This document shows, one piece after another, positions 1-64,000 of a DNA stretch of 64,000 bases; within the stretch, counting starts at the first letter, position 1, and every line of letters starts with the position of its first letter. Location: positions 14,364 to 78,363 of the forward strand of contig JARIHC010000007.1 of assembly GCA_029288485.1 (NCBI GenBank). The letters are read 5' to 3'. The position numbers were made by a program, and so were the translations under genes. This DNA comes from Candidatus Saccharimonadota bacterium. Its GTDB lineage: Bacteria > Patescibacteriota > Saccharimonadia > Saccharimonadales > UBA4665. The notes below the pieces were generated by a model. That model was not told the DNA's origin. It worked only from the letters and a program-made list of their open reading frames with translations, and searched no databases.

Positions 1-49
1 ACATTTATCGGCGGCTACGCCGCCAGCCGCCAGCGAGCTTACCCTGAGT

Positions 50-502
50 GTGCCCGATAAACTACGCGAGACTTTTATGCGTGAAGCATTTTATTGTAGG
101 ACGTCGCAAGAAGAAATGCCCTCCAGAGCGATTCTTTACGGGGCTACTATTATGTCTTTGATGTCCAAAGGTGCTCATATTGGTTTTGAGTACAGTCCCG
201 TATCTAATTATGAAGAGTTAGGCCGTACTCCCGCCGTCAGGCGGCTGCCCTTTAACTTTGCGGCACCAGAAGATTCAGCAAAAATATCTCATGCTTGCGA
301 AATGATTAGAGAGGCATCAGACACTGAATTTGATGTTCATATAAGCCCTTATTCATCGGCCTTATTGCAACAAAGGAGTCAAAAGAACGGGCTTTCAGAC
401 GAAGTTAATTTTATCGCCTTTGCCGCTTTAGTCGAGTATGTGGGCACAGCCGAACGCGAAGGACTGCACCTTAGCGTATCTCCGCAATTGCTGTATAGTT
501 AA
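50..502 (+). CDS. hypothetical protein (possibly 5'-truncated by the window edge)
   Basis: 150-aa ORF ending 7 nt before the E1-like gene. The frame has no stop between nt 2 and 50, so it may start outside the window. No motif recognised. Confidence 0.35.
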   Translation: MPDKLRETFMREAFYCRTSQEEMPSRAILYGATIMSLMSKGAHIGFEYSPVSNYEELGRTPAVRRLPFNFAAPEDSAKISHACEMIREASDTEFDVHISPYSSALLQQRSQKNGLSDEVNFIAFAALVEYVGTAEREGLHLSVSPQLLYS

Positions 503-508
503 CAGGTA

Positions 509-1753
509 ATGGGCCATAAAAAACTTGTTTTAAGCGATGCCAGCTCAGGCTATCCAAGTTTCTTAAAGAAGGTTTCTAAACCGGCCAAAGAAAAATCATC
601 CAACGAGCCAGTCTTAATCAAGATGGACGGCGCCAAGGCCAAGGATCAGCTTGAGCGGCTAGTAAAGGCCAACCCGGGTCTGCAGTTGGTAGATAACTAT
701 GCTGAGCAGTATGCCGAACTGCTGCTCAGCAAGCACGCGCATCTTTACAGCGCCAATTACGATGTGCAGGTTGCCTCGATTGCCAAAATGCTTGAAGAGC
801 ATTATGGTAAAAAACCGGCCTGGCAGCTCGGGTCTTGGGTGTATTTCCCATGGAAAAATCAGTTAGTGCACGTACTAACCCAACACGATTTTGAAGATTT
901 ACGGACCATCCGCAACCGCGACTTGATAACTAAGGACGAGCAGCGCAAACTATTTGATTTTAAAGCGGCTTCTTTTGGTATGAGCGTGGGCAGCGCTGGA
1001 GCACTCGCCATGGCTATTAGCGGCATCTCGCGCCAAGTGAAGCTGGTTGACGGGGCAGTTATAAGCGGCTCTAACTTAAATCGTATATTAACCGGTGTTT
1101 CCAGCGTTGGGCAGGGGAAGGCCACAGTTATTGGCCAGCAAATTTACGAAATGAATCCTTATTCTCAAATAGCGTATTTTGATAAAGCTATTTCCGGCAA
1201 CGTTGGCGAAATCCTTGATAAACCATGGGCTGTGGACATTGCAGTAGACGAGATAGATGACATAGAGATGAAAGTTCGCATTCGTTACGAGGCTCGCCAG
1301 CGCAAAATCCCTGTTATTATGGCTACTGAATTAGGCGATACCGTTATGCTCGATGTCGAGCGGTTCGACCAAGAACCTAATCGGCCACTGTTCCATGATA
1401 TGGTTCCGGGTGTCGAAAAACTGCTTGATCAGCCGCTGGAAAACTACCGCGAGTGGACCAAACACGCGATGCGGATCATCGATCCTTCCAATATGACCGT
1501 AAAAATGCAAAAATCCCTGCTTAAAATTGGTACGACAATAGTCACCCATCCGCAACTAGGTTCCACTGTTATGATGACTGGCGGCGTGTTAGCTTTTGCT
1601 GCCAAGAACATTGCTCTAGGGCAGCCAATCAAGTCCGGACGTTATGTTATTTCGCTAGAAAAAGAACTATTAAGCGATCATCAAAGCCGCCGCTACCGCA
1701 GAACTCATAAAAAACACACCAAAGTGCTGCACCGAGCTGTTAATTCGATGTAA
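509..1753 (+). CDS. ThiF/E1-like adenylyltransferase-fold protein (resembles the N-terminal half of Rv1355c-type proteins)
   Basis: Rossmann-like 'FGMSVGSAGALAMAISG' followed by 'KLVDGAVISGSNLNR', typical of the ThiF/MoeB/HesA family. 414 aa. Confidence 0.55.
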   Translation: MGHKKLVLSDASSGYPSFLKKVSKPAKEKSSNEPVLIKMDGAKAKDQLERLVKANPGLQLVDNYAEQYAELLLSKHAHLYSANYDVQVASIAKMLEEHYGKKPAWQLGSWVYFPWKNQLVHVLTQHDFEDLRTIRNRDLITKDEQRKLFDFKAASFGMSVGSAGALAMAISGISRQVKLVDGAVISGSNLNRILTGVSSVGQGKATVIGQQIYEMNPYSQIAYFDKAISGNVGEILDKPWAVDIAVDEIDDIEMKVRIRYEARQRKIPVIMATELGDTVMLDVERFDQEPNRPLFHDMVPGVEKLLDQPLENYREWTKHAMRIIDPSNMTVKMQKSLLKIGTTIVTHPQLGSTVMMTGGVLAFAAKNIALGQPIKSGRYVISLEKELLSDHQSRRYRRTHKKHTKVLHRAVNSM

Positions 1754-2714
1754 TCAATTCGTCGCTGCTAACCCGCGGCGAGTAGCGGTGCCGCGAACTG
1801 CCGCGGCCAATTCGTATCAAAGCAAGCACCCTTTTTTTAGTGCCTAGCATTTTTTCAATGTCATCGTGATAATTAGAAGCCTCCACTACGGCTGCCGATG
1901 TAGCCTGGGCCAAACCAAGTTCGGCTACTTCCAGACTGACGCGCAAATATGCGCGGCCAACTTCAAACCAATATTCAGCTAAGTCGCCGTCACCAAGTAT
2001 TAGCACCACTGCGCTAGCTGACTCCCAGCGTTTGCGTTCTAGGTTAGCCTCGCTAGCAACACCTAGCCCTGAGCGTACTAACCACGGCTGCACCCAAGCT
2101 AGCCAAAATGGGATATATAAACTACTTACGGTTATGCCGCGTTTTTTTCGCGACCATGGCGCCACCAGGTATTGGCTAAGTTCTTTGCGAAAATTAGGAT
2201 TACTTAATGCCAAACCAATGCCTTTACTTGTAAGCTCGGCTATTTTATCGATCAAGCTGCGATCAGTTGACACTCGTGTCTCCACTCCGCTTCCTACGCC
2301 AGCTGCTTCAATTTTGCTTATAACGCTACGATTAATCTCAGCAGATTTATAAATGCTTCGATCACTATGCCGGACTGCCAATAACTTGACGTAACGCTTA
2401 GAATCTACCGGCGGCTTAGCATGCTTGCCAACGATGATGCTCGCCTGGTTATGGCCGTTTTTTATTTTTTGCACCTGAAGCCCTCGACTCTCGGCAGCTA
2501 TTTTTATAGCTTCCGAGAAAATACCTAGACTAATGGCAGTTTGGCGACCAGTAGGGTCGCCATCGTCCAAAACATAGCGTTTATTTAACTGTACTTTTAT
2601 AGTCTGGCCGTCTGTAGATACCTGCCAAGGTTGGGTATTGTGTACCGAAGGCGCTAAGCGCGCTATGTTGATTATCTCAGCCAGTTGTTCGTGGATGTCG
2701 TCAAGCATATTCAT
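1740..2714 (-). CDS. nitroreductase-fold FMN oxidoreductase (Acg/SagB-like, two-lobed)
   Basis: N-terminal 'APSVHNTQPW' nitroreductase signature. At 324 aa the size fits Acg-type proteins. Convergent with the E1-like gene and overlaps it by 14 nt. Confidence 0.55.
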   Translation of the reverse strand: MNMLDDIHEQLAEIINIARLAPSVHNTQPWQVSTDGQTIKVQLNKRYVLDDGDPTGRQTAISLGIFSEAIKIAAESRGLQVQKIKNGHNQASIIVGKHAKPPVDSKRYVKLLAVRHSDRSIYKSAEINRSVISKIEAAGVGSGVETRVSTDRSLIDKIAELTSKGIGLALSNPNFRKELSQYLVAPWSRKKRGITVSSLYIPFWLAWVQPWLVRSGLGVASEANLERKRWESASAVVLILGDGDLAEYWFEVGRAYLRVSLEVAELGLAQATSAAVVEASNYHDDIEKMLGTKKRVLALIRIGRGSSRHRYSPRVSSDELITSN

Positions 2715-2830
2715 TAAATACCTCTAAGGGGTAGATTTATGTGATCGCAAGTATTATGCTGTAATTAGCATAAGCAACTACTTATGATAGTAGTTCATGC
2801 CTATCATAATACAAAAAACAAAACAAAAAG

Positions 2831-3943
2831 ATGTTAACCAAAACAAAAAAACCGCCAAGGTTCACTAAAAAAGTGCCAGCTAAAGCCAGGCGCTTACCGC
2901 AGTTCGACAGCCACGAATTCGTGATGACACTACGCGACGAGCCTAGCGGGCTCCATGCCTTTATAGCTATACACAACACTAATCTTGGAAACTCTGCGCT
3001 GGGTGGCACTCGTTTTAGCACTTATAGCTCTGAACAAGCTGCCCTCCAAGATGTTCTTAGCCTGTCCAGGGCCATGAGTTATAAGTGTGCCTTAGCGCAG
3101 CTGCCTTACGGTGGCGCCAAAGGCGTTATAATCGCACGACCCAAACAAAATCGCCATGAAATCCTAAAAGCCTACGCCCGTTTAGTTGATAAGCTAGGCG
3201 GTTTATTTAAAACGGGTACCGATGTAGGTATTAGCGACCAAGACGTAAAATTTATGGCGGGGTACACCTCGCATATGCTAGGAGTAACGCCCGGCGACAG
3301 AGGCGAACTTACCACTTCCAATACGGCTGCGCTGGGTGTTTTCCAGGCGATGAAAGCATGCTTACGCCAACTATATGGTTCGCCGGATTTTACCGGTCGC
3401 TCAGTAGCCATTAAAGGCGCAGGCAAACTGGGCGGCGAACTGACCCGGCTAGTAAGCGAGGCCGGCGGCAGCGTTATAATATCTGACATTAACACCTCTA
3501 GACCACGAACCGTAGCAAAAAAATACGCTCGAGTTACCGTGGCTAGTAATAAAGATATACACAAACAACCAGTTGATATATATGCTCCATGCGCTCTGGG
3601 CAATGAATTTACAGCCAAGACAGTGCCACAACTGCGCTGCAAAGCTATTGCCGGCGGCGCCAACAACCAGCTGGAAAACGATAACATCGGTGAGCTGCTG
3701 CATAAAAACAATATCCTTTATGCTCCTGACTACATTGCCAACGCCGGCGGCCTGATATATGTAGCAGACGAGCTGGAGCCGGATGGCTTTAAGCGCTCGC
3801 GCGTCTTAAAACGCACTCATGACATAGAGGGTACGATTGGGGCGATCTTTCAACAAGCCACCGAGCGGCGCATGCCAACCTATAAAGTCGCCGATATGAT
3901 TGCGCGCACAAGAATCCAAGACGGCATAAAAAATGAGCGATAA
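2831..3943 (+). CDS. Glu/Leu/Phe/Val dehydrogenase family (leucine dehydrogenase-like)
   Basis: 'GGTRF', catalytic-Lys motif 'PYGGAKGVI', 'GTDVG', and NAD-binding 'IKGAGKLGG'. Confidence 0.8.
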   Translation: MLTKTKKPPRFTKKVPAKARRLPQFDSHEFVMTLRDEPSGLHAFIAIHNTNLGNSALGGTRFSTYSSEQAALQDVLSLSRAMSYKCALAQLPYGGAKGVIIARPKQNRHEILKAYARLVDKLGGLFKTGTDVGISDQDVKFMAGYTSHMLGVTPGDRGELTTSNTAALGVFQAMKACLRQLYGSPDFTGRSVAIKGAGKLGGELTRLVSEAGGSVIISDINTSRPRTVAKKYARVTVASNKDIHKQPVDIYAPCALGNEFTAKTVPQLRCKAIAGGANNQLENDNIGELLHKNNILYAPDYIANAGGLIYVADELEPDGFKRSRVLKRTHDIEGTIGAIFQQATERRMPTYKVADMIARTRIQDGIKNER

Positions 3944-5360
3944 TACTTCTCTAAGTTTATTTCAAAAAGCCGCTAAAGAAATTCCGGCCTACCGGCGGTT
4001 TCTAAGTTCTCACGATGTTAAACCTGCCGATATAAAATCTACTAGCGATTTTAGCTCCGTGCCGCTTACGAGCAAAAAAAATTACCTGCAAAAAAACCCT
4101 TTTCAGGAGCTGATTTGGCCCGCTGCCGCCAACGACCTAATGCTGTTTTGCGCTACCTCTGGCTCAACAGGGGAGCCGTACTACTTTCCGCGTGGCGATA
4201 AACTAGCTTGGCAATATTCGGTGATGCTCGAAGACTACTTAAAAGCCTCTTCATACGGCGCCGGCAGCACCCTGGTAATCATTGGTTTCGGCATGGGCGT
4301 GTGGATTGGTGGCATATTCACCCAAAGAGCCTTCGAAATTGCCGGCGCCCGCATGAAACAGCCGCTTGCCTTACTGCCGGCTGGTTATAACAAAGCCGAA
4401 ATATTCAAGGCTCTACACAAGCTAGCACCCCAGTTTGAGCAGACTATTATCGTAGGTTACCCGCCTTTTGTTAAGGAGTTAATAGACGAAGCCCCAGATG
4501 AAGGCGTAAATCTTAAAAAACTTCGTATTCGCTTCTTGTTTGCCGCCGAAGCATTTAGTGAAACTTTTCGTAACTATCTCTGCGAGAAGGCCGGGGTTGC
4601 CGACCCCATAAGAGATACCCTCAATATTTACGGTACCGCTGACATAGGCGCCATGGCCTACGAAACACCGCTCAGCATACTAATCAGGCGCTTGGTTATC
4701 AAAGACCCACTTCTCTATAAAGACCTCTTTGGTCAAGTAGAAAAGACACCTACGCTGGCTCAGTACAACCCCGATTTCGTCTCGTTCGAAGAAGTTAACG
4801 GAGAAGTCGTTTTAACAGGCGATAGCGCCATGCCGCTGATCCGTTATGCTGTTGGCGACCACGGCGGCACATTAACTTATCAGCAAATTAAACAAGTAAT
4901 GGGCAGTCACGCCGTAAACCTCGATGCCGAAATCCAAAAAGCCAGTCTAGACAAGTTTGTTAACAGGCAGCATCCGTTTGTGTTTGTGTATGAGCGAACA
5001 AATATGGCAGTCACTCTGCACGGCATTATCATTTATCCTGAATTTATCAAAGAAGGGCTTTTGCAAGCTAAACAGGCCAAACACTTTAGCGGGCGCTTTA
5101 CTATGGCTACTAAAAACGACGCTGATCACAATCAGTTCGTACAGATTAACGTTGAGCTCCAAAAAAATCTAAAACCAGACTCTGCCCTAGAAAAGTTAGC
5201 ACTGAGCCACATCAAAGACAGTTTAATAAAGCGTAGCTCTGAATTCGCCGAAGTAAGCCGTAGCCGTTCTGCTGACCAACTTATACAAATAGTTTTGTGG
5301 CCCAACGGCGACCCCCGTTATTTTGCTCCCGGCACCAAACAAAAGTGGGCAGAGAAGTAA
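3933..5360 (+). CDS. adenylate-forming enzyme, phenylacetate-CoA ligase / F390 synthetase-like
   Basis: 'FCATSGSTGEPYYFPR' AMP-binding P-loop-like motif. Size is PaaK-like. Overlaps the upstream dehydrogenase gene by 11 nt. Confidence 0.6.
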   Translation: MSDNTSLSLFQKAAKEIPAYRRFLSSHDVKPADIKSTSDFSSVPLTSKKNYLQKNPFQELIWPAAANDLMLFCATSGSTGEPYYFPRGDKLAWQYSVMLEDYLKASSYGAGSTLVIIGFGMGVWIGGIFTQRAFEIAGARMKQPLALLPAGYNKAEIFKALHKLAPQFEQTIIVGYPPFVKELIDEAPDEGVNLKKLRIRFLFAAEAFSETFRNYLCEKAGVADPIRDTLNIYGTADIGAMAYETPLSILIRRLVIKDPLLYKDLFGQVEKTPTLAQYNPDFVSFEEVNGEVVLTGDSAMPLIRYAVGDHGGTLTYQQIKQVMGSHAVNLDAEIQKASLDKFVNRQHPFVFVYERTNMAVTLHGIIIYPEFIKEGLLQAKQAKHFSGRFTMATKNDADHNQFVQINVELQKNLKPDSALEKLALSHIKDSLIKRSSEFAEVSRSRSADQLIQIVLWPNGDPRYFAPGTKQKWAEK

Positions 5361-5419
5361 GAATATCTTACAATAGTAAGCATTAGCGAATTTATGAAAC
5401 AGAGAGAGACGTCGCTCAT

Positions 5420-7582
5420 ATGCTTGAGATATCGGTTCTTATAACGGCTTGCATCTTGAATGGTCTCTTGGGGCTGGTGGTTTACCTTAAGAACCCCGAG
5501 AGCGCTACCAATAAGCTGTTTTTTGCTTTAACTGGTAGCTTTGTAGCCTGGTCCCTGGTTAATTACGCCTCTCTGCACCCGTTTTTGCTACCCCAGTTAG
5601 ATTGGATTCGTCTAGTTCTGTTTGCTGCTTCGCTTCTCTGTTTGCTGGTTTTTTTGACTTTTACGGCTTTCCCAGATGTTAAGTTAGCTGCCAGATACCA
5701 CCGAAGAGCGCTCCTGGCCACCTATCTAACAGCGGTGGTTATGATGTTGACCCTCACACCTTTTATTTTTAAATCATTAAGCTATTCCCATGGGCAGGCT
5801 AGCCCAGTGCCAGCCCCAGGAATTGGCCTATTTCTATTGCAATCTGTTGGTTTGCTAGGCGCCGGCATATTTATCATCATCCGTAAGCATCACTCCTCTC
5901 GAGACCGCAAGGTTAAGGAACAGTTACGTTTAGTATTGCTAGGGGTGGCAGGCACCTTCTTGCTAATAGTAAGCGCCAATCTGTTATTGGTGGTTATATT
6001 CAACGTTACTGCCTTGGTGTCCTTCGGTCCGGCGTTTACGCTGGTATTTAGCGCTGCTTTCGCCTACGCCATCATCCGGCACAAACTGTTCGACATTAAA
6101 GCAGCTATAGCCCGATCTGTTAGCTATCTGTTAATAGTTGGCACTATGACCATTGTTTACGGCGTGGCTCTCTTCGGTGTAATCGACATCCTATTCCAGG
6201 GGTCAAGTAATCAAAACCTAAGGCAAATTTTATCTGTTTTACTAATAACTCCTCTAGTGCTTAGCTTTCAGGCTATTCGGCGGTTCTTTGACCGCCTTAC
6301 TAATCGCCTGTTTTACAGAGAGAGTTATGATACCCAAGAAGTGCTCGACGAAGTGGGCAAAATTGTCACCGCTGAGATTGAGCTGCACCGTATTCTTAAC
6401 GACACCCGAAAAGTGTTAACTGCCTCTCTCAAGAGCTCGTTTATTGAATTTATATTGTTCAAGAACGGTAAACCGTACTTCGAGGCCCACACTCACAAAA
6501 TTATTAGCCAGAACATCTTAGCTATAGGGGCGGATATTGCCCAGCAAGAGAAGGATTTGCTAGTAACTGACGACTTTTCTAATAAGGGGCCGCTTCAGAA
6601 CCGTCTTGGCGAGGCTGGCGTATCTCTGAGTTTGCGCCTAAAAACCCGCGAACAACTGGTGGGCTATATTATCTTCGGTGCTAAGAAGGGCGGAGACGCC
6701 TATAACGCTCAAGACCGCAAACTGTTGCTTATCTTGTCAAATGAGCTGGCAGTAGCTGTTCAAAATGCCCTCCGCTTCGAAGAAATCCAGAACTTTAACC
6801 TTACCCTGCAGGCTAAAGTCGATGAAGCTACCAGAAAACTCCGTACTGCTAACGAAAAACTAAGAGAAATGGATGAAACCAAAGATGACTTCATCAGTAT
6901 GGCCTCCCATCAGCTCAGAACACCGCTTACAAGCGTAAAAGGCTATATATCAATGGTTTTAGAGGGTGATGCAGGTAAAGTTAACGAGAAGCAGCGAGAA
7001 ATGCTTGGGCAGGCCTTTTTTAGCTCTCAGAGGATGGTTTATCTGATAGCTGACCTCTTGAATGTGTCGCGCCTTAAGACGGGCAAATTTATTATTGAGC
7101 CAGCACCGGTAGATCTGGCAGAAATAGTTAAAGAAGAACTGAGCCAACTAGAGGAGACAGCTGCTTCCCGTTCTCTGACTCTCTCTTATGACAAGCCCAA
7201 AAACTTCCCTCAACTGATGCTTGATGAAACGAAGACTCGCCAGGTGATCATGAACTTTGTAGATAACGCCATCTATTACACTCCTTCTGGCGGCCATATA
7301 GCGGTTCATCTGTTAGACAATAAAACCACTGTGGAACTAAAGGTGGAGGACGACGGTATAGGGGTGCCCAAGAGTGAGCAGCCGCATCTGTTTACGAAGT
7401 TCTACAGGGCTGGCAATGCCCGTAAAGCCCGTCCAGATGGCACTGGGCTGGGACTATTTATGGCCAAGAAGGTGGTAGTAGCCCAAGGCGGTTCCTTGAT
7501 TTTTGATAGCCAAGAAGGCAAGGGCAGTACCTTTGGGTTTACCTTCTCTAAGAGCAAATTAGCCGCAAAGCAGAAAACATAA
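5420..7582 (+). CDS. sensor histidine kinase with a multi-TM N-terminal domain
   Basis: About 7 hydrophobic helices, then a GAF-like region, a coiled coil, H-box 'SHQLRTPLTS', and N/G boxes 'DNAIYYTP' and 'DDGIGV...GTGLGL'. No response regulator gene is adjacent. Confidence 0.85.
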   Translation: MLEISVLITACILNGLLGLVVYLKNPESATNKLFFALTGSFVAWSLVNYASLHPFLLPQLDWIRLVLFAASLLCLLVFLTFTAFPDVKLAARYHRRALLATYLTAVVMMLTLTPFIFKSLSYSHGQASPVPAPGIGLFLLQSVGLLGAGIFIIIRKHHSSRDRKVKEQLRLVLLGVAGTFLLIVSANLLLVVIFNVTALVSFGPAFTLVFSAAFAYAIIRHKLFDIKAAIARSVSYLLIVGTMTIVYGVALFGVIDILFQGSSNQNLRQILSVLLITPLVLSFQAIRRFFDRLTNRLFYRESYDTQEVLDEVGKIVTAEIELHRILNDTRKVLTASLKSSFIEFILFKNGKPYFEAHTHKIISQNILAIGADIAQQEKDLLVTDDFSNKGPLQNRLGEAGVSLSLRLKTREQLVGYIIFGAKKGGDAYNAQDRKLLLILSNELAVAVQNALRFEEIQNFNLTLQAKVDEATRKLRTANEKLREMDETKDDFISMASHQLRTPLTSVKGYISMVLEGDAGKVNEKQREMLGQAFFSSQRMVYLIADLLNVSRLKTGKFIIEPAPVDLAEIVKEELSQLEETAASRSLTLSYDKPKNFPQLMLDETKTRQVIMNFVDNAIYYTPSGGHIAVHLLDNKTTVELKVEDDGIGVPKSEQPHLFTKFYRAGNARKARPDGTGLGLFMAKKVVVAQGGSLIFDSQEGKGSTFGFTFSKSKLAAKQKT

Positions 7583-7591
7583 GCAATAATA

Positions 7592-7620
7592 TTGACAAAG
7601 CGTAACACTTATGATAGTAT
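7592..7620 (+). promoter_or_regulatory. candidate sigma70-type promoter of leader 1
   Basis: TTGACA (7592-7597), a 17-nt spacer, then TAGTAT (7615-7620). Same layout as the promoter of leader 2. Confidence 0.45.
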
Positions 7621-7706
7621 TAGAACATCCTCGCCTCATGGGCGTCATGGGTGGAGAACCTTCCGGTGGCTAGCAAGTGGCAGTCGGAATCCAGGTGGAT
7701 CGGGGA

Positions 7707-7720
7707 GCAACTTTACAATC
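7707..7720 (+). repeat. conserved leader motif GCAACTTTACAATC (copy 1)
   Basis: Identical 14-mer at 11867-11880. A diverged copy, GCATTTTTACAACC, is at 10585-10598. Confidence 0.7.
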
Positions 7721-7769
7721 AGGCAAGAGTTGGAAAATTGTTTAGTTTGTCGGTTTTAAAAATAAAAAT

Positions 7770-7791
7770 AGCGCTGTTTTCGGCGCTTTTT
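7770..7791 (+). terminator. rho-independent terminator-like hairpin closing leader 1
   Basis: AGCGCTG-tttt-CGGCGCT stem (7 bp, one G:T) followed by TTTTT. Confidence 0.5.
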
Positions 7792-7807
7792 ACATTTAAA
7801 ACGCAAG

Positions 7808-7830
7808 CTAGATAGTCATGGGTCTTTAAG
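7808..7830. repeat. terminal inverted repeat, left, unit 1
   Basis: AGATAGTCATGGGTCTTTAAG is identical to 10623-10643 (21/21). Confidence 0.8.
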
Positions 7831-7882
7831 CCCGGTTGAGCAGTCTATTACAGATAACTCCCGGTTTTTTGCAACCCAACCA

Positions 7883-7889
7883 ACCGACT
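7883..7889. repeat. inner inverted repeat ACCGACT, unit 1 (partner AGTCGGT at 9327-9333)
   Basis: The same CCGACT/AGTCGG pair brackets the ORF in all three units. Confidence 0.55.
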
Positions 7890-8067
7890 AAATATGTTCT
7901 ATGAAATTGTCTTTCAGTCCTCTTTGGGCGGAATGAGCAGGTGACGTAAAAGTCGCCTTTTCGTTCTGCCCAGAGTGGGTTAAGTAAAAGAAGTAAAAAC
8001 GAAACCAAGTATCGGAAATGGATCCACCGATACTGTCAACCAAACGACCTCTGAGGAGGTGTCAAAA

Positions 8068-9267
8068 GTGATCCCGAAAATGACGAACCCCAAGATCCTG
8101 ATCGCCTTCCTGGTGGTCGCGGTCTTCGCGGTTTTCGCGTCTTCGGCGTCTGCGGAATGCGGGCCCGGATTCACGAACAAGAAGCAGTTGATTCACTACT
8201 ACCAGAACAATCCTGACGCTGCACATGGGTTCCGGGAAGAACTCCTGGCCCATCCGGCTACCGGTTACCAGGCCGACGAGACTGTCGTCAACTGGCTCCG
8301 GAGTCCGGAACAGCGGGTGTTCAATGCGCCGTCTGGCTATCACCTGACGTCGAACACCTATTGCCCAGGAGGCCCCGGCCATTACGCGCCATACAACGGT
8401 CTCTTGGACAACATGGGCGGCAGGCCGATGCTGTGGCACTGCGACAAGGACGGGAAGTGTATCCCGATCCTGAAGGGTTACTGCATGAATTTCGTGTGCG
8501 GTCCCCCGGTCCATAAACACCCCAAGAAGTGCAAGTGCCGGAAGCCCAAGAAGCCGAAGTGCAAGTGCCACCACAAGAAGCATCCCAAGCCAAAGTGCTC
8601 TACCAAGAGTCCCGGTGGCGGTGGCGGTAACTGCAATACGCAGGTGGTGACGGTTACGCCGAAACAGGAATGTGAAGCGAACAACCACAGCGGCACCAAT
8701 TGTCAGCAGGTCACGGTCACGGTTGTGGCTAATTGCAGCAATGTCTCGATGGAAAATTCGGGCAACGTCAATCAAGGCGGTAACTGCAATAACGGAGGCA
8801 CGGAAACCTGCGTGGGGCAGAGCAACTGCAACACGGAAACTCCTCCGCCTCCCTGTGGCTGCAAACCGGAAGAACCGGAAGTACCCAAAAAACCGGAACA
8901 GCCGGTGGTCGAGTGGAAGCGCATTCAGGAGGTTCACCTCAAAGAGTCAACCGAATTGTGCGTGACCGTTACTCCGACTAGCGTCGTTGGCGAAGTTCAG
9001 TTCGCAGTGGTGGACGGAAAACGCAGCAATGGCGGTAAAGGCGTCTACAACGCCGGCACCAACAAGTATTGCGTGATCTACACCGCTCCGACCGAGGAAC
9101 CCGCACACGTGTGCCAGGAAGAATGGATTTCCGCCAAACTTCCTCCGGGAACGAAGTGCGATGTTGCACACGTGGCAGTTTTCTGCAACAACGGGGCTGA
9201 AACGGTCAAAGGCTCGATGGAAATTCCCGTCACTGATGCCGAAGGCAAAGGTGAAATCGTCTGGTAA
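8068..9267 (+). CDS. secreted Cys/His/Lys-rich protein, cassette cargo family member 1
   Basis: GAGGAGGTG Shine-Dalgarno, 6 nt, then GTG at 8068. Signal peptide '...ILIAFLVVAVFAVFASSASA'. Basic tract 'HKHPKKCKCRKPKKPKCKCHHKKHPKPKC'. N-C-N/Q repeats. The C-terminal domain is alignable to the other two cargo proteins. Confidence 0.75.
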   Translation: MIPKMTNPKILIAFLVVAVFAVFASSASAECGPGFTNKKQLIHYYQNNPDAAHGFREELLAHPATGYQADETVVNWLRSPEQRVFNAPSGYHLTSNTYCPGGPGHYAPYNGLLDNMGGRPMLWHCDKDGKCIPILKGYCMNFVCGPPVHKHPKKCKCRKPKKPKCKCHHKKHPKPKCSTKSPGGGGGNCNTQVVTVTPKQECEANNHSGTNCQQVTVTVVANCSNVSMENSGNVNQGGNCNNGGTETCVGQSNCNTETPPPPCGCKPEEPEVPKKPEQPVVEWKRIQEVHLKESTELCVTVTPTSVVGEVQFAVVDGKRSNGGKGVYNAGTNKYCVIYTAPTEEPAHVCQEEWISAKLPPGTKCDVAHVAVFCNNGAETVKGSMEIPVTDAEGKGEIVW

Positions 9268-9337
9268 CAGACAGTTAGGAGAAATAGACGAAATCATTCA
9301 GCTATAAGCTGATAAGAACATAAGTAAGTCGGTGAGA

Positions 9338-9435
9338 AGCGCTGTCGCGCGAAGTTGCGCGACAGCGCTACCACTGGCTGCTCGAGTAGAGAACATTTTT
9401 TGTCCCCGTGACATTAAATAGTTATCCTCGAGCAG
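9338..9435 (+). terminator. paired stem-loop module downstream of cargo 1 (hairpin A 9338-9369, hairpin B arms 9378-9386 and 9427-9435)
   Basis: Hairpin A: AGCGCTGTCGCGC-gaagtt-GCGCGACAGCGCT, a 13-bp perfect stem. Hairpin B: CTGCTCGAG...CTCGAGCAG, followed by TCTTTTA. Homologous modules follow cargo 2 and cargo 3. Confidence 0.45.
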
Positions 9436-9466
9436 TCTTTTACCCCTTATATTGAAGCTATTGAAG

Positions 9467-9482
9467 CCCAATGACTATCTAG
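9467..9482. repeat. terminal inverted repeat, right, unit 1 (decayed)
   Basis: CCCAATGACTATCTAG. Preceded by a 9-bp tandem duplication, TATTGAAGC x2, at 9450-9467. Confidence 0.65.
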
Positions 9483-9537
9483 TTTGCCTCACACCAACCA
9501 TTAATTTTAAGTCAATATTTTTGTAAAGGAGAATACT

Positions 9538-10212
9538 ATGAAGGTAAAAACTATAGTTCTTTCTGCTGCTACTGCCGCTATTATTCCGGCATTTAGCATT
9601 GCTGCTCCCGTAGCTGCTGACAGCCCGGGCGCTATTGGCGGTGGTGATATCTACCGCGTTAAAAACATAACCCAAAACACTGCTTTTGCCGACTCTACTA
9701 ACGCCAACGCCTGTGACGAGCTGCAGTATAAAGTGCTTTTGCACAACACTGGCTTCGGTGCTGCTAATGACATTACTATTAGCGCCACTACGTCTAGCGT
9801 TTCTACTGCTACTGTCAACTATGACGGCGATGGCCCCCAGAGCGTGTCTGACACGGCTACAGTTAACCTGAGCTCTGCTCAGAATATCGCTTACGAAAGT
9901 GGTTCTACGCAGCTTCTAGACAGCAAGAGCAACGTTGTTAAGTCACTTCCTGATGGTGTGACTGGTGCCGGCGTAAATGCTGGCGACCTTGACGGTTCTA
10001 CCGCTGAGTTCGTTGCTTTCAAAGCCAAAGTTAACTGCCCGACTAAGCCTCCGGTAACGCCTCCGAGCACGCCGCAGACTCCGGGTGTAGCTGGTCCTAC
10101 TACTCTGGTTAACACCGGTCCTGGTAGTGCTATAGCGGCTTTCGTAGCTGCTACGATTGCTGGTGCTTTCGGTTACCGCAAGTACCTAAGCCGCAAACTG
10201 AGCCGTCAGTAA
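9538..10212 (+). CDS. cell-surface protein with signal peptide and LPXTG-like (LVNTG) sorting signal
   Basis: N-terminal 'AATAAIIPAFSIAAPVAA'. C-terminal 'LVNTG', a hydrophobic stretch 'SAIAAFVAATIAGAFG', then a basic tail 'YRKYLSRKLSRQ'. A Pro-rich linker precedes the motif. Confidence 0.7.
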   Translation: MKVKTIVLSAATAAIIPAFSIAAPVAADSPGAIGGGDIYRVKNITQNTAFADSTNANACDELQYKVLLHNTGFGAANDITISATTSSVSTATVNYDGDGPQSVSDTATVNLSSAQNIAYESGSTQLLDSKSNVVKSLPDGVTGAGVNAGDLDGSTAEFVAFKAKVNCPTKPPVTPPSTPQTPGVAGPTTLVNTGPGSAIAAFVAATIAGAFGYRKYLSRKLSRQ

Positions 10213-10342
10213 GTGTGACAAACGTGCCCCTATCCCTTGTGGATAAGCACTAGCGCGAAATCGGTTTTTGTGCTAAGCTTGAGTTACGTTCAAGAGCACA
10301 AGACTGACCGCTCGGAAAACAAACACCTCACAGATCTTTTAG

Positions 10343-10379
10343 AAAATCCCCCTCTGGTGGAGAGGGGGATTTTTATTTT
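10343..10379 (+). terminator. rho-independent terminator
   Basis: TCCCCCTCT-ggtgg-AGAGGGGGA stem followed by TTTTTATTTT. Confidence 0.8.
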
Positions 10380-10436
10380 GGCCTCTGTTATGGTAAGATT
10401 TTACGGTTGTCAGGCGGCCACTTTTGCCCTTTTTGG

Positions 10437-10511
10437 GGCCCCATCGTCTAACGGCTAGGACACCAGGTTTTCATCCTGGCAATAGGGGTTCGATTCCCCT
10501 TGGGGTCACCA
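10437..10511 (+). tRNA. tRNA-Glu (anticodon UUC), CCA encoded
   Basis: Folded by hand. Acceptor GGCCCCA/TGGGGTC, D arm GTCT/GGAC, anticodon stem CCAGG/CCTGG with loop TTTTCAT, T arm GGGG-TTCGATT-CCCC, discriminator A, then CCA. Confidence 0.9.
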
Positions 10512-10521
10512 GTACCGCTTA

Positions 10522-10550
10522 TTGACAATTATTATAATTTATGATAAAAT
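10522..10550 (+). promoter_or_regulatory. candidate sigma70-type promoter of leader 2
   Basis: TTGACA (10522-10527), a 17-nt spacer, then TAAAAT (10545-10550). Confidence 0.45.
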
Positions 10551-10584
10551 GTTAGTATTCTTACACCTATCGGGAGGTGAAGAT

Positions 10585-10598
10585 GCATTTTTACAACC
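10585..10598 (+). repeat. conserved leader motif, diverged copy GCATTTTTACAACC
   Basis: Aligns with GCAACTTTACAATC of leaders 1 and 3. Preceded in all three by (A/G)TCG(G/A)GG(A/T)G. Confidence 0.55.
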
Positions 10599-10604
10599 CA
10601 CTAC

Positions 10605-10622
10605 GTTAATCTACAGATTAAC
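10605..10622 (+). repeat. perfect 8-bp hairpin GTTAATCT-ac-AGATTAAC abutting TIR-L of unit 2
   Basis: Read directly. A related GGTTAA...TTAACC hairpin (11885-11905) abuts TIR-L of unit 3. Both contain GTTAATCT. Confidence 0.6.
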
Positions 10623-10643
10623 AGATAGTCATGGGTCTTTAAG
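10623..10643. repeat. terminal inverted repeat, left, unit 2
   Basis: AGATAGTCATGGGTCTTTAAG. The next ~12 nt, (C/T)CCGGTT(T)GAGC, are also shared with unit 1. Confidence 0.8.
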
Positions 10644-10727
10644 TCCGGTTTGAGCTTTTTGTAAGTTCCCGGCCTAAAGTCCATTACCGACTATAAAAAC
10701 TACATACTTTTTGTGACTACAATTACC

Positions 10728-10782
10728 AGGTAAAGCAGCAAAGACGGGAAGCAAACTTCTTGCCTTTTGTGCTGCTTTACCT
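10728..10782 (+). promoter_or_regulatory. long 5'-UTR stem-loop of cargo 2
   Basis: AGGTAAAGCAGCA (10728-10740) pairs perfectly with TGCTGCTTTACCT (10770-10782), a 13-bp stem. An inner GAAG-caaa-CTTC hairpin lies inside. No T-tract follows. Confidence 0.5.
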
Positions 10783-10814
10783 AGACGTAAACCACAAAAA
10801 GAGAGGTGAACAGC

Positions 10815-11624
10815 GTGAGATTTGCAAAGATCTCAGCAATCATGATCGCCGCTTTGGCGATTGCCGCAGTTTGTGCGATCTCGGCGTCGGCTCGTCCCTA
10901 TGGAATTACCTGCGGACACAAGTCGTGCGGCACGCATGCGAAGCATCACAAGCGGCACCACAAAAGACACCACAACCGGTTCCATGGATGTCGGCATCAT
11001 CGCCCGTGCGTTACCCCAGAGCCGCCGATATGCCGCACCTTGGACAATGGCAGCTATTCCGCTGGCCGTTGCATGCCGGGCAAGATTCCGTCTTGCGCGG
11101 ATTGCGGTTTGCCACCTTGCTACATGGCCCAGCCGGTAGGGTGTGGAACGGCCTACTGCAACATTGGATATGCACCGAACACCCCATACCCGGGTTGTGA
11201 ACCTGTCTGCTACGACTGCGGAATCAACCCATGTGCATTTACCCCTAACGGGTGCCAAGGGTCGACGGAAGAACCATTTGAAGTTAAAGATCTGGAAGTT
11301 TATCAGATCGAAGGCGAAAAGGTGACTCCTGCCATCTGGGGAAGCGCGGAAGTGCTTGTACCAATTGGAACGGAAATGACCATTACGTTTGTTGCCAAAT
11401 ATGGCACTTTCGAATCCAGGGTCTTCTCTGGTTCCAAGGCGGACCCCAGTAGGGTGTACGACAAATACGAACCGCCGTGTTCAAAAGACATGCCGGCTGA
11501 CGGGTTTGATGAAGCGTGGGTAGTGGTTTATGACCGCGCCAACAAAATCTCTGCCGAATCCGAACACGTCAAATTCAACATCGAAGAACCGGAAAACGTG
11601 CACGTCGTGCATCCGTTGGGCTGA
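10815..11624 (+). CDS. secreted Cys/His-rich protein, cassette cargo family member 2
   Basis: GAGGTG, 6 nt, then GTG at 10815. The first 27 nt are near-identical to cargo 3. Signal peptide 'VRFAKISAIMIAALAIAAVCAISASA'. 'HAKHHKRHHKRHHNRFHGCRHH' tract. Many Cys-Pro motifs. C-terminal 'EAWVVVYDRANKISAESEHVKFNIEEPE'. Confidence 0.8.
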   Translation: MRFAKISAIMIAALAIAAVCAISASARPYGITCGHKSCGTHAKHHKRHHKRHHNRFHGCRHHRPCVTPEPPICRTLDNGSYSAGRCMPGKIPSCADCGLPPCYMAQPVGCGTAYCNIGYAPNTPYPGCEPVCYDCGINPCAFTPNGCQGSTEEPFEVKDLEVYQIEGEKVTPAIWGSAEVLVPIGTEMTITFVAKYGTFESRVFSGSKADPSRVYDKYEPPCSKDMPADGFDEAWVVVYDRANKISAESEHVKFNIEEPENVHVVHPLG

Positions 11625-11643
11625 AGTTCATAGTCGGTAAGGG

Positions 11644-11731
11644 GCGCTGTTCGCGCAAACTTTGCGCGAACAGCGCTGCCCCCGGCTGCTCGAGAGAGAA
11701 TTTAGCGCGAAACGCGCCCCCTCTCGAGCAG
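11644..11731 (+). terminator. paired stem-loop module downstream of cargo 2 (hairpin A 11644-11676, hairpin B arms 11686-11696 and 11721-11731)
   Basis: Hairpin A: GCGCTGTTCGCGCAAA-c-TTTGCGCGAACAGCGC. Hairpin B: CTGCTCGAGAG...CTCTCGAGCAG (11-bp arms) with an inner GCGCG-aaa-CGCGC hairpin, followed by TCATTTA. Confidence 0.45.
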
Positions 11732-11741
11732 TCATTTACAC

Positions 11742-11760
11742 CTTAAAGACCAATGACTAT
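11742..11760. repeat. terminal inverted repeat, right, unit 2
   Basis: CTTAAAGACCAATGACTAT. Confidence 0.8.
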
Positions 11761-11761
11761 T

Positions 11762-11772
11762 TATTCATCAAG
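11762..11772 (+). repeat. 11-bp direct repeat TATTCATCAAG, copy 1
   Basis: Identical to 12792-12802. Lies immediately after TIR-R of unit 2. Confidence 0.75.
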
Positions 11773-11866
11773 CCAACGCCGTCAAGAGCTAAAAGACGTA
11801 AGCTGCTCCTAAAAGCTTTTCATGTTAGTATTTATACAACATCTCTCTTGAGATTGTCGAGGTGGC

Positions 11867-11880
11867 GCAACTTTACAATC
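11867..11880 (+). repeat. conserved leader motif GCAACTTTACAATC (copy 3)
   Basis: Identical to 7707-7720. Confidence 0.7.
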
Positions 11881-11987
11881 CAGAGGTTAATCTTATAGGT
11901 TAACCGGTAGTCATTGGTCTTTAAGGCCATTCAGCCGACTACATATTTCCTCTTTAAATTGGTCAATACCGAAACGAGGTGAGAAAC

Positions 11988-12632
11988 GTGAGATTCGCAA
12001 AGGTCTCAGCAATTCTGACTGTCGCCTTCTTGCTTATTGCGGTGCAGGCCTCTGCGCGCAAGCATGAAAAGCTGCACCACTCTAAATGTGAGCATCACAA
12101 GTGCCATCTATTGCCGAAGAAAAAACATCGTTGCAAACGAAGCAAGAACCACAAGAAGCAAAGGTGCCATCGGCGCAAAGGGCGATATGCACCTAAGCTG
12201 CCCGGCGCTGTGGTAGAAGAAGACTCGCGCGTAAAAACCAATCCGGCTCCAACGCCAGAAAAGCTCGAAATCAAAAATCTGCAAATTTTTTGGTCACAAT
12301 CGAAACCTTCGATGATCGAAAAAGCTTGCGCGGATGTATATGGCGCTGTCCCCGACGCGATAGCTGTCAGTTTTGAAGCTAAAGAAAGTGTTTTTGAAAA
12401 GTCCTATTACGCGGGAGATCCCAAGGAAAACTGGCCCGAGCTTTACTGCGCTGACTATGTTCAGCCTCCTATGTGCCCGGAAGATCCAGATCCATGGTGC
12501 GAAGCATTTATTAGTGATGAAGTTTGGGCGATCGTTTTTGACGAAAGCACGGGCTTGACTGCTGAATCGGAACGCGTAACGTTTGAAATTGAAGAATTCG
12601 AAGGTGAAGAAGAACTAGAAGGGGTCGAATAA
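11988..12632 (+). CDS. secreted His/Lys/Cys-rich protein, cassette cargo family member 3
   Basis: GAGGTG, 6 nt, then GTG at 11988. Signal peptide 'VRFAKVSAILTVAFLLIAVQASA'. Basic tract 'KHEKLHHSKCEHHKCHLLPKKKHRCKRSKNHKKQRCHRRKG'. C-terminal 'EVWAIVFDESTGLTAESERVTFEIEEFE' followed by an acidic tail. Confidence 0.8.
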   Translation: MRFAKVSAILTVAFLLIAVQASARKHEKLHHSKCEHHKCHLLPKKKHRCKRSKNHKKQRCHRRKGRYAPKLPGAVVEEDSRVKTNPAPTPEKLEIKNLQIFWSQSKPSMIEKACADVYGAVPDAIAVSFEAKESVFEKSYYAGDPKENWPELYCADYVQPPMCPEDPDPWCEAFISDEVWAIVFDESTGLTAESERVTFEIEEFEGEEELEGVE

Positions 12633-12661
12633 AGTTAGCAAATACGAGTAAGTCGGTTGAG

Positions 12662-12754
12662 GTGCGTCTGGCGCGAAACTGTGCTAGGCGCACTAATACC
12701 GGCGACCGCTCGGTTTAAGAGTGCTCATTATGAGTACTCCCTAGAGCAGTCGCC
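12662..12754 (+). terminator. paired stem-loop module downstream of cargo 3 (hairpin A 12662-12693, hairpin B 12701-12754)
   Basis: Hairpin A: GTGCGTCTGGCGC-gaaact-GTGCTAGGCGCAC, 13 bp, of which three are G:T pairs on the + strand only. Hairpin B: GGCGAC.GCTC...GAGCAGTCGCC, followed by GTTTTT. Confidence 0.45.
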
Positions 12755-12790
12755 GTTTTTCCCAACAGTTTGAAGATCGGTGACTGTTCT

Positions 12791-13432
12791 CTATTCATCA
12801 AGTTTAAGTGGCTTGGCGATTGATGGCGGCAAAAGCCGCACAAAGCAAACTGCCATTAAGCCGATAGCGAAGCCGCTAACTATGTCAGCCGGCGTATGAA
12901 CACCCAAGTACAGTCGCGACCACGCAACTAGCACAATCCACAAAACAGAAACCCAGCGCCAAGCCTGGGGCAGAATAAACCACAGCGTTAAAGCTAGAGC
13001 AGTAGCTGCCAACATGTGGCCAGAAGGAAAGCCGGGACCGGTCTCTACTGCACGAACATGCAGGTTGTGGTTATGCAAAATAGCAACAGGCCGAGCTTCG
13101 TTAATAATATATTTTACGGCGAAACCGGCAACTATTGCGCCACCTGCCGTAAAGAAAAAACGCCACGATAAACGGTATTTTTTGAATAGTAAAGGTATAA
13201 GCACGCAAGCAGCAATAGGATAGCCAGCCCCTAAGCCTTCTGTAATTAATAGGGCGGGTGTCTTTAAGTCGTTTGATTGGTTGTTAATGGCATGAAACAA
13301 ATTGGCCTGCAAACCTCCAAGCGGATTTTTAGTGGCAACTAACATGCTGGCAATAAGTAATAATAAACCTATTACAAAGGTCACTATCAGGGCGATTTTA
13401 TTTTTGTTAGCAGGTTCTTGTTTGTCTGACAT
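12791..13432 (-). CDS. PAP2-family phosphatase (undecaprenyl-diphosphatase-like)
   Basis: PAP2 motifs 'NEARP', 'PSGH' and 'SRLYLGVHTPAD'. Multi-TM. Confidence 0.8.
   Translation of the reverse strand: MSDKQEPANKNKIALIVTFVIGLLLLIASMLVATKNPLGGLQANLFHAINNQSNDLKTPALLITEGLGAGYPIAACVLIPLLFKKYRLSWRFFFTAGGAIVAGFAVKYIINEARPVAILHNHNLHVRAVETGPGFPSGHMLAATALALTLWFILPQAWRWVSVLWIVLVAWSRLYLGVHTPADIVSGFAIGLMAVCFVRLLPPSIAKPLKLDE
12792..12802 (+). repeat. 11-bp direct repeat TATTCATCAAG, copy 2 (overlaps the last codons of the PAP2 gene)
   Basis: Identical to 11762-11772. The reverse complement encodes ...L-D-E-stop of the minus-strand PAP2 ORF. Confidence 0.75.
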
Positions 13433-13510
13433 CGTCGTTATTTTATCATAGCAAACTTGTGCATAGCTGAACCTGCGCGCTATAGTATTAAGGTAATAGC
13501 TAGAGGTGGG

Positions 13511-14806
13511 ATGTTTACCAAACAGACAGTTCGAGATATTGAGTTAAAAGGTAAAAAAGTCCTTCTAAGGGCGGACTATAATGTGCCGCTCGAAAACGGC
13601 AAAATTACCGATGATTACCGGATTAAACAATCATTGCCCACTATTCATTATCTGCTCGATCACGGCGCCGCAGTTATAATTTGTTCCCATCTTGGCCGGC
13701 CCAGCGGCCCAAAGGACACCCAGTACAGTCTGTTCCCAGTGGCTAAAAAATTACACCAGCTGTTAAACCGACAGGTGGAATTTGCCACTGATTGTGTAGG
13801 AGCACCGGCCGACAAGGCCGCTAAAAACCTTAAACCTGGTCAAGTACTGCTGCTAGAAAATTTACGCTTTCATCCCGAAGAAAAAGCTGATTTTGATCAA
13901 TTTGCTGCCGAACTAGCTAGCCTAGCCGATATTTTTGTACAAGATGGGTTTGGCGTGGTCCATAGGGCGCATGCTAGCACGGATGCTATTACCCGACATC
14001 TGCCCAGTGTGGCTGGTCTGCTGCTCGAAAAAGAGGTAGATGCAATTACCAGTGTTATGGAAAAGCCGGAGCGGCCGTTGGCAGCGATAGTTGGCGGCGC
14101 AAAAATCGCCGATAAAATAGACATCTTAAATCGCTGTATAGACATGGCTGATTTTGTGGCTATCGGCGGTGCTATGGCTAACACTTTTTTGGCAGCCAAA
14201 GGGGTAGATATAGGCGACAGCTTGTACGACAAGGCTGATTTACAAGTAGCTCGAAGTATCGTTAAAAAGGCTGCGGCAGAAGCTAAAAAAAGGCGTTTTA
14301 TTTTTGCTATCCCGTACGACGGAGTGGTGGTTAACAAGATAGATAAAAACACACCTACGCGGATTGTTGATTGGGGCACGCACGTGGTAGCGGATATAGA
14401 AAACTATCCACGCAGAGTGCCGAAACGCGCCGGCCAAGTTTTGAGCGACGAAATGATAGTAGATATAGGTCCTTTTAGCGGCTCGTTTATAGCTGGTTGC
14501 ATCCAGCTAGCTAATACTGTTATTTGGAACGGTGCCATGGGTATTACGGAAACAGATAGCTTACAGGGCCCGATCGGTCCGTATGCACATGGTACAGAAC
14601 TTATCATCGAAGCGCTTCTGGGAGATTTTGGCCACAAGCCCTACACCTTGGTTGGTGGTGGTGACACGGTGGGCTATATAGAAAACCGAAAGCTAGTGGA
14701 ATGTTTTGATCATGTATCGACCGGCGGGGGCGCTAGCCTGGAGCTAATGGCGGGCCGCAAACTTCCCGGCGTAGAAGCGCTGCTCGATAAAAAGAGGGTC
14801 AAGTAA
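13511..14806 (+). CDS. pgk: phosphoglycerate kinase
   Basis: 'KKVLLRADYNVP', 'SHLGRP', 'GGAKIADKI', 'VSTGGGASLE'. Start placed at the ATG giving 'MFTKQTVRD'. Confidence 0.9.
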   Translation: MFTKQTVRDIELKGKKVLLRADYNVPLENGKITDDYRIKQSLPTIHYLLDHGAAVIICSHLGRPSGPKDTQYSLFPVAKKLHQLLNRQVEFATDCVGAPADKAAKNLKPGQVLLLENLRFHPEEKADFDQFAAELASLADIFVQDGFGVVHRAHASTDAITRHLPSVAGLLLEKEVDAITSVMEKPERPLAAIVGGAKIADKIDILNRCIDMADFVAIGGAMANTFLAAKGVDIGDSLYDKADLQVARSIVKKAAAEAKKRRFIFAIPYDGVVVNKIDKNTPTRIVDWGTHVVADIENYPRRVPKRAGQVLSDEMIVDIGPFSGSFIAGCIQLANTVIWNGAMGITETDSLQGPIGPYAHGTELIIEALLGDFGHKPYTLVGGGDTVGYIENRKLVECFDHVSTGGGASLELMAGRKLPGVEALLDKKRVK

Positions 14807-14828
14807 GGTACAATAAACCATAAGTATT

Positions 14829-15626
14829 ATGAGTTTAACTAAGCCCACGCTTGTTATTGGAAACTGGAAAATGCACCTTAACGTGCAGGAAGCTAGTTTA
14901 TTAGTTCATCGTTTGGGCAAACACATCAAACCCCACCGCGATGTTGAAGTAGTACTAGCACCTAGCTTGCTGGCGTTGCAGCCAGTCAGTTTGGAGATCG
15001 ATCGCCGTAAATTCCGTTTAGCGGCTCAAAACGCATTCTATAAGGATGAAGGCGCCTACACAGGCGAGGTTAGTTTTACAATGCTCCGCGAGCTGGCGCA
15101 CTATGTCCTAATTGGCCACTCTGAACGCCGAATATACTTTGGGGAAACATTAGAAAATGTACGCGACAAAGTCCAGGCTGCAGTACGTAATGAAATCACC
15201 CCTGTATTATGTGTCGGCGAAACCAAACAAGAACGTTCGGACGGCCAGACCCGCCGGGTAATTCACGACCAGCTAACTACGGCTATCATGCCCCTGACAT
15301 CTGAAGAGGTAGAGCAAATGGTAGTGGCTTACGAACCCGTTTGGGCAATCAGTACTTTCGGACATGAACTGGCCAAGCCTGGCGAAATTGAAAAAGTGTT
15401 TCGGTTGATACGTAGTGAAATCAAAGAACTATATGGCTCTAATGCGGCTGAAAACGTACGTGTTATTTATGGCGGCAGCGTTGATGATCAGCTTGCTGGC
15501 GGCTACCTAGAGTTAGATGATTGCGACGGCGTTTTAGTTGGCGCTGCTAGTCTAAACTATAAGCAATTTTCCGGTATAGTTGACAGCGCCTATCGTTTGG
15601 AGCATCGTTCAGAGAAAAAGCCATGA
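14829..15626 (+). CDS. tpiA: triosephosphate isomerase
   Basis: 'GNWKMH', 'IGHSERR', 'AYEPVWAI', 'IYGGSV'. Confidence 0.9.
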   Translation: MSLTKPTLVIGNWKMHLNVQEASLLVHRLGKHIKPHRDVEVVLAPSLLALQPVSLEIDRRKFRLAAQNAFYKDEGAYTGEVSFTMLRELAHYVLIGHSERRIYFGETLENVRDKVQAAVRNEITPVLCVGETKQERSDGQTRRVIHDQLTTAIMPLTSEEVEQMVVAYEPVWAISTFGHELAKPGEIEKVFRLIRSEIKELYGSNAAENVRVIYGGSVDDQLAGGYLELDDCDGVLVGAASLNYKQFSGIVDSAYRLEHRSEKKP

Positions 15627-16264
15627 GCGCAACCAGAAAAACCCGTACACCCTCTAAAAAATCAATTTCCGACATTGATGCGCCCGGCAAAACCGTACCA
15701 CCAAAGACCTCCAAATCAGTAATCGTTACTAATCGCCCTATTCTGCAAGATCCCATGGTCGTTGATGAGCCAAAAGCTGATAATCCACCGGCCGCTAAAA
15801 AAACAACGATTGCCCACACGGCTGAAACCATCAAACCCGCAAAATCAAAAGAAGAACTGAAGCAAGACAATTCTAGCGAAACGCCTGTCGAAGCTCCAGC
15901 GGCACCAGATGAGTCAGAGCCGCCCGAAAAGCCGCCATCAACAGATTCTAAAGCCGAAGCGGAAGAAACATCCGAAAAGCCGCCTAACTCGTCAAAATCA
16001 CCCAAAGAAGCAGTGCAAGAGACCCCGCCAAAAAAGGACGATCAAGCTCAAGCTAAACAAAATGCGGTTATCGAACGCCTGGTTAATAGCAAAAAATATG
16101 AACTGCCAATCAACGCTGTTGAGAAGCGTAAAACTAAGCAATTTGTGGTGCTAGGTATTTTTCTAGCGATACTGTTAGTGGTAGTTTGGGTAGACGTAGC
16201 TCTTGACGCCGGCCTTATTAAACTTAACGGCATAAAACCTATAACCCACTTTTTCTCGAACTAG
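15623..16264 (+). CDS. hypothetical Lys/Pro/Glu-rich protein with a C-terminal TM anchor
   Basis: Low-complexity N-terminal ~170 aa, then 'FVVLGIFLAILLVVVWVDVAL'. ATGA overlap with tpiA. Confidence 0.5.
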   Translation: MSATRKTRTPSKKSISDIDAPGKTVPPKTSKSVIVTNRPILQDPMVVDEPKADNPPAAKKTTIAHTAETIKPAKSKEELKQDNSSETPVEAPAAPDESEPPEKPPSTDSKAEAEETSEKPPNSSKSPKEAVQETPPKKDDQAQAKQNAVIERLVNSKKYELPINAVEKRKTKQFVVLGIFLAILLVVVWVDVALDAGLIKLNGIKPITHFFSN

Positions 16265-16306
16265 ATTACAACGGTTTTAGTGGGCTGACTCTGATAAAAT
16301 TGTAAG

Positions 16307-18451
16307 GTGTTAGATAAGCTTCTAGAAGGATTAAACCCGGAACAGCAGAGAGCTGTAAAAACTACGGAAGGACCGCTGCTGATTCAAGCTGGCGCTGGTT
16401 CCGGCAAAACTAAAACTCTAACTCACAGAATCGCTTACTTAATTGCTGCTAAAAAAGCCACTCCATACAATATTTTAGCGGTAACCTTTACCAACAAAGC
16501 CGCCAAAGAGATGCGCGAGAGGGTCGCTAAATTACTCGGCGAAAATGCCGAAAACCGCAGCTTTATGCCGTTTATGGGAACTTTTCATGGTATCTGCGTG
16601 CGGTTACTTAGGCAAGATGGTGAAGCCGTAGGCATTCCACGCAGCTTTGTGATTTTTGATGAAACAGACCGCCAAGCTGCCGTCAAACAAGTTAGCAAAC
16701 AACTGATGTTAGACGAAAAAGCCTTTCCAGCTCGTGTACTTAGCAGCCTGATCAGCAGCGCTAAAAACGAAATGATTGCGCCGGAGGAATACGCCGGCAC
16801 TGTATCCAGTCCGGCTCAAGAGGCGGCGGCTAAAGTTTATCCGCTCTACCAAAAAGCGCTTAAAGAGGCTTCCGCGCTAGACTTTGACGACCTTATTAAT
16901 CGCACTGTGCAGCTATTGAACGCCAAACCTGAGATCCGGAGCAAATGGCAGCAACAGTTTAGGTACATAATGATTGACGAATATCAGGACACCAATGCCG
17001 CACAATATAAGCTGGTGAATCTATTGACGAATGACCAGCACAACATCGCTGTAGTGGGCGACGACTGGCAAAGTATTTATAGCTGGCGCGGTGCCGACTT
17101 TCGCAATATCTTAAAGTTTGAAAAAGATTTTAAGGATTGCGTAGTTATTAAGCTGGAACAAAATTATCGCAGCACAAAGCACATTTTGGATGCTGCACAC
17201 GCTATCATTACCAAGAATGCCCAGCGTAGCGATAAGAAGCTATGGACGGCTATAGACGGCGGTTTACCGGTTCAAGTAGTAGCCGTCGGCAACGAACGAG
17301 CCGAAGGCGAGGCAGTTATAAGGCGTATCCGTGAGGGTGTAGACAGCGGTCGGAGACATTTTCACGATTATGCGGTCCTGTATAGGACTAACGCCCAGAG
17401 CCGGTCAATAGAAGAAGCTTTTGTGCACTACGGCGTACCATACCGTGTAGTGGGCGGCGTACGTTTTTACGACCGCAAAGAGATAAAAGATGTTGTAGCG
17501 TATCTGCGGTTAATCTTCCAGTCCGAAGATCGGGTTAGCTTTGAGCGAATCGTCAATGTGCCAGCCAGGGGTGTCGGTGCTAAGAGTTTGCAGAATTTCT
17601 TTGCTTGGCAGGCGGCCGGGGAGTTGTCTCTGGAGCGTGCTTTAGCGGAAGTGGAGAACTGTTCTGATCTAACGCCCAAAGCCCGGAAAGCACTGAGTGA
17701 GCTGGGCGATATTATTAGCAGTTTGCGTGTTGTTAGTCAGGATGCGGCTGTGACGGGACTGATCGACTCCTTACTGCGTCGGATTGATTATATAAATTAT
17801 TTAAACGATGGTACACCGCAAGGCGAAGCCCGCCAGGAAAATGTTAAAGAGCTTTTGAGTGTGGCCCGGGAATACCAAGAATTGGGGCTGGACGGCTTTT
17901 TAGAGGAAGTTGCCTTGGTCAGTGATCTTGATGGCACTGATTTTGCGGGCGACGCGGTGACGCTCATGACTTTGCATGCAGCCAAAGGCCTGGAATTTCC
18001 GGTAGTGTTCATGAGCGGCATGGAAGAATCTATCTTTCCCCATTCGCGGGCTTTATACGACCAAGGCGAGATGGAAGAGGAGAGGCGCCTGTGTTATGTG
18101 GGCATGACACGGGCCAAACAAGAACTTTATATGATGTATGCCTCTACTCGGTTACTATACGGAGGTCTGCAGCACAACCCGCCGTCGCGGTTCTTGAGTG
18201 AAATCGAAGGCGTCTCGTCCGCCGCTTCCAGCTCGGACACATTCATACCTCGAGTGTCCTCGCCGGAAACAACGGTCGTTGATAATGAGCCACGATATGT
18301 ACCTGATCTAAATGAGGGCGACGGCATTCGCCATCAAATATTCGGCCGCGGGACGGTCATGGAAATAGATGGCGATAACGTTACAGTCTACTTTAAGGGC
18401 AAAGGCGCCCGTAAGCTCAACATTGCGTTTGCGCCAATCGAGAAGCTATAG
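16307..18451 (+). CDS. pcrA: ATP-dependent DNA helicase PcrA/UvrD family
   Basis: 'AGAGSGKTKTLTHRIA', 'DEYQDTN', 'QNYRST', 'VTLMTLHAAKGLEF', 'RRLCYVGMTRAK'. Confidence 0.9.
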   Translation: MLDKLLEGLNPEQQRAVKTTEGPLLIQAGAGSGKTKTLTHRIAYLIAAKKATPYNILAVTFTNKAAKEMRERVAKLLGENAENRSFMPFMGTFHGICVRLLRQDGEAVGIPRSFVIFDETDRQAAVKQVSKQLMLDEKAFPARVLSSLISSAKNEMIAPEEYAGTVSSPAQEAAAKVYPLYQKALKEASALDFDDLINRTVQLLNAKPEIRSKWQQQFRYIMIDEYQDTNAAQYKLVNLLTNDQHNIAVVGDDWQSIYSWRGADFRNILKFEKDFKDCVVIKLEQNYRSTKHILDAAHAIITKNAQRSDKKLWTAIDGGLPVQVVAVGNERAEGEAVIRRIREGVDSGRRHFHDYAVLYRTNAQSRSIEEAFVHYGVPYRVVGGVRFYDRKEIKDVVAYLRLIFQSEDRVSFERIVNVPARGVGAKSLQNFFAWQAAGELSLERALAEVENCSDLTPKARKALSELGDIISSLRVVSQDAAVTGLIDSLLRRIDYINYLNDGTPQGEARQENVKELLSVAREYQELGLDGFLEEVALVSDLDGTDFAGDAVTLMTLHAAKGLEFPVVFMSGMEESIFPHSRALYDQGEMEEERRLCYVGMTRAKQELYMMYASTRLLYGGLQHNPPSRFLSEIEGVSSAASSSDTFIPRVSSPETTVVDNEPRYVPDLNEGDGIRHQIFGRGTVMEIDGDNVTVYFKGKGARKLNIAFAPIEKL

Positions 18452-18536
18452 ACAGTTGTCTATCTTTGCTACAATATAATTTACGGGCTGTAAGGTGTAG
18501 CTTACGCCATCCGGGAACTTACGCTCGTTTTGAAGT

Positions 18537-19784
18537 ATGCAAAAAAAATTACGAAGATTTCGCTTACGTTTTCGTCGTTTTAGCAGGCGCAATCTGCCTC
18601 AGAACACCGACGAACTTAAGACAATGAGTCGGCACCCACACGCCGTGCCAATTATTACTTTTGCGGTGTTAATCTTGGTTACGGTCGGCGCATATGTTAT
18701 AGCTCGCCAAACTCATCACATTCGTCCCAGAACAGATGCTTTTATAGTTATCGTGTCACATGATCATGAGAAGCAAATTGTGCCTAGTCACAAGCAAACA
18801 GTTGGCGCGCTATTGAAAAAACTTAACATTCATTTAGGCGAAGGCGATGTGGTAGAGCCGGCGGCCAACACTCTTATTAGACAGGACGACTTCCGCGTGA
18901 ATGTGTACCGAGCGGTGCCGGTGCAGGTAATAGACGGCAATCAAAAGACTTTTGCTTTTAGTGCAGCTACAACACCGAGGGCTATCGCTCAACAGACCGG
19001 CCAAACACTCTATCCAGAAGATTGGGTAAATACTGTTCCGGCCCAAGATTTTGTACAAACTGGCGCCATAGGCGAACAATTGGTAATCGACCATGCTACC
19101 CCAGTCAATGTTGATCTTTATGGCGCCAAAGTAGTTATAAGAACGCACGCTAACACCGTTGCTGGCCTGATGCGCGAAAAGCATATAGTTTTAACTAAGC
19201 AAGACCACTTGAGTATACCGGCTAGCACACCCATAACTGCTGGTATGGACATTGCTTTCTTGCGCACCGGCACCAAGACAGAAACCGTTAAAGAGGTGAT
19301 CGCTACACCTGTCCAAAACGTCAACGACAATTCGCTTGCTTATGGCACCCAAGCTGTCCGGCAGCAAGGATCGCCAGGCGAGCAGGTCGTAACCTATCAA
19401 ATTACGCTTAACAATAACGTAGAAACTGGACGTACAATTATTCAAAAAGTTGTAACTAAACAGCCAGTGACCCAAATAGTCGCTATCGGCACCAACTTAA
19501 GTGGCATCAAGGGTGACATGGCCTTAGCCGGCATTGGTCCGGGCGACTACAAATACGCTGATTACATTATCAGTCACGAATCCGGTTGGCGGCCGAATGC
19601 TAGCGGTATCGGTGGTGCGTATGGTCTTTGCCAAGCCTTACCGGGCAGCAAAATGGCTAGTGCTGGCGCCGACTGGGCAAGCAACCCAGTTACACAGCTT
19701 AAATGGTGCAACGGCTATGCGGTTGGTCGCTATGGTAGCTGGTCGGCAGCTTACAATCATTGGGTAAGTAGTCACAATTGGTAA
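18537..19784 (+). CDS. membrane-anchored cell-wall protein, RpfB-like architecture (DUF348-like repeats, G5, C-terminal lytic domain)
   Basis: N-terminal TM. G5-like 'TETVKEVIATPVQNVNDNSLAYGTQAVRQQGSPGEQVVTYQIT'. C-terminal 'ISHESGWRPNA...GAYGLCQALPGSKM' transglycosylase-like motif. Confidence 0.6.
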   Translation: MQKKLRRFRLRFRRFSRRNLPQNTDELKTMSRHPHAVPIITFAVLILVTVGAYVIARQTHHIRPRTDAFIVIVSHDHEKQIVPSHKQTVGALLKKLNIHLGEGDVVEPAANTLIRQDDFRVNVYRAVPVQVIDGNQKTFAFSAATTPRAIAQQTGQTLYPEDWVNTVPAQDFVQTGAIGEQLVIDHATPVNVDLYGAKVVIRTHANTVAGLMREKHIVLTKQDHLSIPASTPITAGMDIAFLRTGTKTETVKEVIATPVQNVNDNSLAYGTQAVRQQGSPGEQVVTYQITLNNNVETGRTIIQKVVTKQPVTQIVAIGTNLSGIKGDMALAGIGPGDYKYADYIISHESGWRPNASGIGGAYGLCQALPGSKMASAGADWASNPVTQLKWCNGYAVGRYGSWSAAYNHWVSSHNW

Positions 19785-19788
19785 ATCT

Positions 19789-20574
19789 GTGCCCAAAAAA
19801 GATGATTTGCCAAAAAAATCTTTAGGCCAGCATTGGCTGCGCGACCCTACGGCTTTAGAAGCTATGTGCACTGCAGCAGATGTGCAGGCGAATGATACCG
19901 TACTGGAAATCGGTCCGGGTCTGGGTACGCTAACAGAACTGCTTACCAAAAGAGCGGGGCAAGTAATTGCTGTGGAATTTGACAAAAAATTGGCCGTTGA
20001 GTTACCAAACCGCGTAATGGCTGACAACTTGCAAGTTATTTGCCAAGACATTCTGAGTTTTGATTTTACCAGTTTGCCCGCCGACTATAAAATTGCCGCT
20101 AACATTCCATATTATCTAACCAGTCATCTTATCCGTGTTATCAGCGAAACTCCTAATCCACCGCTTAGGGTTGCCATTTTAGTTCAAAAAGAGGTAGCTC
20201 GGAGGGTCGCGGGTGGACCAGGGGATATGTCGCTATTAGGTGTAACCGCGCAGTTTTACTGGAGGGTCAGTTTAGCCAGAGAGGTGAAGGCAGAATTATT
20301 CGAACCACCTCCTAAAGTAGATTCACAGATATTAGTTATGGAACGTAGGCCAGAGCCGCTATTTGACGTAGACCCCAAAGCTTTCTTTCGGGTAGTAAAA
20401 GCTGGCTTTGCCCAGCGCCGCAAAACTTTGCTGAATTCGCTAAGCGGAGGCTTAAGTTTACAGCGTCAAGACACAGAAAACATCCTGCGAAAAGCTGGAA
20501 TAGATCCGATGCGGCGGGCACAAACTTTGAGTTTGAACGAATGGCGCGATGTCTACAATTCCCTTAATACTTGA
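19789..20574 (+). CDS. rsmA: 16S rRNA (adenine1518/1519-N6)-dimethyltransferase
   Basis: 'SLGQHWL', SAM motif 'VLEIGPGLGTLT', 'NIPYYLTS'. Confidence 0.85.
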   Translation: MPKKDDLPKKSLGQHWLRDPTALEAMCTAADVQANDTVLEIGPGLGTLTELLTKRAGQVIAVEFDKKLAVELPNRVMADNLQVICQDILSFDFTSLPADYKIAANIPYYLTSHLIRVISETPNPPLRVAILVQKEVARRVAGGPGDMSLLGVTAQFYWRVSLAREVKAELFEPPPKVDSQILVMERRPEPLFDVDPKAFFRVVKAGFAQRRKTLLNSLSGGLSLQRQDTENILRKAGIDPMRRAQTLSLNEWRDVYNSLNT

Positions 20575-20606
20575 CGTGTTAAGTAAGGGGCATAAAATAA
20601 ATAAGC

Positions 20607-21071
20607 ATGGGCCCAACTAATAACCTGGGATACTTAATCCAGCATCTGGCATCTGTCATGGGGCGACAGACCGACCTCCTGCTTCAAAAAGAGCTAGGAA
20701 TCGGTCTAAGCCAATTTAAGATATTAATGGTGCTTGAGTGGAACCCGCGCGTCCAGCAAAAAGCTATTGCTGATGCGCTAGGTCAAACGGAGGCCAGCAT
20801 TAGCCGCCAGCTTAAATTGTTGCAAGAAAAAGGACTTTTAATCTCTAAGTTTGATCCCCAAAATAAACGGCGCCATATTACCACGCCCACGCCCAAAGGT
20901 ATGCGGGCTACAGAGGCTGCCTCGGCTATTATGCGGCGTAGTTTTGGCCAAGAATATTCTGATATAGGCGATGAACAACTTGCACAGCTGGTGACAGGCC
21001 TGCAAACTCTTCATCGTATAGTTTGCCAGTCCGGCAAGCCAGGTGCCTGCGACCATCCCCTAGGCTTTTAA
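20607..21071 (+). CDS. MarR-family transcriptional regulator
   Basis: Winged-HTH pattern 'LSQFKILMVLEW...QKAIADALGQTEASISRQLKLLQEKGLI...DPQNKRRHIT'. Confidence 0.75.
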   Translation: MGPTNNLGYLIQHLASVMGRQTDLLLQKELGIGLSQFKILMVLEWNPRVQQKAIADALGQTEASISRQLKLLQEKGLLISKFDPQNKRRHITTPTPKGMRATEAASAIMRRSFGQEYSDIGDEQLAQLVTGLQTLHRIVCQSGKPGACDHPLGF

Positions 21072-21121
21072 TCCAAACGTCAAGTTGTATTAAGGTATAA
21101 AATATTCTATAATAATAAATT

Positions 21122-21664
21122 ATGTCTGAATTTTATCATCCTGAGATTGTGAGCGCGCTAGAGCTTGAGCCAACTAGCCAAACTACTCTACGGATTTTAC
21201 GCTTGCTTATAGATGAAAAGACTAAACGGGACGAGTCACCCGAAATTGGCCGGCGCGGCATTGGTTTAGACGCGTTAATGGAAGGCGACGACCTAAGCGT
21301 GTGGCACACGGAAGATGGTGTAGACTACGGACCTTATCCTATAAACTCGGTATACCACCGACAGCGAGTGGGCGAATATGGCAGTAAACTAATAACTTTT
21401 TACGACGTTCATCGAGATGAGAACAGACTCAGTATAGAAAAATCGACCAAACTGTTTTTAGAGGAAAGCGAAGAATATGCCAGTCCCGCAACAAGCCCGA
21501 AGCTGCATGCCAAAAAACGAGGAGGATCAGAGGAGTGGGTAAAGAGGATTCAAGAAGCCTCATCCGTAGAAAAAGACATGGGCTTACACTTTGTGCCCGA
21601 GGAAGAAACCAGGGGCCTGATAGCCTTTTTGACTGTATTAGAACCCTGTCAACTGCCTGCTTAA
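21122..21664 (+). CDS. hypothetical protein
   Basis: 180-aa ORF. No motif recognised. Confidence 0.4.
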   Translation: MSEFYHPEIVSALELEPTSQTTLRILRLLIDEKTKRDESPEIGRRGIGLDALMEGDDLSVWHTEDGVDYGPYPINSVYHRQRVGEYGSKLITFYDVHRDENRLSIEKSTKLFLEESEEYASPATSPKLHAKKRGGSEEWVKRIQEASSVEKDMGLHFVPEEETRGLIAFLTVLEPCQLPA

Positions 21665-21716
21665 AATCGTTACCGGAATAACAGACAAATAAGCACTAGC
21701 AATTCTTGACTAAAAG

Positions 21717-21725
21717 TGCTATAAT
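21717..21725 (+). promoter_or_regulatory. extended -10 element (TGCTATAAT) of the tmRNA gene
   Basis: TGnTATAAT ends 9 nt before the tmRNA 5' end. Confidence 0.5.
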
Positions 21726-21734
21726 ACAGAGTAC

Positions 21735-22147
21735 GGGGCTGAATTTAAGCTCGACGTTGGACTTTATCGGTTACATCAGCAGGTCGCTTGTCAGCGTTAT
21801 AGGCAAACATTTTAGATGCAACTTCTAAAATTCGCGGTGCTGTAGCACTTGTTAAGGACGGAGCCAAGGCTCTTGCCGAGACATTCACTGTGCGGCAGCT
21901 CGCACCTCAAGTAGCTTAATTAACTACTTGAATGCCTGAGACGACGCCAGATAGTTGAAAGGCATTTCATATCTTCTGGACGCTCATGCTGCATTGTCCT
22001 AGCAGCATGCTAAGACTTTGGACTCTGGGGAACGGTTTTTTGGTCATTTAACGGCCGGACCTCGAGAATTTTTAAATGACCTATGCCTGTAGACGATTAA
22101 TCAAGATAAACTAGCGGACGTGGGGGCAGTACCCACCAGCTCCACCA
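21735..22147 (+). ncRNA. ssrA: tmRNA (SsrA)
   Basis: 5' GGGGCUG pairs with 3' CAGCUCC-A-CCA, including a G3:U wobble. A T-arm-like GTGGG/CCCAC precedes the acceptor strand. An internal ORF begins GCA AAC (as in E. coli) and ends ...CAA GTA GCT TAA at 21917-21919. Confidence 0.85.
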
Positions 22148-22205
22148 TTATTCAAGAGGGACTTTCGGCTAAGCTGGAGGCCCCTAATTTATATAACAAC
22201 TTATA

Positions 22206-22913
22206 GTGTCTTCAGAATCCATCGAATCAATCCAGCCATACCTAAATCCTGAGTATTGGGGAGGTCATTCTATTGGCTACGGGCCAGCAGAGGCATACCC
22301 GCCTCATATTCCTTTAGTTGGTCAGGGGCAGCGTGAAGCTAAAAAAATGCTCACAGGACGTCTTATGAGCATGGCTAAAGCTGTCCCGTTAGAAACATAC
22401 AAGGAGGGGGAAGTTTTTGACGCCAGCAGTTATGAGCCAGGTACTTTGCTACTGTTTCGTGAAGAACATATCTCGGGTAATACAGAATCTTTTTCTTATG
22501 ACCCTGAAGAATTTAAAGAGCAAGAGATTGCTGTTAGACCGATAGGTACAGCGCCTAACTTTCATATCGGTCCAAGTGAAGGGTTCAAATCAATTCGCGA
22601 CAAAACAAGAGACATAAATTACCTAACACGCTCCTCGTGGGGCATAGTGCCGGCAGATGGTGCGCCGCCAGTGATTTTCACCGCTTCTACGGTTACCACA
22701 ATAAAGATTGGTAATAGTGTTTTGCTGAGTATATTAGACTGGCGGCATTCACCGATTGAAATCGGGCAAACCAGACACTACGAAAAAGATGGACGAGAAA
22801 GGATCGACCGTATTAATCTTTTGGATGTAGTCGCTTATGGCGAAACCCAAAAAAAGAAAAGCAGCATCTTACAAGCAGTCAGTAAATTAGCTTTTCGTAC
22901 AGATAATACATAG
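22206..22913 (+). CDS. hypothetical protein
   Basis: 235-aa ORF. No motif recognised. Confidence 0.4.
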   Translation: MSSESIESIQPYLNPEYWGGHSIGYGPAEAYPPHIPLVGQGQREAKKMLTGRLMSMAKAVPLETYKEGEVFDASSYEPGTLLLFREEHISGNTESFSYDPEEFKEQEIAVRPIGTAPNFHIGPSEGFKSIRDKTRDINYLTRSSWGIVPADGAPPVIFTASTVTTIKIGNSVLLSILDWRHSPIEIGQTRHYEKDGRERIDRINLLDVVAYGETQKKKSSILQAVSKLAFRTDNT

Positions 22914-23081
22914 TCATCAGGAGCAATTAAGAGATATGAAAAGCGGCGAATCCGGAAACGCCAAGCTACCATCCACAGCGCCGCGTATTCCGTTTAGTAG
23001 AAAGCCAAAGCGACTAATGCAACCGATAGCCTTGCCATGATACAAAATCAACCTTAATGTGCGTTTTGCTATCATGGAAAT

Positions 23082-23732
23082 GTGACAAAAAAACGCATTA
23101 TTATAACGAGTACAGTCATTGGTGCTGTGTTGATACTGACAGGCCTAGGGCTGTGGTGGCGCGCCAGTCATCATCACAAGCAATTGTCAGGAGGCCATCA
23201 AACGGTTGGAAATCACATGATCTCGCTTAACCAGGACGATTCGTCTAAGCCAGGCGGCTTAAGCGTAAGCGGCCAGGCCGATAACCTGGGGCAGCTTGGT
23301 GGCCAAGGTAAGGGCTCTCAAAGCGGTGGCGGCAGTTCTGGCAGTTCAAGCGATATTAATCCAGCCACTTTTTCGGAGTACAACAAGTACCAAAACAATA
23401 CTGATGCGCTTTTTGGCGATATCCAGATTGGCCACGGGGCTCAGTTAAATGCAGGGCAGAAAGCCAGTATTTATTACAAAGCGTGGTTAACTAACGGTGC
23501 GCTGGTAGACCAGTCGCCGGTAAGCTCTGCTGGACAACCTCAGCCATACAGCTTTACACTCGGAGCACACCAGGTAATTCCGGGGCTCGAAGAGGGAATT
23601 TATGGTATGAAAGTCGGGGGTAAGCGTCTAATAATCGTGCCGCCAGCTGTGGGTTACGGATCTCAGGGGCAAGGTGCGGTGCCAGCTAACGCTATTCTGG
23701 TCTTCCAGGTCCAGCTGCTGAGCGTCCAGTAA
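23082..23732 (+). CDS. membrane-anchored FKBP-type peptidyl-prolyl isomerase
   Basis: N-terminal TM and a Gly/Ser-rich linker. FKBP core 'YKAWLTNG...FTLGAHQVIPGLEEGIYGMKVGGKRLIIVPP..GYG......IPANAILVFQVQLLSV'. Confidence 0.8.
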   Translation: MTKKRIIITSTVIGAVLILTGLGLWWRASHHHKQLSGGHQTVGNHMISLNQDDSSKPGGLSVSGQADNLGQLGGQGKGSQSGGGSSGSSSDINPATFSEYNKYQNNTDALFGDIQIGHGAQLNAGQKASIYYKAWLTNGALVDQSPVSSAGQPQPYSFTLGAHQVIPGLEEGIYGMKVGGKRLIIVPPAVGYGSQGQGAVPANAILVFQVQLLSVQ

Positions 23733-23762
23733 ATTGAAGACAGTGTCTGATATTATACGGTT

Positions 23763-24374
23763 ATGAAAGCCAATAAAAGATCGAAGACGTTTAGCGACAG
23801 CTTAGAGACCTGGCTTAAGGGCAGGCAAAATAAAACTTTGGCCGGCTTAGACGCTGTGTTTCAAGACAAGAGCTTTGCTATTACTTTTTTAGTTTTAATG
23901 GTCTTTCCAGCATTGCCGCTTCCTACAGGCGGCATAACCCACATATTTGAAATAATAGTCATGCTTTTGTGTCTTGAGATGATGGTCGGGTTTAAGACAC
24001 CGTGGTTGCCTAAAAAATGGAAAAATATGCAACTCGGTAAATTATTAACCGGTAAAATAATTCCCACCATCCTTAAGTGGATTCGTTGGTTTGAAAAACG
24101 TTCCAGTCCCCGTGCTACTTGGATCTTTGGGTTGCCGCTCGCATCTAGGTTAACCGGGCTGTTGATATTAATCTTAACGCTAACTGCCTTTTTGGCGCCT
24201 CCATTTTCCGGCTTGGACACATTGCCCTCGCTAGGTGTTGTAGTTATTAGCCTGGCAATTATCCTGGACGATTTTTTATTGGCTCTGTTTGGTGCTTTGG
24301 TGGGTGCAGCAGGAATAGCTCTCGTAATTACACTGGGCGCAGCTGTTATAGAGTCATCGCGCCACTTTTTATGA
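23763..24374 (+). CDS. ExoD-like membrane protein (exopolysaccharide synthesis family)
   Basis: About 200 aa with 4-5 TM helices. The 'ALPLPTGGITHIFE' pattern is reminiscent of ExoD. Assignment is tentative. Confidence 0.4.
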   Translation: MKANKRSKTFSDSLETWLKGRQNKTLAGLDAVFQDKSFAITFLVLMVFPALPLPTGGITHIFEIIVMLLCLEMMVGFKTPWLPKKWKNMQLGKLLTGKIIPTILKWIRWFEKRSSPRATWIFGLPLASRLTGLLILILTLTAFLAPPFSGLDTLPSLGVVVISLAIILDDFLLALFGALVGAAGIALVITLGAAVIESSRHFL

Positions 24375-24765
24375 GTGCTGCGAAAAGCCGCCCAGTGCAC
24401 AAGGAGCTGGACGGCTTAAGGTATTCGGCCTACTTAGGCAGGACGAATGATAGAAAAAAGGGGGCTTGCTAAGTGCGTACCTCCCGCACGTTCGCATTCA
24501 TTGCCTGCCCGTTAGATCTAGGACTTTTCAATGGATTACCCCCTTTCTGTTTTCGAATTGTTAATGCTTATACTGTAACACTCCTTCATTAAAAGTCAAT
24601 TATAACCTTGCATGTCTTCGTTCTACCTGTTACACTACCTCCGCTAGAAAAAAAGCTGCTATATAACGGTTACGTTAGGTTCTGGTTTTACAAATAAAGT
24701 AAGTGTACGAGGAGCAGCTGACTTGGTTACGCCATAGTTACCTCAAACATTAGGAGATAAATATT

Positions 24766-25017
24766 ATGGCAACCAAACTTTTTGTAGGTTCTCTTGCATG
24801 GGCCACAAACGACGACAGTCTAAAAAAGTTTTTTGAAAGTGCAGGCACAGTTGTGTCGGCTAACGTGATTACGGACCGTGAATCGGGCCGCAGCCGCGGT
24901 TTTGGTTTTGTTGAGATGTCTTCCGACGAAGAAGCCAAAAAAGCCATCGACGAGCTGAACGGTAAAGACCTAGACGGCCGTCCTATCGTCGTAAACGAAG
25001 CCAAACCCCGCGACTAG
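24766..25017 (+). CDS. RNA-binding protein with a single RRM domain
   Basis: RNP-2 'KLFVGSL' and RNP-1 'RGFGFVEM'. 83 aa. Confidence 0.9.
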   Translation: MATKLFVGSLAWATNDDSLKKFFESAGTVVSANVITDRESGRSRGFGFVEMSSDEEAKKAIDELNGKDLDGRPIVVNEAKPRD

Positions 25018-25068
25018 ACAAAACATACACAGCTACAAGTTGTAATTACCATATTTAAATGGTATAGT

Positions 25069-25848
25069 ATGCGTATGGAAACTGTCGGAGGCGAAACTGC
25101 GCCGCATACCATTACTCCCGAGGAAGTCCGCGACTTGTCTCTGGGTGAAATTACAGAACAATATGGCACACTGGGTTTATATACCAGGCTTCAAGATAGT
25201 CTAAAAATACACGGACTTGATCAAAACGAGGAAGTTCTTTGGGCGATGCAGCTTGGCCTTATGCTGCATGCTAACGATAAGCGTACCAACGGCCACTACG
25301 AAGACCATGTTATGCGGGCCACGCTGCGTATACTTGATCACTATGAGATAGACGATCCGAGTATTATAGCGGCGGCGCTTCTTCATGACAGCATAGAGGA
25401 TCACCCTAAGGACCTTGTACTTGCTCTTACTGGAGAGAAGATTGATGACGTACGGGCTGCACGCACAAGAGGCCTGGAGCTAATATCTAACTATGCTGGA
25501 GATGAAACCTCCGATATAGTCAGCGCGGTTACTAACCCAATCTTGAAAGAAGGCGAAGATAAACTAGTTGTCTACGGCGACCATACGGAGAACCTAGTTC
25601 TAAACCATCCAAAGGCGCGAGTGGTTAAGCTGTCTGATTTTACGGATAACGCTGTTGGCAACCATTATACTGTGGGCGACAAACAGCGCGATCTCGATCT
25701 GAAATACTTAGATCAATACCGTATACACCGCATGGGCTTGTTCATGCCCGATAGTCTAATCACAGGCCAAAAAAGGCAGGAGATTTTAGCGCAACTTACA
25801 GTTGCTCATATGCGGTCTCTATCTAGGTTAGCTAAAGCTGCTAACTAA
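25069..25848 (+). CDS. HD-domain protein, RelA/SpoT-type hydrolase-like
   Basis: 'HYEDHVMRAT' and 'AALLHDSIEDH' (HD motif in SpoT-like context). No synthetase domain. Confidence 0.55.
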   Translation: MRMETVGGETAPHTITPEEVRDLSLGEITEQYGTLGLYTRLQDSLKIHGLDQNEEVLWAMQLGLMLHANDKRTNGHYEDHVMRATLRILDHYEIDDPSIIAAALLHDSIEDHPKDLVLALTGEKIDDVRAARTRGLELISNYAGDETSDIVSAVTNPILKEGEDKLVVYGDHTENLVLNHPKARVVKLSDFTDNAVGNHYTVGDKQRDLDLKYLDQYRIHRMGLFMPDSLITGQKRQEILAQLTVAHMRSLSRLAKAAN

Positions 25849-25850
25849 AT

Positions 25851-26111
25851 TTACTGTTGTGAAGCGCTAGAACTACTACTTTTACTGTTGCTGGAGCTGG
25901 AAGAGCTCTTTTTGGCTTTACTTTGATCTGGCTTAGCGAAATGCGGACCTGCGTTCTGGCTAGTGCTGGTGGCTTGGTCCAAAGCTTTGTCGCTGTTTTG
26001 CTTAGTGTGGTATACAAACCAGCCAACGAAGCCTATAGCGGCAACTATAACTATGACTAAGATTATTTCGACGGCGCCATAGCCTTTTTCATTTTTATTA
26101 ATTGATATCAT
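25851..26111 (-). CDS. small type IV pilin-like protein with a Ser-rich tail
   Basis: Class III signal 'NEKG|YGAVE' with Glu at +5, followed by hydrophobic 'IILVIVIVAAIGFVGWFVY'. The C-terminus is poly-Ser/Lys. The ORF could also start at 26150. Confidence 0.55.
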   Translation of the reverse strand: MISINKNEKGYGAVEIILVIVIVAAIGFVGWFVYHTKQNSDKALDQATSTSQNAGPHFAKPDQSKAKKSSSSSSNSKSSSSSASQQ

Positions 26112-26236
26112 CTGCGGTGCCCTTTGTTTAATAGAGTATATGCTAAACACTTTACGTTAAGGCATGGGACGAATCAAGCCGTTTATTTTGTTTATGCTTG
26201 ACCATGTTTTAGCAAACCACTAGGCTTAAAAATACG

Positions 26237-27538
26237 ATGACATCACTTGGTAAAGCAAAACAAGCAAAAGACCGGGCAAAAAGCTTCGTAGCCCAGAAGC
26301 TGAGCAAGCCCTTCAGGCCGAGCAAACGCTTAAAGCCAGAGGACTTTATAGAAGCGCGGGAATATATTGATAGCTACTGGTCCAAGGTAGAAAGGTATCA
26401 CCCAAAAGATGACGAAAGTCTACTAGGCTTACCTAAGCCTTATTTAGTGCCGTCATATCGAGAAAAAACTGGTTTTGATTATAACGAACTTTATTACTGG
26501 GATAGTTATTTTATGGTTCAAGGCATGCTGGATCCAGAACACGAGGTTCTGGTCACCGGTATTTTAGAAGATCTGAACTCGCTGTTTAAGAGATTCAAAG
26601 TTATTCCCAACGCTTCGCGCACTTACTTAACCGGCCGGTCACAGCCGCCGCTTTTATCAACTTTTATATTTGACGTTTACGAAGCCTATAATCCTGGCGC
26701 CGACTGGCTAAAGAAAAATATAGAGATTGCTAAAAAGGAATATAAAGTCGTCTGGATGGGCAAAAAGAAACCTAACGAGCGCAAGGTGTATCAGGGCCTA
26801 AGCAGGTACTATGATTTTAATTATCTGCATGATTTAGCTGAGGCCGAAAGTGGCTGGGATATGACGCCGCGGTTTGATAGGCACGCATTAAATTATCTGC
26901 CCGTTGATCTAAACGCCTTGCTTTATAAGTACGAGACCGACTTTGCTCGAGCTGCCAAAATATTTGGCGACAAAGAGGAAGAAGAGCAGTGGGTGGCAGC
27001 GGCTAAAGAGCGTAAAAAAACCATGGATAAATTAATGTGGGACAGAGCCCGAGGTCTCTACTACGACTACAATTACGTGAAAGAAAAACGCAGCAGCATA
27101 AATAGCCTGGCGGCTTACTTCCCGATGTGGGCTGGCATGGTGACCAAAAGCCAGGCCGATGCTCTAGTCAGGGCGCTAAGACGTTTTGAGAACAAAGGCG
27201 GTCTAGCTACTACCGACGCGTTGCCGCTTGGTCAGTTCGTGCTTGGCAGCATGCCAACTCAATGGGCTTATCCTAATGGCTGGGCGCCGCTTCATTTTAT
27301 AGTTGTTCAAGCCCTGGAGCGTTACGGCTACCACGCGGACGCCCAGCGCATTGCTTACAAATGGCTGGAAACCAACTTGCAATGGTTTCAAAAGCACCAT
27401 GTATTTTTGGAAAAGTACAACGTTGTTTCTCCGGAAAAGCCGCCTCTCAAAGGGCTTTATCCTAGCCAGACCGGTTTTGGCTGGACGAATGCTATTTTCG
27501 AGCGCTTTTGCCAAGATTATATAGACAAGCATGACTAA
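26237..27538 (+). CDS. trehalase (GH37)
   Basis: 'ELYYWDSYF', 'GRSQPPLLS', 'ESGWDMTPRF' and 'QWAYPNGWAPL' match the GH37 signatures. Confidence 0.85.
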   Translation: MTSLGKAKQAKDRAKSFVAQKLSKPFRPSKRLKPEDFIEAREYIDSYWSKVERYHPKDDESLLGLPKPYLVPSYREKTGFDYNELYYWDSYFMVQGMLDPEHEVLVTGILEDLNSLFKRFKVIPNASRTYLTGRSQPPLLSTFIFDVYEAYNPGADWLKKNIEIAKKEYKVVWMGKKKPNERKVYQGLSRYYDFNYLHDLAEAESGWDMTPRFDRHALNYLPVDLNALLYKYETDFARAAKIFGDKEEEEQWVAAAKERKKTMDKLMWDRARGLYYDYNYVKEKRSSINSLAAYFPMWAGMVTKSQADALVRALRRFENKGGLATTDALPLGQFVLGSMPTQWAYPNGWAPLHFIVVQALERYGYHADAQRIAYKWLETNLQWFQKHHVFLEKYNVVSPEKPPLKGLYPSQTGFGWTNAIFERFCQDYIDKHD

Positions 27539-27667
27539 AAAGTCGAATGCTATAATTAAGACTAGAATGAAGAATCTATTGATGCCTAGAACCAACCTAA
27601 TGCCCCCAGGGGCATAGAAAACTTATCTTCAATTTTATTAACTTTATACTAGAAACGGAAACATCAC

Positions 27668-29128
27668 ATGAGTAATTACTACGTAACTACATCTTTGCCG
27701 TATGTAAACGGCGAACCGCACTTAGGTCACGCTATGGAATTTGTGATGGGCGATGTGCTTGCGCGGGCGGCCCGGCAACGGGGTGATAAAGTAATCTTCA
27801 GCACTGGTACCGACGAACATGGCGGCAAAATCGCCGAAAAAGCCCAAGAACTAAAAGTTACGCCCAAAGAACTGGCCGATCAAATGGAAGCACGGTTTCG
27901 TAAATTGACCGAATCGCTGAACATTAATAACGACCGTTTTATTCGTACTACAGATAAAGGGCACGAACAGCGCGCTCAACTTATATGGCAGGCACTCAAA
28001 AAAGATATCTACAAAGGCAAGTACAGCGGCTGGTACTGTACTGGAGACGAAGCGTTCTTTACCGAAGCCGAGGTTAAAGCCAATAACGGTGTATGCCCCA
28101 ATCACAACCGGAAGTACGAAAAAGTCGAAGAAGAAAACTACTTTTTTAAGCTCAGCAAATATACGATACCGATTCGAAAAAGTATTGAGAGCGGTGATTT
28201 TACAGTTATTCCAGAGACGCGCCGCAACGAAATACTTAGCCTGTTAAGAGATGGGTTGGAAGATATAAGTATTAGTCGGCCTTTAGATAAAATATCTTGG
28301 GGTATTCCTGTGCCTGGAGATTCTAGCCAAGTAATGTACGTTTGGTTTGAAGCTCTCATGAATTACATAACGGTCATCGGCTATCCAGAACACAAAGATT
28401 TTAAGCTATTTTGGCCGGCCTCGATGCAAGTGGTGGGCAAGGACATCGCTCGATTCCACGCTGCTATTTGGCCGGGCATGTTGTTGGGGCTTGGTTTGGC
28501 GTTGCCACGAAAGTTGTATGTTCATGGCTTTATCAATGTGGACGGCAAAAAGATGAGCAAAAGCCTGGGTAACTATGTAGCGCCTCACGAAGTAATAGAA
28601 AAATATGGCGCGGATGCTTTCCGCTACTATTTTCTGCGGCATATACCAAGCTATAACGATGGTGATTTTTCTTGGGAAAATTTCGAAGCTGCCTACAATA
28701 ACGAGCTAGCCGACGAGCTAGGCAATGCCGTTCAGCGTACCGTTGCAATGATCCAACGCTATCAAGATGGCGTGATTGGGGACATACCGCCTGCTAAGCA
28801 TGATATTGCCCAGTACGAGCAAGCAATTGAAAACTGCCGGTTTGACCAAGCACTTAGCGAGGTTTGGGAACAAGTCCGCGGTCTTAACCAGTACATTGAA
28901 GAGGAAAAACCATGGAAAGTGGCCGAAAAAGACACCGACCACTTACGCGAAATATTAGCTTACCAAGTTAGCTCGCTGCTTGAAATCGCGGAACTACTAA
29001 CGCCGTTTTTACCTGACGCTGCCGCTAAAATCCAAACCGTCTTCAGGGAAGGTGTGGTGCAACCATTGAAAGGTACGCTATTCCCTAAGACCGATTCTGG
29101 CAATACTGCCGCCAAGCCATCTCGATAA
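27668..29128 (+). CDS. metG: methionyl-tRNA synthetase
   Basis: 'PYVNGEPHLGHA' (HIGH) and 'KMSKS'. 'WFEALMNY'. Confidence 0.9.
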   Translation: MSNYYVTTSLPYVNGEPHLGHAMEFVMGDVLARAARQRGDKVIFSTGTDEHGGKIAEKAQELKVTPKELADQMEARFRKLTESLNINNDRFIRTTDKGHEQRAQLIWQALKKDIYKGKYSGWYCTGDEAFFTEAEVKANNGVCPNHNRKYEKVEEENYFFKLSKYTIPIRKSIESGDFTVIPETRRNEILSLLRDGLEDISISRPLDKISWGIPVPGDSSQVMYVWFEALMNYITVIGYPEHKDFKLFWPASMQVVGKDIARFHAAIWPGMLLGLGLALPRKLYVHGFINVDGKKMSKSLGNYVAPHEVIEKYGADAFRYYFLRHIPSYNDGDFSWENFEAAYNNELADELGNAVQRTVAMIQRYQDGVIGDIPPAKHDIAQYEQAIENCRFDQALSEVWEQVRGLNQYIEEEKPWKVAEKDTDHLREILAYQVSSLLEIAELLTPFLPDAAAKIQTVFREGVVQPLKGTLFPKTDSGNTAAKPSR

Positions 29129-29897
29129 GCAAGTTGTGCGAACCGTGCAGCTGAGTTTGGCGGGCCTCTTCTATGGGCCACCATTTAGCCGCTTCAGCGT
29201 CGTCGCCGCCATTTACCGGCGGCAGATTAGGGTTGTCGCCAAGATCGAAGAAATAGGCGGTCGTTTCCGGCCAGGCATTAGCTGTCATGCGTGGATCTAC
29301 TATCAGGCCTTGGAAAATTTGAGTAGGTGTCTCATGTTGAGATAGATCCAAATTGCCTTCTTCGCTAGTCTCGCGAATAGCAGCCTCTAAAGACTCTTCC
29401 CATAAACCAGTCTCTTTGTCGAGATCTCGGAAACCACCAGTTGCTGCCCATAGGCCGCTGTCTCCTCGTCTAACCAGTAGCACGTGTCCCGCCTGCATTG
29501 CTATAGAATCAGCTGTGTAGTTTGGTCCCCATTCTCTAAAAAAACCTTTGCCCATAACTACACCAACAGCTATATCAGCAGCCATTTTGCTGTACCAGGG
29601 GTGTCTGGGCCGTCCGAACCTGTCAGTGGCGTATCCCATCTGTTCGATTTCCTCCAGCTCCTCATCGGTTGGCATGGCTTGACCCGCATTCCATGGGCCT
29701 TCGGCGTCCAGCTCAAGCCTGCCTGATTGAACCAATATATGTTTGTTGCCCCGGAAACGGTCACCCATGCTCGGATAACCTTCAGGTCTATAGATCTTTA
29801 GTTGTGCGGCTAAAGATCTGAGGCTTTGCTGTATGAACTCTTGTTCGGCTTGGTAATTAATTTCAGGCTGCTGCAACGGCATGCTTTCCAAACTCAT
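29085..29897 (-). CDS. Nudix hydrolase (NUDT9/ADP-ribose pyrophosphatase-like)
   Basis: Nudix-box-like 'GGF...EESLEAAIRETSEEGN'. Start placed at the ATG preceded by AAGGAG. Overlaps the pncB 3' end by 35 nt. Confidence 0.6.
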   Translation of the reverse strand: MSLESMPLQQPEINYQAEQEFIQQSLRSLAAQLKIYRPEGYPSMGDRFRGNKHILVQSGRLELDAEGPWNAGQAMPTDEELEEIEQMGYATDRFGRPRHPWYSKMAADIAVGVVMGKGFFREWGPNYTADSIAMQAGHVLLVRRGDSGLWAATGGFRDLDKETGLWEESLEAAIRETSEEGNLDLSQHETPTQIFQGLIVDPRMTANAWPETTAYFFDLGDNPNLPPVNGGDDAEAAKWWPIEEARQTQLHGSHNLLIEMAWRQYCQNRS

Positions 29898-31125
29898 GTT
29901 GGTACTCCTTAATTTTCTCCGGCGGGCCAGTATGCTTGCCGGGGTTATCACTTAGTTTTACGGTGTCGGCTTCGCGTCCGTCGGTAGTACGCACGTGAGT
30001 AGCCTTCATGACAATGTTCAGCGCATCTGCACCTAAGTCGTTGGTCAAAGTAGTGCCCCAGCCGAAGACGACATTGATGCGGCCTTTGAAGAGCTTGTGT
30101 AGCTTAACGATTTCGTTAATATCAAGACCATCGCTAAAGACAATGGTTTTCTCTTGCGGATCGATCCCCATGTTCTCGTAGAATTCAATTACTTTTTCAC
30201 CGAATTCCACGGGGTCTCCAGAGTCATGCCTCAGGCTGCGCCACTCCTCGGCTTGTTCTTGTGTAAAGTCGCTGAAGAAGAATTCTGAACCAAAAGTGTC
30301 TGTTAGGGCGATCGACAAGTCTTTGCCGTAACGGCCATACCAATCCTGTAGCAATCGATTGTGCGAAGCGCGGATATTTTCACCGCGGGCGTCTGCCAGC
30401 CCAGCGTAAACCATAAACATTTCGTGAGCGAAAGTGCCTATGGGGTCAAGACCCAGGTTCATAGCCAGCGCTACATTGCTTGTGCCGACTAGGTTATCAG
30501 GACATTCTTCCATGAGGCGCTCTAGAACATGCCGCTGCCAGCGCAAACTAAAGTGGCGCCGGTTGCCAAAATCAGAGAATTTTATGTCCGGATTTGCCTG
30601 TAAGATAGCGATCTTTTCGCTCAAGCGCCGATCGCCTTCTTCGTAGACGTCCATGATATCCATGCCATTAGCTTCTATATAGCCTTCAAAGTAGGCCTCG
30701 TTAACCTCGCCCATCACCACCGTTTCCCAAAAAGTTACAAGCGGAGCCGGTCCGGTAGTCTCAATGGCTATATCATCCGTCTCCTCGTCATATACAACTT
30801 CGACTGGAGGCAGCTCGGCGTTCTCTAAGTAGTTCAAAAAATCATCATTGAAGACTCGTTCGCCCTTTGAATTGTTTAGAGTCGACAAATAAGCCAGTTC
30901 CTGTTGCTGCCAGCCTTGTCCGGCCAGGTAATTGAAACGCGCTTGCAAGTCATCGACTTCAACATAATCAGCGATGCGCTGTTCACCGCGATTCTTGAAG
31001 GTGAAGGTTACCTCGGCGTCCGGCTCTTGTTCGTAGAACACCTGGCTCATAGTCGGCTTATAGTAATCTAAGCCGGCGCTCAACAAGCCTTTTTCCTGAA
31101 GCGGTCCGTATTCTATGCTGTTCAT
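29863..31125 (-). CDS. pncB: nicotinate phosphoribosyltransferase
   Basis: 'FSDFGNRRHFS', 'GTSNVALA', 'GTFAHEMFM', 'HDSGDP', 'FGWGTTLTND'. Confidence 0.8.
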   Translation of the reverse strand: MNSIEYGPLQEKGLLSAGLDYYKPTMSQVFYEQEPDAEVTFTFKNRGEQRIADYVEVDDLQARFNYLAGQGWQQQELAYLSTLNNSKGERVFNDDFLNYLENAELPPVEVVYDEETDDIAIETTGPAPLVTFWETVVMGEVNEAYFEGYIEANGMDIMDVYEEGDRRLSEKIAILQANPDIKFSDFGNRRHFSLRWQRHVLERLMEECPDNLVGTSNVALAMNLGLDPIGTFAHEMFMVYAGLADARGENIRASHNRLLQDWYGRYGKDLSIALTDTFGSEFFFSDFTQEQAEEWRSLRHDSGDPVEFGEKVIEFYENMGIDPQEKTIVFSDGLDINEIVKLHKLFKGRINVVFGWGTTLTNDLGADALNIVMKATHVRTTDGREADTVKLSDNPGKHTGPPEKIKEYQHEFGKHAVAAA

Positions 31126-31874
31126 CGCAGTACTTCCTCCGGCGTGGCGGCTACTTCCGCTACGACCTCGTGGCTGTTCATCAGACGTATTCCTAAGTCA
31201 CCAAGATTCTGCATGCAGGCGTCGAAGTCCTCTGGCACTACTGCCTCTACGGCATCGGTGACAACAGTTACTTCAAAACCTTGCTTTTTAAGATCAATCG
31301 CTGTCGAATCAACGCATAAAGGCCGTTCTTTCCCGACAGTTAAGCCACAGACATAGGCACTCATGGCATTGAGCTTGCGCAAGTAGTCGGGTAGCATTTC
31401 GCGTATAGACTCTAAAGCAGGATGACTTTCAGCGTCTGGCTTAGGAAGTCCAAAGATAGGCTCGAAATCGAAACGGTGCGCGAGCACGCCGGTATAACTG
31501 TCATCATTCTCAGGTGTCTTGGCGCTAACGTCGCCTTTTACGAAGTGCGCCACTCGCTGATGGGTAGCAGCAAGCAATTCGGGATGTAATTCTGCGCCTG
31601 GAGTCCCGGCTATACAATGGGCCGGCCAGGTATCAATAAAGTTAGGCTCGGCAGAGAAGTGGGCGGTTTCTTCCGGGTGGTTGTCTTGAGTAGTTGCTAT
31701 TGGCATGCCATGGTCTAAAAATATTCCAGTCATGCCATTAATGGGGCGGACAATCGATTGGCCGTTTGGAACAGGGAGTTCACCGAATCCTGCCACACCT
31801 AACCTTTCACCTTCCTCAGCCGGCATGAAACCGCGTTGAGCATCTACTATTACCAGTGCTTTGTTATGGTTCAT
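31122..31874 (-). CDS. pncA: nicotinamidase (isochorismatase family)
   Basis: 'ALVIVDAQRGFMP', 'WPAHCIAGTPGA', and a Cys-containing 'YVCGLT...LCVDSTAIDL'. ATGA overlap with pncB. Confidence 0.75.
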   Translation of the reverse strand: MNHNKALVIVDAQRGFMPAEEGERLGVAGFGELPVPNGQSIVRPINGMTGIFLDHGMPIATTQDNHPEETAHFSAEPNFIDTWPAHCIAGTPGAELHPELLAATHQRVAHFVKGDVSAKTPENDDSYTGVLAHRFDFEPIFGLPKPDAESHPALESIREMLPDYLRKLNAMSAYVCGLTVGKERPLCVDSTAIDLKKQGFEVTVVTDAVEAVVPEDFDACMQNLGDLGIRLMNSHEVVAEVAATPEEVLR

Positions 31875-31950
31875 ATCTTTACTTCCCTACCTTTCTTGAG
31901 AGTAATTGTTAATTACACACTAAGTGTGATATACTCAGTCTAGTTAATAG

Positions 31951-31971
31951 TTAGTGTATTGTCAACACTAA
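31951..31971. promoter_or_regulatory. candidate NrtR operator, site A (TTAGTGTATTGTCAACACTAA)
   Basis: 21-bp palindrome, TTAGTGT-N7-ACACTAA, in the divergent pncA / radical-SAM intergenic region. Matches sites B and C. Confidence 0.6.
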
Positions 31972-32032
31972 TATCTAACACAACTCTAATTACAGAGGTG
32001 AAATTATTAAATTTTTAACCAGGGGGTATGAA

Positions 32033-32890
32033 ATGGGCTGTTTAAATTCGGAAGGCAACTTTGAGCATTGGTTTGGCAATATCCACTTATCCGGGCCTTG
32101 TAACCGCGGTTGCTACTTTTGTATAGGCCAGCATATGCAAGGGCTAGATAGTTTGAACAATCTAGATTCGTGGCCGCTAAAAAATATTGATGAGTTTGCT
32201 CGTGAATGCCAAGATCACAAGGTTAATGAGATAAACGTGACAGGCAGCAACACAGACCCGCTGCTATATCGTCATACGGAAGAATTGCGCGGCCATCTGT
32301 CGGCCGCAGTCGGAGAGCTGGTTATGGGGCTTAGAACAAACGGGGTGTTGATATTAAAACGACCAGACCTGTGGAGCTTGTACGATAAAGCAAGCATCTC
32401 AGTTACAAGCTTGGATCCAGACATCTATAAAGACACTATGGGCAACGGTAAGCCGCCAGACCTAGCAGCAATACGCCACTTAGACCCAGACAAGCCGGTG
32501 AAAATTAACGCGGTATTGTGTCCTGAAACGGTTGATAATCGGGATCTTATGCGCACTATTGGCCAAGCAGCCCAAGCTGGCTTTAATAAGGTTAATGTTC
32601 GGGAGCCATACGGCCAGCCGCACATTGGTGATCCGTTTGCAAAATGGGGTATAGAGCCTAGCGGCGAACGGCTTGGAATGCCGACATATGAGATTGAAGG
32701 AGCAGATGTAACATATTGGGACGTTCATTATGTGGAGGTTGAATCTATAAATCTCTATGCTAGCGGCGTAGTTAGCCTCACCTACCCCATTACCGCCGGC
32801 TACGATCCCCAAAACGGCGAGGTCTTAGATCAATCACATTTCAATAAAAGCGGCCGTGTTCACGAGCAATGGGTTAATATTGAGGGTTAG
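32033..32890 (+). CDS. radical SAM protein, unknown function
   Basis: CX3CX2C cluster motif 'CNRGCYFC' near the N-terminus. 'VTGSNTDPLLY' is a glycine-rich SAM motif analogue. Confidence 0.7.
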   Translation: MGCLNSEGNFEHWFGNIHLSGPCNRGCYFCIGQHMQGLDSLNNLDSWPLKNIDEFARECQDHKVNEINVTGSNTDPLLYRHTEELRGHLSAAVGELVMGLRTNGVLILKRPDLWSLYDKASISVTSLDPDIYKDTMGNGKPPDLAAIRHLDPDKPVKINAVLCPETVDNRDLMRTIGQAAQAGFNKVNVREPYGQPHIGDPFAKWGIEPSGERLGMPTYEIEGADVTYWDVHYVEVESINLYASGVVSLTYPITAGYDPQNGEVLDQSHFNKSGRVHEQWVNIEG

Positions 32891-33567
32891 TCAAAGCTAC
32901 GCGATAGCGCATCGAGTTCTTGTTTGTTGAAAGTATATAAGCGGGCTGGCCGGTGGGCGCCTTCGCGGCGCATCTCGCTAGTGGCATGGATTAAGTCTAA
33001 GCTCAAAAACTTTTTACGAAAGTTGCGCTTATCTAGCGGGCGGCAAAGAATCGCTTCGTAAGCCATTTGCAGCTCGGTTAGGGTAAAGAACTCGTCTAAT
33101 AAGGCGAAGACAGCATTTGTATAAGTGACCTTGTTTTGCAGGCGCTCGTGAGCGTAGCGAATAATATCGGCGTGGTCGTAGGCCAACTTGGGCAAGTTGT
33201 CGATAGGAAAAAACTGCGGGTTTTCAGTGTTTTTCCCGGCTTCTGGCACAATATCCTTGCCAAGGCCCATATAAGTCACACTAACGGCATGGCCGCGCGG
33301 ATCTCGGGCAATTGTGTCAAAAGTATAAAGCTGCTCAACTAGCTTTAGGCCAGCTGTTTTAACGCCGCCTTTAGCTAGCAGTATACGCTTCATTGCATCG
33401 TGGGTTGTTTCGCCAGCTGCATTATAGCCGCCTGGCAGCGCCCATGAACCTTTGAACGGGGCGTTAGCCCGCTGTATTAAAAGCACGGACAGGGTGTCAC
33501 CTGCTAATTGGAAGATAACGCTATCCACAGTCAGAATTGGTGCAACGTATTCTTTAAGACGGACCAT
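32887..33567 (-). CDS. nrtR: NrtR-type regulator (Nudix-like domain fused to a C-terminal winged helix)
   Basis: 'ILTVDSVIFQLAGDTLSVLLIQRANAPFKGSWALPGGY' with a degenerate Nudix box. The C-terminal ~80 aa are helix-rich ('FTLTELQMAYEAILCRPLDKRNFRKK'). Sits inside the NAD cluster. Confidence 0.7.
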   Translation of the reverse strand: MVRLKEYVAPILTVDSVIFQLAGDTLSVLLIQRANAPFKGSWALPGGYNAAGETTHDAMKRILLAKGGVKTAGLKLVEQLYTFDTIARDPRGHAVSVTYMGLGKDIVPEAGKNTENPQFFPIDNLPKLAYDHADIIRYAHERLQNKVTYTNAVFALLDEFFTLTELQMAYEAILCRPLDKRNFRKKFLSLDLIHATSEMRREGAHRPARLYTFNKQELDALSRSFD

Positions 33568-33575
33568 ATTAATTT

Positions 33576-33596
33576 ATAGTGTATCGCTCACACTTT
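33576..33596. promoter_or_regulatory. candidate NrtR operator, site C (ATAGTGTATCGCTCACACTTT)
   Basis: TAGTGTA-N7-ACACT immediately upstream of nrtR. Overlaps the nadE stop codon. Confidence 0.5.
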
Positions 33597-35520
33597 ATTT
33601 GCGCCAGCCCAAGCTCAGGTTGGGCGGCAGCCTAAGGTCGCCGCGCGGACTTAATGAAACGGTGCCAACTTTGGTAGTATTCGGCATGACCTCGCGCTTC
33701 CACTGGGCGTTAGCGTAGAGATCTAGATAGGCTTCTAGTCTGTCGGCTATCGTAGCTTCATCGTACGCTCCCGCGAACGCCTGAGTTGCTAGATAGCCAA
33801 TCTTCTCAGGACGGCTGCCGCGCCGGTTGAGCTCGAACATGAAGAAATCATTTAATTTATAGGGGCCGACAATATCCTCAGTGGCTTGTGATAGGTCGCC
33901 ATCGCCGGTTAGTTCCGGAGATATAGGCGTGTCTAAGATGTCGTAGAGGATCTCTTTTACCTCTTTACTGGCTTTATTGTCGGCGTACCACCGCACCAAG
34001 TGTTGAACTAGAGTTTTTGGAATGCCACCGTTAGGATTGAACATGCTCATATGGTCTCCGTTGTAGGTACACCAGCCAATGGCGTTTTCGCTCATGTCGC
34101 CAGTGCCTAGCTCAAGGGCCATCAGCTTATTGGCATAGTTCATGAGGATTTCTTTTCGAGTACGCGCCTGAGCGTTTTCGTAGGCGATGTCTTGTGTGGT
34201 CTGGTCGTGCTCGATGATTGCAAGGAAGTTATCGGCAAGCGCCTGAATAGGTTTGACTTTGTGAGTGGTCCCCATGGCTTCTGCGAGCAATGTGGCATTG
34301 TCCTGAGTGCGTTCACTGCTGGCTCTGGCAGGCATAGTAACGGTGTGGATGAAATCAGCTGATTTATCTAGTTGCTTAGTGGCTTCTAGTGCTGTTAATA
34401 GGGCTAGAGTAGAATCCAAACCGCCGGACAAGCCAAGCACTATGCCCCTAGAATTTTTTTCACGGATACGTTGCGCTAAAGCGTGGCTAGTATAGCTAAA
34501 GAGTTCTTCGCAGCGCTCGTCTAGGGTCTCCGGATTACCGGGCACAAAAGGCGCCTTATCAACATAGCGCAGTAGCCTGTCGTCTGTTGGCGCTGGCACA
34601 GACACATCTATGGTGCGGTAATCTTGGTCGCCGGCCTGGTCGGCCCATGTCTTATCGACTGCGCGGTCATGCTCTAAGTAGGTGCGGTCAATGTCTTGCA
34701 CAAGCGGCGCGTGGTTATCGGATAGCGGTTCGCGTTCGGCTGCTAAGTGGCCATTTTCGTCAATTATTTGATGGCCGCCGTAAATTACGTCGGCTACCGA
34801 TTCTCCCCGTCCGGCAGAACAATATACGTAGGCGCAGGCAGTTTTGCCGGTAAATCCCTTAATCAATGTCTTCCTGTAGTCGGCTTTGCCAATCAATTCG
34901 TTACTTGCAGAAAGGTTAGCCACAACTTGTGCACCAGCCAAAGCCGCGCGGGTGCCCGGACTAATTGGTGCAAACATATCTTCACAGATTTCAGCGGCGA
35001 CCTTAGTGCCGTTTATGTCCCATAAAATATCGGTCCCAAAGGGGGTCTCTTGATTGCCTATTTTGATCATCTGGTTTTCGACGCCTTTGCCGCTAGTAAA
35101 CCAGCGCCGTTCATAAAATTCTTTAGCATTAGGTAGATGTGTTTTTGGGACCACGCCTTGAACCTTGCCTTCGGCTAACATAACGGCGCAGTTGTACCAA
35201 ACGTCGTTGCGCTTAAGCGGTGCGCCAACCAGCATGGCTGGGCCGTCTTTAGTGAGGCCGGCAAGTTCCTCTAGACCTTCCTCGGCTCTTTCTGTTACGT
35301 GTGTGTTATGAAAGAAATCCCCAGCGCTATAACCGGTTAAGGATAGTTCAGGGCACACTAGTAACTCGGCTTGTTCATCCTGAGCGGCCCGATAGGCTTT
35401 GGTCAAAGCGGCTACATTAGCAGGTACGTCGGCTAGCGAAACTTCCGGCGAAACGGTAGCTACACGTAAGTAATCGCCAACTGGTTTTTCGAATTCTACA
35501 GGTGCTTTAACTTCGTTCAT
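33595..35520 (-). CDS. nadE: glutamine-dependent NAD+ synthetase
   Basis: N-terminal CN-hydrolase domain ('CPELSLTGY', 'KVAAEICEDMF') and C-terminal synthetase 'GLSGGLDSTLAL'. Confidence 0.9.
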   Translation of the reverse strand: MNEVKAPVEFEKPVGDYLRVATVSPEVSLADVPANVAALTKAYRAAQDEQAELLVCPELSLTGYSAGDFFHNTHVTERAEEGLEELAGLTKDGPAMLVGAPLKRNDVWYNCAVMLAEGKVQGVVPKTHLPNAKEFYERRWFTSGKGVENQMIKIGNQETPFGTDILWDINGTKVAAEICEDMFAPISPGTRAALAGAQVVANLSASNELIGKADYRKTLIKGFTGKTACAYVYCSAGRGESVADVIYGGHQIIDENGHLAAEREPLSDNHAPLVQDIDRTYLEHDRAVDKTWADQAGDQDYRTIDVSVPAPTDDRLLRYVDKAPFVPGNPETLDERCEELFSYTSHALAQRIREKNSRGIVLGLSGGLDSTLALLTALEATKQLDKSADFIHTVTMPARASSERTQDNATLLAEAMGTTHKVKPIQALADNFLAIIEHDQTTQDIAYENAQARTRKEILMNYANKLMALELGTGDMSENAIGWCTYNGDHMSMFNPNGGIPKTLVQHLVRWYADNKASKEVKEILYDILDTPISPELTGDGDLSQATEDIVGPYKLNDFFMFELNRRGSRPEKIGYLATQAFAGAYDEATIADRLEAYLDLYANAQWKREVMPNTTKVGTVSLSPRGDLRLPPNLSLGWRK

Positions 35521-35580
35521 AACTCTTATCCTTCGTGTAAAGTTGACATTAACTATATAGCAGTGTACTATGAATTATAG

Positions 35581-35601
35581 TAAGTGTCAATAGTACACTA
35601 A
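35581..35601. promoter_or_regulatory. candidate NrtR operator, site B (TAAGTGTCAATAGTACACTAA)
   Basis: The reverse complement, TTAGTGTACTATTGACACTTA, matches site A. Located in the divergent nadE / nadD intergenic region. Confidence 0.6.
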
Positions 35602-35619
35602 TTAATATAGGTAGTCCAT

Positions 35620-36225
35620 ATGAAAGAAATTGCAATATTTGGCGGCACATTCGATCCACCTACTAGGGCGCATGACGGTATTATTGAGGCTTGTCTGGAG
35701 CGCCCGGATATCGATGAGGTATGGTTAATGCCTTCTGGCTGCCGTGCCGATAAACCTGGTATGTCATCTAACGCTGCCCGTTTAGCCATGTTAGAGCTTG
35801 TACGTTCAGAGATTTTTAATGATGACCCCAGGATTGTAGTGACAGACTTTGAGCAGCAATTGGCGCAGCCTACCCAAACGCATCGGACAGTGGATGCTCT
35901 AGAGGACACTTATCCGGACAATAATTTCTGGTTTGTGTACGGAGCTGATGCTTACCAGTCTATGCCTGAGTGGGAAAAGGGGGCTGAGCTACGCCGCCGC
36001 CTAGGCATGCTGCTGGTTAGACGCCAGGATTATGAGCGGCCAGCCGAGGGCGGCAATATTCGCCACTTGGAGGTAGAATTGGCGGAAGACGGGGTTTCTT
36101 CTAGTCTTTTTAGAGACGCACATGTAGCTGACGAGCCCGTTGATCATTTAGTAAATTCGGCGGTTATGGCATACGTTAGAGAACAAGCGCTTTATGCTGC
36201 TGAAGTAACCGCTGGTAGAATATAA
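35620..36225 (+). CDS. nadD: nicotinate-nucleotide adenylyltransferase
   Basis: 'IAIFGGTFDPPTRAH' (GxFxPxHxxH class) and a C-terminal 'SSSLFR' (ISST-like) motif. Confidence 0.85.
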   Translation: MKEIAIFGGTFDPPTRAHDGIIEACLERPDIDEVWLMPSGCRADKPGMSSNAARLAMLELVRSEIFNDDPRIVVTDFEQQLAQPTQTHRTVDALEDTYPDNNFWFVYGADAYQSMPEWEKGAELRRRLGMLLVRRQDYERPAEGGNIRHLEVELAEDGVSSSLFRDAHVADEPVDHLVNSAVMAYVREQALYAAEVTAGRI

Positions 36226-36228
36226 GTA

Positions 36229-36888
36229 ATGAGCGAGCATCCTCAAATCGAGTTTTACATGGTTCGCCACGCAGAGTCATCGCACAATTTGCGTCCACAG
36301 GTGATCAACGGCCAAAGCCTCCACGCCGCACTTAGCCCAGAGGGTGTCGTCCAAGCTGCTGAACTGGGCGAACATCTAAAACGTATAGACATTAACCCAG
36401 ATTTAATTTTGGCTTCGCCAGCCCGCCGCTGCCGGCAAACCGCAAACCTTGCCTTAAAAGTTATGGGCTGCGATATGGAACCGGTATTTGACGAACGTTT
36501 ACTAGAACTTAGCCAAGGCGAGTGGGAAGGAAGGTTGCGCGAAGAAATTTATACAGAGGCGACCGTTGCTCGTATCCGCGCAGAGCAAATGGACTTTAGC
36601 GCACCCGGAGGACAATCTGTTAATAAGGTAGCTAATCAGCAGCAAGAGCTTTTTGATGAACTGCCGGGGCGGTTTAATGGCGCGGAAGGTACGAAAGTTA
36701 TTTTAGGTTTTGGCCATGGGTTGGCAACCAGAATACGAGCCGGCAAATTACTTAATTGGACGATGGATGAGATGCGCTGTGATATCACGCCAAATACATC
36801 TCTAACTTTATTTACTTATGACAGTGGAGATTGGGGTGTGGAGTACGTAGGCAAGCCAGCTTCAGAGCTAGATGTCGTACAATTATAG
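36229..36888 (+). CDS. histidine phosphatase family protein (PGAM-like)
   Basis: 'FYMVRHAESSHN' (RHG-type catalytic motif) and a later 'GHG'. Confidence 0.7.
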   Translation: MSEHPQIEFYMVRHAESSHNLRPQVINGQSLHAALSPEGVVQAAELGEHLKRIDINPDLILASPARRCRQTANLALKVMGCDMEPVFDERLLELSQGEWEGRLREEIYTEATVARIRAEQMDFSAPGGQSVNKVANQQQELFDELPGRFNGAEGTKVILGFGHGLATRIRAGKLLNWTMDEMRCDITPNTSLTLFTYDSGDWGVEYVGKPASELDVVQL

Positions 36889-36892
36889 CTAG

Positions 36893-37966
36893 ATGAAAAT
36901 AGCTGTAGTTACTTGTTCTCCTAAAAATGATTACCCAAGAGCGCGTAGCTTGCGCCAGGCGTTTGCTAAGTGCCGAGATGTGCAAGTGCTGGTAGTTCGC
37001 AACAACCATATAGGCTTCTTGCGCTACCCAGAAATTGCAATTAGAATCTTTAAAACTCGTATATTCGACCGGCCGGATGCATATGTAATTACTTTTCGCG
37101 GATATGAAATGCTGCTATTTATGAGGCTAACATTTGTACGTAAGCCGATAGTATTCGATGAACTTATAAACTTTACCGAGTGGATGATAGAGCAAGGCCG
37201 TTTACAACCTGGTTCATTTGCATATCATATATTTAGACGCTGGAACATTTGGATGACAAAGCGCTGCCAGCTAATTTTGGCCGATACCGATGCTCATGCT
37301 AAAAAGTCATCAATACTTAACAAGTTAAGTATTGATCGGTATAAGGTGTTGCCAGTATCTGCCGACGAAAGCATGTTTAAGCCGCTTGCTGCCGCTTCCG
37401 GTCCCAGCGCCAAGAAACCTTTTACAGTGCTCTATTACGGCCATATGGTGGCGCTGCACGGCTTAGATTACGTTTTACGAGCAGCCGAACTGCTGAAAGA
37501 CCGGCCGGATATCGAGTTTCGTTTAGCTGGCGGTAAAAAGCAAGGCCGGGTAGCACGGGATTGTGCAGTAGCGGTCCGTCGCGGCGCGCACCTGACTCAC
37601 GAAAGTTGGTTGCCGTTTGAAGAATTACCCACAGCCATACATAAAGCTGGCATAACACTGGGCGGTCCCTTTGGCGGCACCTTGCAAGCTCGTTATGTGG
37701 TAACCGGCAAGACTTATCAGACGCTGGCTAGCGCCTCACCGGTGTTAATCGGTCGAAATGAGGTCAACGAAGGTTTTGTTGATAAGAAAAATTGTCTGGT
37801 CGTGCCACAGGCTGACGCCGAGGCATTGGCAGAAGCTATCCGCTGGGCAGCGGATCATCCTAAAGAAATGGCCCTGATTGGCCTCGCCGGCCGCAAGCTC
37901 TACGAACAACACTTTTCTCATGAAATATTTGACAAAATAGTTGCAAGGATAGTTGAAGAATTATGA
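36893..37966 (+). CDS. GT-B fold glycosyltransferase (family 1/4-like)
   Basis: C-terminal 'GKTYQTLASASPVLIGRNEVNEGFVDKKNCLVVP' resembles the EX7E region of GT4 enzymes. Confidence 0.55.
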   Translation: MKIAVVTCSPKNDYPRARSLRQAFAKCRDVQVLVVRNNHIGFLRYPEIAIRIFKTRIFDRPDAYVITFRGYEMLLFMRLTFVRKPIVFDELINFTEWMIEQGRLQPGSFAYHIFRRWNIWMTKRCQLILADTDAHAKKSSILNKLSIDRYKVLPVSADESMFKPLAAASGPSAKKPFTVLYYGHMVALHGLDYVLRAAELLKDRPDIEFRLAGGKKQGRVARDCAVAVRRGAHLTHESWLPFEELPTAIHKAGITLGGPFGGTLQARYVVTGKTYQTLASASPVLIGRNEVNEGFVDKKNCLVVPQADAEALAEAIRWAADHPKEMALIGLAGRKLYEQHFSHEIFDKIVARIVEEL

Positions 37967-38778
37967 GTGACCTAGTTGATACGCACTGCCATATTCAGTC
38001 GGCAGGACTTAAAAAAGGCGAGCGGGCTACTCTTCAGCTATGGGCCAAGGCATCCGAGCTGACTGGTTCGGACTTGGCGGCAAGTGCAGTAAAAACTGGG
38101 GTAACGCGCTTAATTTGCGTGGGCTGTGATTTGGAAGACAGTCTGCTAGCGGTAGATTTCGTTCAGACCCAAAAAAATTGCTGGGCATCAATAGGTATCC
38201 ATCCTCATGAGGCGCAGCATTACGCAGGGAATACGGCAAAATTAAAAGAGTTTGCGTTTTTAGCCGATAAGGCTAAAGTGGTGGCAATTGGTGAGTGCGG
38301 TCTGGATTACTACTATGAACATTCGCCTAAAAAAGATCAGCTGTCGTTACTACGATTTCAAATAGAACTGGCGCTAAAAAGAGATCTGCCTGTTATTTTC
38401 CATGTCCGCGAAGCTTTTGATGACTTCTGGCCAATTTTTGAGGAATATAAAGGTATAAAAGGGGTTCTGCATAGCTTTACCGACTCGGGTAACAATTTGC
38501 GAAAAGCGCTTGAGCAAAATCTATACATCGGAGTAAACGGTATAGCAACTTTTACTAAAGATTCCGATCAGCTAGAAGTGTACAAACAAGTGCCGCTAAA
38601 AAAATTACTACTGGAAACAGACGCTCCCTTCTTGACTCCTGTGCCTTATCGTGGTAGTATAAATGAGCCGAAACGGGTGAGGGAAGTAGCCAACTTTTTA
38701 GCTGACTTGCGCGGTGAGGACCGTGAAGTGTTAGAGCGTGCTACGACTCATAATGCCCGACAACTATTCGGTATATAA
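37963..38778 (+). CDS. TatD-family metal-dependent hydrolase/DNase
   Basis: 'VDTHCHI', 'IGECGLDYYY', 'IFHVREA', 'GVLHSF', 'LLLETDAPFL'. Confidence 0.85.
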   Translation: MSDLVDTHCHIQSAGLKKGERATLQLWAKASELTGSDLAASAVKTGVTRLICVGCDLEDSLLAVDFVQTQKNCWASIGIHPHEAQHYAGNTAKLKEFAFLADKAKVVAIGECGLDYYYEHSPKKDQLSLLRFQIELALKRDLPVIFHVREAFDDFWPIFEEYKGIKGVLHSFTDSGNNLRKALEQNLYIGVNGIATFTKDSDQLEVYKQVPLKKLLLETDAPFLTPVPYRGSINEPKRVREVANFLADLRGEDREVLERATTHNARQLFGI

Positions 38779-38793
38779 ATAACTCAATAATCA

Positions 38794-39066
38794 ATGAATA
38801 CTTCTAGAGACCATTCACCGGAGTTAAGACCTAAAAGCGAAGCTATGCTCGAGCGTAGCCAGTTGGTTGATGCCAGCGCATTGGGCGCTGAGGCTGCTCT
38901 GTATGCTGAGTTTTGGGACCAGCCCGCTTCAAGGCCAGCTAACGGTGCTGGTTCGGTTATAAATCATACTTTTGTTGAAGCACAACGCTTGCAATCTAGT
39001 AACGAACAGGCAATTATTGACGCCCAACGCCAAGTATTGGAGTCTATCGATGAACTTTCTGCCTGA
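38794..39066 (+). CDS. hypothetical protein
   Basis: 90-aa ORF. No motif recognised. Confidence 0.35.
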   Translation: MNTSRDHSPELRPKSEAMLERSQLVDASALGAEAALYAEFWDQPASRPANGAGSVINHTFVEAQRLQSSNEQAIIDAQRQVLESIDELSA

Positions 39067-39427
39067 TTTATCCAAGCTATTTCCGCGCGACGCTAAGCAG
39101 CACCAAGCGCGCCAAGACCGCGAGCTAATCAAAATGGAATCAGAAATCGGCGGACGGCTGTTCGGCCCTGTTCCAAGGGGTCATCGCCGCGAGTTTTTCT
39201 GTTTAGATCAACACACTTGGGTGTGGCACGAAGAGTGGACCGAAAAAGGCCAGCGTCGCATGATCACCACTCGCTACGAAGTGCGACCAAGCGGTGTGTT
39301 GAAAATCCAAGATGGTCAGGTCTACCAACGTTTATCAGAACCAGAGGCTCGTAACCTGTACTGGGCCGTTGAAATGTATCGCCAACAAGTAGGCGCTGAA
39401 TACCAACGCCGTCTGCAAATAGCTTAG
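39050..39427 (+). CDS. hypothetical protein
   Basis: Start placed at an internal ATG ('MNFLPDLSK...') that overlaps the stop of the upstream ORF by 17 nt. Trp-rich 'HTWVWHEEW'. Confidence 0.4.
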   Translation: MNFLPDLSKLFPRDAKQHQARQDRELIKMESEIGGRLFGPVPRGHRREFFCLDQHTWVWHEEWTEKGQRRMITTRYEVRPSGVLKIQDGQVYQRLSEPEARNLYWAVEMYRQQVGAEYQRRLQIA

Positions 39428-39450
39428 ACGGTACGTTTATACTAAACTTG

Positions 39451-40587
39451 ATGTCTGCTAAGTTTATTTATTTGGATCACGCTGCCGCTACCCCCGTCGA
39501 CAAACGGGTTAAAGAGGCTATGGCGCCGTATTGGTCGCAAAAGTTTTATAATCCGTCGGCAACATATGGTCCTGCCCGCCAATCTAGAGAGGCGCTGGAA
39601 GCGGCTCGGTCGAAAGTTGGATATTGGCTAGGCGCCAAGCCAAGCGAAGTTATTTTTACGGCCGGCGGTACGGAAGCCAATAATTTAGCGGTTCACGGCG
39701 TAATGCGTAAATACCCAGAAGCTAATATCGTCGTTGCGGCCATTGAGCACGAGTCGGTTCTGGCGCCGGCTAGACAGTATGATTACCGCAAGGTTGCCGT
39801 CCATCCAGATGGACGGATAGATCTTGACGATCTGCGTACTAAAATTGACAGCAAAACAGTTTTAATAAGCGTTGGTTATGCCAATAACGAGATTGGTACA
39901 GTTCAGCCAATCCGCGAAATTGCTAAAATTGTGGCTGAGCAGCGGGCCAATCGCTCTAAACTACCCATATATCTTCATACTGATGCTTGCCAGGCCGGGA
40001 ATTATCTGGATTTACATGCTGCCCGACTGAATATCGATCTTATGAGCCTTAATGGCGGCAAAATCTATGGCCCTAAACAGAGCGGTGCCCTTTATATAAA
40101 AAGCGGCATCCAGCTAGAGCCTTTAATTTATGGCGGAGGCCAGGAGCGAAGACTGCGCAGCGGTACTGAAAATGTTGCTGGTTCTGTGGGCATGGCAGTA
40201 GCGCTAGACCTGGCACAGCAAGATCGGCGTAACGAAACTGTTCGATTACAAAAATTGCAAAAACAATTTGTAGAATTACTGCAAACGCAGCTACCAATTG
40301 CTAAGATTAATGGCTCTTTAAAATACCGGCTGCCTAATAATGTCCATATCGCTATTCCTGGCCAAGATAACGAGAGATTACTGATACAGCTTGAGGAAGC
40401 TGGTATTCTGGGGGCCGCCGGTTCGGCCTGCAGTGCTAGCGATGAAGAGCCGTCGCATGTTTTAGCTGCTATTGGCCTTGGTGATGCCGAAGCCAGAACA
40501 GCCTTGCGTTTTAGTCTGGGGCGAACTACTACCTCCTCTGACGTTATTCATGCGGTCAAGGAATTAGTCCGGCTTGCTAGCCCGTAG
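39451..40587 (+). CDS. cysteine desulfurase (class V aminotransferase, NifS/IscS-like)
   Basis: 'IYLDHAAATP', 'FTAGGTEANN', 'HTDACQA', 'SLNGGKIYGPK', active-site 'GSACSA'. Confidence 0.85.
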   Translation: MSAKFIYLDHAAATPVDKRVKEAMAPYWSQKFYNPSATYGPARQSREALEAARSKVGYWLGAKPSEVIFTAGGTEANNLAVHGVMRKYPEANIVVAAIEHESVLAPARQYDYRKVAVHPDGRIDLDDLRTKIDSKTVLISVGYANNEIGTVQPIREIAKIVAEQRANRSKLPIYLHTDACQAGNYLDLHAARLNIDLMSLNGGKIYGPKQSGALYIKSGIQLEPLIYGGGQERRLRSGTENVAGSVGMAVALDLAQQDRRNETVRLQKLQKQFVELLQTQLPIAKINGSLKYRLPNNVHIAIPGQDNERLLIQLEEAGILGAAGSACSASDEEPSHVLAAIGLGDAEARTALRFSLGRTTTSSDVIHAVKELVRLASP

Positions 40588-40666
40588 GCTAACTGTTTTA
40601 CCAGCGCTTATGTTTGAGGTATACTGACTACTGTAAGCGCGAGATGTATATGGTGGGTAAACAAAC

Positions 40667-41290
40667 ATGACAATTTGGTGGCTAATACTGATCCTAGCGG
40701 CGCTTGGTAGCGGCGGAATTGCTTTTATATGGATAGCAGTAAAACTTAATCATATAGGCAGCGGAAAAACTAATAACGCTGCTAGGTCGCTGGAAAAATC
40801 GGCAGAACACGACGTAGAAAGCATTTTTAATGATGACTTTCGACAGGAGCTGCGTAACCGAGGCCGTCTGCATTTCGAAAAGATCATCAGTGAAAATGCT
40901 ATGTTCTTGCAGCAAGACTTGCGGCTAACAACTTCTCAAGTTAACGAGTACATGAAATCTGAAATCACAAACGTGCTTAAAGACGAGTTTAGTAAGTATG
41001 AACAGTCGATCATGGATGCTAAAAATATGGCGCTGGAATCGCTAGAAAAAACTTCTAATGCGATTGAAGAGCAAAGAAAAGTCTTAAGCAAAGAAGTTGA
41101 GCAAAACCTGCAAGCCGAAAAAGCCCAGCTGCTTAAACAGTTTGAAGCTAACATGGCCGAAATTGTTAACCACTACGTGCTAGCCGCGATCGGCAATCAA
41201 ATCGACTTAAGCGACCAGCTAGAATATATATTGTCGGAGCTGGAGTCTAATAAACAGGCTATTGTCGAGGATATCCAAAATGGCGCATGA
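40667..41290 (+). CDS. atpF: F-type ATPase subunit b-like stator protein
   Basis: A single N-terminal TM followed by a long charged coiled coil. Sits at the first position of the b-delta-alpha-gamma-beta-epsilon operon. Confidence 0.6.
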   Translation: MTIWWLILILAALGSGGIAFIWIAVKLNHIGSGKTNNAARSLEKSAEHDVESIFNDDFRQELRNRGRLHFEKIISENAMFLQQDLRLTTSQVNEYMKSEITNVLKDEFSKYEQSIMDAKNMALESLEKTSNAIEEQRKVLSKEVEQNLQAEKAQLLKQFEANMAEIVNHYVLAAIGNQIDLSDQLEYILSELESNKQAIVEDIQNGA

Positions 41291-41807
41291 AAACAGCTCT
41301 GAAAAACCAGCCCAAGCTGGCCAATTGCCGCCTTTAGTAGTTGGACCGGTGGAAATAAACCGGCTCAGACGGGAGCTGGCAGAAATAGGCGAAACGCTAT
41401 TAGAGCATACTTTACGCAGACAGGGCAGTAATGCCCAGATGCTTAAATCTAGCCAGCTGATGAACCAGCTAGTTGACTACAATCAGCTAAACCTCCTCGA
41501 TAAAGCTGATCGAGAACGTCTTAGCCATTTTTTGGATAGACTGGCTGAAAAGGCGCCAGTTCTACATATTAGCTTTAGTGCTGACCCTTCGCCACCCTTT
41601 ATGGAGCGGTTGATGGTATGGCTTAGAGCAAATATTCATCCTCAAGTCCTGGTGACTATAGGTGTGCAGCCAACTATAGCGGCAGGCTGCGTAGTGCGGA
41701 GCCCTAATAAGTATTTTGATTTTTCTCTCCGCCAAGATTTTACAAATAAGCGGGAATTGCTTCTAAATCAGATCAGCAAGTATCGACCGGGAGAAACGAG
41801 CGCATGA
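41280..41807 (+). CDS. atpH: F-type ATPase subunit delta (OSCP-like)
   Basis: Position and size fit. C-terminal '[20 protein letters not shown]' resembles the delta 'GG.....g....D.S....L' region. Start chosen at 'MAHENSS'. Confidence 0.55.
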
Positions 41808-43288
41808 CCACTAACTCCACAAACCGGCATTTTGACCAGTTAGTAAAGGGAGGCAACCCGGTTGGTGAGATTATAGCCATAGACAAGTTTTTGGTTAAAG
41901 TACGAGGGCTTCAGCCATGCGAAATCCATGCTCTGGTGGTGTTTGAGGACGGCAGTAAAGGATTTGTGCATGAGATTCATGAGAGCTACGTACTACTAAT
42001 GCACTTAGGTACTAAAAGCTTGAGTATTGGCATGGTGGCTGTCGTGCAGCATACCGAACTGGTATGCAAGGTTGGTAAACAGTACGTAGGCCGGGTAATT
42101 TCTGTTACTGGCGAACCCTTAGACGGCAAGGGTCCGATTGCGGCCGACAGTGCATGGCCGGTATTTAACCGTGCTCCAGCGTTACACGATCGCCAGTTAT
42201 TGAGCGATCAGTTAGAAAGCGGCGTATGCGCTATTGACTCGTTATTTCCGTTAGTGCGCGGGCAGCGCATGGCTCTTTTAGGGGAAGCTAAATCGGGTAA
42301 AAGCAGTCTAGTGACTCAAATCGCCACTAATCAGAAAAATACAGATCAAGTTGTAGTCTACTGCCTGATTGCTAAAAATCGGAGCGACATTGATACTCTG
42401 TTAGCACGACTGCAGAACAACGGCGCTCTCGAAAAGGCTATCGTAGTAGTGTCTACCATGTTCGAGTCGCCGGTAACTAGTTATCTGGCGCCGTACGTGG
42501 CTTGTTCCATGGCTGAATATTTATGGCAAAAATGCGATCAAGACACCATCATTATTTATGACGATTTAACCAGTCACGCCCACATTTACCGCGAAGTCGC
42601 CCTGCTTGCTGGCGCGAGCCCGGGTCGAGAGTCGTATCCTGGCGATATGTTTTATGTCCACTCTAGCTTATTAGAGAGGGCCGGCCGCCTGCAAAGAAGC
42701 GGCAAGTGTCTAACAGTTATACCTGTAGTCCATACGGCAAATAGCGACATCACAGCTTATTTGCCTACCAACATTATGTCGATTACCGACGGCCAGTGGA
42801 TTTTAGATATGGACACCTTTAGATCCGGTGTACGGCCAGCGGTGAGCATGGGTCTTAGTGTTACACGTACCGGCGGCATCGGCCATTCAGCACGCCAAAA
42901 AGAGCTAGCCGCCAAAACCCTAAAAATACTTGCCGACTATCGGCAAGCCGAGGAGTTTTCTCACTTTGGTGCCGAGCTGGCAGTTGAGGCCAGGCAAGTT
43001 TTGGCTTCAGGCAAAAGAATACTCAAGATAATTACTCAAAGCCCCAGCGAAACTTTTTCGCTTTTAAGCCAACAGTTAATGTTTGATATTGTTCTTAATT
43101 TGAGACCTAATGAAGATCTAGACATAACACTACTTAAAGCAAATGCAGTGCCATACGCCACTAAGATTACAAAAGATGAAGATTTTGAAGTCGTACGCGA
43201 CGAGTTAAAAGCTAAGTGTCTTATCAAGATTACTAACAGCAATCCGCAGCCCAAACAGCCGGCGGCTACTGCGGAGGCTCAGAAATGA
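41804..43288 (+). CDS. atpA: F-type ATPase subunit alpha (divergent)
   Basis: '[17 protein letters not shown]' P-loop, '[11 protein letters not shown]', '[21 protein letters not shown]', 'ITDGQWIL'. Confidence 0.8.
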
Positions 43289-44145
43289 AACGACCCCGTG
43301 AAATAGCCCGCGAGGAAGCAGCCATGACGACCCTAGTGAAGCTTACTAGCAGCTTCGAAGGCATAGCCAGTATGCGTATATCGCAAATCAAAGACCAAGT
43401 GCTTCAATCTACCAAGTTTTTTAATGAGCTGTGGGGCATTTATTCGCAGATTAACATTGACGACAACTTTCAGTTTGGCCGTGAAAAAGATGCCGCGGCA
43501 ATCAATAAAGAGCTCTATGTGGTAGTCACGGCAGAAGGCGGCTTCAGCGGCGACATTGACCAAAAATTAATCCAGTTGATGATATCAGAGTACGACTCCT
43601 CTAAGCAGGACATTATAGTAGTTGGCAGCCACGGTGCTGCCCAGCTGGCTCAAAGAGGCGTACGGTTTAAAAAATACTTTAAAATGCCCAGTAAAGACCA
43701 GAACATCAATGTTGCGCCGATAATTCGCGAAGTCCAGCAATATAATTCCACTAAGCTCTACTATCAGGAATACCTGTCGCTTATGAATCAAGATGTAAAA
43801 AGTATAGAATTATCCAAAGCTATTCAAGAGCGGGGCAGCGCTAGCCGGAGCGCGGATCGCGCGATCAATGAGAAAACATATATTTTTGAACCCAGCACTT
43901 ACGCGGTAGTGGCCCACCTAGAAAGGTCTATGATGCAAATTGCTGTTAGCCAGTTGATATTGGAATCCAAGTTGGCGCAATATGCGGCTCGTTTTCGTGC
44001 TATGAGCGCCTCGCATCAGCGCGCCTCCGAAGCAAAAGACGATCTGCACTTAGATTACAATCGTGCGCGCCGCAGCATGAAAGACGAACGCTTGAAAGAA
44101 ATTGTTAACGGCCTCAAAAAAGTGAGAGCTGGAGCGAGGGCGTAA
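43285..44145 (+). CDS. atpG: F-type ATPase subunit gamma
   Basis: Position between alpha and beta. N- and C-terminal helices ('[10 protein letters not shown]' ... '[18 protein letters not shown]'). Confidence 0.7.
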
Positions 44146-45833
<1,688 letters not shown>

Positions 45834-45853
45834 TTTGTTAAAATAGATAAGAT

Positions 45854-46888
45854 ATGGCCAAGAAAGTTTATGTCGGCATGTCCGGCGGTGTTGATAGTTC
45901 GGTTACCGCAGCCCTCTTAAAAGAGAAGGGCTATGACGTTACGGGCGTTTATATGAAAAACTGGAGTCAAGACCTGCCAGGTTTTGTTTGTCCGTGGAAA
46001 GAAGATTATCAAGATGCTAAAAGAGTCGCCGTTCAGCTTGGCATTGACTTTAAGATGTACGATTTTGAGAAAAATTATAGACACAAAGTTGTGGACTATA
46101 TGGTACGCGAGTATAAAGCCGGCCGAACACCAAATCCGGACATTATGTGTAATCAAGAAGTCAAATTCAAACTATTCTTAGAAACTGCCCTGGAAGACGG
46201 GGCCGATTTAATAGCCACCGGTCATTACTCTCGTATAAAAGACAGCCAATTGCTGACCGGTCTTGATGACAATAAAGATCAATCATATTTTTTGTACCGC
46301 GTTACAGAAGATGCCTTAAGCAAAAGTCTAATGCCCATTGGCGAAATGCATAAAACCGAAGTCCGCGCTCTAGCCAAAAAGCTGGGTCTGGCTACAGCTT
46401 ACAAAAAAGATAGTCAGGGTATATGTTTTGTGGGCAAGGTCGGCATTAAAGAGTTCCTGTTAAATGAGCTCGGTTCGCAAAAAGCAGGTCCTATTATTGA
46501 TCAAAAAGGTAAGGAGATAGGCCAGCACGATGGTGCTATCTTCTACACCATTGGCCAGCGCCATGGTCTGAGCGTTGGCGGCGGTTTGCCTTATTATGTT
46601 ACCCGAAAAGACATGGTAGCCAATACGGTATATGTCACTACTAATCTAGATGATAGAGATTTGTGGACTGAGCGAGTAGAACTAGAAGATGTCCACTGGA
46701 TAAATAAAAAACCTGCTGACGGCAAGTATCAAGTTCGTTTGCGTTACCGCGGTCCGCTTGTGGAGTGTGAGCTTAAAGGTAGCAAGCTGAACCTTGCGGA
46801 GCCTCAGCGTGGTATTGCTGCCGGGCAGTCGGCAGTATTATATGATGATGACCGCGTGTTGGGCGGCGGGATTATTGCGGGACGGTAA
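45854..46888 (+). CDS. mnmA: tRNA 2-thiouridine(34) synthase
   Basis: 'VGMSGGVDSSV' PP-loop, 'NPDIMCN', 'ATGHY', 'DQSYFLY'. Confidence 0.9.
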   Translation: MAKKVYVGMSGGVDSSVTAALLKEKGYDVTGVYMKNWSQDLPGFVCPWKEDYQDAKRVAVQLGIDFKMYDFEKNYRHKVVDYMVREYKAGRTPNPDIMCNQEVKFKLFLETALEDGADLIATGHYSRIKDSQLLTGLDDNKDQSYFLYRVTEDALSKSLMPIGEMHKTEVRALAKKLGLATAYKKDSQGICFVGKVGIKEFLLNELGSQKAGPIIDQKGKEIGQHDGAIFYTIGQRHGLSVGGGLPYYVTRKDMVANTVYVTTNLDDRDLWTERVELEDVHWINKKPADGKYQVRLRYRGPLVECELKGSKLNLAEPQRGIAAGQSAVLYDDDRVLGGGIIAGR

Positions 46889-47345
46889 TGCCAGGCATCT
46901 CAACTCCAGCTTCAGCTGCAGCTTGAATCAAAAACTTTTGAGCCTCTGGTCGGGTAGCAATGAGCGTTAAAGCTTCGGCGACAGGAGAGTAATCGGTCTG
47001 CGAAACTGCTCTGTCGTAGTTCCTTGAAGTCTGGCTGGTGCAGACTGCTACTTGGCTACCCGCAATGCCTAGGATTCGACGGCGCCACTCGGGGAGATGG
47101 CAAGTAGTAACCGCGCTTTTTACGATCAATTCCTCGCCTTCTATCATTGTGTCTAAGGCCATAATTTTGCTGTTGATAATAGTCTGGTCCTGTTCGGTAG
47201 CATGCTCGAGGTCATGGAGTAGTGCGGATTTTATAAGGCGCAGTCGCTCGGCAGCCTTGGCGCGCTCCAGAACAAAGGGGCAATCTACCTGACAGGCAGG
47301 ATCTGCCTCTTGTCGAACTTTAATCGGACAGGACTCCACACTCAT
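46872..47345 (-). CDS. hypothetical protein
   Basis: 157-aa ORF with an N-terminal Cys cluster 'CPIKVRQEADPACQVDCP'. Convergent 17-nt overlap with mnmA. Confidence 0.4.
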   Translation of the reverse strand: MSVESCPIKVRQEADPACQVDCPFVLERAKAAERLRLIKSALLHDLEHATEQDQTIINSKIMALDTMIEGEELIVKSAVTTCHLPEWRRRILGIAGSQVAVCTSQTSRNYDRAVSQTDYSPVAEALTLIATRPEAQKFLIQAAAEAGVEMPGITVPQ

Positions 47346-47411
47346 TAAGTAGATTTTACAATGTTTTTATCTACTTGTCCACTAATAGTTATACCTGATA
47401 AGATTAAACGA

Positions 47412-49295
47412 ATGACAGCGCAGGAAATTCGCAAAGCATATCTAGACTTTTTCACGGCACGCGGGCACAAAGTTATACCGCGCGCTCAGCTAGTGCCGTA
47501 CAACGACCCAACCACCCTTTTTACCGGATCCGGCATGCAGCCTCTAATTCCTTACCTGCTGGGTGAAGAACATCCGAATGGCGTTCGTCTGGTAGATTCA
47601 CAAACTTGCTTGCGAGCTCAGGACATAGAAGAGGTTGGCGATAACCGCCACACGACCTTTTTTGAGATGCTCGGCAATTGGTCGCTCGGCGATTACTTTA
47701 AAAAAGAACAGATCAACTGGTTTTGGGGGTTTTTAACAGAAATCATCAAGCTTGATCCGAAGCGTATCTATGTAACTTGTTATATAGGTAACGAAGCGGC
47801 TAATATCCCGAAAGATACTGAGAGCGCCGAAACTTGGCAAGAAATTTTTCAGAAAGCTGGTATTGAAGCTAAAGAAGTAGATATCGGTACGGAAGAAGAC
47901 GGCTATCAGAAAGGCGAGCAGGGCGGACGGATATTTTTCTATGGAGATAAAAATTGGTGGAGCCGCGAAGGCAGTCCGGACAAAATGTCAGTCGGCGAGC
48001 CGGGCGGACCAGACACAGAGATGTTCTATTTATATCCTTCCGTTAAGCACAACGAAAAATACGGCGAAAAGTGCCACGTAAATTGCGACTGCGGCCGCTA
48101 TATCGAACTAGGCAACTCCGTCTTCATGGAGTACTTAAAGACAGAAAACGGTTTTGATAATTTGCCCAAAAAGAACGTCGATTATGGCGGCGGTCTGGAG
48201 CGGATTGCGGCAGCTGCCATGGACAGTCCCGATGTTTTCGAGATCAGCTTGCTCAAACCGATCATTACCAAGCTGGAAGAAATGTCTGGCAAAAGCTATG
48301 AAAGCCACACCGAAAACATGCGTGTCATCGCTGATCATTTGCGTGGTGCTACTTTTTTGGCAGTAGATGGTGTTAAGCCTAGCAATAAAGAGCAGGGATA
48401 CGTAATGCGCCGCTTGGTGCGCCGCGCTGTCCGTTTCGCATTTGAGTTAGGAATAGAACAGAACTTCTTAGAGCAAATTGTGCCGGTAATTACCGACCTG
48501 TATCACGACGATTTTCCTGAGGTGGCTGCTAAGCGAGCCGAAATTATCGAAATCCTTATTAAAGAAGAAAAGGTTTTCCGCCAAACTTTGCGCAAAGGCC
48601 TGCGCGAATTCAATAAACTTGGCAGCAAAGAATTAACCGGCGAAGCCACGTTCAAACTATACGACACGTATGGTTTTCCCGTTGAGTTAACTTACGAAGA
48701 GGCATTTAAGCAAAATATTCCGATTGCTGGCAGTGCTCAAAAAGAATTTGACCGCCTAATGAAGGAGCAAAAGGAGCGCAGCCAGACCGCCAGCAAGGGC
48801 ACATTTAAAGGCGGCCTTGGCGGCCAAGCAATGATCCACAAAAAATACCACACGGCAACGCACCTTGTGTATCAAGCCCTAAGGGATGTACTGGGCGATC
48901 ATGTGGTTCAGCGCGGGTCAAACATTACCGAAGAACGACTCAGGTTTGATTTTAGCCACCCGCAGAAAGTTACTCCAGAAGAAATCAAAAAAGTCGAAGA
49001 CATAGTCAACAAACAGATTAATAAAGACTTAAAAGTATCATTTAAAGAATATCCAACCAAGGTTGCTGTGGAAGAAAAGGGTGCGCTTGGCCAGTTTGGC
49101 GACCGCTATGGCGACACCGTGAAGGTCTACAGCATGATAGCTGACGGCGCTGATAAGCCATACAGTTTTGAGATCTGCGGCGGTCCTCATGTGGGCCATA
49201 CCGGGCAGCTCGCAGAAGGCAGCAAAAAATTTAAAATCACGAAAGAAGAATCTAGCTCTGCTGGTATCCGTCGAATTAAAGCCGTTTTGCAATAA
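47412..49295 (+). CDS. alaS: alanyl-tRNA synthetase, short form lacking the C-Ala domain
   Basis: 'IRKAYLDFFTARGHK', 'FTGSGMQP', 'RHTTFFEMLGNWS'. Editing-site motifs 'HTATHL' and 'CGGPHV'. Ends about 30 aa after the editing domain. Confidence 0.85.
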   Translation: MTAQEIRKAYLDFFTARGHKVIPRAQLVPYNDPTTLFTGSGMQPLIPYLLGEEHPNGVRLVDSQTCLRAQDIEEVGDNRHTTFFEMLGNWSLGDYFKKEQINWFWGFLTEIIKLDPKRIYVTCYIGNEAANIPKDTESAETWQEIFQKAGIEAKEVDIGTEEDGYQKGEQGGRIFFYGDKNWWSREGSPDKMSVGEPGGPDTEMFYLYPSVKHNEKYGEKCHVNCDCGRYIELGNSVFMEYLKTENGFDNLPKKNVDYGGGLERIAAAAMDSPDVFEISLLKPIITKLEEMSGKSYESHTENMRVIADHLRGATFLAVDGVKPSNKEQGYVMRRLVRRAVRFAFELGIEQNFLEQIVPVITDLYHDDFPEVAAKRAEIIEILIKEEKVFRQTLRKGLREFNKLGSKELTGEATFKLYDTYGFPVELTYEEAFKQNIPIAGSAQKEFDRLMKEQKERSQTASKGTFKGGLGGQAMIHKKYHTATHLVYQALRDVLGDHVVQRGSNITEERLRFDFSHPQKVTPEEIKKVEDIVNKQINKDLKVSFKEYPTKVAVEEKGALGQFGDRYGDTVKVYSMIADGADKPYSFEICGGPHVGHTGQLAEGSKKFKITKEESSSAGIRRIKAVLQ

Positions 49296-49348
49296 TAAAG
49301 TCGTCAGTAAACTTTCAGGGTTTCCTCAGGGAGCTCTGTGGTAGAATA

Positions 49349-50677
49349 ATGGATATGCTTCAGAAGTTGAAAAGCGCTAGTGCCAAGGCGGCTGAAAGAG
49401 CCAAAGCCGGCGCGTCCAGGGCCTCATCTGCGGCCCGCGACCGGGCAGCCAAAGGCGATCAATATCTGGTAGCGCTAGATGTCGGCACTGAATTCGTAAA
49501 GGCCTTGATAGGCCATCTTCATGATGACGGCAGCGTGGAGATCATTGGCGTGGGTCGCCAGCACCAAGCTCTTACCGATATGCAGGCTGGCGCTATTGCT
49601 GACATTGCAGCTGTAGTGGAAAACTGCGATAAGGCGCTAAACCAAGCCGAAACCCAAGCTAACGTTAGTGTCCGCACTGCTATTATCGGTATTGCCGGCG
49701 AACTTGTAAAAGGCACTACTACCACCGTTCGTGTGGCCCGGCGGCATCCCACTAAACCGCTGGATATAACTGAAATGGAAAAAATTATTAATCTGGTCCA
49801 AGACCGCGCTCAAACTAAAGCTAAAGCTCAGCTAGCTTGGGAGTTGGGCGGTAAAGAAGTAGAGGTGCGTCTGGTAAATAGCGCGCTCGTGAGTATAGAA
49901 ATAGACGGTTACCCGGTTACTAATCCGATTGGTTTTCAGGGTAAGGACGTGGTTGTGCAGCTCTACACTGCTTTTGCGCCGATGATTCATATTGGCGCGT
50001 TGGAAAAGACCGCTCAGGAACTAGACCTGGATCTGTTAGCTGTAGCCGCTGAGCCGTTTGCCGTTGCTAGAGCCGTGATTGGCAATAACCCAAACCAAAA
50101 TCTGAGCGCTATATTAATGGATGTCGGCGGCGGCACCACAGACATAGCTGTTATTAATGAAGGCGGTGTACAGGGTACTAAAATGTTTGGTATCGGCGGA
50201 CGAGCTTACACCCATGCGGTTGAGCGCGACTTATCAGTTCCGTTTGAACAGGCAGAAGAGCTAAAAATTGGACTTAGCACCAACAAACTGCCCGTTCAAC
50301 AACGGCCATCGGTCGAAGCAGCGCTTAGTAAGACCGCGGACGTCTGGATAGGCGGTATAGAACTAGCACTGAGCGAGTTTAATAAACTAGATCACCTGCC
50401 GCACCGCATGTTTCTATGCGGTGGCGGTTCATCACTGGACCTGCTTATGCAAAGACTGGAGACCGACTGGTACAAGAACCTGCCTTTCACTAGAAAGCCC
50501 AGCGTCCACCATATTCGCCCTGACCAAGTAGCTGGCATTCGCGATCTTACCGGCGATGTAACTGACCACACCTTCATTACCGCCATGGGTTTATTGCGTG
50601 TTGGTACAGATACAATGCAGTTTAATAACGGCGGCGGATCAATCCGCGACAGAATTGATAAAATGTTAAGCGTATAA
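49349..50677 (+). CDS. actin-like ATPase of the FtsA/PilM family
   Basis: 'VALDVGTEFVKA' (phosphate 1), 'LMDVGGGTTDIAV' (phosphate 2), 'LCGGGS'. No ftsZ follows it. Confidence 0.6.
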   Translation: MDMLQKLKSASAKAAERAKAGASRASSAARDRAAKGDQYLVALDVGTEFVKALIGHLHDDGSVEIIGVGRQHQALTDMQAGAIADIAAVVENCDKALNQAETQANVSVRTAIIGIAGELVKGTTTTVRVARRHPTKPLDITEMEKIINLVQDRAQTKAKAQLAWELGGKEVEVRLVNSALVSIEIDGYPVTNPIGFQGKDVVVQLYTAFAPMIHIGALEKTAQELDLDLLAVAAEPFAVARAVIGNNPNQNLSAILMDVGGGTTDIAVINEGGVQGTKMFGIGGRAYTHAVERDLSVPFEQAEELKIGLSTNKLPVQQRPSVEAALSKTADVWIGGIELALSEFNKLDHLPHRMFLCGGGSSLDLLMQRLETDWYKNLPFTRKPSVHHIRPDQVAGIRDLTGDVTDHTFITAMGLLRVGTDTMQFNNGGGSIRDRIDKMLSV

Positions 50678-50694
50678 TAGGACATTAGAGGGTC

Positions 50695-52422
50695 ATGGCT
50701 GAACCAAAAAAAGATACCATCTACGTAGACATCGATGACGAAATAACCGGCATCATTGATAAGGTGCGCGGCAGCGGCGGCAAAGTAGTTGCTCTGGTGC
50801 TGCCTAAGAGAGCTGGGGTATTCCAAAGTATTGTTAACATGAAGCTGCTTAAGCGGGCTTCCGATGAAGCTGATAAGAATCTGGTACTTATAACTAGCGA
50901 AGCTGGTTTATTGCCACTGGCTGGAGCTGCTGGGATTCATGTAGCTAAAACGCTAAGCAGCAAACCCGAAATTCCTACGGCACCAAAGCTGGAAGACAAT
51001 GGTGAAGATACCATAGACGAAGCTGGCAATACTCAAGCTGCAGCAAACCAGACCGCCAAACAGCCACCAGCCGACAACGGCGTAGAAACTCTTCAACTAG
51101 ATGACGACGAACTGCCTGATGATAAAGCTGCCGAACCACCAGCCGCTAAACAACCTAAAAAGTTTGAACCAGCGAAGGATAAACCGAAGAAGGATTCTAA
51201 AAAAGGCAAGGGTTTCAAGATTCCTAACTTTGGCAAGTTTCGCACCAAACTTCTTATAGCCGGCGCTATTTTATTATTGTTAATTGTCTTTATAATTCTC
51301 GCTTTAATAGTTCTGCCGAAGGCGACTATTAATGTTAAAACCGACGCTGTAAATGTGCCGGTCAACCAAGATCTAAACTTATCGACCTCGCAAGACCAGC
51401 TAGATACCAGTTCCGATGTGCCAACTGTGCCAGCCAAAGTGGAGTCCGACCAAAAAACATACAGCCAACAGGTGCCAACAACCGGCCAAAAGAACCACGG
51501 CAACAAAGCCAGCGGCCAGGTAACCGTAACAAATTGTGCTAACGATAGCGGCGACATTACTTTGCCCGCTGGAACTGGTTTTAGCTCCAGCGGCAACACC
51601 TATGTTAGCCAACAAAGCGTAACGGTTCCGATTAGTGATTTTCATGGTCGTAATGGACCTTGTCAAAATAACGGTAAAGCTACAGTTACAGTAATTGCGC
51701 AAAGTGGCGGCAGCGCCTATAACTTACCTGCTGGCGCTAGCTTTAGCATAGCTGGCGGACCTTCGGGGCTATCTGCCCAGGGCAATAGTATATCGGGTGG
51801 TACAGATAATATTGTTCAAACTGTGAACCAGAATGATATCAATAACGCTAAAGCCAAGATTGCTACTAACGACAGCACAGAAAAAAGTAATCTGCAGAAA
51901 AAACTTAAGAGCGACGGTTATTTTGCCATTACCTCTACCTTTAGCTCAGGTTCACCCAATGTCACGCAAAGCGCCCAGGTGGGCGATGTCGCCAATAATG
52001 TGACAGTTACAGAAGTGGTTACCTACACTATGTTCGGCGCTCACGAAAAAGATCTCGATACTCTGGTAAAAAACGCTATCAAAGACCAAGTCGACACATC
52101 TAAGCAGTCCATATTAGATTACGGCTTAGGCAAGGCCTTGTTTGGCGTAAGCAGCAGCACCGGTGCCAGCGCACAGCTCAACATGCAGGCTACCGCCGAA
52201 GTGGGTCCTAACCTGGATACAAATGGCATTAAACAATCTGCCCTCGGTAAAAAACCATCTGAAATTAAATCTCAGCTGCAGGGCAACCCTGATGTTACCG
52301 ACGTAAATGTTAAACTTAGCCCGTTCTGGGTCAGCTCTGTGCCTAAAAAAGCCAGCAAAGTTAAAGTTAAAATAGCGAAACCCACAACTACCAAGAACAG
52401 CAATGACACAAACTCCCAGTAA
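50695..52422 (+). CDS. hypothetical bitopic membrane protein
   Basis: Conserved-looking N-terminal ~90 aa, an acidic/Lys-Pro linker, one TM ('LLIAGAILLLLIVFIILALIVL'), and a ~370-aa Ser/Thr/Asn/Gln-rich ectodomain. Confidence 0.5.
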   Translation: MAEPKKDTIYVDIDDEITGIIDKVRGSGGKVVALVLPKRAGVFQSIVNMKLLKRASDEADKNLVLITSEAGLLPLAGAAGIHVAKTLSSKPEIPTAPKLEDNGEDTIDEAGNTQAAANQTAKQPPADNGVETLQLDDDELPDDKAAEPPAAKQPKKFEPAKDKPKKDSKKGKGFKIPNFGKFRTKLLIAGAILLLLIVFIILALIVLPKATINVKTDAVNVPVNQDLNLSTSQDQLDTSSDVPTVPAKVESDQKTYSQQVPTTGQKNHGNKASGQVTVTNCANDSGDITLPAGTGFSSSGNTYVSQQSVTVPISDFHGRNGPCQNNGKATVTVIAQSGGSAYNLPAGASFSIAGGPSGLSAQGNSISGGTDNIVQTVNQNDINNAKAKIATNDSTEKSNLQKKLKSDGYFAITSTFSSGSPNVTQSAQVGDVANNVTVTEVVTYTMFGAHEKDLDTLVKNAIKDQVDTSKQSILDYGLGKALFGVSSSTGASAQLNMQATAEVGPNLDTNGIKQSALGKKPSEIKSQLQGNPDVTDVNVKLSPFWVSSVPKKASKVKVKIAKPTTTKNSNDTNSQ

Positions 52423-52825
52423 CATCTTAGCGCTGGATGTCGGCGATAAACGGGTGGGAGTGGCGCTAGCTTCAATGACAGCTCGTCTGCCGCGCCCACT
52501 TACCACTCTAGAGCGGCATGATAAATTCTTTGAAGACCTAAAGAAAATTATAAAAGCAGAAGAAGTCGATCTGATTGTGGTCGGTATGCCGCGGGACCTA
52601 AACGGCCGCGAAACACTCCAAACTAAAGCCACAGAACATTTTATAAAAGAACTTAACGAACGGTTAGATGTTAAGACTGAAATTCAAGATGAAGCAGTTA
52701 CTTCTAAACAGGCCGAGGCTGAGCTGAAGTCTCGCAATATTTATTACTCTAAAGGCGAAATCGATGCACTGGCCGCCACCTATATATTAGAAGATTTTTT
52801 AAATGGTTATAATGGTACAGAATGA
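52403..52825 (+). CDS. ruvX: Holliday junction resolvase-like RuvX/YqgF
   Basis: 'ILALDVGDKRVGVA', 'VVGMP', 'DEAVTSKQA'. Confidence 0.85.
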   Translation: MTQTPSNILALDVGDKRVGVALASMTARLPRPLTTLERHDKFFEDLKKIIKAEEVDLIVVGMPRDLNGRETLQTKATEHFIKELNERLDVKTEIQDEAVTSKQAEAELKSRNIYYSKGEIDALAATYILEDFLNGYNGTE

Positions 52826-53874
52826 CCCACTATACACACAAGAGACAAAGGCAGCACATACCAGGTAGAGTATGGCTTATACTGGGTGGGCTCGTGATTT
52901 TGCTGGTAGTAGGAGTTATATTTGTTCGTAACCTATATAACACAGACTTACGTCCGGTAAGTGATAATCCTCAAACACAAATATTTACTGTAAAGAGCGG
53001 CAGTTCGGTTAAAAGCATTGCCGATAGTCTAGAGAAGGCCCACCTTATAAAGAGTGCCTGGGCTTTTCAGCTTTATATTCATAGCAAAGAATTTGGCGGC
53101 AACTTACAGGCCGGCACTTATGCCTTGGCGCCTAATCAAAGCGTGCCATCTATAGTTACTACGCTTACTAAAGGTAAGGTGGCAACACGCTTGGTAACGG
53201 TATTGCCCGGCCGTCGCATAGACCAAGTCCGGGCTGACTTCATTAACAGCGGTTTTACGCCTAACTCCGTTGACCAGGCCCTACAGCCTGACCAGTATAA
53301 CGATTTGCCAGCCTTAGCTTTTAAACCGTCCAATGTTAATACTCTTGAAGGCTTGCTGTGGCCGGACTCATTTCAAAAAGACCCAACTACTGATCCGTCG
53401 GTGATAATCCGTGAATCCTTGGTTGAAATGGGGCAGCATATGACGCCGTCCGTACAGGCAGCATTCGCAGCGGAGAATCTAACAACTTACCAGGGTATAA
53501 TCTTAACGTCTATGATCATACAAGAAGTTAATAAGCCATCAGATCAGCCTCAAGTAGCTCAGGTATTTTTAAGCCGTCTTAAGTCTAATTCTACGCTTGG
53601 CTCCGATGTGACGGCTCGTTATGGCGCTATTGCTGCTGGCCAAGCGCCTAGTCTAACTTATGACTCACCTTATAACACACTAATCCATAAAGGTTTGCCT
53701 CCGACACCTATCAGCACCATTAGTGCTAGCTCACTAGATGCTGCTACCCACCCTGCCTCAACTAATTGGCTTTACTTCGTAACTGGCGATAATGGCAACA
53801 CTTACTTTTCTACCAACCTGCAAGATCATCAGACTCAAACCCAGCAATATTGTCATAAACTGTGCGGGCAGTAG
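52822..53874 (+). CDS. mltG: endolytic murein transglycosylase MltG (YceG-like)
   Basis: N-terminal TM, 'LEGLLWPDSF', 'LTSMIIQEV', 'YNTLIHKGLPPTPISTIS'. Confidence 0.8.
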   Translation: MTHYTHKRQRQHIPGRVWLILGGLVILLVVGVIFVRNLYNTDLRPVSDNPQTQIFTVKSGSSVKSIADSLEKAHLIKSAWAFQLYIHSKEFGGNLQAGTYALAPNQSVPSIVTTLTKGKVATRLVTVLPGRRIDQVRADFINSGFTPNSVDQALQPDQYNDLPALAFKPSNVNTLEGLLWPDSFQKDPTTDPSVIIRESLVEMGQHMTPSVQAAFAAENLTTYQGIILTSMIIQEVNKPSDQPQVAQVFLSRLKSNSTLGSDVTARYGAIAAGQAPSLTYDSPYNTLIHKGLPPTPISTISASSLDAATHPASTNWLYFVTGDNGNTYFSTNLQDHQTQTQQYCHKLCGQ

Positions 53875-53906
53875 AATCTAACAGGGGTTGCAAAAGCATA
53901 AAAGAC

Positions 53907-53934
53907 TTGCGCTCGATATGGTTTTTGCTATAAT
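53907..53934 (+). promoter_or_regulatory. candidate promoter with an extended -10
   Basis: TTGCGC, a 16-nt spacer including TG, then TATAAT (TGCTATAAT at 53926-53934). Same extended -10 as the tmRNA promoter. Confidence 0.45.
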
Positions 53935-54059
53935 TGACCCCAGTAGCTTTAGAGCAGGAGAGATTTACTTAAATTGGGCACCTGCTAGGCTGCATAAACA
54001 CATCATAAAGATGTACGGAGAACTATATTAGTAATCCATCTTCATCGATCACAGCTCGT

Positions 54060-55178
54060 TTGAATGTCCCGCGTACCGCGTCGCGCTCATCTAAGGCGGC
54101 CAGGCGGACGCTACAAGTCCGTCCTGTTCAAACGCAGCAAGGCAAGCGCTTCTGGCGAGTCGGTTTAGTAGCAGTAAACGCCATAATCTTGGCGGTTATT
54201 TTAGCATTTGTGCTAAATAATAGACACACTGCTGTTAGTGCCGGCAAGCCCGTGTCGGCTGACGGTAGTTCTGTGGCCAATACGGTGGCAAATCCATTAG
54301 ATCAGCTGTCGTCGGCTGACATTGCTCAAACTGTAGCTCAGGTGAACAGCTTGCCAGAAACCACAGCTATTGCCAATCAAGCTCAATCCCAGGCTGCCAA
54401 CTTGGCAATTGCTTCTACCAGCAATAATGTCATTGCTAAACCCCAAGTGGTTTCTACGACTTTATCTCGATCCGATATCAAGACTTACGTTACTCAAGCT
54501 GGCGACACCGTTGCTAGCCTGGCAGCGAAGTTTGGCGTAACATCTGATAGCATTCGTTGGTCTAATAATTTATCTGATGCAGATACTATAAATCCAGGTA
54601 CCACTCTGTTGATACCTCCGGTGAATGGTATTGTTTACACCGTGAAGCCTGGCGATACTGCGGCTAGTTTGGCTGTCCAGTTTGGGGCCAATGCTGATCA
54701 AATAACCGCTTATAATGATGCCGAAATTAACGGCTTTACTCCCGGAGAGAAGATTGTTATACCAAATGCTAGTCATAACAATAGCGGAGCCACGGCAGCC
54801 AGTATTGCGTCAGTTACTCTAGGCAGCGGTAGTTGGTTGTGGGGCAGCGGTCCGATTTATGGTTATAACGGCTACGACTTTGGCTATTGCACCTGGTATG
54901 TGGCTACACAAATTCCTGTGCCAGCTAACTGGGGTAATGCTGCGACTTGGGCTTACTACGCTTCGCTCAGCGGCTGGCATGTCAGTACAACACCTACCGT
55001 GGGATCTATTGCCCAGACCGCTAATGCCGCTGGGGGTGAAGGTCATGTTGCTATTGTGACTGCTGTTAACCCCGACGGCACTATCCAGATCCGCGACATG
55101 AACGGCATTGCTGGCTGGGGCAGAGTGGGTTATGGCGCCAAGTCAGCATCGGCTTTCCAACATTACATTACTCACTAA
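54060..55178 (+). CDS. peptidoglycan hydrolase with two LysM domains and a C-terminal CHAP domain
   Basis: LysM 'YVTQAGDTVASLAAKFGV' and 'YTVKPGDTAASLAVQFGA'. CHAP 'GYCTWYVA' ... 'GHVAIVT'. N-terminal TM. Confidence 0.8.
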   Translation: MNVPRTASRSSKAARRTLQVRPVQTQQGKRFWRVGLVAVNAIILAVILAFVLNNRHTAVSAGKPVSADGSSVANTVANPLDQLSSADIAQTVAQVNSLPETTAIANQAQSQAANLAIASTSNNVIAKPQVVSTTLSRSDIKTYVTQAGDTVASLAAKFGVTSDSIRWSNNLSDADTINPGTTLLIPPVNGIVYTVKPGDTAASLAVQFGANADQITAYNDAEINGFTPGEKIVIPNASHNNSGATAASIASVTLGSGSWLWGSGPIYGYNGYDFGYCTWYVATQIPVPANWGNAATWAYYASLSGWHVSTTPTVGSIAQTANAAGGEGHVAIVTAVNPDGTIQIRDMNGIAGWGRVGYGAKSASAFQHYITH

Positions 55179-56453
<1,275 letters not shown>

Positions 56454-56505
56454 CTAATTAAATTATTTATAGTATTATATTGGTAATAGCTTTAGGCGAG
56501 GTCTA

Positions 56506-56865
56506 ATGATTAATCAGATACCGGAAGCAACTTTTTCGGCCCTAGTAGAGGATGAAGTCCAGGGTGTCACATTTGAAGTTCATCAAGTCATGCTGCCGTA
56601 TGACGAGATAAAGGCATTTGAAAAAAGAGAACGACTGCCTCGATCCGTCTCACTTGGCGGAGTTGGTGAATTAGTCGTGTTCTCGGAAGAGGACGTACAA
56701 AATTATGAAGGAGGGTTACTGGTCAAAGGTGAAATATTGACAACCACGGGCGAATTAAAAACATCTGTAAATTTTTTCTACCCGACTTTATTAGAGAAAA
56801 TAGCTGCTCGCATTCGTTCTCGCCAGCCAGAAGTTCAGGCTTCAATAGGAATAGAACATCATTAG
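56506..56865 (+). CDS. hypothetical protein
   Basis: 119-aa ORF. No motif recognised. Confidence 0.4.
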   Translation: MINQIPEATFSALVEDEVQGVTFEVHQVMLPYDEIKAFEKRERLPRSVSLGGVGELVVFSEEDVQNYEGGLLVKGEILTTTGELKTSVNFFYPTLLEKIAARIRSRQPEVQASIGIEHH

Positions 56866-56894
56866 CTAGCAGCAACTGATAAACTAGTGAATAC

Positions 56895-58340
56895 ATGGCC
56901 GCAAGTTTTTTCTTTTACGATTTGGAAACCTCTGGTTTCAATCCTCGTTCAGCGCGGATTATGCAATTTGGCGGCCAACGTACCGATATGGATTTAAAAC
57001 CCGTAGGTAAACCGGTAAATATCTTAATTAAGCTGGCTCCTGATGTATTGCCGTCTCCAGACGCTGTAATGATCACCGGCATTACTCCGCAGCAAACTTT
57101 AGCTGACGGCATGACCGAGGCCGAGTTTCTAAAATTTTTCTACGATGAGGTTGTGCGGCCGGATACGATCTTTGTCGGTTTTAATAGCATTCGTTTTGAT
57201 GATGAATTTATGCGTTTTTTGCTGTATCGGAATTTTTATGACGCCTATGAATGGCAGTGGAAAAATAATTGTTCGCGTTGGGATTTACTGGATGTGGTTC
57301 GCATGACCAGAGCGCTAAGACCTGAAGGTGTAGAATGGCCGTTCGCGCCAGATGGCAAACCAGCCAACAGGTTAGAATATTTGACTAGCGTAAATAAGCT
57401 GCCGCATAGTGATGCCCACGATGCGCTGAGCGATGTGCTAGCCACCATAGAGGTCGCAAAGTTGGTCCGACAAAAGCAACCAGACCTTTTTAAGTGGCTT
57501 CTGGAGGTACGTGGCAAAAAAGCCGTCGCTGACTTAGTTGAAGCATCTAACCCGTTTGTTTATACGTCTGGCAAATATGGCAGCGAATACTTTCATACGA
57601 CGGCTGCTGTCCGATTGGCGCAGCACCCTGATCGAGGTGCTGCCTTGGTTTATGATCTGCGTTTCGACCCAGAGCCATTTTTTAAAATGAACACAGACGA
57701 GCTAGCTGAAGCCTGGCGTTTTTCGAAAGACCCCGATGCCATCCGGCTGCCAGTAAAGACTATTAAATATAATCGTTGTCCAGCAGTAGCGCCGCTGGGC
57801 GTCATGAAAGACAAAGCAACCCAGAAACGTTTGCAGCTCGACATGCCTACCATCACTCAACATCTAGATAAACTGCGTAGTAACCAAGCGGAGTTTAGCA
57901 AAAAGATTCTAGACGCCAAGACTAAGCTAGATGAAAGACAAGAAAAAACCCAAACTGGGTTAGTGGACGACGAAATGACCGTAGACGAGCGCCTCTATGA
58001 TGGTTTTGTCGGTGACTCCGATAAGTCTGCGATGCGCGTTGTTCGTGCCGCCGAGCCGGATGACCTAACTGGACTTATCAAAGATTTTAATGACCAACGA
58101 TTAAAAAGCTTGCTGCCACTATATAAGGCCCGCAATTATCCAGCGGCACTGGCTGCAGAAGAACAAAAACGCTGGAACGATTTCTGTCGTCAGAAATTGC
58201 TTACCGACGGTCAATTAAAGAACTATTTTGTGCGCTTAGAAGAGCTGGCAGCGAACAAATCATCGGAACAACAAAAGTATCTAATAGAAGAGTTAAAACT
58301 GTACGGGGAGTCTATAATCCCCGCAGATGCAGACGATTAG
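56895..58340 (+). CDS. sbcB: exodeoxyribonuclease I
   Basis: 'FFFYDLETSGFNPRSARIMQFGGQRTD', 'GFNSIRFDDEF', 'HDALSDV' (DEDDh Exo I-III motifs). Size matches SbcB. Confidence 0.85.
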   Translation: MAASFFFYDLETSGFNPRSARIMQFGGQRTDMDLKPVGKPVNILIKLAPDVLPSPDAVMITGITPQQTLADGMTEAEFLKFFYDEVVRPDTIFVGFNSIRFDDEFMRFLLYRNFYDAYEWQWKNNCSRWDLLDVVRMTRALRPEGVEWPFAPDGKPANRLEYLTSVNKLPHSDAHDALSDVLATIEVAKLVRQKQPDLFKWLLEVRGKKAVADLVEASNPFVYTSGKYGSEYFHTTAAVRLAQHPDRGAALVYDLRFDPEPFFKMNTDELAEAWRFSKDPDAIRLPVKTIKYNRCPAVAPLGVMKDKATQKRLQLDMPTITQHLDKLRSNQAEFSKKILDAKTKLDERQEKTQTGLVDDEMTVDERLYDGFVGDSDKSAMRVVRAAEPDDLTGLIKDFNDQRLKSLLPLYKARNYPAALAAEEQKRWNDFCRQKLLTDGQLKNYFVRLEELAANKSSEQQKYLIEELKLYGESIIPADADD

Positions 58341-58533
58341 AGGGTAAGGGTTTGCGTGGCATATCTTGTATGTCATCGTCAAACTGGTGCCACCATTTAT
58401 TGATAATTCCCATAAAGTAACGTTTGTAACGTTTAAAAATAACTGCTAGCACAATCATAATAATAATCCAGCTCCAAAAGCCGATTTGTATGTTGGTTCC
58501 CGGTATCAGGCCAAGAACGAGAAATGTATACAT
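58312..58533 (-). CDS. small hypothetical membrane protein
   Basis: Two hydrophobic helices in 73 aa. Convergent overlap with sbcB. Confidence 0.4.
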   Translation of the reverse strand: MYTFLVLGLIPGTNIQIGFWSWIIIMIVLAVIFKRYKRYFMGIINKWWHQFDDDIQDMPRKPLPSNRLHLRGL

Positions 58534-58828
58534 GGCTAACCTCCTCGCCGAGCTGCTTCGATCTATTTTGGACCAAAATACAGAATTAATTTAATTAAGA
58601 TTATACACTTAATTGTACCTCTGTCAAGTAAGTTATCTTACAGCTAATGCTTATCGTTGTGTTTTGTGTAACAAAAATTTAATATTTTCTAAAGTGTGAA
58701 ATTCATCAAAAACAGATAAAATAAATTGTCAATAAAACTACAAAAGTTAAATTAGAAATCTGGATTTACTATTAAATATACGCTACGCTTAAAATGTTAA
58801 GCCATAAAACGCAAATGGGGAGATAAAA

Positions 58829-59548
58829 ATGCGTGCCGGCCGCAGTATTCGCAGTGAATTGGTTGCAAATAGGGAAAACCAAGGTAGTTATCGCCAGCGT
58901 CTGCGTGAAAGTGCGTTTGGTGTTTACCGCCCGCTCAGCCAAGAGAGTGTCAAGGCTGTCCAAAAAGTGCTGGATAAATCCAAAGAGCGAGTAGGCCAAC
59001 ATTTTGCTGATCAAGATGGCCTGAATCAGTACACAGAGTTAATTATTCCCAAAGATCATGGAGTAACATATGTACGGCGAGACAGGGTGCTAAAAGCTTT
59101 AAAAACCAGCGCGATGCGCAACTTTAGCTTATCGCGTGTTAAAACGGATGTAGCCAACTATAACTATCGCCATCAAGAAACACCAACAGTACCGATCGAC
59201 GGCCTGGACTGGTTTGGGGCGCAAGGGCTAAAGCTTGTAGCAAAGTTTGCAACTGCTGGCACTGAAGCTGAAGCCTTGGCTGACGATTCTGAGCAGATTG
59301 GAATATTTTTGGAAGAAGCCGGCGGAGAAGCGCTGGACGTATATGAGCCAGACCATATGACGCTCTGCCGCTTTAAGCGTTCTAGCCGTGGCCATGAGCT
59401 GGATCCGGCTCAAAAATCAGAAGTGGCAGAAATTGTTCAAGAAGAATTAATAGCCGCCAAAATAGGCGCGCTTACCCTGGAAGAAGTAGTGGTGACTGGC
59501 GATGGATATCGGCCAATGCCTCTAGAGCTGGCGCCAATACCTGCTTAA
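58829..59548 (+). CDS. hypothetical protein
   Basis: 239-aa ORF preceded by GGGGAG and an AT-rich ~290-nt region. No motif recognised. Confidence 0.45.
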   Translation: MRAGRSIRSELVANRENQGSYRQRLRESAFGVYRPLSQESVKAVQKVLDKSKERVGQHFADQDGLNQYTELIIPKDHGVTYVRRDRVLKALKTSAMRNFSLSRVKTDVANYNYRHQETPTVPIDGLDWFGAQGLKLVAKFATAGTEAEALADDSEQIGIFLEEAGGEALDVYEPDHMTLCRFKRSSRGHELDPAQKSEVAEIVQEELIAAKIGALTLEEVVVTGDGYRPMPLELAPIPA

Positions 59549-59606
59549 GGACTCGATTTTTTGCTGATTAGCATGTATAATTAAGTGCTAATTTCAGGGA
59601 GGAAAA

Positions 59607-62417
59607 GTGGCCGACGAGATCATTGTTAAAGGTGCGCGCGAACACAACTTGCAAAATATTGACGTTAAAGTTCCGCGCAATAAATTGGTAGTGATAACCG
59701 GGCTTAGCGGCTCGGGTAAATCCAGTTTGGCCTTTGACACTATTTACGCCGAGGGCCAGAGGCGCTACGTAGAATCTTTGAGCTCCTATGCTCGCCAATT
59801 CCTGGGTCTAATGGAAAAGCCGGATGTTGACCAGATTGACGGATTGAGCCCAGCAATATCAATAGACCAAAAATCTACGTCGCGGAATCCGCGTTCAACT
59901 GTAGCTACAGTGACGGAAATTTATGATTATTTACGCTTATTGTTTGCTCGAATCGGCATACCGCACTGCCCGATTGACGGCAGTCCGGTGGTGCGCCAGA
60001 CATCAACAGGTATAGTAGATCAGATTGTTGCCACCACTAACAGTAAGCGGTTAATGATACTAGCGCCGATAGTAATAGATAAAAAAGGCGCTTTCGAGCA
60101 TATACCTGAGCAGTATTTAAGAGCCGGCTTTGCTCGTGCTCGAGTGGATAGTGTAGTTTATGCTCTGGATGAGTTTCCAGAACTAGATAAAGCCAAGCGC
60201 CACCGAATTGAGATTGTTATTGACCGCATAGTTAATGATAAAGATAGTCGCAGCCGATTAGTGCAATCAGTAGAGCAAGCTTTGGATGTTGCAGAGGGCA
60301 AGGTTGTGGTGCTTGATGCCGATAGTCAAGAAACGTGGTCCTACAGCTTAATGTATGCTTGTCCCAAGCACCCTGAAATAACCATACCGGAACTTGAACC
60401 ACGTACCTTTAGTTTTAATTCACCGCACGGAGCGTGCCCAGTCTGTACTGGGTTGGGTAGTCGGTTAGAGGTTGACCCTGAATTAGTTATCCCAAATGGC
60501 AAGCTGACAATTGCCGAGGGCGCTATCCGCCCTTACAACCGGATCAATGTAGATAACTGGTATATGAAAAAACTGCAAGCAGTAGCCGATCATCATAAGT
60601 TTTCCTTGCATGTCCCCACTGGTCAACTCAGTAAAGACCAAATGGAAAAAATTATGTACGGTACCGGCAAAGAAACTTACAAAGTTTCACTTGGATTAGG
60701 TCGTTCGTTTGAGACAACCTACGAAGGCGTTGTGCCTAATTTGGAGCGTCGGCACAAAGAAACTGACAGCGACTTCATTCGTCGTGACATAGAACGCTTT
60801 ATGCAAGAAAAACCTTGTCACGCCTGCAAAGGCCTGCGCTTAAAGCCTGAAGCCTTGGCAATCACTGTCCAGAGCCGGTCAATTATGGACATCTGCCAAC
60901 TATCAATTGATGATGCGCTAGCCTGGTTTAAGTCGCTCAAGATGGGTGAGAAGGAAACGAAAATTGCTGATATGATTCTGCGTGAAATTGGTGCTAGGCT
61001 GCAATTTTTGCAAGATGTTGGCTTAAACTACCTAAATTTACTGCGCAGTGCTAATACGTTAAGCGGCGGTGAGGCTCAGCGTATACGTTTAGCAACGCAA
61101 ATAGGCTCGGGTCTGACCGGCGTCTTGTACGTATTAGACGAACCGAGCATAGGTTTACACCAACGAGATAACGACCGCTTAATTCGCACACTTAAACACC
61201 TCCGCGATCTAGGTAACACGGTGGTAGTTGTGGAGCATGACGAGGAAACTATTCGTACATCTGATTACGTTTTAGACATTGGGCCGGGAGCTGGCATCCA
61301 TGGCGGTAAAGTCGTTGCTGCTGGCACGCCAGCCAAAGTTGAAAAAATAAAGGGTGGCGTAACGGCGGAATATCTATCGGGCGCAAAAAAAATAACTGTT
61401 CCAAAACGGCGCCGGCCAGGCAACGAAAAATATTTGATAGTTAAAGGCGCCCGGGAAAATAACTTACAAAACGTTACAGCTGAGATCCCGTTAGGTAAAT
61501 TAGTAGTTGTAAGCGGCGTTAGCGGTTCCGGTAAATCTAGCTTAGTGAACGACATTTTAGCCAAAGAACTGTTGGCTAGGTTGCACAGGGCTAGCACAGT
61601 GCCTGGCAAACATGACGACATAGAAGGCATTAAGCAACTAGATAAGGCGATTATTATTGACCAGTCGCCTATTGGCCGCACTCCGCGCTCTAACCCGGCT
61701 ACTTATACCGGTTTGTTTACTCCTATCCGCGAGTTGTTCGCCGGGATGCCAGAAGCTAAGCTACGCGGTTATAGTCCTGGTCGCTTCAGTTTTAATGTTA
61801 AGGGCGGCCGTTGCGAAAACTGCGCTGGCGACGGAATTATTAAGATTGAAATGCACTTCTTGCCAGATGTCTATGTTCCCTGCGAAGTTTGTCATGGCAA
61901 ACGCTACAACCGTGAGGCATTAGAAATTCACTATAAAGGAAAAACCATTGCCGATGTACTGGACATGACATGCGAGCAGGCGCTTGACTTCTTTGCTAAC
62001 CAGCCGGCTATTGCTCGTAAATTGCAAACACTGGTAGATGTCGGCTTAGGCTATATTCATTTGGGGCAGTCTGCTACTACTTTAAGCGGTGGCGAAGCTC
62101 AGCGTATCAAGCTAAGCGCAGAGCTGTCGCGTCGGCCAACCGGCCGCACGCTTTACATATTAGACGAGCCAACAACAGGTTTACATATGGCTGACGTCGA
62201 CAAGCTATTGCATGTTTTGCATGCACTAGTTGATGCCGGCAACAGTATGGTGGTAATCGAGCACAACCTTGACGTTATAAAAAACGCCGATTGGTTGATT
62301 GATATGGGGCCGGAGGGCGGCGATGCTGGCGGCCAAATTGTAGCCCAAGGTACGCCGGAGCAAGTAGCCAAGGCTGCTAAAAGCTACACAGGTCAATTCC
62401 TGAAAAAAATGCTCTAG
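59607..62417 (+). CDS. uvrA: excinuclease ABC subunit A
   Basis: Two ABC modules ('[14 protein letters not shown]', '[13 protein letters not shown]', 'LSGGEAQR' x2) and Zn-finger 'CPVCTG', 'CENCAGDG'. Confidence 0.95.
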
Positions 62418-63028
62418 GTCTTAGGCGGAGCGCTTCGCTTTTTTTCTAAAACAGCTTTAACAATATGATAAAGAGTTGGACCTAGGGTGATCAAGACTAC
62501 GGCCACAACAGCTAAAACTATATAGTGGTCCAAGTTGGGGATCTTAGTGCCGAACCAGTAACCAATCAATGTAACGATAACTGCCCAGGCCGTATCACCT
62601 ATAGCATCAAATAACACGAACTTGGGATAGTTCATTTTGGCGACACCGGCTACTGGCGGCACGAAAGTTCTAACAATAGGCACAAAATGAGCAATTAACA
62701 TTGTGCGCGAGCCCCATCGCTCGTAAAAATTCTCCGAGCGTTGCACATACTCCTGGCGAAAAATCAGTCCATCGGGCTTACGAAACAGCTTGCGTCCGTA
62801 GCGTTTACCTATGTGATAACCAACATTATCGCCGGCGATGGCCGCCGCGGCAACTATTAAAATAATACTAAAGAGCGACATCTTACCCTGCGCAGCAAAC
62901 ACACCGGCTGTTAAAAGTAGTGTGTCGCCCGGAAAGAAAAAACCAATAAACATGCCTGACTCACCAAATATAATTGCGGCTATTAACAATAACCCGCCGG
63001 CTTGAATAAGGTGTGATACGTCAAACAT
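62414..63028 (-). CDS. DedA-family membrane protein
   Basis: 'FPGDTLLLTAG', 'GDNVGYHIGKRYG', 'HFVPIVRTFVPPVAG'. Confidence 0.85.
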   Translation of the reverse strand: MFDVSHLIQAGGLLLIAAIIFGESGMFIGFFFPGDTLLLTAGVFAAQGKMSLFSIILIVAAAAIAGDNVGYHIGKRYGRKLFRKPDGLIFRQEYVQRSENFYERWGSRTMLIAHFVPIVRTFVPPVAGVAKMNYPKFVLFDAIGDTAWAVIVTLIGYWFGTKIPNLDHYIVLAVVAVVLITLGPTLYHIVKAVLEKKRSAPPKT

Positions 63029-63113
63029 CTCTCATAAGATTAGCGGCTTATGGGGTCAAAAGTCCAGCTGAACCTGTTATAATGTCAGATGATAATCAGG
63101 AAAGTCTGGATAT

Positions 63114-63914
63114 ATGCCACAAGATACTATTAGTTTGACCCTTGAACCACGCGAAGTAACGGGCAAGGCTGTTAAGGGACTGCGCCGTGACGGCTTTATA
63201 CCGGCCGTTATACACGATCATGGTAAACCCTCAGTTGTAGTGCAGGGTAGTTCTTTGGAAATGATCAAAGTTTGGCGCCAAGCAGGCAAACACCACCCGG
63301 TAGAACTCAAAGCCGGTGATCAGAAGTTCACAGCGCTTATTAAGACCGCAGAATTTGATCCTAAAAAGCATCAATTAACACACATTGTCTTTAATGCCGT
63401 CGACAAGAACCAAAAAGTTGAAGCTGAAATTCCAGTTCGTCCTAGATATGACGAAGGCAACGAATCCAGCCCAGCCGAGCGCAACGGGTTGATAGTACTT
63501 AGTCAGCTGGAAACAGTGCAGGTAAAAGCTGTTCCGAGTGCTCTTCCGGATTTTTTGGAATATGACGCTGAAAAATTAGAAGAAATAGGCGACCACGTTA
63601 CTGTAGCTGATCTGCATGCTCCGGAAGGAGTAGAAATTGAAACCGAGGTTGAGCACTCTATAGCTACTGTTTACGAGCCTAGCGCTATTGCTGCTGCTAA
63701 TGAAGCTGCCGCCGGCGATGTCGAAGAAGAAGCGGAGCCGGGAGAAGAGCCTGGCGATGAAGGCGAAACTACGGAAGGCAGCGAGGAGTCCAGCGATAGC
63801 CAGGACGGTCAAGCTGGCGAAAGCAAGCCCGGCGGCAAAGACCAAAAAGAACCTAAGCCATCATCAGTAGAGGCAGCCAAAGAAGACGCCAAGGCCAATA
63901 ATCAAGACGGGTAA
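63114..63914 (+). CDS. rplY: 50S ribosomal protein L25 (Ctc form) with a long acidic tail
   Basis: 'RRDGFIPAVIH', a 'HPVEL' core, the Ctc C-terminal domain, and an Asp/Glu/Gly/Ser-rich extension. Confidence 0.8.
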   Translation: MPQDTISLTLEPREVTGKAVKGLRRDGFIPAVIHDHGKPSVVVQGSSLEMIKVWRQAGKHHPVELKAGDQKFTALIKTAEFDPKKHQLTHIVFNAVDKNQKVEAEIPVRPRYDEGNESSPAERNGLIVLSQLETVQVKAVPSALPDFLEYDAEKLEEIGDHVTVADLHAPEGVEIETEVEHSIATVYEPSAIAAANEAAAGDVEEEAEPGEEPGDEGETTEGSEESSDSQDGQAGESKPGGKDQKEPKPSSVEAAKEDAKANNQDG

Positions 63915-64000
63915 AACTTGTGGCTGGTGAGACGGCTTTTAGCAAAGCAGTCGATAGCCTGCGGCCTCTATAAACAGCTTCATGACTATGTATCTTCTGT

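What the first reader, a model, noticed from the sequence alone, without database searches (positions are those of the whole stretch)
8068..12632. Cargo genes encode a family of secreted Cys/His/Lys-rich proteins with a shared C-terminal domain
All three cargo proteins begin with a cleavable-looking signal peptide ending A-S-A or S-A-S-A.

Each then carries a strongly basic His/Lys/Cys tract:
- unit 1: 'HKHPKKCKCRKPKKPKCKCHHKKHPKPKC'
- unit 2: 'HAKHHKRHHKRHHNRFHGCRHH'
- unit 3: 'KHEKLHHSKCEHHKCHLLPKKKHRCKRSKNHKKQRCHRRKG'

They end in an alignable ~130-aa beta-rich domain. Compare 'FEVKDLEVYQ...ITFVAKYGTFES...EAWVVVYDRANKISAESEHVKFNIEEPE' with 'LEIKNLQIFW...VSFEAKESVFEK...EVWAIVFDESTGLTAESERVTFEIEEFE'. 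Unit 1 is more distant.

Unit 1 adds an N-terminal globular region and N-C-N/Q repeats ('GNCNTQVVTVT', 'TNCQQVTVTVV', 'GNCNNGG', 'SNCNTE'). Unit 2 adds a Cys-Pro-rich module.

I do not recognise the family. His/Cys-rich basic tracts suggest metal binding or polyanion (cell-wall or teichoic acid) binding. In an episymbiont such proteins would be candidates for host-surface interaction, but that is speculation.
Basis: partly seen in the sequence, partly recalled or inferred. Interest (0 to 1): 0.7.

Follow-up and report, generated by a model that had tools for sequence, protein, structure and literature searches.

The report
Secreted polycationic Ig-like proteins, Saccharimonadales
Three neighbouring genes of an uncultivated Saccharimonadales bacterium encode exported proteins of an unannotated family that joins a strongly basic Lys/His/Cys tract to an acidic immunoglobulin-like domain, which makes them plausible but untested cell-surface or host-attachment proteins.

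Summary
Three real genes (8068-9267, 10815-11624, 11988-12632) each encode a signal peptide with an A-x-A site and a 22-41 aa Lys/Arg/His/Cys tract. These tracts are far outside the range of every other ORF in the window. Each protein ends in a ~120 aa domain that is an acidic Ig-like beta-sandwich in the two proteins modelled (units 1 and 2).

Units 2 and 3 are clear paralogues. Unit 1 is linked to them only by profile comparison through an intermediate domain type.

Nothing matches in Pfam, NCBIfam, PHROGs, PADLOC or PDB sequences. Relatives are very rare: 9, 24 and 25 hits in billions of proteins. Those that carry a name are hypothetical proteins of Candidatus Saccharimonadales.

The family is modular. 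N-domains, Cys-rich spacers and C-domain types are shuffled between members. Positive tract charge and an acidic C-domain are conserved, but His and Cys content is not.

The genes sit in a syntenic surface-protein locus: sensor kinase, unit 1, LVNTG wall-anchored protein, then a variable slot. Each gene is bracketed by a conserved inverted 18-nt box and 3' hairpins.

Most likely they are electrostatically tethered, displayed surface or adhesin-like proteins. Metal binding is a weaker rival. Function is not tested.

The parts
7592..7795 (+). Promoter-like site (TTGACA-17-TAGTAT) and a conserved ~175-nt leader or small RNA that ends in an intrinsic terminator (7770-7795), upstream of unit 1.
   Evidence: Promoter and terminator scan. 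The element is nearly identical over about 230 nt in L001 and L002, and is present with an inserted hairpin in L008/L016. No Rfam family matches at E<=10.
7813..7830 (+). 5' box of unit 1 (TAGTCATGGGTCTTTAAG).
   Evidence: Five copies occur in the window against 0.1 expected by chance. The box is 18/18 identical upstream of unit-1 homologues in six other loci (five distinct genomes).
8068..9267 (+). Unit 1 gene (399 aa). Signal peptide 8068-8154, N-terminal globular domain 8155-8508, basic tract HKHPKKCKC...KPKC 8512-8598, conserved Cys/Asn/Gly/Thr core and Pro-rich linker 8599-8904, Ig-like C-domain (type a) 8905-9264.
   Evidence: AlphaFold gives pLDDT about 95 for the N-domain, about 90 for the C-domain and below 50 for residues 157-268. 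Foldseek returns only Ig-like hits.
9326..9477 (+). 3' structured region of unit 1: two hairpins (9326-9438) and the inverted 3' box (9460-9477).
   Evidence: The stems differ between genomes in a compensatory way.
9538..10212 (+). It encodes a 224-aa protein with a signal peptide and a C-terminal LVNTG motif, hydrophobic helix and basic tail, which fits a sortase-type wall anchor. An intrinsic terminator lies at 10350-10380.
   Evidence: It has 247 homologues at E<=1e-3; the few that carry an organism name are Saccharimonadales or Saccharibacteria, and some are labelled TIGR01451 repeat or LPXTG protein. It follows the unit-1 homologue in all 8 loci examined.
10437..10511 (+). tRNA-Glu(UUC) gene between unit 1 (with the LVNTG gene) and unit 2.
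10522..10805 (+). Unit 2 promoter-like site (TTGACA-17-TAAAAT, 10522-10550), 5' box (10626-10643) and a long leader hairpin (10728-10782).
10815..11624 (+). Unit 2 gene (269 aa). Signal peptide 10815-10892, His/Lys/Arg/Cys tract 10911-11009, variable Cys/Pro-rich module 11010-11270, acidic Ig-like C-domain 11271-11621.
   Evidence: AlphaFold models residues 159-267 as a beta-sandwich with pLDDT 70-95 and residues 28-154 with pLDDT below 50. Foldseek returns generic Ig-like hits only.
11632..11759 (+). 3' structured region of unit 2: two hairpins and the inverted 3' box (11742-11759).
11822..11925 (+). Unit 3 short leader (-10/start region 11822-11838, GCAACTTTACAATC 11866-11879) and 5' box (11908-11925).
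11988..12632 (+). Unit 3 gene (214 aa). Signal peptide 11988-12056, basic tract 12060-12182, acidic Ig-like C-domain 12252-12629. It is a diverged tandem paralogue of unit 2.
   Evidence: The first 53 nt, including the RBS, are 79% identical to those of unit 2 (repeat family D2).
12651..12787 (+). 3' structured region of unit 3 (hairpins 12651-12751) and a degenerate 3' box (12770-12787).
5420..7582 (+). Sensor histidine kinase (multi-TM N-terminal region, HisKA, HATPase_c) immediately upstream. This position is conserved.
   Evidence: The kinase lies upstream of the unit-1 homologue in L001, L002, L017, L020 and the P0013 contig.

Best explanation
These are three genuine genes for Sec-exported, modular proteins of a small, unannotated superfamily that is restricted to Saccharimonadales, as far as the databases show.

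**Architecture.** Every member is built on the same plan:
- a cleavable signal peptide;
- an optional N-terminal globular domain;
- a disordered polycationic tract with a net charge of +9 to +17, rich in Lys/Arg/His and often Cys or Pro;
- a variable Cys-rich or Pro-rich spacer;
- an acidic (pI 4-5) C-terminal domain, modelled as an Ig-like beta-sandwich in units 1 and 2.

**Proposed mechanism (inferred, not shown).**
- After export the cationic tract sticks electrostatically to anionic envelope polymers such as teichoic-acid-like glycopolymers, anionic lipids or extracellular DNA. These may belong to the bacterium itself or to its host cell. His and Cys may add metal-bridged or pH-dependent binding.
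- The acidic Ig-like domain is repelled from that surface and is displayed outward as the recognition or scaffold module.
- The genes form a co-regulated surface-protein locus. It sits beside a sensor kinase and an LVNTG wall-anchored protein.
- Domain types, and the contents of the second slot, are exchanged between lineages. That is the pattern expected for proteins at a host or environment interface.
For: **Shown: real, exported, modular proteins**
- Conserved homologues exist for both families.
- The A-x-A signal-peptide architecture is conserved.
- AlphaFold models the C-domains as beta-sandwiches with pLDDT 70-95. Foldseek returns only Ig-like folds such as intimin D0, PKD, Big2 and antibody V domains.
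- Homology among C-domain types a, b and the unit-2 type is supported at E=3e-9 and 8e-9, with clean reversed-sequence controls.

**Shown: charge pattern**
- Tract charge is conserved while His and Cys content is not. Slot-2 members of L016 and L017 have pure Lys/Pro tracts.
- Almost all C-domains examined are acidic: pI 4.1-5.2, with two exceptions at 6.1 and 6.9. The tracts are +9 to +17 in nearly all members.

**Shown: genomic context**
- The order kinase, unit 1, LVNTG protein, variable slot, PAP2 or glycolysis genes recurs in most of the 8 loci.
- The inverted box pair brackets only genes of this superfamily.

**Analogy from the literature**
- Chlamydial OmcB has a signal peptide and an N-terminal basic domain that mediates heparan-sulfate binding and adhesion (PMC2229832).
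- The lysine-rich repeats of mycobacterial HBHA bind heparin (PMC3293801).
Against: - No binding partner, localisation or expression was tested.
- No signal-peptide predictor was run.
- A dense basic tract immediately after a signal peptide is generally unfavourable for Sec export (general knowledge). Export efficiency or topology could therefore differ from what is assumed here.
- The unit-2 family keeps a four-Cys skeleton (C-x4-C ... C-x5-10-C) and many His residues, which looks more specific than a plain charge patch.
- A few distant members lack the basic tract altogether: P0044, P0047, P0049 and P0051.
- The envelope chemistry of these uncultivated bacteria and of their hosts is unknown.
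Confidence: 0.42

Rival explanations
1. The proteins bind extracellular metal. They would act as zincophore-like, metallothionein-like or Hpn-like proteins. The His/Cys tract would capture or buffer Zn, Ni or Cu outside the cell for a genome-reduced symbiont.
For: - The window's tracts contain C-K-C, H-x-H and HH motifs.
- The unit-2 family conserves four Cys and several His residues right after the signal peptide.
- One relative carries a run of 16 His in 30 residues (P0052).
Against: - His (1-16) and Cys (0-4) per tract vary widely across the superfamily. Some members have Lys/Pro tracts with almost none of either.
- No metal transporter or metalloregulator lies in the conserved neighbourhood. 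A Fur-family gene lies about 6 kb away in the non-syntenic locus L018 only.
- The leaders match no known metal riboswitch.
- No metallothionein or Hpn family hit was found.
Confidence: 0.2
2. The proteins are structural partners of the LVNTG wall-anchored protein. Unit-1-type proteins, and perhaps unit 2 and 3, would assemble with it into a surface layer, fibre or stalk. The Cys-rich core would form disulfide cross-links and the Ig-like domains would mediate subunit contacts.
For: - The unit-1 homologue and the LVNTG gene are adjacent in all 8 loci examined.
- No T-rich terminator lies between them in the window, so they are probably co-transcribed.
- The unit-1 Cys/Asn/Gly core has invariant Cys residues.
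- The fold is Ig-like.
Against: - The three proteins have no sortase motif, and no sortase was found among the window ORFs checked.
- The LVNTG family is far more widespread (247 hits or more) than unit-1 relatives (24), so it does not depend on them.
- The Cys-rich core is modelled with low confidence.
Confidence: 0.15
3. The proteins are cationic effectors. The basic Cys-stabilised tract would act like a cationic antimicrobial peptide that permeabilises or remodels the host envelope. The acidic C-domain would act as a neutralising pro-domain until proteolytic release.
For: - The charge dipole is conserved: +9 to +17 for the tract against an acidic C-domain.
- The unit-2 and unit-3 tracts have four Cys that could form two disulfides.
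- In composition the tracts resemble His-rich cationic peptides (own knowledge, not tested).
Against: - No conserved protease site or processing enzyme was identified.
- No immunity gene is evident.
- The tract lies in the middle of unit-1-type proteins, between folded domains.
- There is no amphipathic pattern; the tracts are Pro-rich and probably extended.
Confidence: 0.1
4. The genes are cargo of mobile or invertible DNA cassettes. The inverted boxes would be terminal repeats or recombination sites that move or flip the genes, for example in phase variation.
For: - Inverted 18-28-nt repeats bracket each gene.
- The second slot holds different genes in different genomes, or is empty.
- A tRNA gene lies beside unit 2.
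Against: - Synteny and orientation are the same in 8 of 8 loci.
- No transposase, integrase, invertase or reverse transcriptase was seen next to the locus.
- The box occurs nowhere else in the 64-kb window.
- The 3' hairpin stems vary in a compensatory way, which points to a transcript-level structure.
Confidence: 0.06

Closest known systems
Chlamydial OmcB (cysteine-rich outer membrane complex protein B)
   Same: OmcB has a signal peptide, a basic N-terminal domain that binds polyanionic glycans and mediates adhesion, high Cys content and beta-sandwich repeat domains after the basic region (PMC2229832; the fold of its DUF11 repeats is from own knowledge).
   Different: - There is no sequence relationship. 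The three proteins and their families give no DUF11 or TIGR01451 hit.
- OmcB belongs to a diderm outer-membrane complex.
- Its basic region is about 26% basic, against 30-55% Lys+Arg (about 75% counting His and Cys) in the tracts here.
- It has several repeat domains rather than one.
Mycobacterial heparin-binding haemagglutinin (HBHA) and related Lys/Pro/Ala-rich adhesin tails
   Same: A disordered lysine-rich repeat tract mediates electrostatic binding to sulfated or anionic glycoconjugates (PMC3293801).
   Different: - The HBHA tract is C-terminal, and the protein has a coiled-coil body and no classical signal peptide (own knowledge).
- It has no His or Cys in the tract and no Ig-like domain.
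- There is no sequence similarity.
Bacterial Ig-like surface domains (Big, PKD, intimin D0, DUF11)
   Same: The C-domains of units 1 and 2 are predicted beta-sandwiches. Their best structural matches are intimin D00-D0, a FixG-related domain, PKD and Big2. A strand motif of the type VVVYDxxTxxxxESExVxFNI recalls the last strands of PKD and cadherin-like domains, and the weak hit P0054 is a four-repeat protein of that kind.
   Different: - No Pfam model reaches even E=0.1.
- The best Foldseek E-value against PDB is 0.011 for unit 2 and 2.8e-4 for unit 1, with TM-scores of 0.15-0.55.
- The domain is single, acidic and C-terminal, and it ends in a conserved tail (EPENVHxxHPxG, or PE-x-EHGG[FW]H).
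His/Cys-rich metal-binding proteins (metallothioneins, Helicobacter Hpn, histatins, histidine-rich glycoprotein)
   Same: The composition is similar: CxC and HxH motifs, and His-Lys-Arg tracts. This resemblance rests on own knowledge and on sequence inspection.
   Different: - No family hit was found.
- His and Cys are not conserved across relatives.
- The tracts are dominated by Lys and Pro.
- Hpn is cytoplasmic and metallothioneins are small, whereas these proteins are exported and multi-domain.

Membership tests
Sec (SPase I) secretory signal peptide | A positively charged n-region, a hydrophobic h-region of 10-15 residues, and small residues at -3 and -1 (A-x-A) before the cleavage site. 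| tested here: met
   By inspection and hydropathy the peptides read MIPKMTNPK-ILIAFLVVAVFAVFA-SSASA|E, MRFAK-ISAIMIAALAIAAVCAI-SASA|R and MRFAK-VSAILTVAFLLIAV-QASA|R. The A-S-A site is conserved in homologues. No SignalP-type predictor was run.
Lipoprotein (SPase II) signal | A lipobox [LVI][ASTVI][GAS]C with an invariant Cys at +1. | tested here: not met
   There is no lipobox. The Cys inside the unit-2 h-region (AAVC) is not conserved in homologues.
Sortase-anchored (LPXTG-type) surface protein | A C-terminal LPXTG-like motif followed by a hydrophobic helix and a basic tail. | tested here: not met
   The motif is absent from the three proteins. It is present only in the neighbouring 224-aa protein (LVNTG, helix, RKYLSRKLSRQ).
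DUF11 / TIGR01451 conserved repeat domain (OmcB-type) | A significant match to the PF01345 or TIGR01451 profile. | tested here: not met
   No Pfam or NCBIfam hit at E<=1 for the three proteins, and none at E<=0.1 for any of the 34 family members scanned.
Ig-like beta-sandwich fold | A two-sheet sandwich of 7-9 strands with structural matches to Ig-like domains. | tested here: met
   AlphaFold models 8 strands for unit 2 (residues 159-267, pLDDT 70-95) and a comparable domain for unit 1 (residues 283-392, pLDDT about 90). The top Foldseek hits are all Ig-like, but E-values are weak (0.011 and 2.8e-4).
Metallothionein / Hpn-type metal-binding proteins | A family profile match, or a conserved dense Cys or His cluster pattern across homologues. 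| tested here: not met
   No profile hit was found. Cys per tract ranges from 0 to 4 and His from 1 to 16 across relatives. Metal binding itself cannot be tested with these tools.
Integron gene cassette | A promoterless ORF followed by an attC site, in an array beside an intI integrase and attI. | tested here: not met
   Units 1 and 2 each have their own promoter-like site (and unit 3 a matching -10/start region), and all three have a leader. No integrase was annotated in the locus or in the syntenic loci.
Diversity-generating retroelement target gene | A variable repeat at the 3' end of the gene matched by a nearby template repeat, plus a reverse transcriptase. | tested here: not met
   No direct repeat longer than 53 nt was found in 7000-13500. 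No RT appears in the neighbourhood annotations.
Known RNA families for the leaders (riboswitches, sRNAs) | An Rfam covariance-model match. | tested here: not met
   At gathering thresholds only tRNA and tmRNA match in the window. No credible match at E<=10 lies in 7560-8080.

The most novel reading that the evidence does not exclude
The three genes are part of a dedicated, lineage-specific 'surface-variation locus' of Saccharimonadales.
- A fixed chromosomal site next to a sensor kinase carries expression cassettes with a common RNA architecture: a conserved leader, a 5' box that pairs with an inverted 3' box, and two 3' hairpins.
- Within and between these cassettes, modular polycationic Ig-like proteins are exchanged by recombination. 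N-domains, spacers and C-domains are all shuffled.
- The proteins mediate attachment to the host cell envelope.

This would join a new host-interaction protein family to a new cis-regulatory or processing RNA system in CPR bacteria.
Probability: 0.22. Interest if true: 0.72.

Novelty: new variant of a known kind. Interest (0 to 1): 0.47.

Why it matters
How ultrasmall CPR and Saccharibacteria episymbionts recognise and hold on to their hosts is largely unknown beyond type IV pili (for example PMC9894109 and PMC11623550, titles and abstracts only).

This locus offers a concrete, compact set of candidate envelope or host-interface proteins:
- They are exported, lineage-restricted and modular.
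- They carry a conserved charge dipole.
- They sit beside a sensor kinase and a wall-anchored protein.
- They are embedded in an unusually conserved non-coding framework.

If the function is confirmed, the family would add a new adhesin or tether family and possibly a new regulatory RNA arrangement. If not, it remains a small family of hypothetical secreted proteins in uncultivated soil or water bacteria.

Tried and rejected
**Protein family and structure searches**
- Pfam, NCBIfam, PHROGs and PADLOC scans of the three proteins and the LVNTG neighbour found nothing credible. The best hits had E>=0.02 and scored far below the curated cut-offs.
- Pfam scans of all 24 and 10 family members found nothing.
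- Profile searches of both families against PDB sequences gave 0 hits at E<=1.
- Foldseek of both models against PDB and BFVD returned only generic Ig-like folds. The confidently modelled unit-1 N-domain never surfaced in the top 50, so its fold is unassigned.

**RNA searches**
- Rfam at gathering thresholds and at E<=10 found no family for the leader.
- The leader's MFE z-score is only -1.3.
- MAFFT plus RNAalifold on twelve 3' regions gave no consensus structure because the alignment was poor. The hairpins were read by eye only.

**Collection scans**
- A metagenome scan with a 19-mer from the leader gave 11 stretches. Only one (L008/L016) was a true relative; the rest were chance matches in coding DNA.
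- The scan of genome contigs for the unit-2 family found a single genome among 185,579 species representatives.

**Context searches**
- A search for a response regulator, sortase or thiol-oxidoreductase among window ORFs found none.

**Hypotheses considered and rejected**
- Heme CXXCH sites: absent, and a CX4CH pattern is not conserved.
- A lipoprotein signal.
- An integron cassette.
- A DGR target gene.
- DNA-uptake sequences: the box is confined to this locus.
- Inversion-based phase variation: all 8 loci have the same orientation.

**Literature**
- Two searches for prior descriptions in Saccharibacteria papers found nothing relevant. The Cell 2023 Tn-seq paper contains none of the search terms.

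Full report
**1. What is in the sequence**

Between a sensor histidine kinase gene (5420-7582) and a convergent PAP2 phosphatase gene (12791-13432) lie four + strand genes and one tRNA:
- unit 1: longest ORF 8059-9267;
- tRNA-Glu at 10437-10511;
- unit 2: longest ORF 10806-11624;
- unit 3: longest ORF 11979-12632.

RBS spacing and public gene calls place the likely starts at 8068, 10815 and 11988. The public calls are P0010 (starts MIPKM) and P0034 (starts MRFAKV).

The basic tracts are not a trivial composition effect. The best 30-residue window holds 24, 22 and 23 His/Lys/Arg/Cys residues in units 1, 2 and 3. No other ORF of at least 100 aa in the 64-kb window exceeds 13.

**2. Export signals**

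Each protein starts with one or two basic residues, a 12-residue stretch with mean hydropathy 2.9-3.4, and then SSASA|E, ISASA|R or QASA|R.
- The A-S-A site is conserved at the same alignment column in relatives of both families.
- AlphaFold models the segment as a lone helix.
- There is no lipobox and no sortase motif.

I could not run SignalP, so cleavage is inferred from these classical features.

**3. Relationship among the three proteins**

Units 2 and 3 are paralogues.
- Full-length BLASTP gives E=6e-12.
- The C-domain alone gives E=6.8e-9 and 36.6 bits, against a maximum of 18.5 bits in 200 shuffles.
- Their RBS and signal-peptide DNA is still 79% identical.

Unit 1 shows no significant pairwise similarity to either. 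Its family, however, carries interchangeable C-terminal domains of at least four types.
- The window's type a and the unit-2-type domain both match type b, at E=2.9e-9 and 8.4e-9 and about 96% probability.
- Reversed-sequence controls give E=0.3-0.6.
- The direct comparison of type a with the unit-2 type gives E about 2e-3.

Independently, an exhaustive HMM search with the unit-2 family profile pulls out unit-1-like proteins of 331-454 aa through their C-termini.

Types c and d show no detectable similarity to the others.

**4. Known families**

Nothing was found.
- Pfam, NCBIfam, PHROGs and PADLOC give no credible hit for any protein or for any of 34 family members.
- Profiles of both families hit no PDB sequence at E<=1.

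**5. Distribution**

- The unit-2 protein has 9 relatives among 5.8 billion clustered proteins.
- Its family profile finds 25 representatives (E<=1e-3) among 1.84 billion.
- Unit 1 has 24 relatives.
- A pattern scan of one genome per species (185,579 species) found the unit-2 family in one genome, a Candidatus Saccharimonadales MAG.
- The only source names are 'hypothetical protein [Candidatus Saccharimonadales bacterium]'.
- Unit 3 has no relative closer than the unit-2 family.

**6. Architecture and structure**

Unit 2, AlphaFold with a 10-sequence alignment:
- signal helix;
- residues 28-154 at pLDDT below 50;
- an eight-strand sandwich over residues 159-267 at pLDDT 70-95.

Unit 1, AlphaFold with 24 sequences:
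- an alpha+beta N-domain (residues 31-150, pLDDT about 95);
- a low-confidence middle (residues 157-268);
- a beta-sandwich C-domain (residues 283-392, pLDDT about 90).

Foldseek finds only generic Ig-like folds: intimin D00-D0, a FixG-related domain, PKD, Big2, IPT and antibody V domains. E-values are weak, at 0.011 and 2.8e-4.

The unit-1 family alignment shows:
- at least three N-domain types;
- the basic tract;
- a conserved core, GGGGNCN..VTVTPKQECEANNHS..NQGGNCNNGGTETCVGQ, with invariant Cys residues;
- a Pro-rich linker;
- the variable C-domain.

In the unit-2 family the mature N-terminus (RP[HY]GIT..CGHxKC), four tract cysteines and the C-terminal tail (FNIEEPENVHxxHPxG) are conserved. 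The Cys/Pro-rich middle varies from about 0 to 90 residues. A related tail, PE-x-EHGG[FW]H, ends several unit-1-like proteins.

**7. What is conserved in the tract**

In about 55 relatives:
- the most basic 30-residue window has 9-16 Lys+Arg in nearly all;
- His ranges from 1 to 16 and Cys from 0 to 4;
- a few distant members lack the tract altogether.

Proteins that occupy the unit-2 position in two other genomes have Lys/Pro tracts such as KKLKPKAEKPEKPKRHKPKPKPRPK, with almost no His or Cys.

The C-domains are acidic in nearly all members (pI 4.1-5.2; net -2 to -23), while the tracts are +9 to +17 in nearly all. The conserved property is therefore a charge dipole, not a metal-ligand pattern.

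**8. Genomic context**

Most of the eight loci with a unit-1 homologue share one order:
1. 7TM sensor kinase;
2. unit-1 homologue;
3. an LVNTG protein of about 228 aa;
4. a variable slot;
5. PAP2 and/or pyruvate kinase, PGK and TIM.

L018 has a different neighbourhood but keeps the pair of unit-1 homologue and a following ORF.

The variable slot holds different contents in different genomes:

| Slot content | Where |
|---|---|
| Unit-2-type genes | window (two copies), L001, L002 |
| N-domain + Lys/Pro tract + type-b C-domain | L016 |
| N-domain + Lys/Pro tract + type-c C-domain | L017 |
| Nothing | L020, P0013 contig |
| An unrelated acidic protein | L019 |

The LVNTG protein belongs to a much larger family, for which every named member is a Saccharimonadales or Saccharibacteria protein. 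It has 247 hits, some labelled TIGR01451 repeat or LPXTG protein.

**9. Non-coding framework (outside the finding proper)**

The inverted box:
- Each gene of the superfamily, and nothing else, is bracketed by TAGTCATGGGTCTTTAAG upstream and its imperfect inverted copy downstream.
- The window has 5 copies against 0.1 expected by chance.
- The same arrangement occurs in L001, L002, L016, L017, L019 and L020.
- The 5' box is 18/18 identical in genomes whose unit-1 proteins are only 34-60% identical.

The 3' structures:
- Between the stop codon and the 3' box lie two hairpins. Their stems differ between genomes in a compensatory way.
- Two positions of the box pair also co-vary in the L002 unit-2 cassette.

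The leaders:
- Unit 1 is preceded by a strong promoter-like site, a ~175-nt sequence that is almost invariant across genomes, and an intrinsic terminator.
- This sequence matches no Rfam family.
- Units 2 and 3 have shorter related leaders.

Against DNA mobility:
- The locus orientation is the same in 8 of 8 loci.
- No recombinase genes were seen.
- The box is absent from the rest of the window.

A transcript-level role in processing, stability or attenuation seems more likely, but it is unresolved.

**10. Mechanism**

Shown: the genes are real, carry export signals, are modular, keep a conserved charge dipole, have an Ig-like C-domain, and sit in a conserved surface-protein neighbourhood within a shared cis framework.

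Inferred: after export the polycationic tract binds anionic envelope polymers, either the cell's own or the host's. The acidic Ig-like domain is displayed outward. Shuffling of modules reflects selection at an interface.

The best functional analogues are:
- the N-terminal basic domain of chlamydial OmcB, which mediates heparan-sulfate-dependent adhesion (PMC2229832);
- the lysine-rich repeats of HBHA (PMC3293801).

These are analogies, not homology.

Rival explanations, with my estimates:

| Explanation | Confidence |
|---|---|
| Electrostatic tether / displayed adhesin-like protein (main model) | about 0.4 |
| Extracellular metal capture | 0.2 |
| Structural partnership with the LVNTG protein | 0.15 |
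| Cationic effector with an anionic pro-domain | 0.1 |
| Mobile or invertible cassette cargo | about 0.06 |

**11. Verdict**

It is a new, narrowly distributed protein family built from known kinds of parts (signal peptide, polycationic tract, Ig-like domain). Its genomic packaging is unusual. Interest is moderate.

Noticed in passing
window 7592-7795 (also L001 6931-7150, L002 4173-4400, L008/L016): A promoter-like site, a ~175-nt sequence and an intrinsic terminator lie between the kinase gene and unit 1. The element is almost invariant across genomes whose flanking proteins have diverged. One variant carries an inserted hairpin. No Rfam match was found. It is a candidate new leader, attenuator or small RNA.
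   Followed up: partly
window 7813-7830, 9460-9477, 10626-10643, 11742-11759, 11908-11925, ~12770-12787: An 18-28-nt inverted box pair brackets each gene of this protein superfamily and occurs nowhere else in the window. It is conserved in six other loci (five distinct genomes). Two base-pair positions co-vary in one cassette lineage, and two mismatches are constant in the unit-1 pairs.
   Followed up: partly
window 9326-9438, 11632-11734, 12651-12751: Two conserved hairpins follow each stop codon. The first is closed by AGUCGG/CCGACU and the second is GACUGCUCGAG...CUCGAGCAGUC. Stem sequences differ between genomes in a compensatory way. No T-run follows, so they are not classical terminators.
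   Followed up: partly
window 9538-10212: A 224-aa protein with a signal peptide and a C-terminal LVNTG motif, helix and basic tail, which fits a sortase-type anchor with a non-canonical motif. It always follows the unit-1 homologue. Its family has 247 relatives at E<=1e-3; the few with an organism name are Saccharimonadales or Saccharibacteria. No sortase gene was found among the window ORFs checked.
   Followed up: partly
window 10437-10511: A tRNA-Glu(UUC) gene sits between the terminator of the LVNTG gene and the unit-2 promoter. The promoter-like TTGACA begins 11 nt after the tRNA.
   Followed up: no
window 8905-9264, 11271-11621, 12252-12629 and homologues: The charge dipole is conserved. 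The C-terminal domains have pI 4.1-5.2 in nearly all members, while the preceding tracts are +9 to +17. Unit 3 ends in a very acidic tail, EIEEFEGEEELEGVE.
   Followed up: yes
window 11583-11621 and C-termini of P0026, P0046, P0048, P0049: A conserved C-terminal tail follows the Ig-like domain. It reads EPENVHxxHPxG in the unit-2 family and PE-x-EHGG[FW]H in several unit-1-like proteins. Other types end in an aromatic residue (..IVW..ETF). Its function is unknown.
   Followed up: no
window 509-1753 and 1740-2714 (-); L001 1199-4759: A ThiF-family protein and a nitroreductase/TM1586-like protein lie upstream of the kinase. In L001 a 496-aa protein with no Pfam hit sits between them. The combination was not examined further.
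   Followed up: no
window 21735-22147: A tmRNA gene (Rfam RF00023, 69 bits). ARAGORN did not report it.
   Followed up: no
L017 1232-1600, L020 221-589, P0013 contig: In several related genomes two genes lie a few genes upstream of the kinase: a stand-alone 122-aa receiver-domain protein and an LPG_synthase_C (MprF-like) gene. Neither was seen in the part of the window that was checked.
   Followed up: no

What the first reader, a model, noticed from the sequence alone, without database searches (positions are those of the whole stretch)
11762..12802. An 11-bp direct repeat brackets unit 3 and recreates the 3' end of the PAP2 gene, an att-core-like signature next to tRNA-Glu
TATTCATCAAG occurs immediately after the right repeat of unit 2 (11762-11772) and again immediately after unit 3 (12792-12802). 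In the second copy it supplies the last three codons and part of the stop codon of the minus-strand PAP2 gene (...L-D-E-stop).

So the segment 11773-12791, which is leader 3 plus cassette 3, is flanked by a perfect 11-bp direct repeat. Site-specific integration or tandem accretion at a core site produces exactly this.

The -35 regions of leaders 1 and 2 (ATATTGACAAAG and TTATTGACAATT) look like diverged versions of TTATTCATCAAG. If so, the core may recur at every unit boundary, but that resemblance is weak. The array starts directly after tRNA-Glu, a classic island integration context.
Basis: partly seen in the sequence, partly recalled or inferred. Interest (0 to 1): 0.6.

Follow-up and report, generated by a model that had tools for sequence, protein, structure and literature searches.

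The report
Duplication scar between tandem gene units
The 11-base repeat is real, but it is most likely an ordinary scar: the last 11 bases of the neighbouring PAP2 gene were copied along when a small secreted-protein gene unit was duplicated next to it, and it is not a reusable docking site for mobile DNA.

Summary
TATTCATCAAG sits at 11762-11772 and 12792-12802, and these are its only two exact copies in the 912-kb genome. Each copy lies 2-5 nt after the right arm of a unit (U2, U3). An 11-nt direct repeat about 1 kb apart is common here (635 such pairs genome-wide), so only the placement is special.

Copy 2 is the native end of PAP2 (L-D-E plus stop), homologous to the PAP2 ends of five relatives. 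Copy 1 is therefore a stranded duplicate of that end.

U2 and U3 are each other's closest relatives in the leader and the SD/signal-peptide blocks. U3 is absent from every sampled relative. U2/U3 homology runs from the -10 box to the last base of the 11-mer.

Best reading (about 0.5): the junction scar of a lineage-specific tandem duplication whose right breakpoint lay 11-12 nt inside PAP2.

The att-core reading is not supported:
- None of 15 other units in 9 genomes has a flanking repeat.
- No relative has a second copy of its PAP2 end.
- There is no repeat derived from the tRNA-Glu 3' end.
- No recombinase lies on the contig, and no DDE transposase or TnpB gene was found.
- The "terminal inverted repeats" behave as a 5'UTR/3'UTR RNA helix (G·U 50 against A·C 9, with covariation).

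The parts
11762..11772 (+). Copy 1 of TATTCATCAAG: a stranded duplicate of the PAP2 terminus at the U2/U3 boundary. With the preceding T, the minus strand reads L-D-E-TAA.
   Evidence: It is the last part of the right-end homology block 11743-11772 / 12770-12802.
12792..12802 (+). Copy 2 of TATTCATCAAG: the native PAP2 3' end (TA of the TAG stop plus codons E, D, L on the minus strand).
   Evidence: It is homologous to the PAP2 ends of G002, G005, G006, G007 and L070.
12791..13432 (-). PAP2-family phosphatase gene, 213 aa, ending ...KPLKLDE*.
   Evidence: Pfam PF01569 E=7.7e-21. Orthologues are 75-80% identical within the genus.
10437..10511 (+). tRNA-Glu (UUC), immediately upstream of the U2 promoter.
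   Evidence: There is no duplicate of its 3' end in the window.
10522..11761 (+). Unit 2. Promoter TTGACA-17-TAAAAT at 10522-10550; leader hairpin; left arm 10626-10643 (with its extension from 10616); CDS 10806-11624; 3'UTR hairpins; right arm 11742-11759.
11773..11821 (+). 49-nt spacer between copy 1 and the start of U2/U3 homology. It has no homologue anywhere that was searched and contains the palindrome AAAAGCTTTT.
11822..12791 (+). Unit 3. Extended -10 (TGTTAGTAT, with TAGTAT at 11826-11831) and no -35; leader hairpin; left arm 11908-11925; CDS 11979-12632; 3'UTR hairpins; degenerate right arm 12769-12786, whose mismatches are all G·U; then TTCTC.
7592..9487 (+). Unit 1 (paralogue upstream of the sortase-substrate gene and the tRNA). 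It has no flanking repeat and its end form is conserved across genera.

Best explanation
The 11-mer marks the right-hand breakpoint of a one-off tandem duplication in this lineage.

Proposed history (inferred):
- An ancestral U2-type unit (promoter, structured leader, secreted-protein gene, structured 3'UTR) lay tail to tail against PAP2.
- The unit was duplicated together with the last 11-12 nt of PAP2.
- The downstream copy of those bases is still the working end of PAP2. The upstream copy was left non-coding between U2 and the new unit U3.
- The mature-protein part and the 3'UTR of U3 then diverged fast, while short constrained blocks stayed similar.

Shown: copy 2 is native PAP2. U2/U3 homology ends exactly at the 11-mer. 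U2 and U3 are reciprocal closest relatives in their 5' blocks. U3 is specific to this lineage among the genomes sampled. No other unit has a flanking repeat.

Inferred: the mechanism (replication or recombination error rather than an enzyme-directed event) and the order of events.

A side consequence is that recombination between the two 11-mers would delete U3 precisely and leave an intact PAP2 with a TAA stop.
For: 1. Copy 2 is native PAP2. Relatives end ...KPL(R/K)LD(E/K) at the homologous position:
- G007: CTATTTGTCTAG, with the stop at the same place.
- G002: CTCATCAAG.
- G005: CTCATCGAG.
- G006: TTCGTCGAG.
- L070: TTCGTCGAG.

2. Colinear U2/U3 HSPs run from ATGTTAGTATT (10549 / 11822) to the block 11743-11772 / 12770-12802. 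That block is the right arm plus the 11-mer. Homology stops at the last base of the 11-mer.

3. The leader block of U3 (58 nt, 81%) and its SD/signal-peptide block (38 nt, 87%) find U2 as best or only hit among all units of 9 genomes, and the reverse also holds.

4. The U2/U3 C-terminal domain was found only in G000 (twice) and G002 (once). G003 and G086 have a single unit after tRNA-Glu, followed by pyruvate kinase.

5. Only U3, of 16 units, has a significant flanking repeat. Only G000, of 5 genomes, has a second copy of its PAP2 end.

6. Joining the left flank of copy 1 to the right flank of copy 2 gives CCA CTT AAA CTT GAT GAA TAA on the minus strand. That is an intact PAP2 end (read).

7. 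Recombination between units does occur in this group. G003 U1 and U2 share an identical run of 62 aa.
Against: - The 49 nt after copy 1 (11773-11821) should, under a simple duplication, match what lies upstream of the U2 -10 box (the tRNA 3' end plus the -35). They match nothing. A filler insertion or later remodelling has to be assumed.
- The 3'UTR of U3 has no significant nucleotide match to that of U2, and the U2 3'UTR is closer to that of U1. Yet all 11 bases of both copies are identical, including three positions that vary synonymously between species. This hints that the repeat may be younger than the units, or that copy 1 is under some constraint.
- Copy 1 is followed by CC, as in the Arg codon of the G002 and G005 PAP2 genes, not by the TTT of G000's own PAP2. 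This is a weak hint of a different source allele.
- No population or read data could be examined.
Confidence: 0.5

Rival explanations
1. An already diverged unit was inserted by non-site-specific (illegitimate, or homology-anchored illegitimate) recombination. The unit could be an allele from a related strain or a relocated paralogue. DNA anchored by homology in PAP2/pgk, or in tRNA-Glu, joined illegitimately at its other end and duplicated 11 bp of the PAP2 terminus.
For: - The repeat is perfect although the U3 3'UTR and cargo are strongly diverged.
- The 49-nt spacer has no counterpart upstream of U2.
- The tRNA-Glu to PAP2 interval holds entirely different genes in each same-genus species, and the break always falls within a few codons after L-D-E/K of PAP2. 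This points to frequent flank-anchored replacement.
- The CC after copy 1 matches the Arg-type PAP2 alleles.
Against: - The U3 5' blocks are closest to G000 U2 itself.
- The U2/U3 cargo domain is known only from G000 and G002.
- No donor-like sequence was found among 5.8 billion proteins, in metagenome contigs or in the genus.
Confidence: 0.2
2. One reading: the 11-mer is an att-like core, or a target-site duplication. Units would be mobile cassettes that a tyrosine or serine recombinase, or a transposase acting in trans, adds at this site beside tRNA-Glu.
For: - A perfect direct repeat exactly brackets one promoter-plus-gene unit.
- The locus is next to a tRNA and unit number varies among relatives.
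- The genome does encode one tyrosine and two large serine recombinases.
- G005 carries a 21-nt duplicate of the tRNA-Glu 3' end about 135 nt downstream of the tRNA. This shows that tRNA-targeted integration has happened at this locus in the genus.
Against: - No core or flanking repeat exists at any other unit boundary in 9 genomes.
- The site is not conserved beyond its coding constraint.
- The repeat is not derived from the tRNA.
- The ends of the bracketed segment are not inverted repeats. The left arm lies 135 nt inside it.
- The arms show G·U 50 against A·C 9, with covariation, so they are an RNA helix on the sense transcript rather than protein-binding DNA ends.
- The recombinases lie on other contigs, and the two serine recombinases directly abut their own tRNA targets.
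- Large serine recombinases leave only a 2-bp identical core (established knowledge).
- No rve, DDE_Tnp_1 or TnpB gene was found.
- All units sit in one syntenic locus across genera.
Confidence: 0.08
3. The identity is kept by function. The 11-mer would be the conserved 3' tail of the unit transcript, for example the outer extension of the 5'UTR/3'UTR helix. Its overlap with the PAP2 end would then be incidental to tail-to-tail packing.
For: - In U2 the first 8 nt (UAUUCAUC) can pair 6 of 8 with GAUUAACA just 5' of the left arm.
- The equivalent outer extension is a well-supported, covarying part of the helix in other units, for example GCAAGCUAGA/UCUAGUUUGC and CACACUACA/UGUAGUGUG.
Against: - The MFE cofold ends the U2 helix at the first base of the 11-mer and puts GAUUAAC into a local leader hairpin that U3 also keeps.
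- U3 pairs poorly with its copy.
- 6 of 8 pairs has about a 4% chance expectation (my calculation).
- Units in other genomes have unrelated sequence at this position.
- This does not explain why the sequence equals the PAP2 terminus.
Confidence: 0.12
4. Chance coincidence of an 11-mer.
For: 635 direct-repeat pairs of >=11 nt lie within 1.5 kb genome-wide, about 0.7 per kb. U2 and U3 share other, out-of-register 11-mers.
Against: - Both copies lie within 6 nt of homologous right arms.
- About 36 offset combinations times 4^-11 gives roughly 1e-5 (my calculation).
- 0 of 200 shuffles reached 11 nt.
- The word occurs nowhere else in the genome.
Confidence: 0.04

Closest known systems
Tandem segmental duplication junction carrying a partial copy of the flanking gene
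   Same: There are two adjacent, same-orientation paralogous units. Homology ends at a sharp breakpoint. A fragment of the neighbouring gene (11-12 nt of the PAP2 3' end) is stranded at the internal junction, while the complete gene survives at the distal end.
   Different: The left side of the junction (the 49-nt spacer) is not recognisably homologous to the sequence upstream of the first copy. The copies are strongly and unevenly diverged.
tRNA-adjacent genomic island with attL/attR direct repeats (tyrosine- or serine-integrase mediated)
   Same: The locus is next to a tRNA gene, has variable gene content between species, and has a perfect short direct repeat bracketing a discrete segment.
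   Different: The repeat derives from PAP2, not from the tRNA 3' end. There is no integrase in or beside the segment. The repeat brackets only one of three units. Relatives with other inserts have no such repeat. The real integrase/tRNA pairs of this genome are elsewhere (tRNA-Met, tRNA-Asn).
Integron gene-cassette arrays (attC / attI, IntI)
   Same: This is an array of single-gene units, each followed by an imperfect palindromic element, with variable unit number.
   Different: The units carry their own promoters and are paralogues. No IntI was found. There is no R''/L''/L'/R' attC organisation and no GTTRRRY boundary. The palindromic arms pair across the whole gene (5'UTR with 3'UTR) and show RNA-type G·U bias.
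MITE / non-autonomous transposon with target-site duplication
   Same: It is a short unit (about 1 kb) with inverted repeats and a flanking direct repeat.
   Different: The inverted repeats are internal: the left arm lies 135 nt from the repeat. No transposase is present in the genome. All copies sit in one syntenic locus. 15 of the 16 units lack any duplication.

Membership tests
tRNA-island att site (site-specific integration) | The direct repeat flanking the element is a copy of the tRNA 3' end or of the attB core. | tested here: not met
   The repeat equals the PAP2 terminus. There is no second copy of the tRNA-Glu 3' 25 nt in the window at <=3 mismatches.
tRNA-island att site (site-specific integration) | An integrase gene lies inside or next to the bracketed element. 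| tested here: not met
   All PF00589 and PF00239 hits are on contigs C3, C9, C2 and C7; none is on C6. The bracketed 1,019 bp holds only the U3 ORF.
tRNA-island att site (site-specific integration) | The core recurs at every cassette junction and in relatives with other inserts. | tested here: not met
   The other 15 units share at most 6-8-nt flanking words, which is chance level or helix sequence. In four same-genus relatives the longest shared word is 6-9 nt, not significant.
tRNA-island att site (site-specific integration) | Excision products exist (an empty site and a circle) joined at the core. | not testable with these tools
No near-identical strain was found in metagenome contigs (best PAP2 match 68%).
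Transposon / MITE target-site duplication | Terminal inverted repeats directly abut the duplication. | tested here: not met
   The segment ends CCAACGCCG... and ...GACTGTTCTC are not inverted repeats. The left arm starts 135 nt inside the segment.
Transposon / MITE target-site duplication | A cognate transposase is present in the genome, with dispersed copies of the element. | tested here: not met
   There are no rve, DDE_Tnp_1 or TnpB hits (the assembly is 97% complete, so unassembled repeats are not excluded). Arm motifs occur only at this locus in G000.
Integron cassette array | An IntI integrase with attI, and attC sites with conserved core boundaries. | tested here: not met
   The single tyrosine recombinase is Xer-like in my reading of its sequence (299 aa). 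The unit boundaries lack a shared core.
Tandem segmental duplication | The adjacent same-orientation copies are each other's closest relatives. | tested here: met
   The leader block (81% over 58 nt) and the SD/signal block (87% over 38 nt) are reciprocal best or only hits. This does not hold for the 3'UTR, where U2 is closer to U1.
Tandem segmental duplication | A partial copy of the flanking sequence lies at the internal junction, and homology ends there. | tested here: met
   The block 11743-11772 / 12770-12802 ends at the last base of the 11-mer. The downstream sequences (CCAACG / TTTAAG) are unrelated.
Tandem segmental duplication | The start of copy 2 is homologous to the start of copy 1. 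| tested here: not met
   The spacer 11773-11821 has no match to 10500-10548 or to anything else. Identity is 22% when right-justified by hand.

The most novel reading that the evidence does not exclude
The PAP2 terminus could be a working recombination core. At it, a trans-acting recombinase of this Saccharimonadales lineage would add or remove whole self-promoted secreted-protein units. That would be an integron-like accretion system without a linked integrase and with RNA-structured cassettes. G000 would have been caught just after one addition.
Probability: 0.06. Interest if true: 0.65.

Novelty: new member of a known kind. Interest (0 to 1): 0.2.

Why it matters
Taken alone, the repeat matters little. 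It dates and orients one gene-duplication event in a hypervariable locus of a soil Saccharimonadales (CPR) genome. It also offers a route for precise loss of unit 3.

Its main value is negative. It removes the one piece of evidence that the units are mobile DNA cassettes. The interesting question then shifts to the units themselves. They are a family-wide expression module in which conserved 5'UTR and 3'UTR arms pair across a fast-evolving secreted-protein gene.

Tried and rejected
- **Rfam scan of 7000-13600:** only the tRNA was found.
- **Pfam on the three cargo proteins:** nothing above cut-off.
- **Closer strains:**
  - The U3 protein search found only itself.
  - The PAP2 scan of metagenome contigs gave at best 68% identity.
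  - The DNA search of the genus found only arm and domain fragments.
  - The genome-contig scan with the U2/U3 domain found only G002.
- **Homology beyond the 11-mer:**
  - The spacer against the region upstream of U2, and against the whole genome, gave only chance 10-12-mers.
  - I compared the bases after copy 1 with PAP2 3' ends by eye and found nothing convincing beyond CC.
- **Gap-tolerant global identities between unit parts:** the shuffled baseline was 0.6-0.7, so I discarded that metric and used BLAST HSPs instead.
- **One-mismatch copies on C9:** two copies of the 11-mer flank a serine recombinase there, but their contexts are unrelated, so I rejected them as coincidence.
- **Literature searches:** nothing relevant was found on such units in Saccharibacteria.
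- **Retroposition of the unit mRNA:** considered and rejected, because the bracketed segment includes the promoter -10 and 49 nt upstream of it.
- **Assembly artefact:** considered and rejected, because an 11-nt repeat is too short to mis-join contigs at usual k-mer sizes (inference).
Full report
**Observation**

TATTCATCAAG occurs at 11762-11772 and 12792-12802 on the + strand. The window is contig C6:14364-78363 of a 912,562-bp, 9-contig assembly. In that whole assembly the word occurs exactly twice, at these two places; 0.54 copies are expected from composition.

The second copy overlaps the end of a minus-strand ORF (12791-13432) that is a clear PAP2-family protein (PF01569, E=7.7e-21).

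Two qualifications apply:
- Exact direct repeats of 11 nt or more within 1.5 kb are frequent in this genome: 635 pairs, against 258-300 in block shuffles.
- U2 and U3 share three other perfect 11-mers.

What is not explained by chance is the placement. Copy 1 begins 3 nt after the right arm of unit 2, and copy 2 begins 6 nt after the right arm of unit 3. None of 200 shuffles gave an 11-nt word shared between the 400 nt upstream and the 40 nt downstream of unit 3.

**Context**

The region holds three paralogous units:
- U1: 7592-9487.
- U2: 10522-11761.
- U3: about 11822-12791.

Each unit has an extended -10 box, preceded in U1 and U2 by a strong TTGACA -35, while U3 has no -35. Each also has a structured leader, a signal-peptide ORF with no Pfam family, two 3'UTR hairpins, and a pair of inverted 'arms' (TAGTCATGGGTCTTTAAG ... 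CTTAAAGACCAATGACTA) with a second inner pair (ACCGACT/AGTCGGT).

The organism is a Candidatus Saccharimonadales (CPR) bacterium, judged from the title of its same-genus relative G002.

The gene order is syntenic in the same genus and in other genera of the family:
- histidine kinase;
- U1;
- LVNTG sortase substrate;
- tRNA-Glu;
- a variable stretch;
- PAP2 or pyruvate kinase;
- pgk;
- tpi.

The left-arm motif is present in 28 of 301 family genomes, with one to four units per locus.

**What the arms are**

I paired the left arm plus 10 nt against the right arm plus 10 nt in 16 units from 9 genomes. This gives 344 Watson-Crick, 50 G·U, 9 A·C and 45 other cells.
- G·U on the + strand outnumbers A·C, which would be G·U on the other strand, by more than 5 to 1.
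- Counting the six U1 orthologues once, my own tally is 33 against 9.
- U3 alone has 8 G·U and 1 A·C.

On 15 distinct rows, 87.9% of cells pair. Twelve of 28 pairs show changes on both sides, for example CUAGA/UCUAG to CUACA/UGUAG, and UAGUC/GACUA to CAGUC/GACUG. No shuffle of 500 reaches the observed values, and slid controls fall to 31-44% paired.

RNA cofolding of leader and trailer recovers both long-range helices for U1 and U2.

So the 'terminal inverted repeats' behave as a 5'UTR/3'UTR helix of the sense transcript, not as DNA ends for a recombinase. This removes the main structural argument for mobile cassettes.

**What the two copies are**

The PAP2 genes of relatives end at the homologous position with ...KPL(R/K/H)LD(E/K/D), followed by a short variable tail. 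In window orientation:

| Genome | PAP2 3' end | Protein end |
|---|---|---|
| G007 | CTA TTT GTC TAG | LDK*, stop at the same place as in G000 |
| G006 | TTA CTT TTC TTC GTC GAG | LDEEK* |
| G005 | TTA CTT CTC ATC GAG | LDEK* |
| G002 | CTC ATC AAG, then a longer tail | LDE... |
| L070 (metagenome) | TTA GTT TTC GTC GAG | LDEN* |

More distant homologues carry LDEETPLLNDSW-type tails.

Copy 2 is therefore ordinary PAP2 coding sequence that drifts at synonymous sites between species. It follows that copy 1 is a duplicate of the PAP2 end, stranded between U2 and U3. With the preceding T, its minus strand reads L-D-E-TAA.

Joining the left flank of copy 1 to the right flank of copy 2 gives an intact PAP2 end, CCA CTT AAA CTT GAT GAA TAA (read).

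**Is it a recurrent core?**

No.
- Among 16 units in 9 genomes only U3 has a significant flanking repeat. The others share 6-8-nt words at chance level, or the helix sequence TAGTTTG.
- Among five same-genus genomes only G000 has a second copy of its PAP2 end inside the tRNA-Glu to PAP2 interval.
- In G005, G006 and G007 that interval contains no unit at all, only unrelated genes. In G002 it holds three other genes, one U2-type unit and two more genes. G003 and G086 have one unit followed by pyruvate kinase.

- There is no duplicate of the tRNA-Glu 3' end in the window.

**Enzymes**

The genome encodes one tyrosine recombinase (299 aa, Xer-like by its sequence) on C3. It also encodes two large serine recombinases, on C9 and C2.
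- Both serine recombinase ORFs run into tRNA genes (tRNA-Met and tRNA-Asn). This is what a real tRNA-targeted integrated element looks like in this genome. Nothing comparable lies at tRNA-Glu.
- No rve, DDE_Tnp_1 or TnpB-type gene was detected. The assembly is 97% complete.
- Two one-mismatch copies of the 11-mer that happen to flank the C9 recombinase have unrelated contexts. I take them as coincidence.

**How the repeat arose**

Nucleotide HSPs between U2 and U3 are colinear:
- the -10 box ATGTTAGTATT (10549 / 11822);
- the leader hairpin plus left arm (58 nt, 81%);
- the SD, start and signal peptide (38 nt, 87%);
- a His/Lys-rich patch (21 nt);
- the right arm plus the 11-mer (33 nt, 76%, with one 3-nt gap).

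Homology stops at the last base of the 11-mer.

Against all units from 9 genomes, the U3 leader and signal blocks hit U2 best or only, and the reverse also holds. The U2/U3 C-terminal domain was found only in G000 (twice) and G002 (once). No relative has a U3 counterpart.

The simplest account is a lineage-specific tandem duplication of a unit that lay tail to tail against PAP2, with the right breakpoint 11-12 nt inside PAP2.

Recombination among units is independently visible: G003 U1 and U2 share an identical 62-aa stretch.

**What does not fit**

- The 49 nt after copy 1 (11773-11821) have no homologue upstream of U2 or anywhere else.
- The U3 3'UTR has no significant match to that of U2, while the U2 3'UTR resembles that of U1.
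- Yet all 11 bases are identical in both copies, including three positions that vary synonymously between species.
- Copy 1 is followed by CC, like the Arg codon of other species' PAP2, not by G000's own TTT.

These points leave room for two alternatives:
- Insertion of an already diverged unit by illegitimate, flank-anchored recombination (about 0.2).
- Some constraint on copy 1. Its first 8 nt can pair 6 of 8 with the U2 leader, but the MFE fold prefers a local hairpin (about 0.1).

A site-specific or transposition origin keeps under 0.1, and chance about 0.04.

**Not done**

No strain closer than 68-80% PAP2 identity was found.

**Verdict**

This is a real but ordinary duplication scar. Its interest as a finding is low (0.2). 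The context it sits in is the more notable object: a family-wide secreted-protein module with 5'/3' UTR pairing and fast-evolving cargo. That module is covered by other findings on this window.

Noticed in passing
window 7803-7830 / 9461-9487, 10616-10643 / 11742-11769, 11908-11925 / 12769-12786; also loci L027-L031 and L064-L069: The unit 'terminal inverted repeats' form a long-range 5'UTR/3'UTR helix on the sense RNA. Across 16 units from 9 genomes there are 50 G·U against 9 A·C cells. On the 15 distinct rows, 12 of 28 pairs show compensatory changes and 87.9% of cells pair. The motif occurs in 28 of 301 genomes of the family.
   Followed up: partly
L064 (G003:C2) units at about 6258-7984 and 9333-10677: The two units of G003 encode an identical 62-aa C-terminal stretch (HLETIQELETEEVRVICAHVESPNNDPVTVHFEAEYGEFANSGTGSAVSGGRSCATYTAPPE) in otherwise different proteins. 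This indicates recent gene conversion between units.
   Followed up: no
L029 (G005:C9), about 135 nt downstream of tRNA-Glu: A 21-nt near-perfect duplicate of the tRNA-Glu 3' end (ATTCCCCTTGAGGTCACCA...) lies about 135 nt after the tRNA. It looks like an att-type remnant of a past integration at this tRNA in a same-genus species.
   Followed up: no
G000 C9:181879-183465 and C2:150733-152220 (L082, L083): Two large serine recombinase genes (528 and 495 aa) have 3' ends that run into tRNA-Met and tRNA-Asn genes. They are probably integrated elements targeting tRNAs.
   Followed up: partly
window about 7741-7755 and 9478-9487; the same in the U1 orthologues of G002, G003, G006, G007 and G086: U1-type leaders carry TAGTTTG(T) about 70-80 nt upstream of the left arm. 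It is identical to the outer 3' extension of the long-range helix (TCTAGTTTG). Either copy could pair with GCAAGCTAGA, so this is a possible alternative-pairing switch. It sits next to a terminator-like hairpin at 7770-7787.
   Followed up: no
PAP2 3' ends: window 12791-12810; L027-L030, L070-L080: PAP2 proteins of the genus all stop within 0-2 codons after ...LD(E/K), or carry an unrelated tail. More distant homologues keep a conserved tail of about 10 aa (…TPLLNDSW). The right edge of the hypervariable interval therefore always cuts at the same point of PAP2.
   Followed up: partly
window 11756-11785 (minus strand) and 11811-11820: A promoter-like TTGACG-18-AATAGT on the minus strand spans copy 1 and points into the U2 3'UTR (9 of 12 matches, within chance expectation). 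The spacer contains the perfect palindrome AAAAGCTTTT just upstream of the U3 -10 box.
   Followed up: no
window 8059-9267, 10806-11624, 11979-12632: The cargo genes of U1 and U2 are richer in G+C than their neighbours (GC 0.56 and 0.54, GC3 0.70 and 0.59, against a window GC of 0.47). U3 is not (0.48, GC3 0.47).
   Followed up: no
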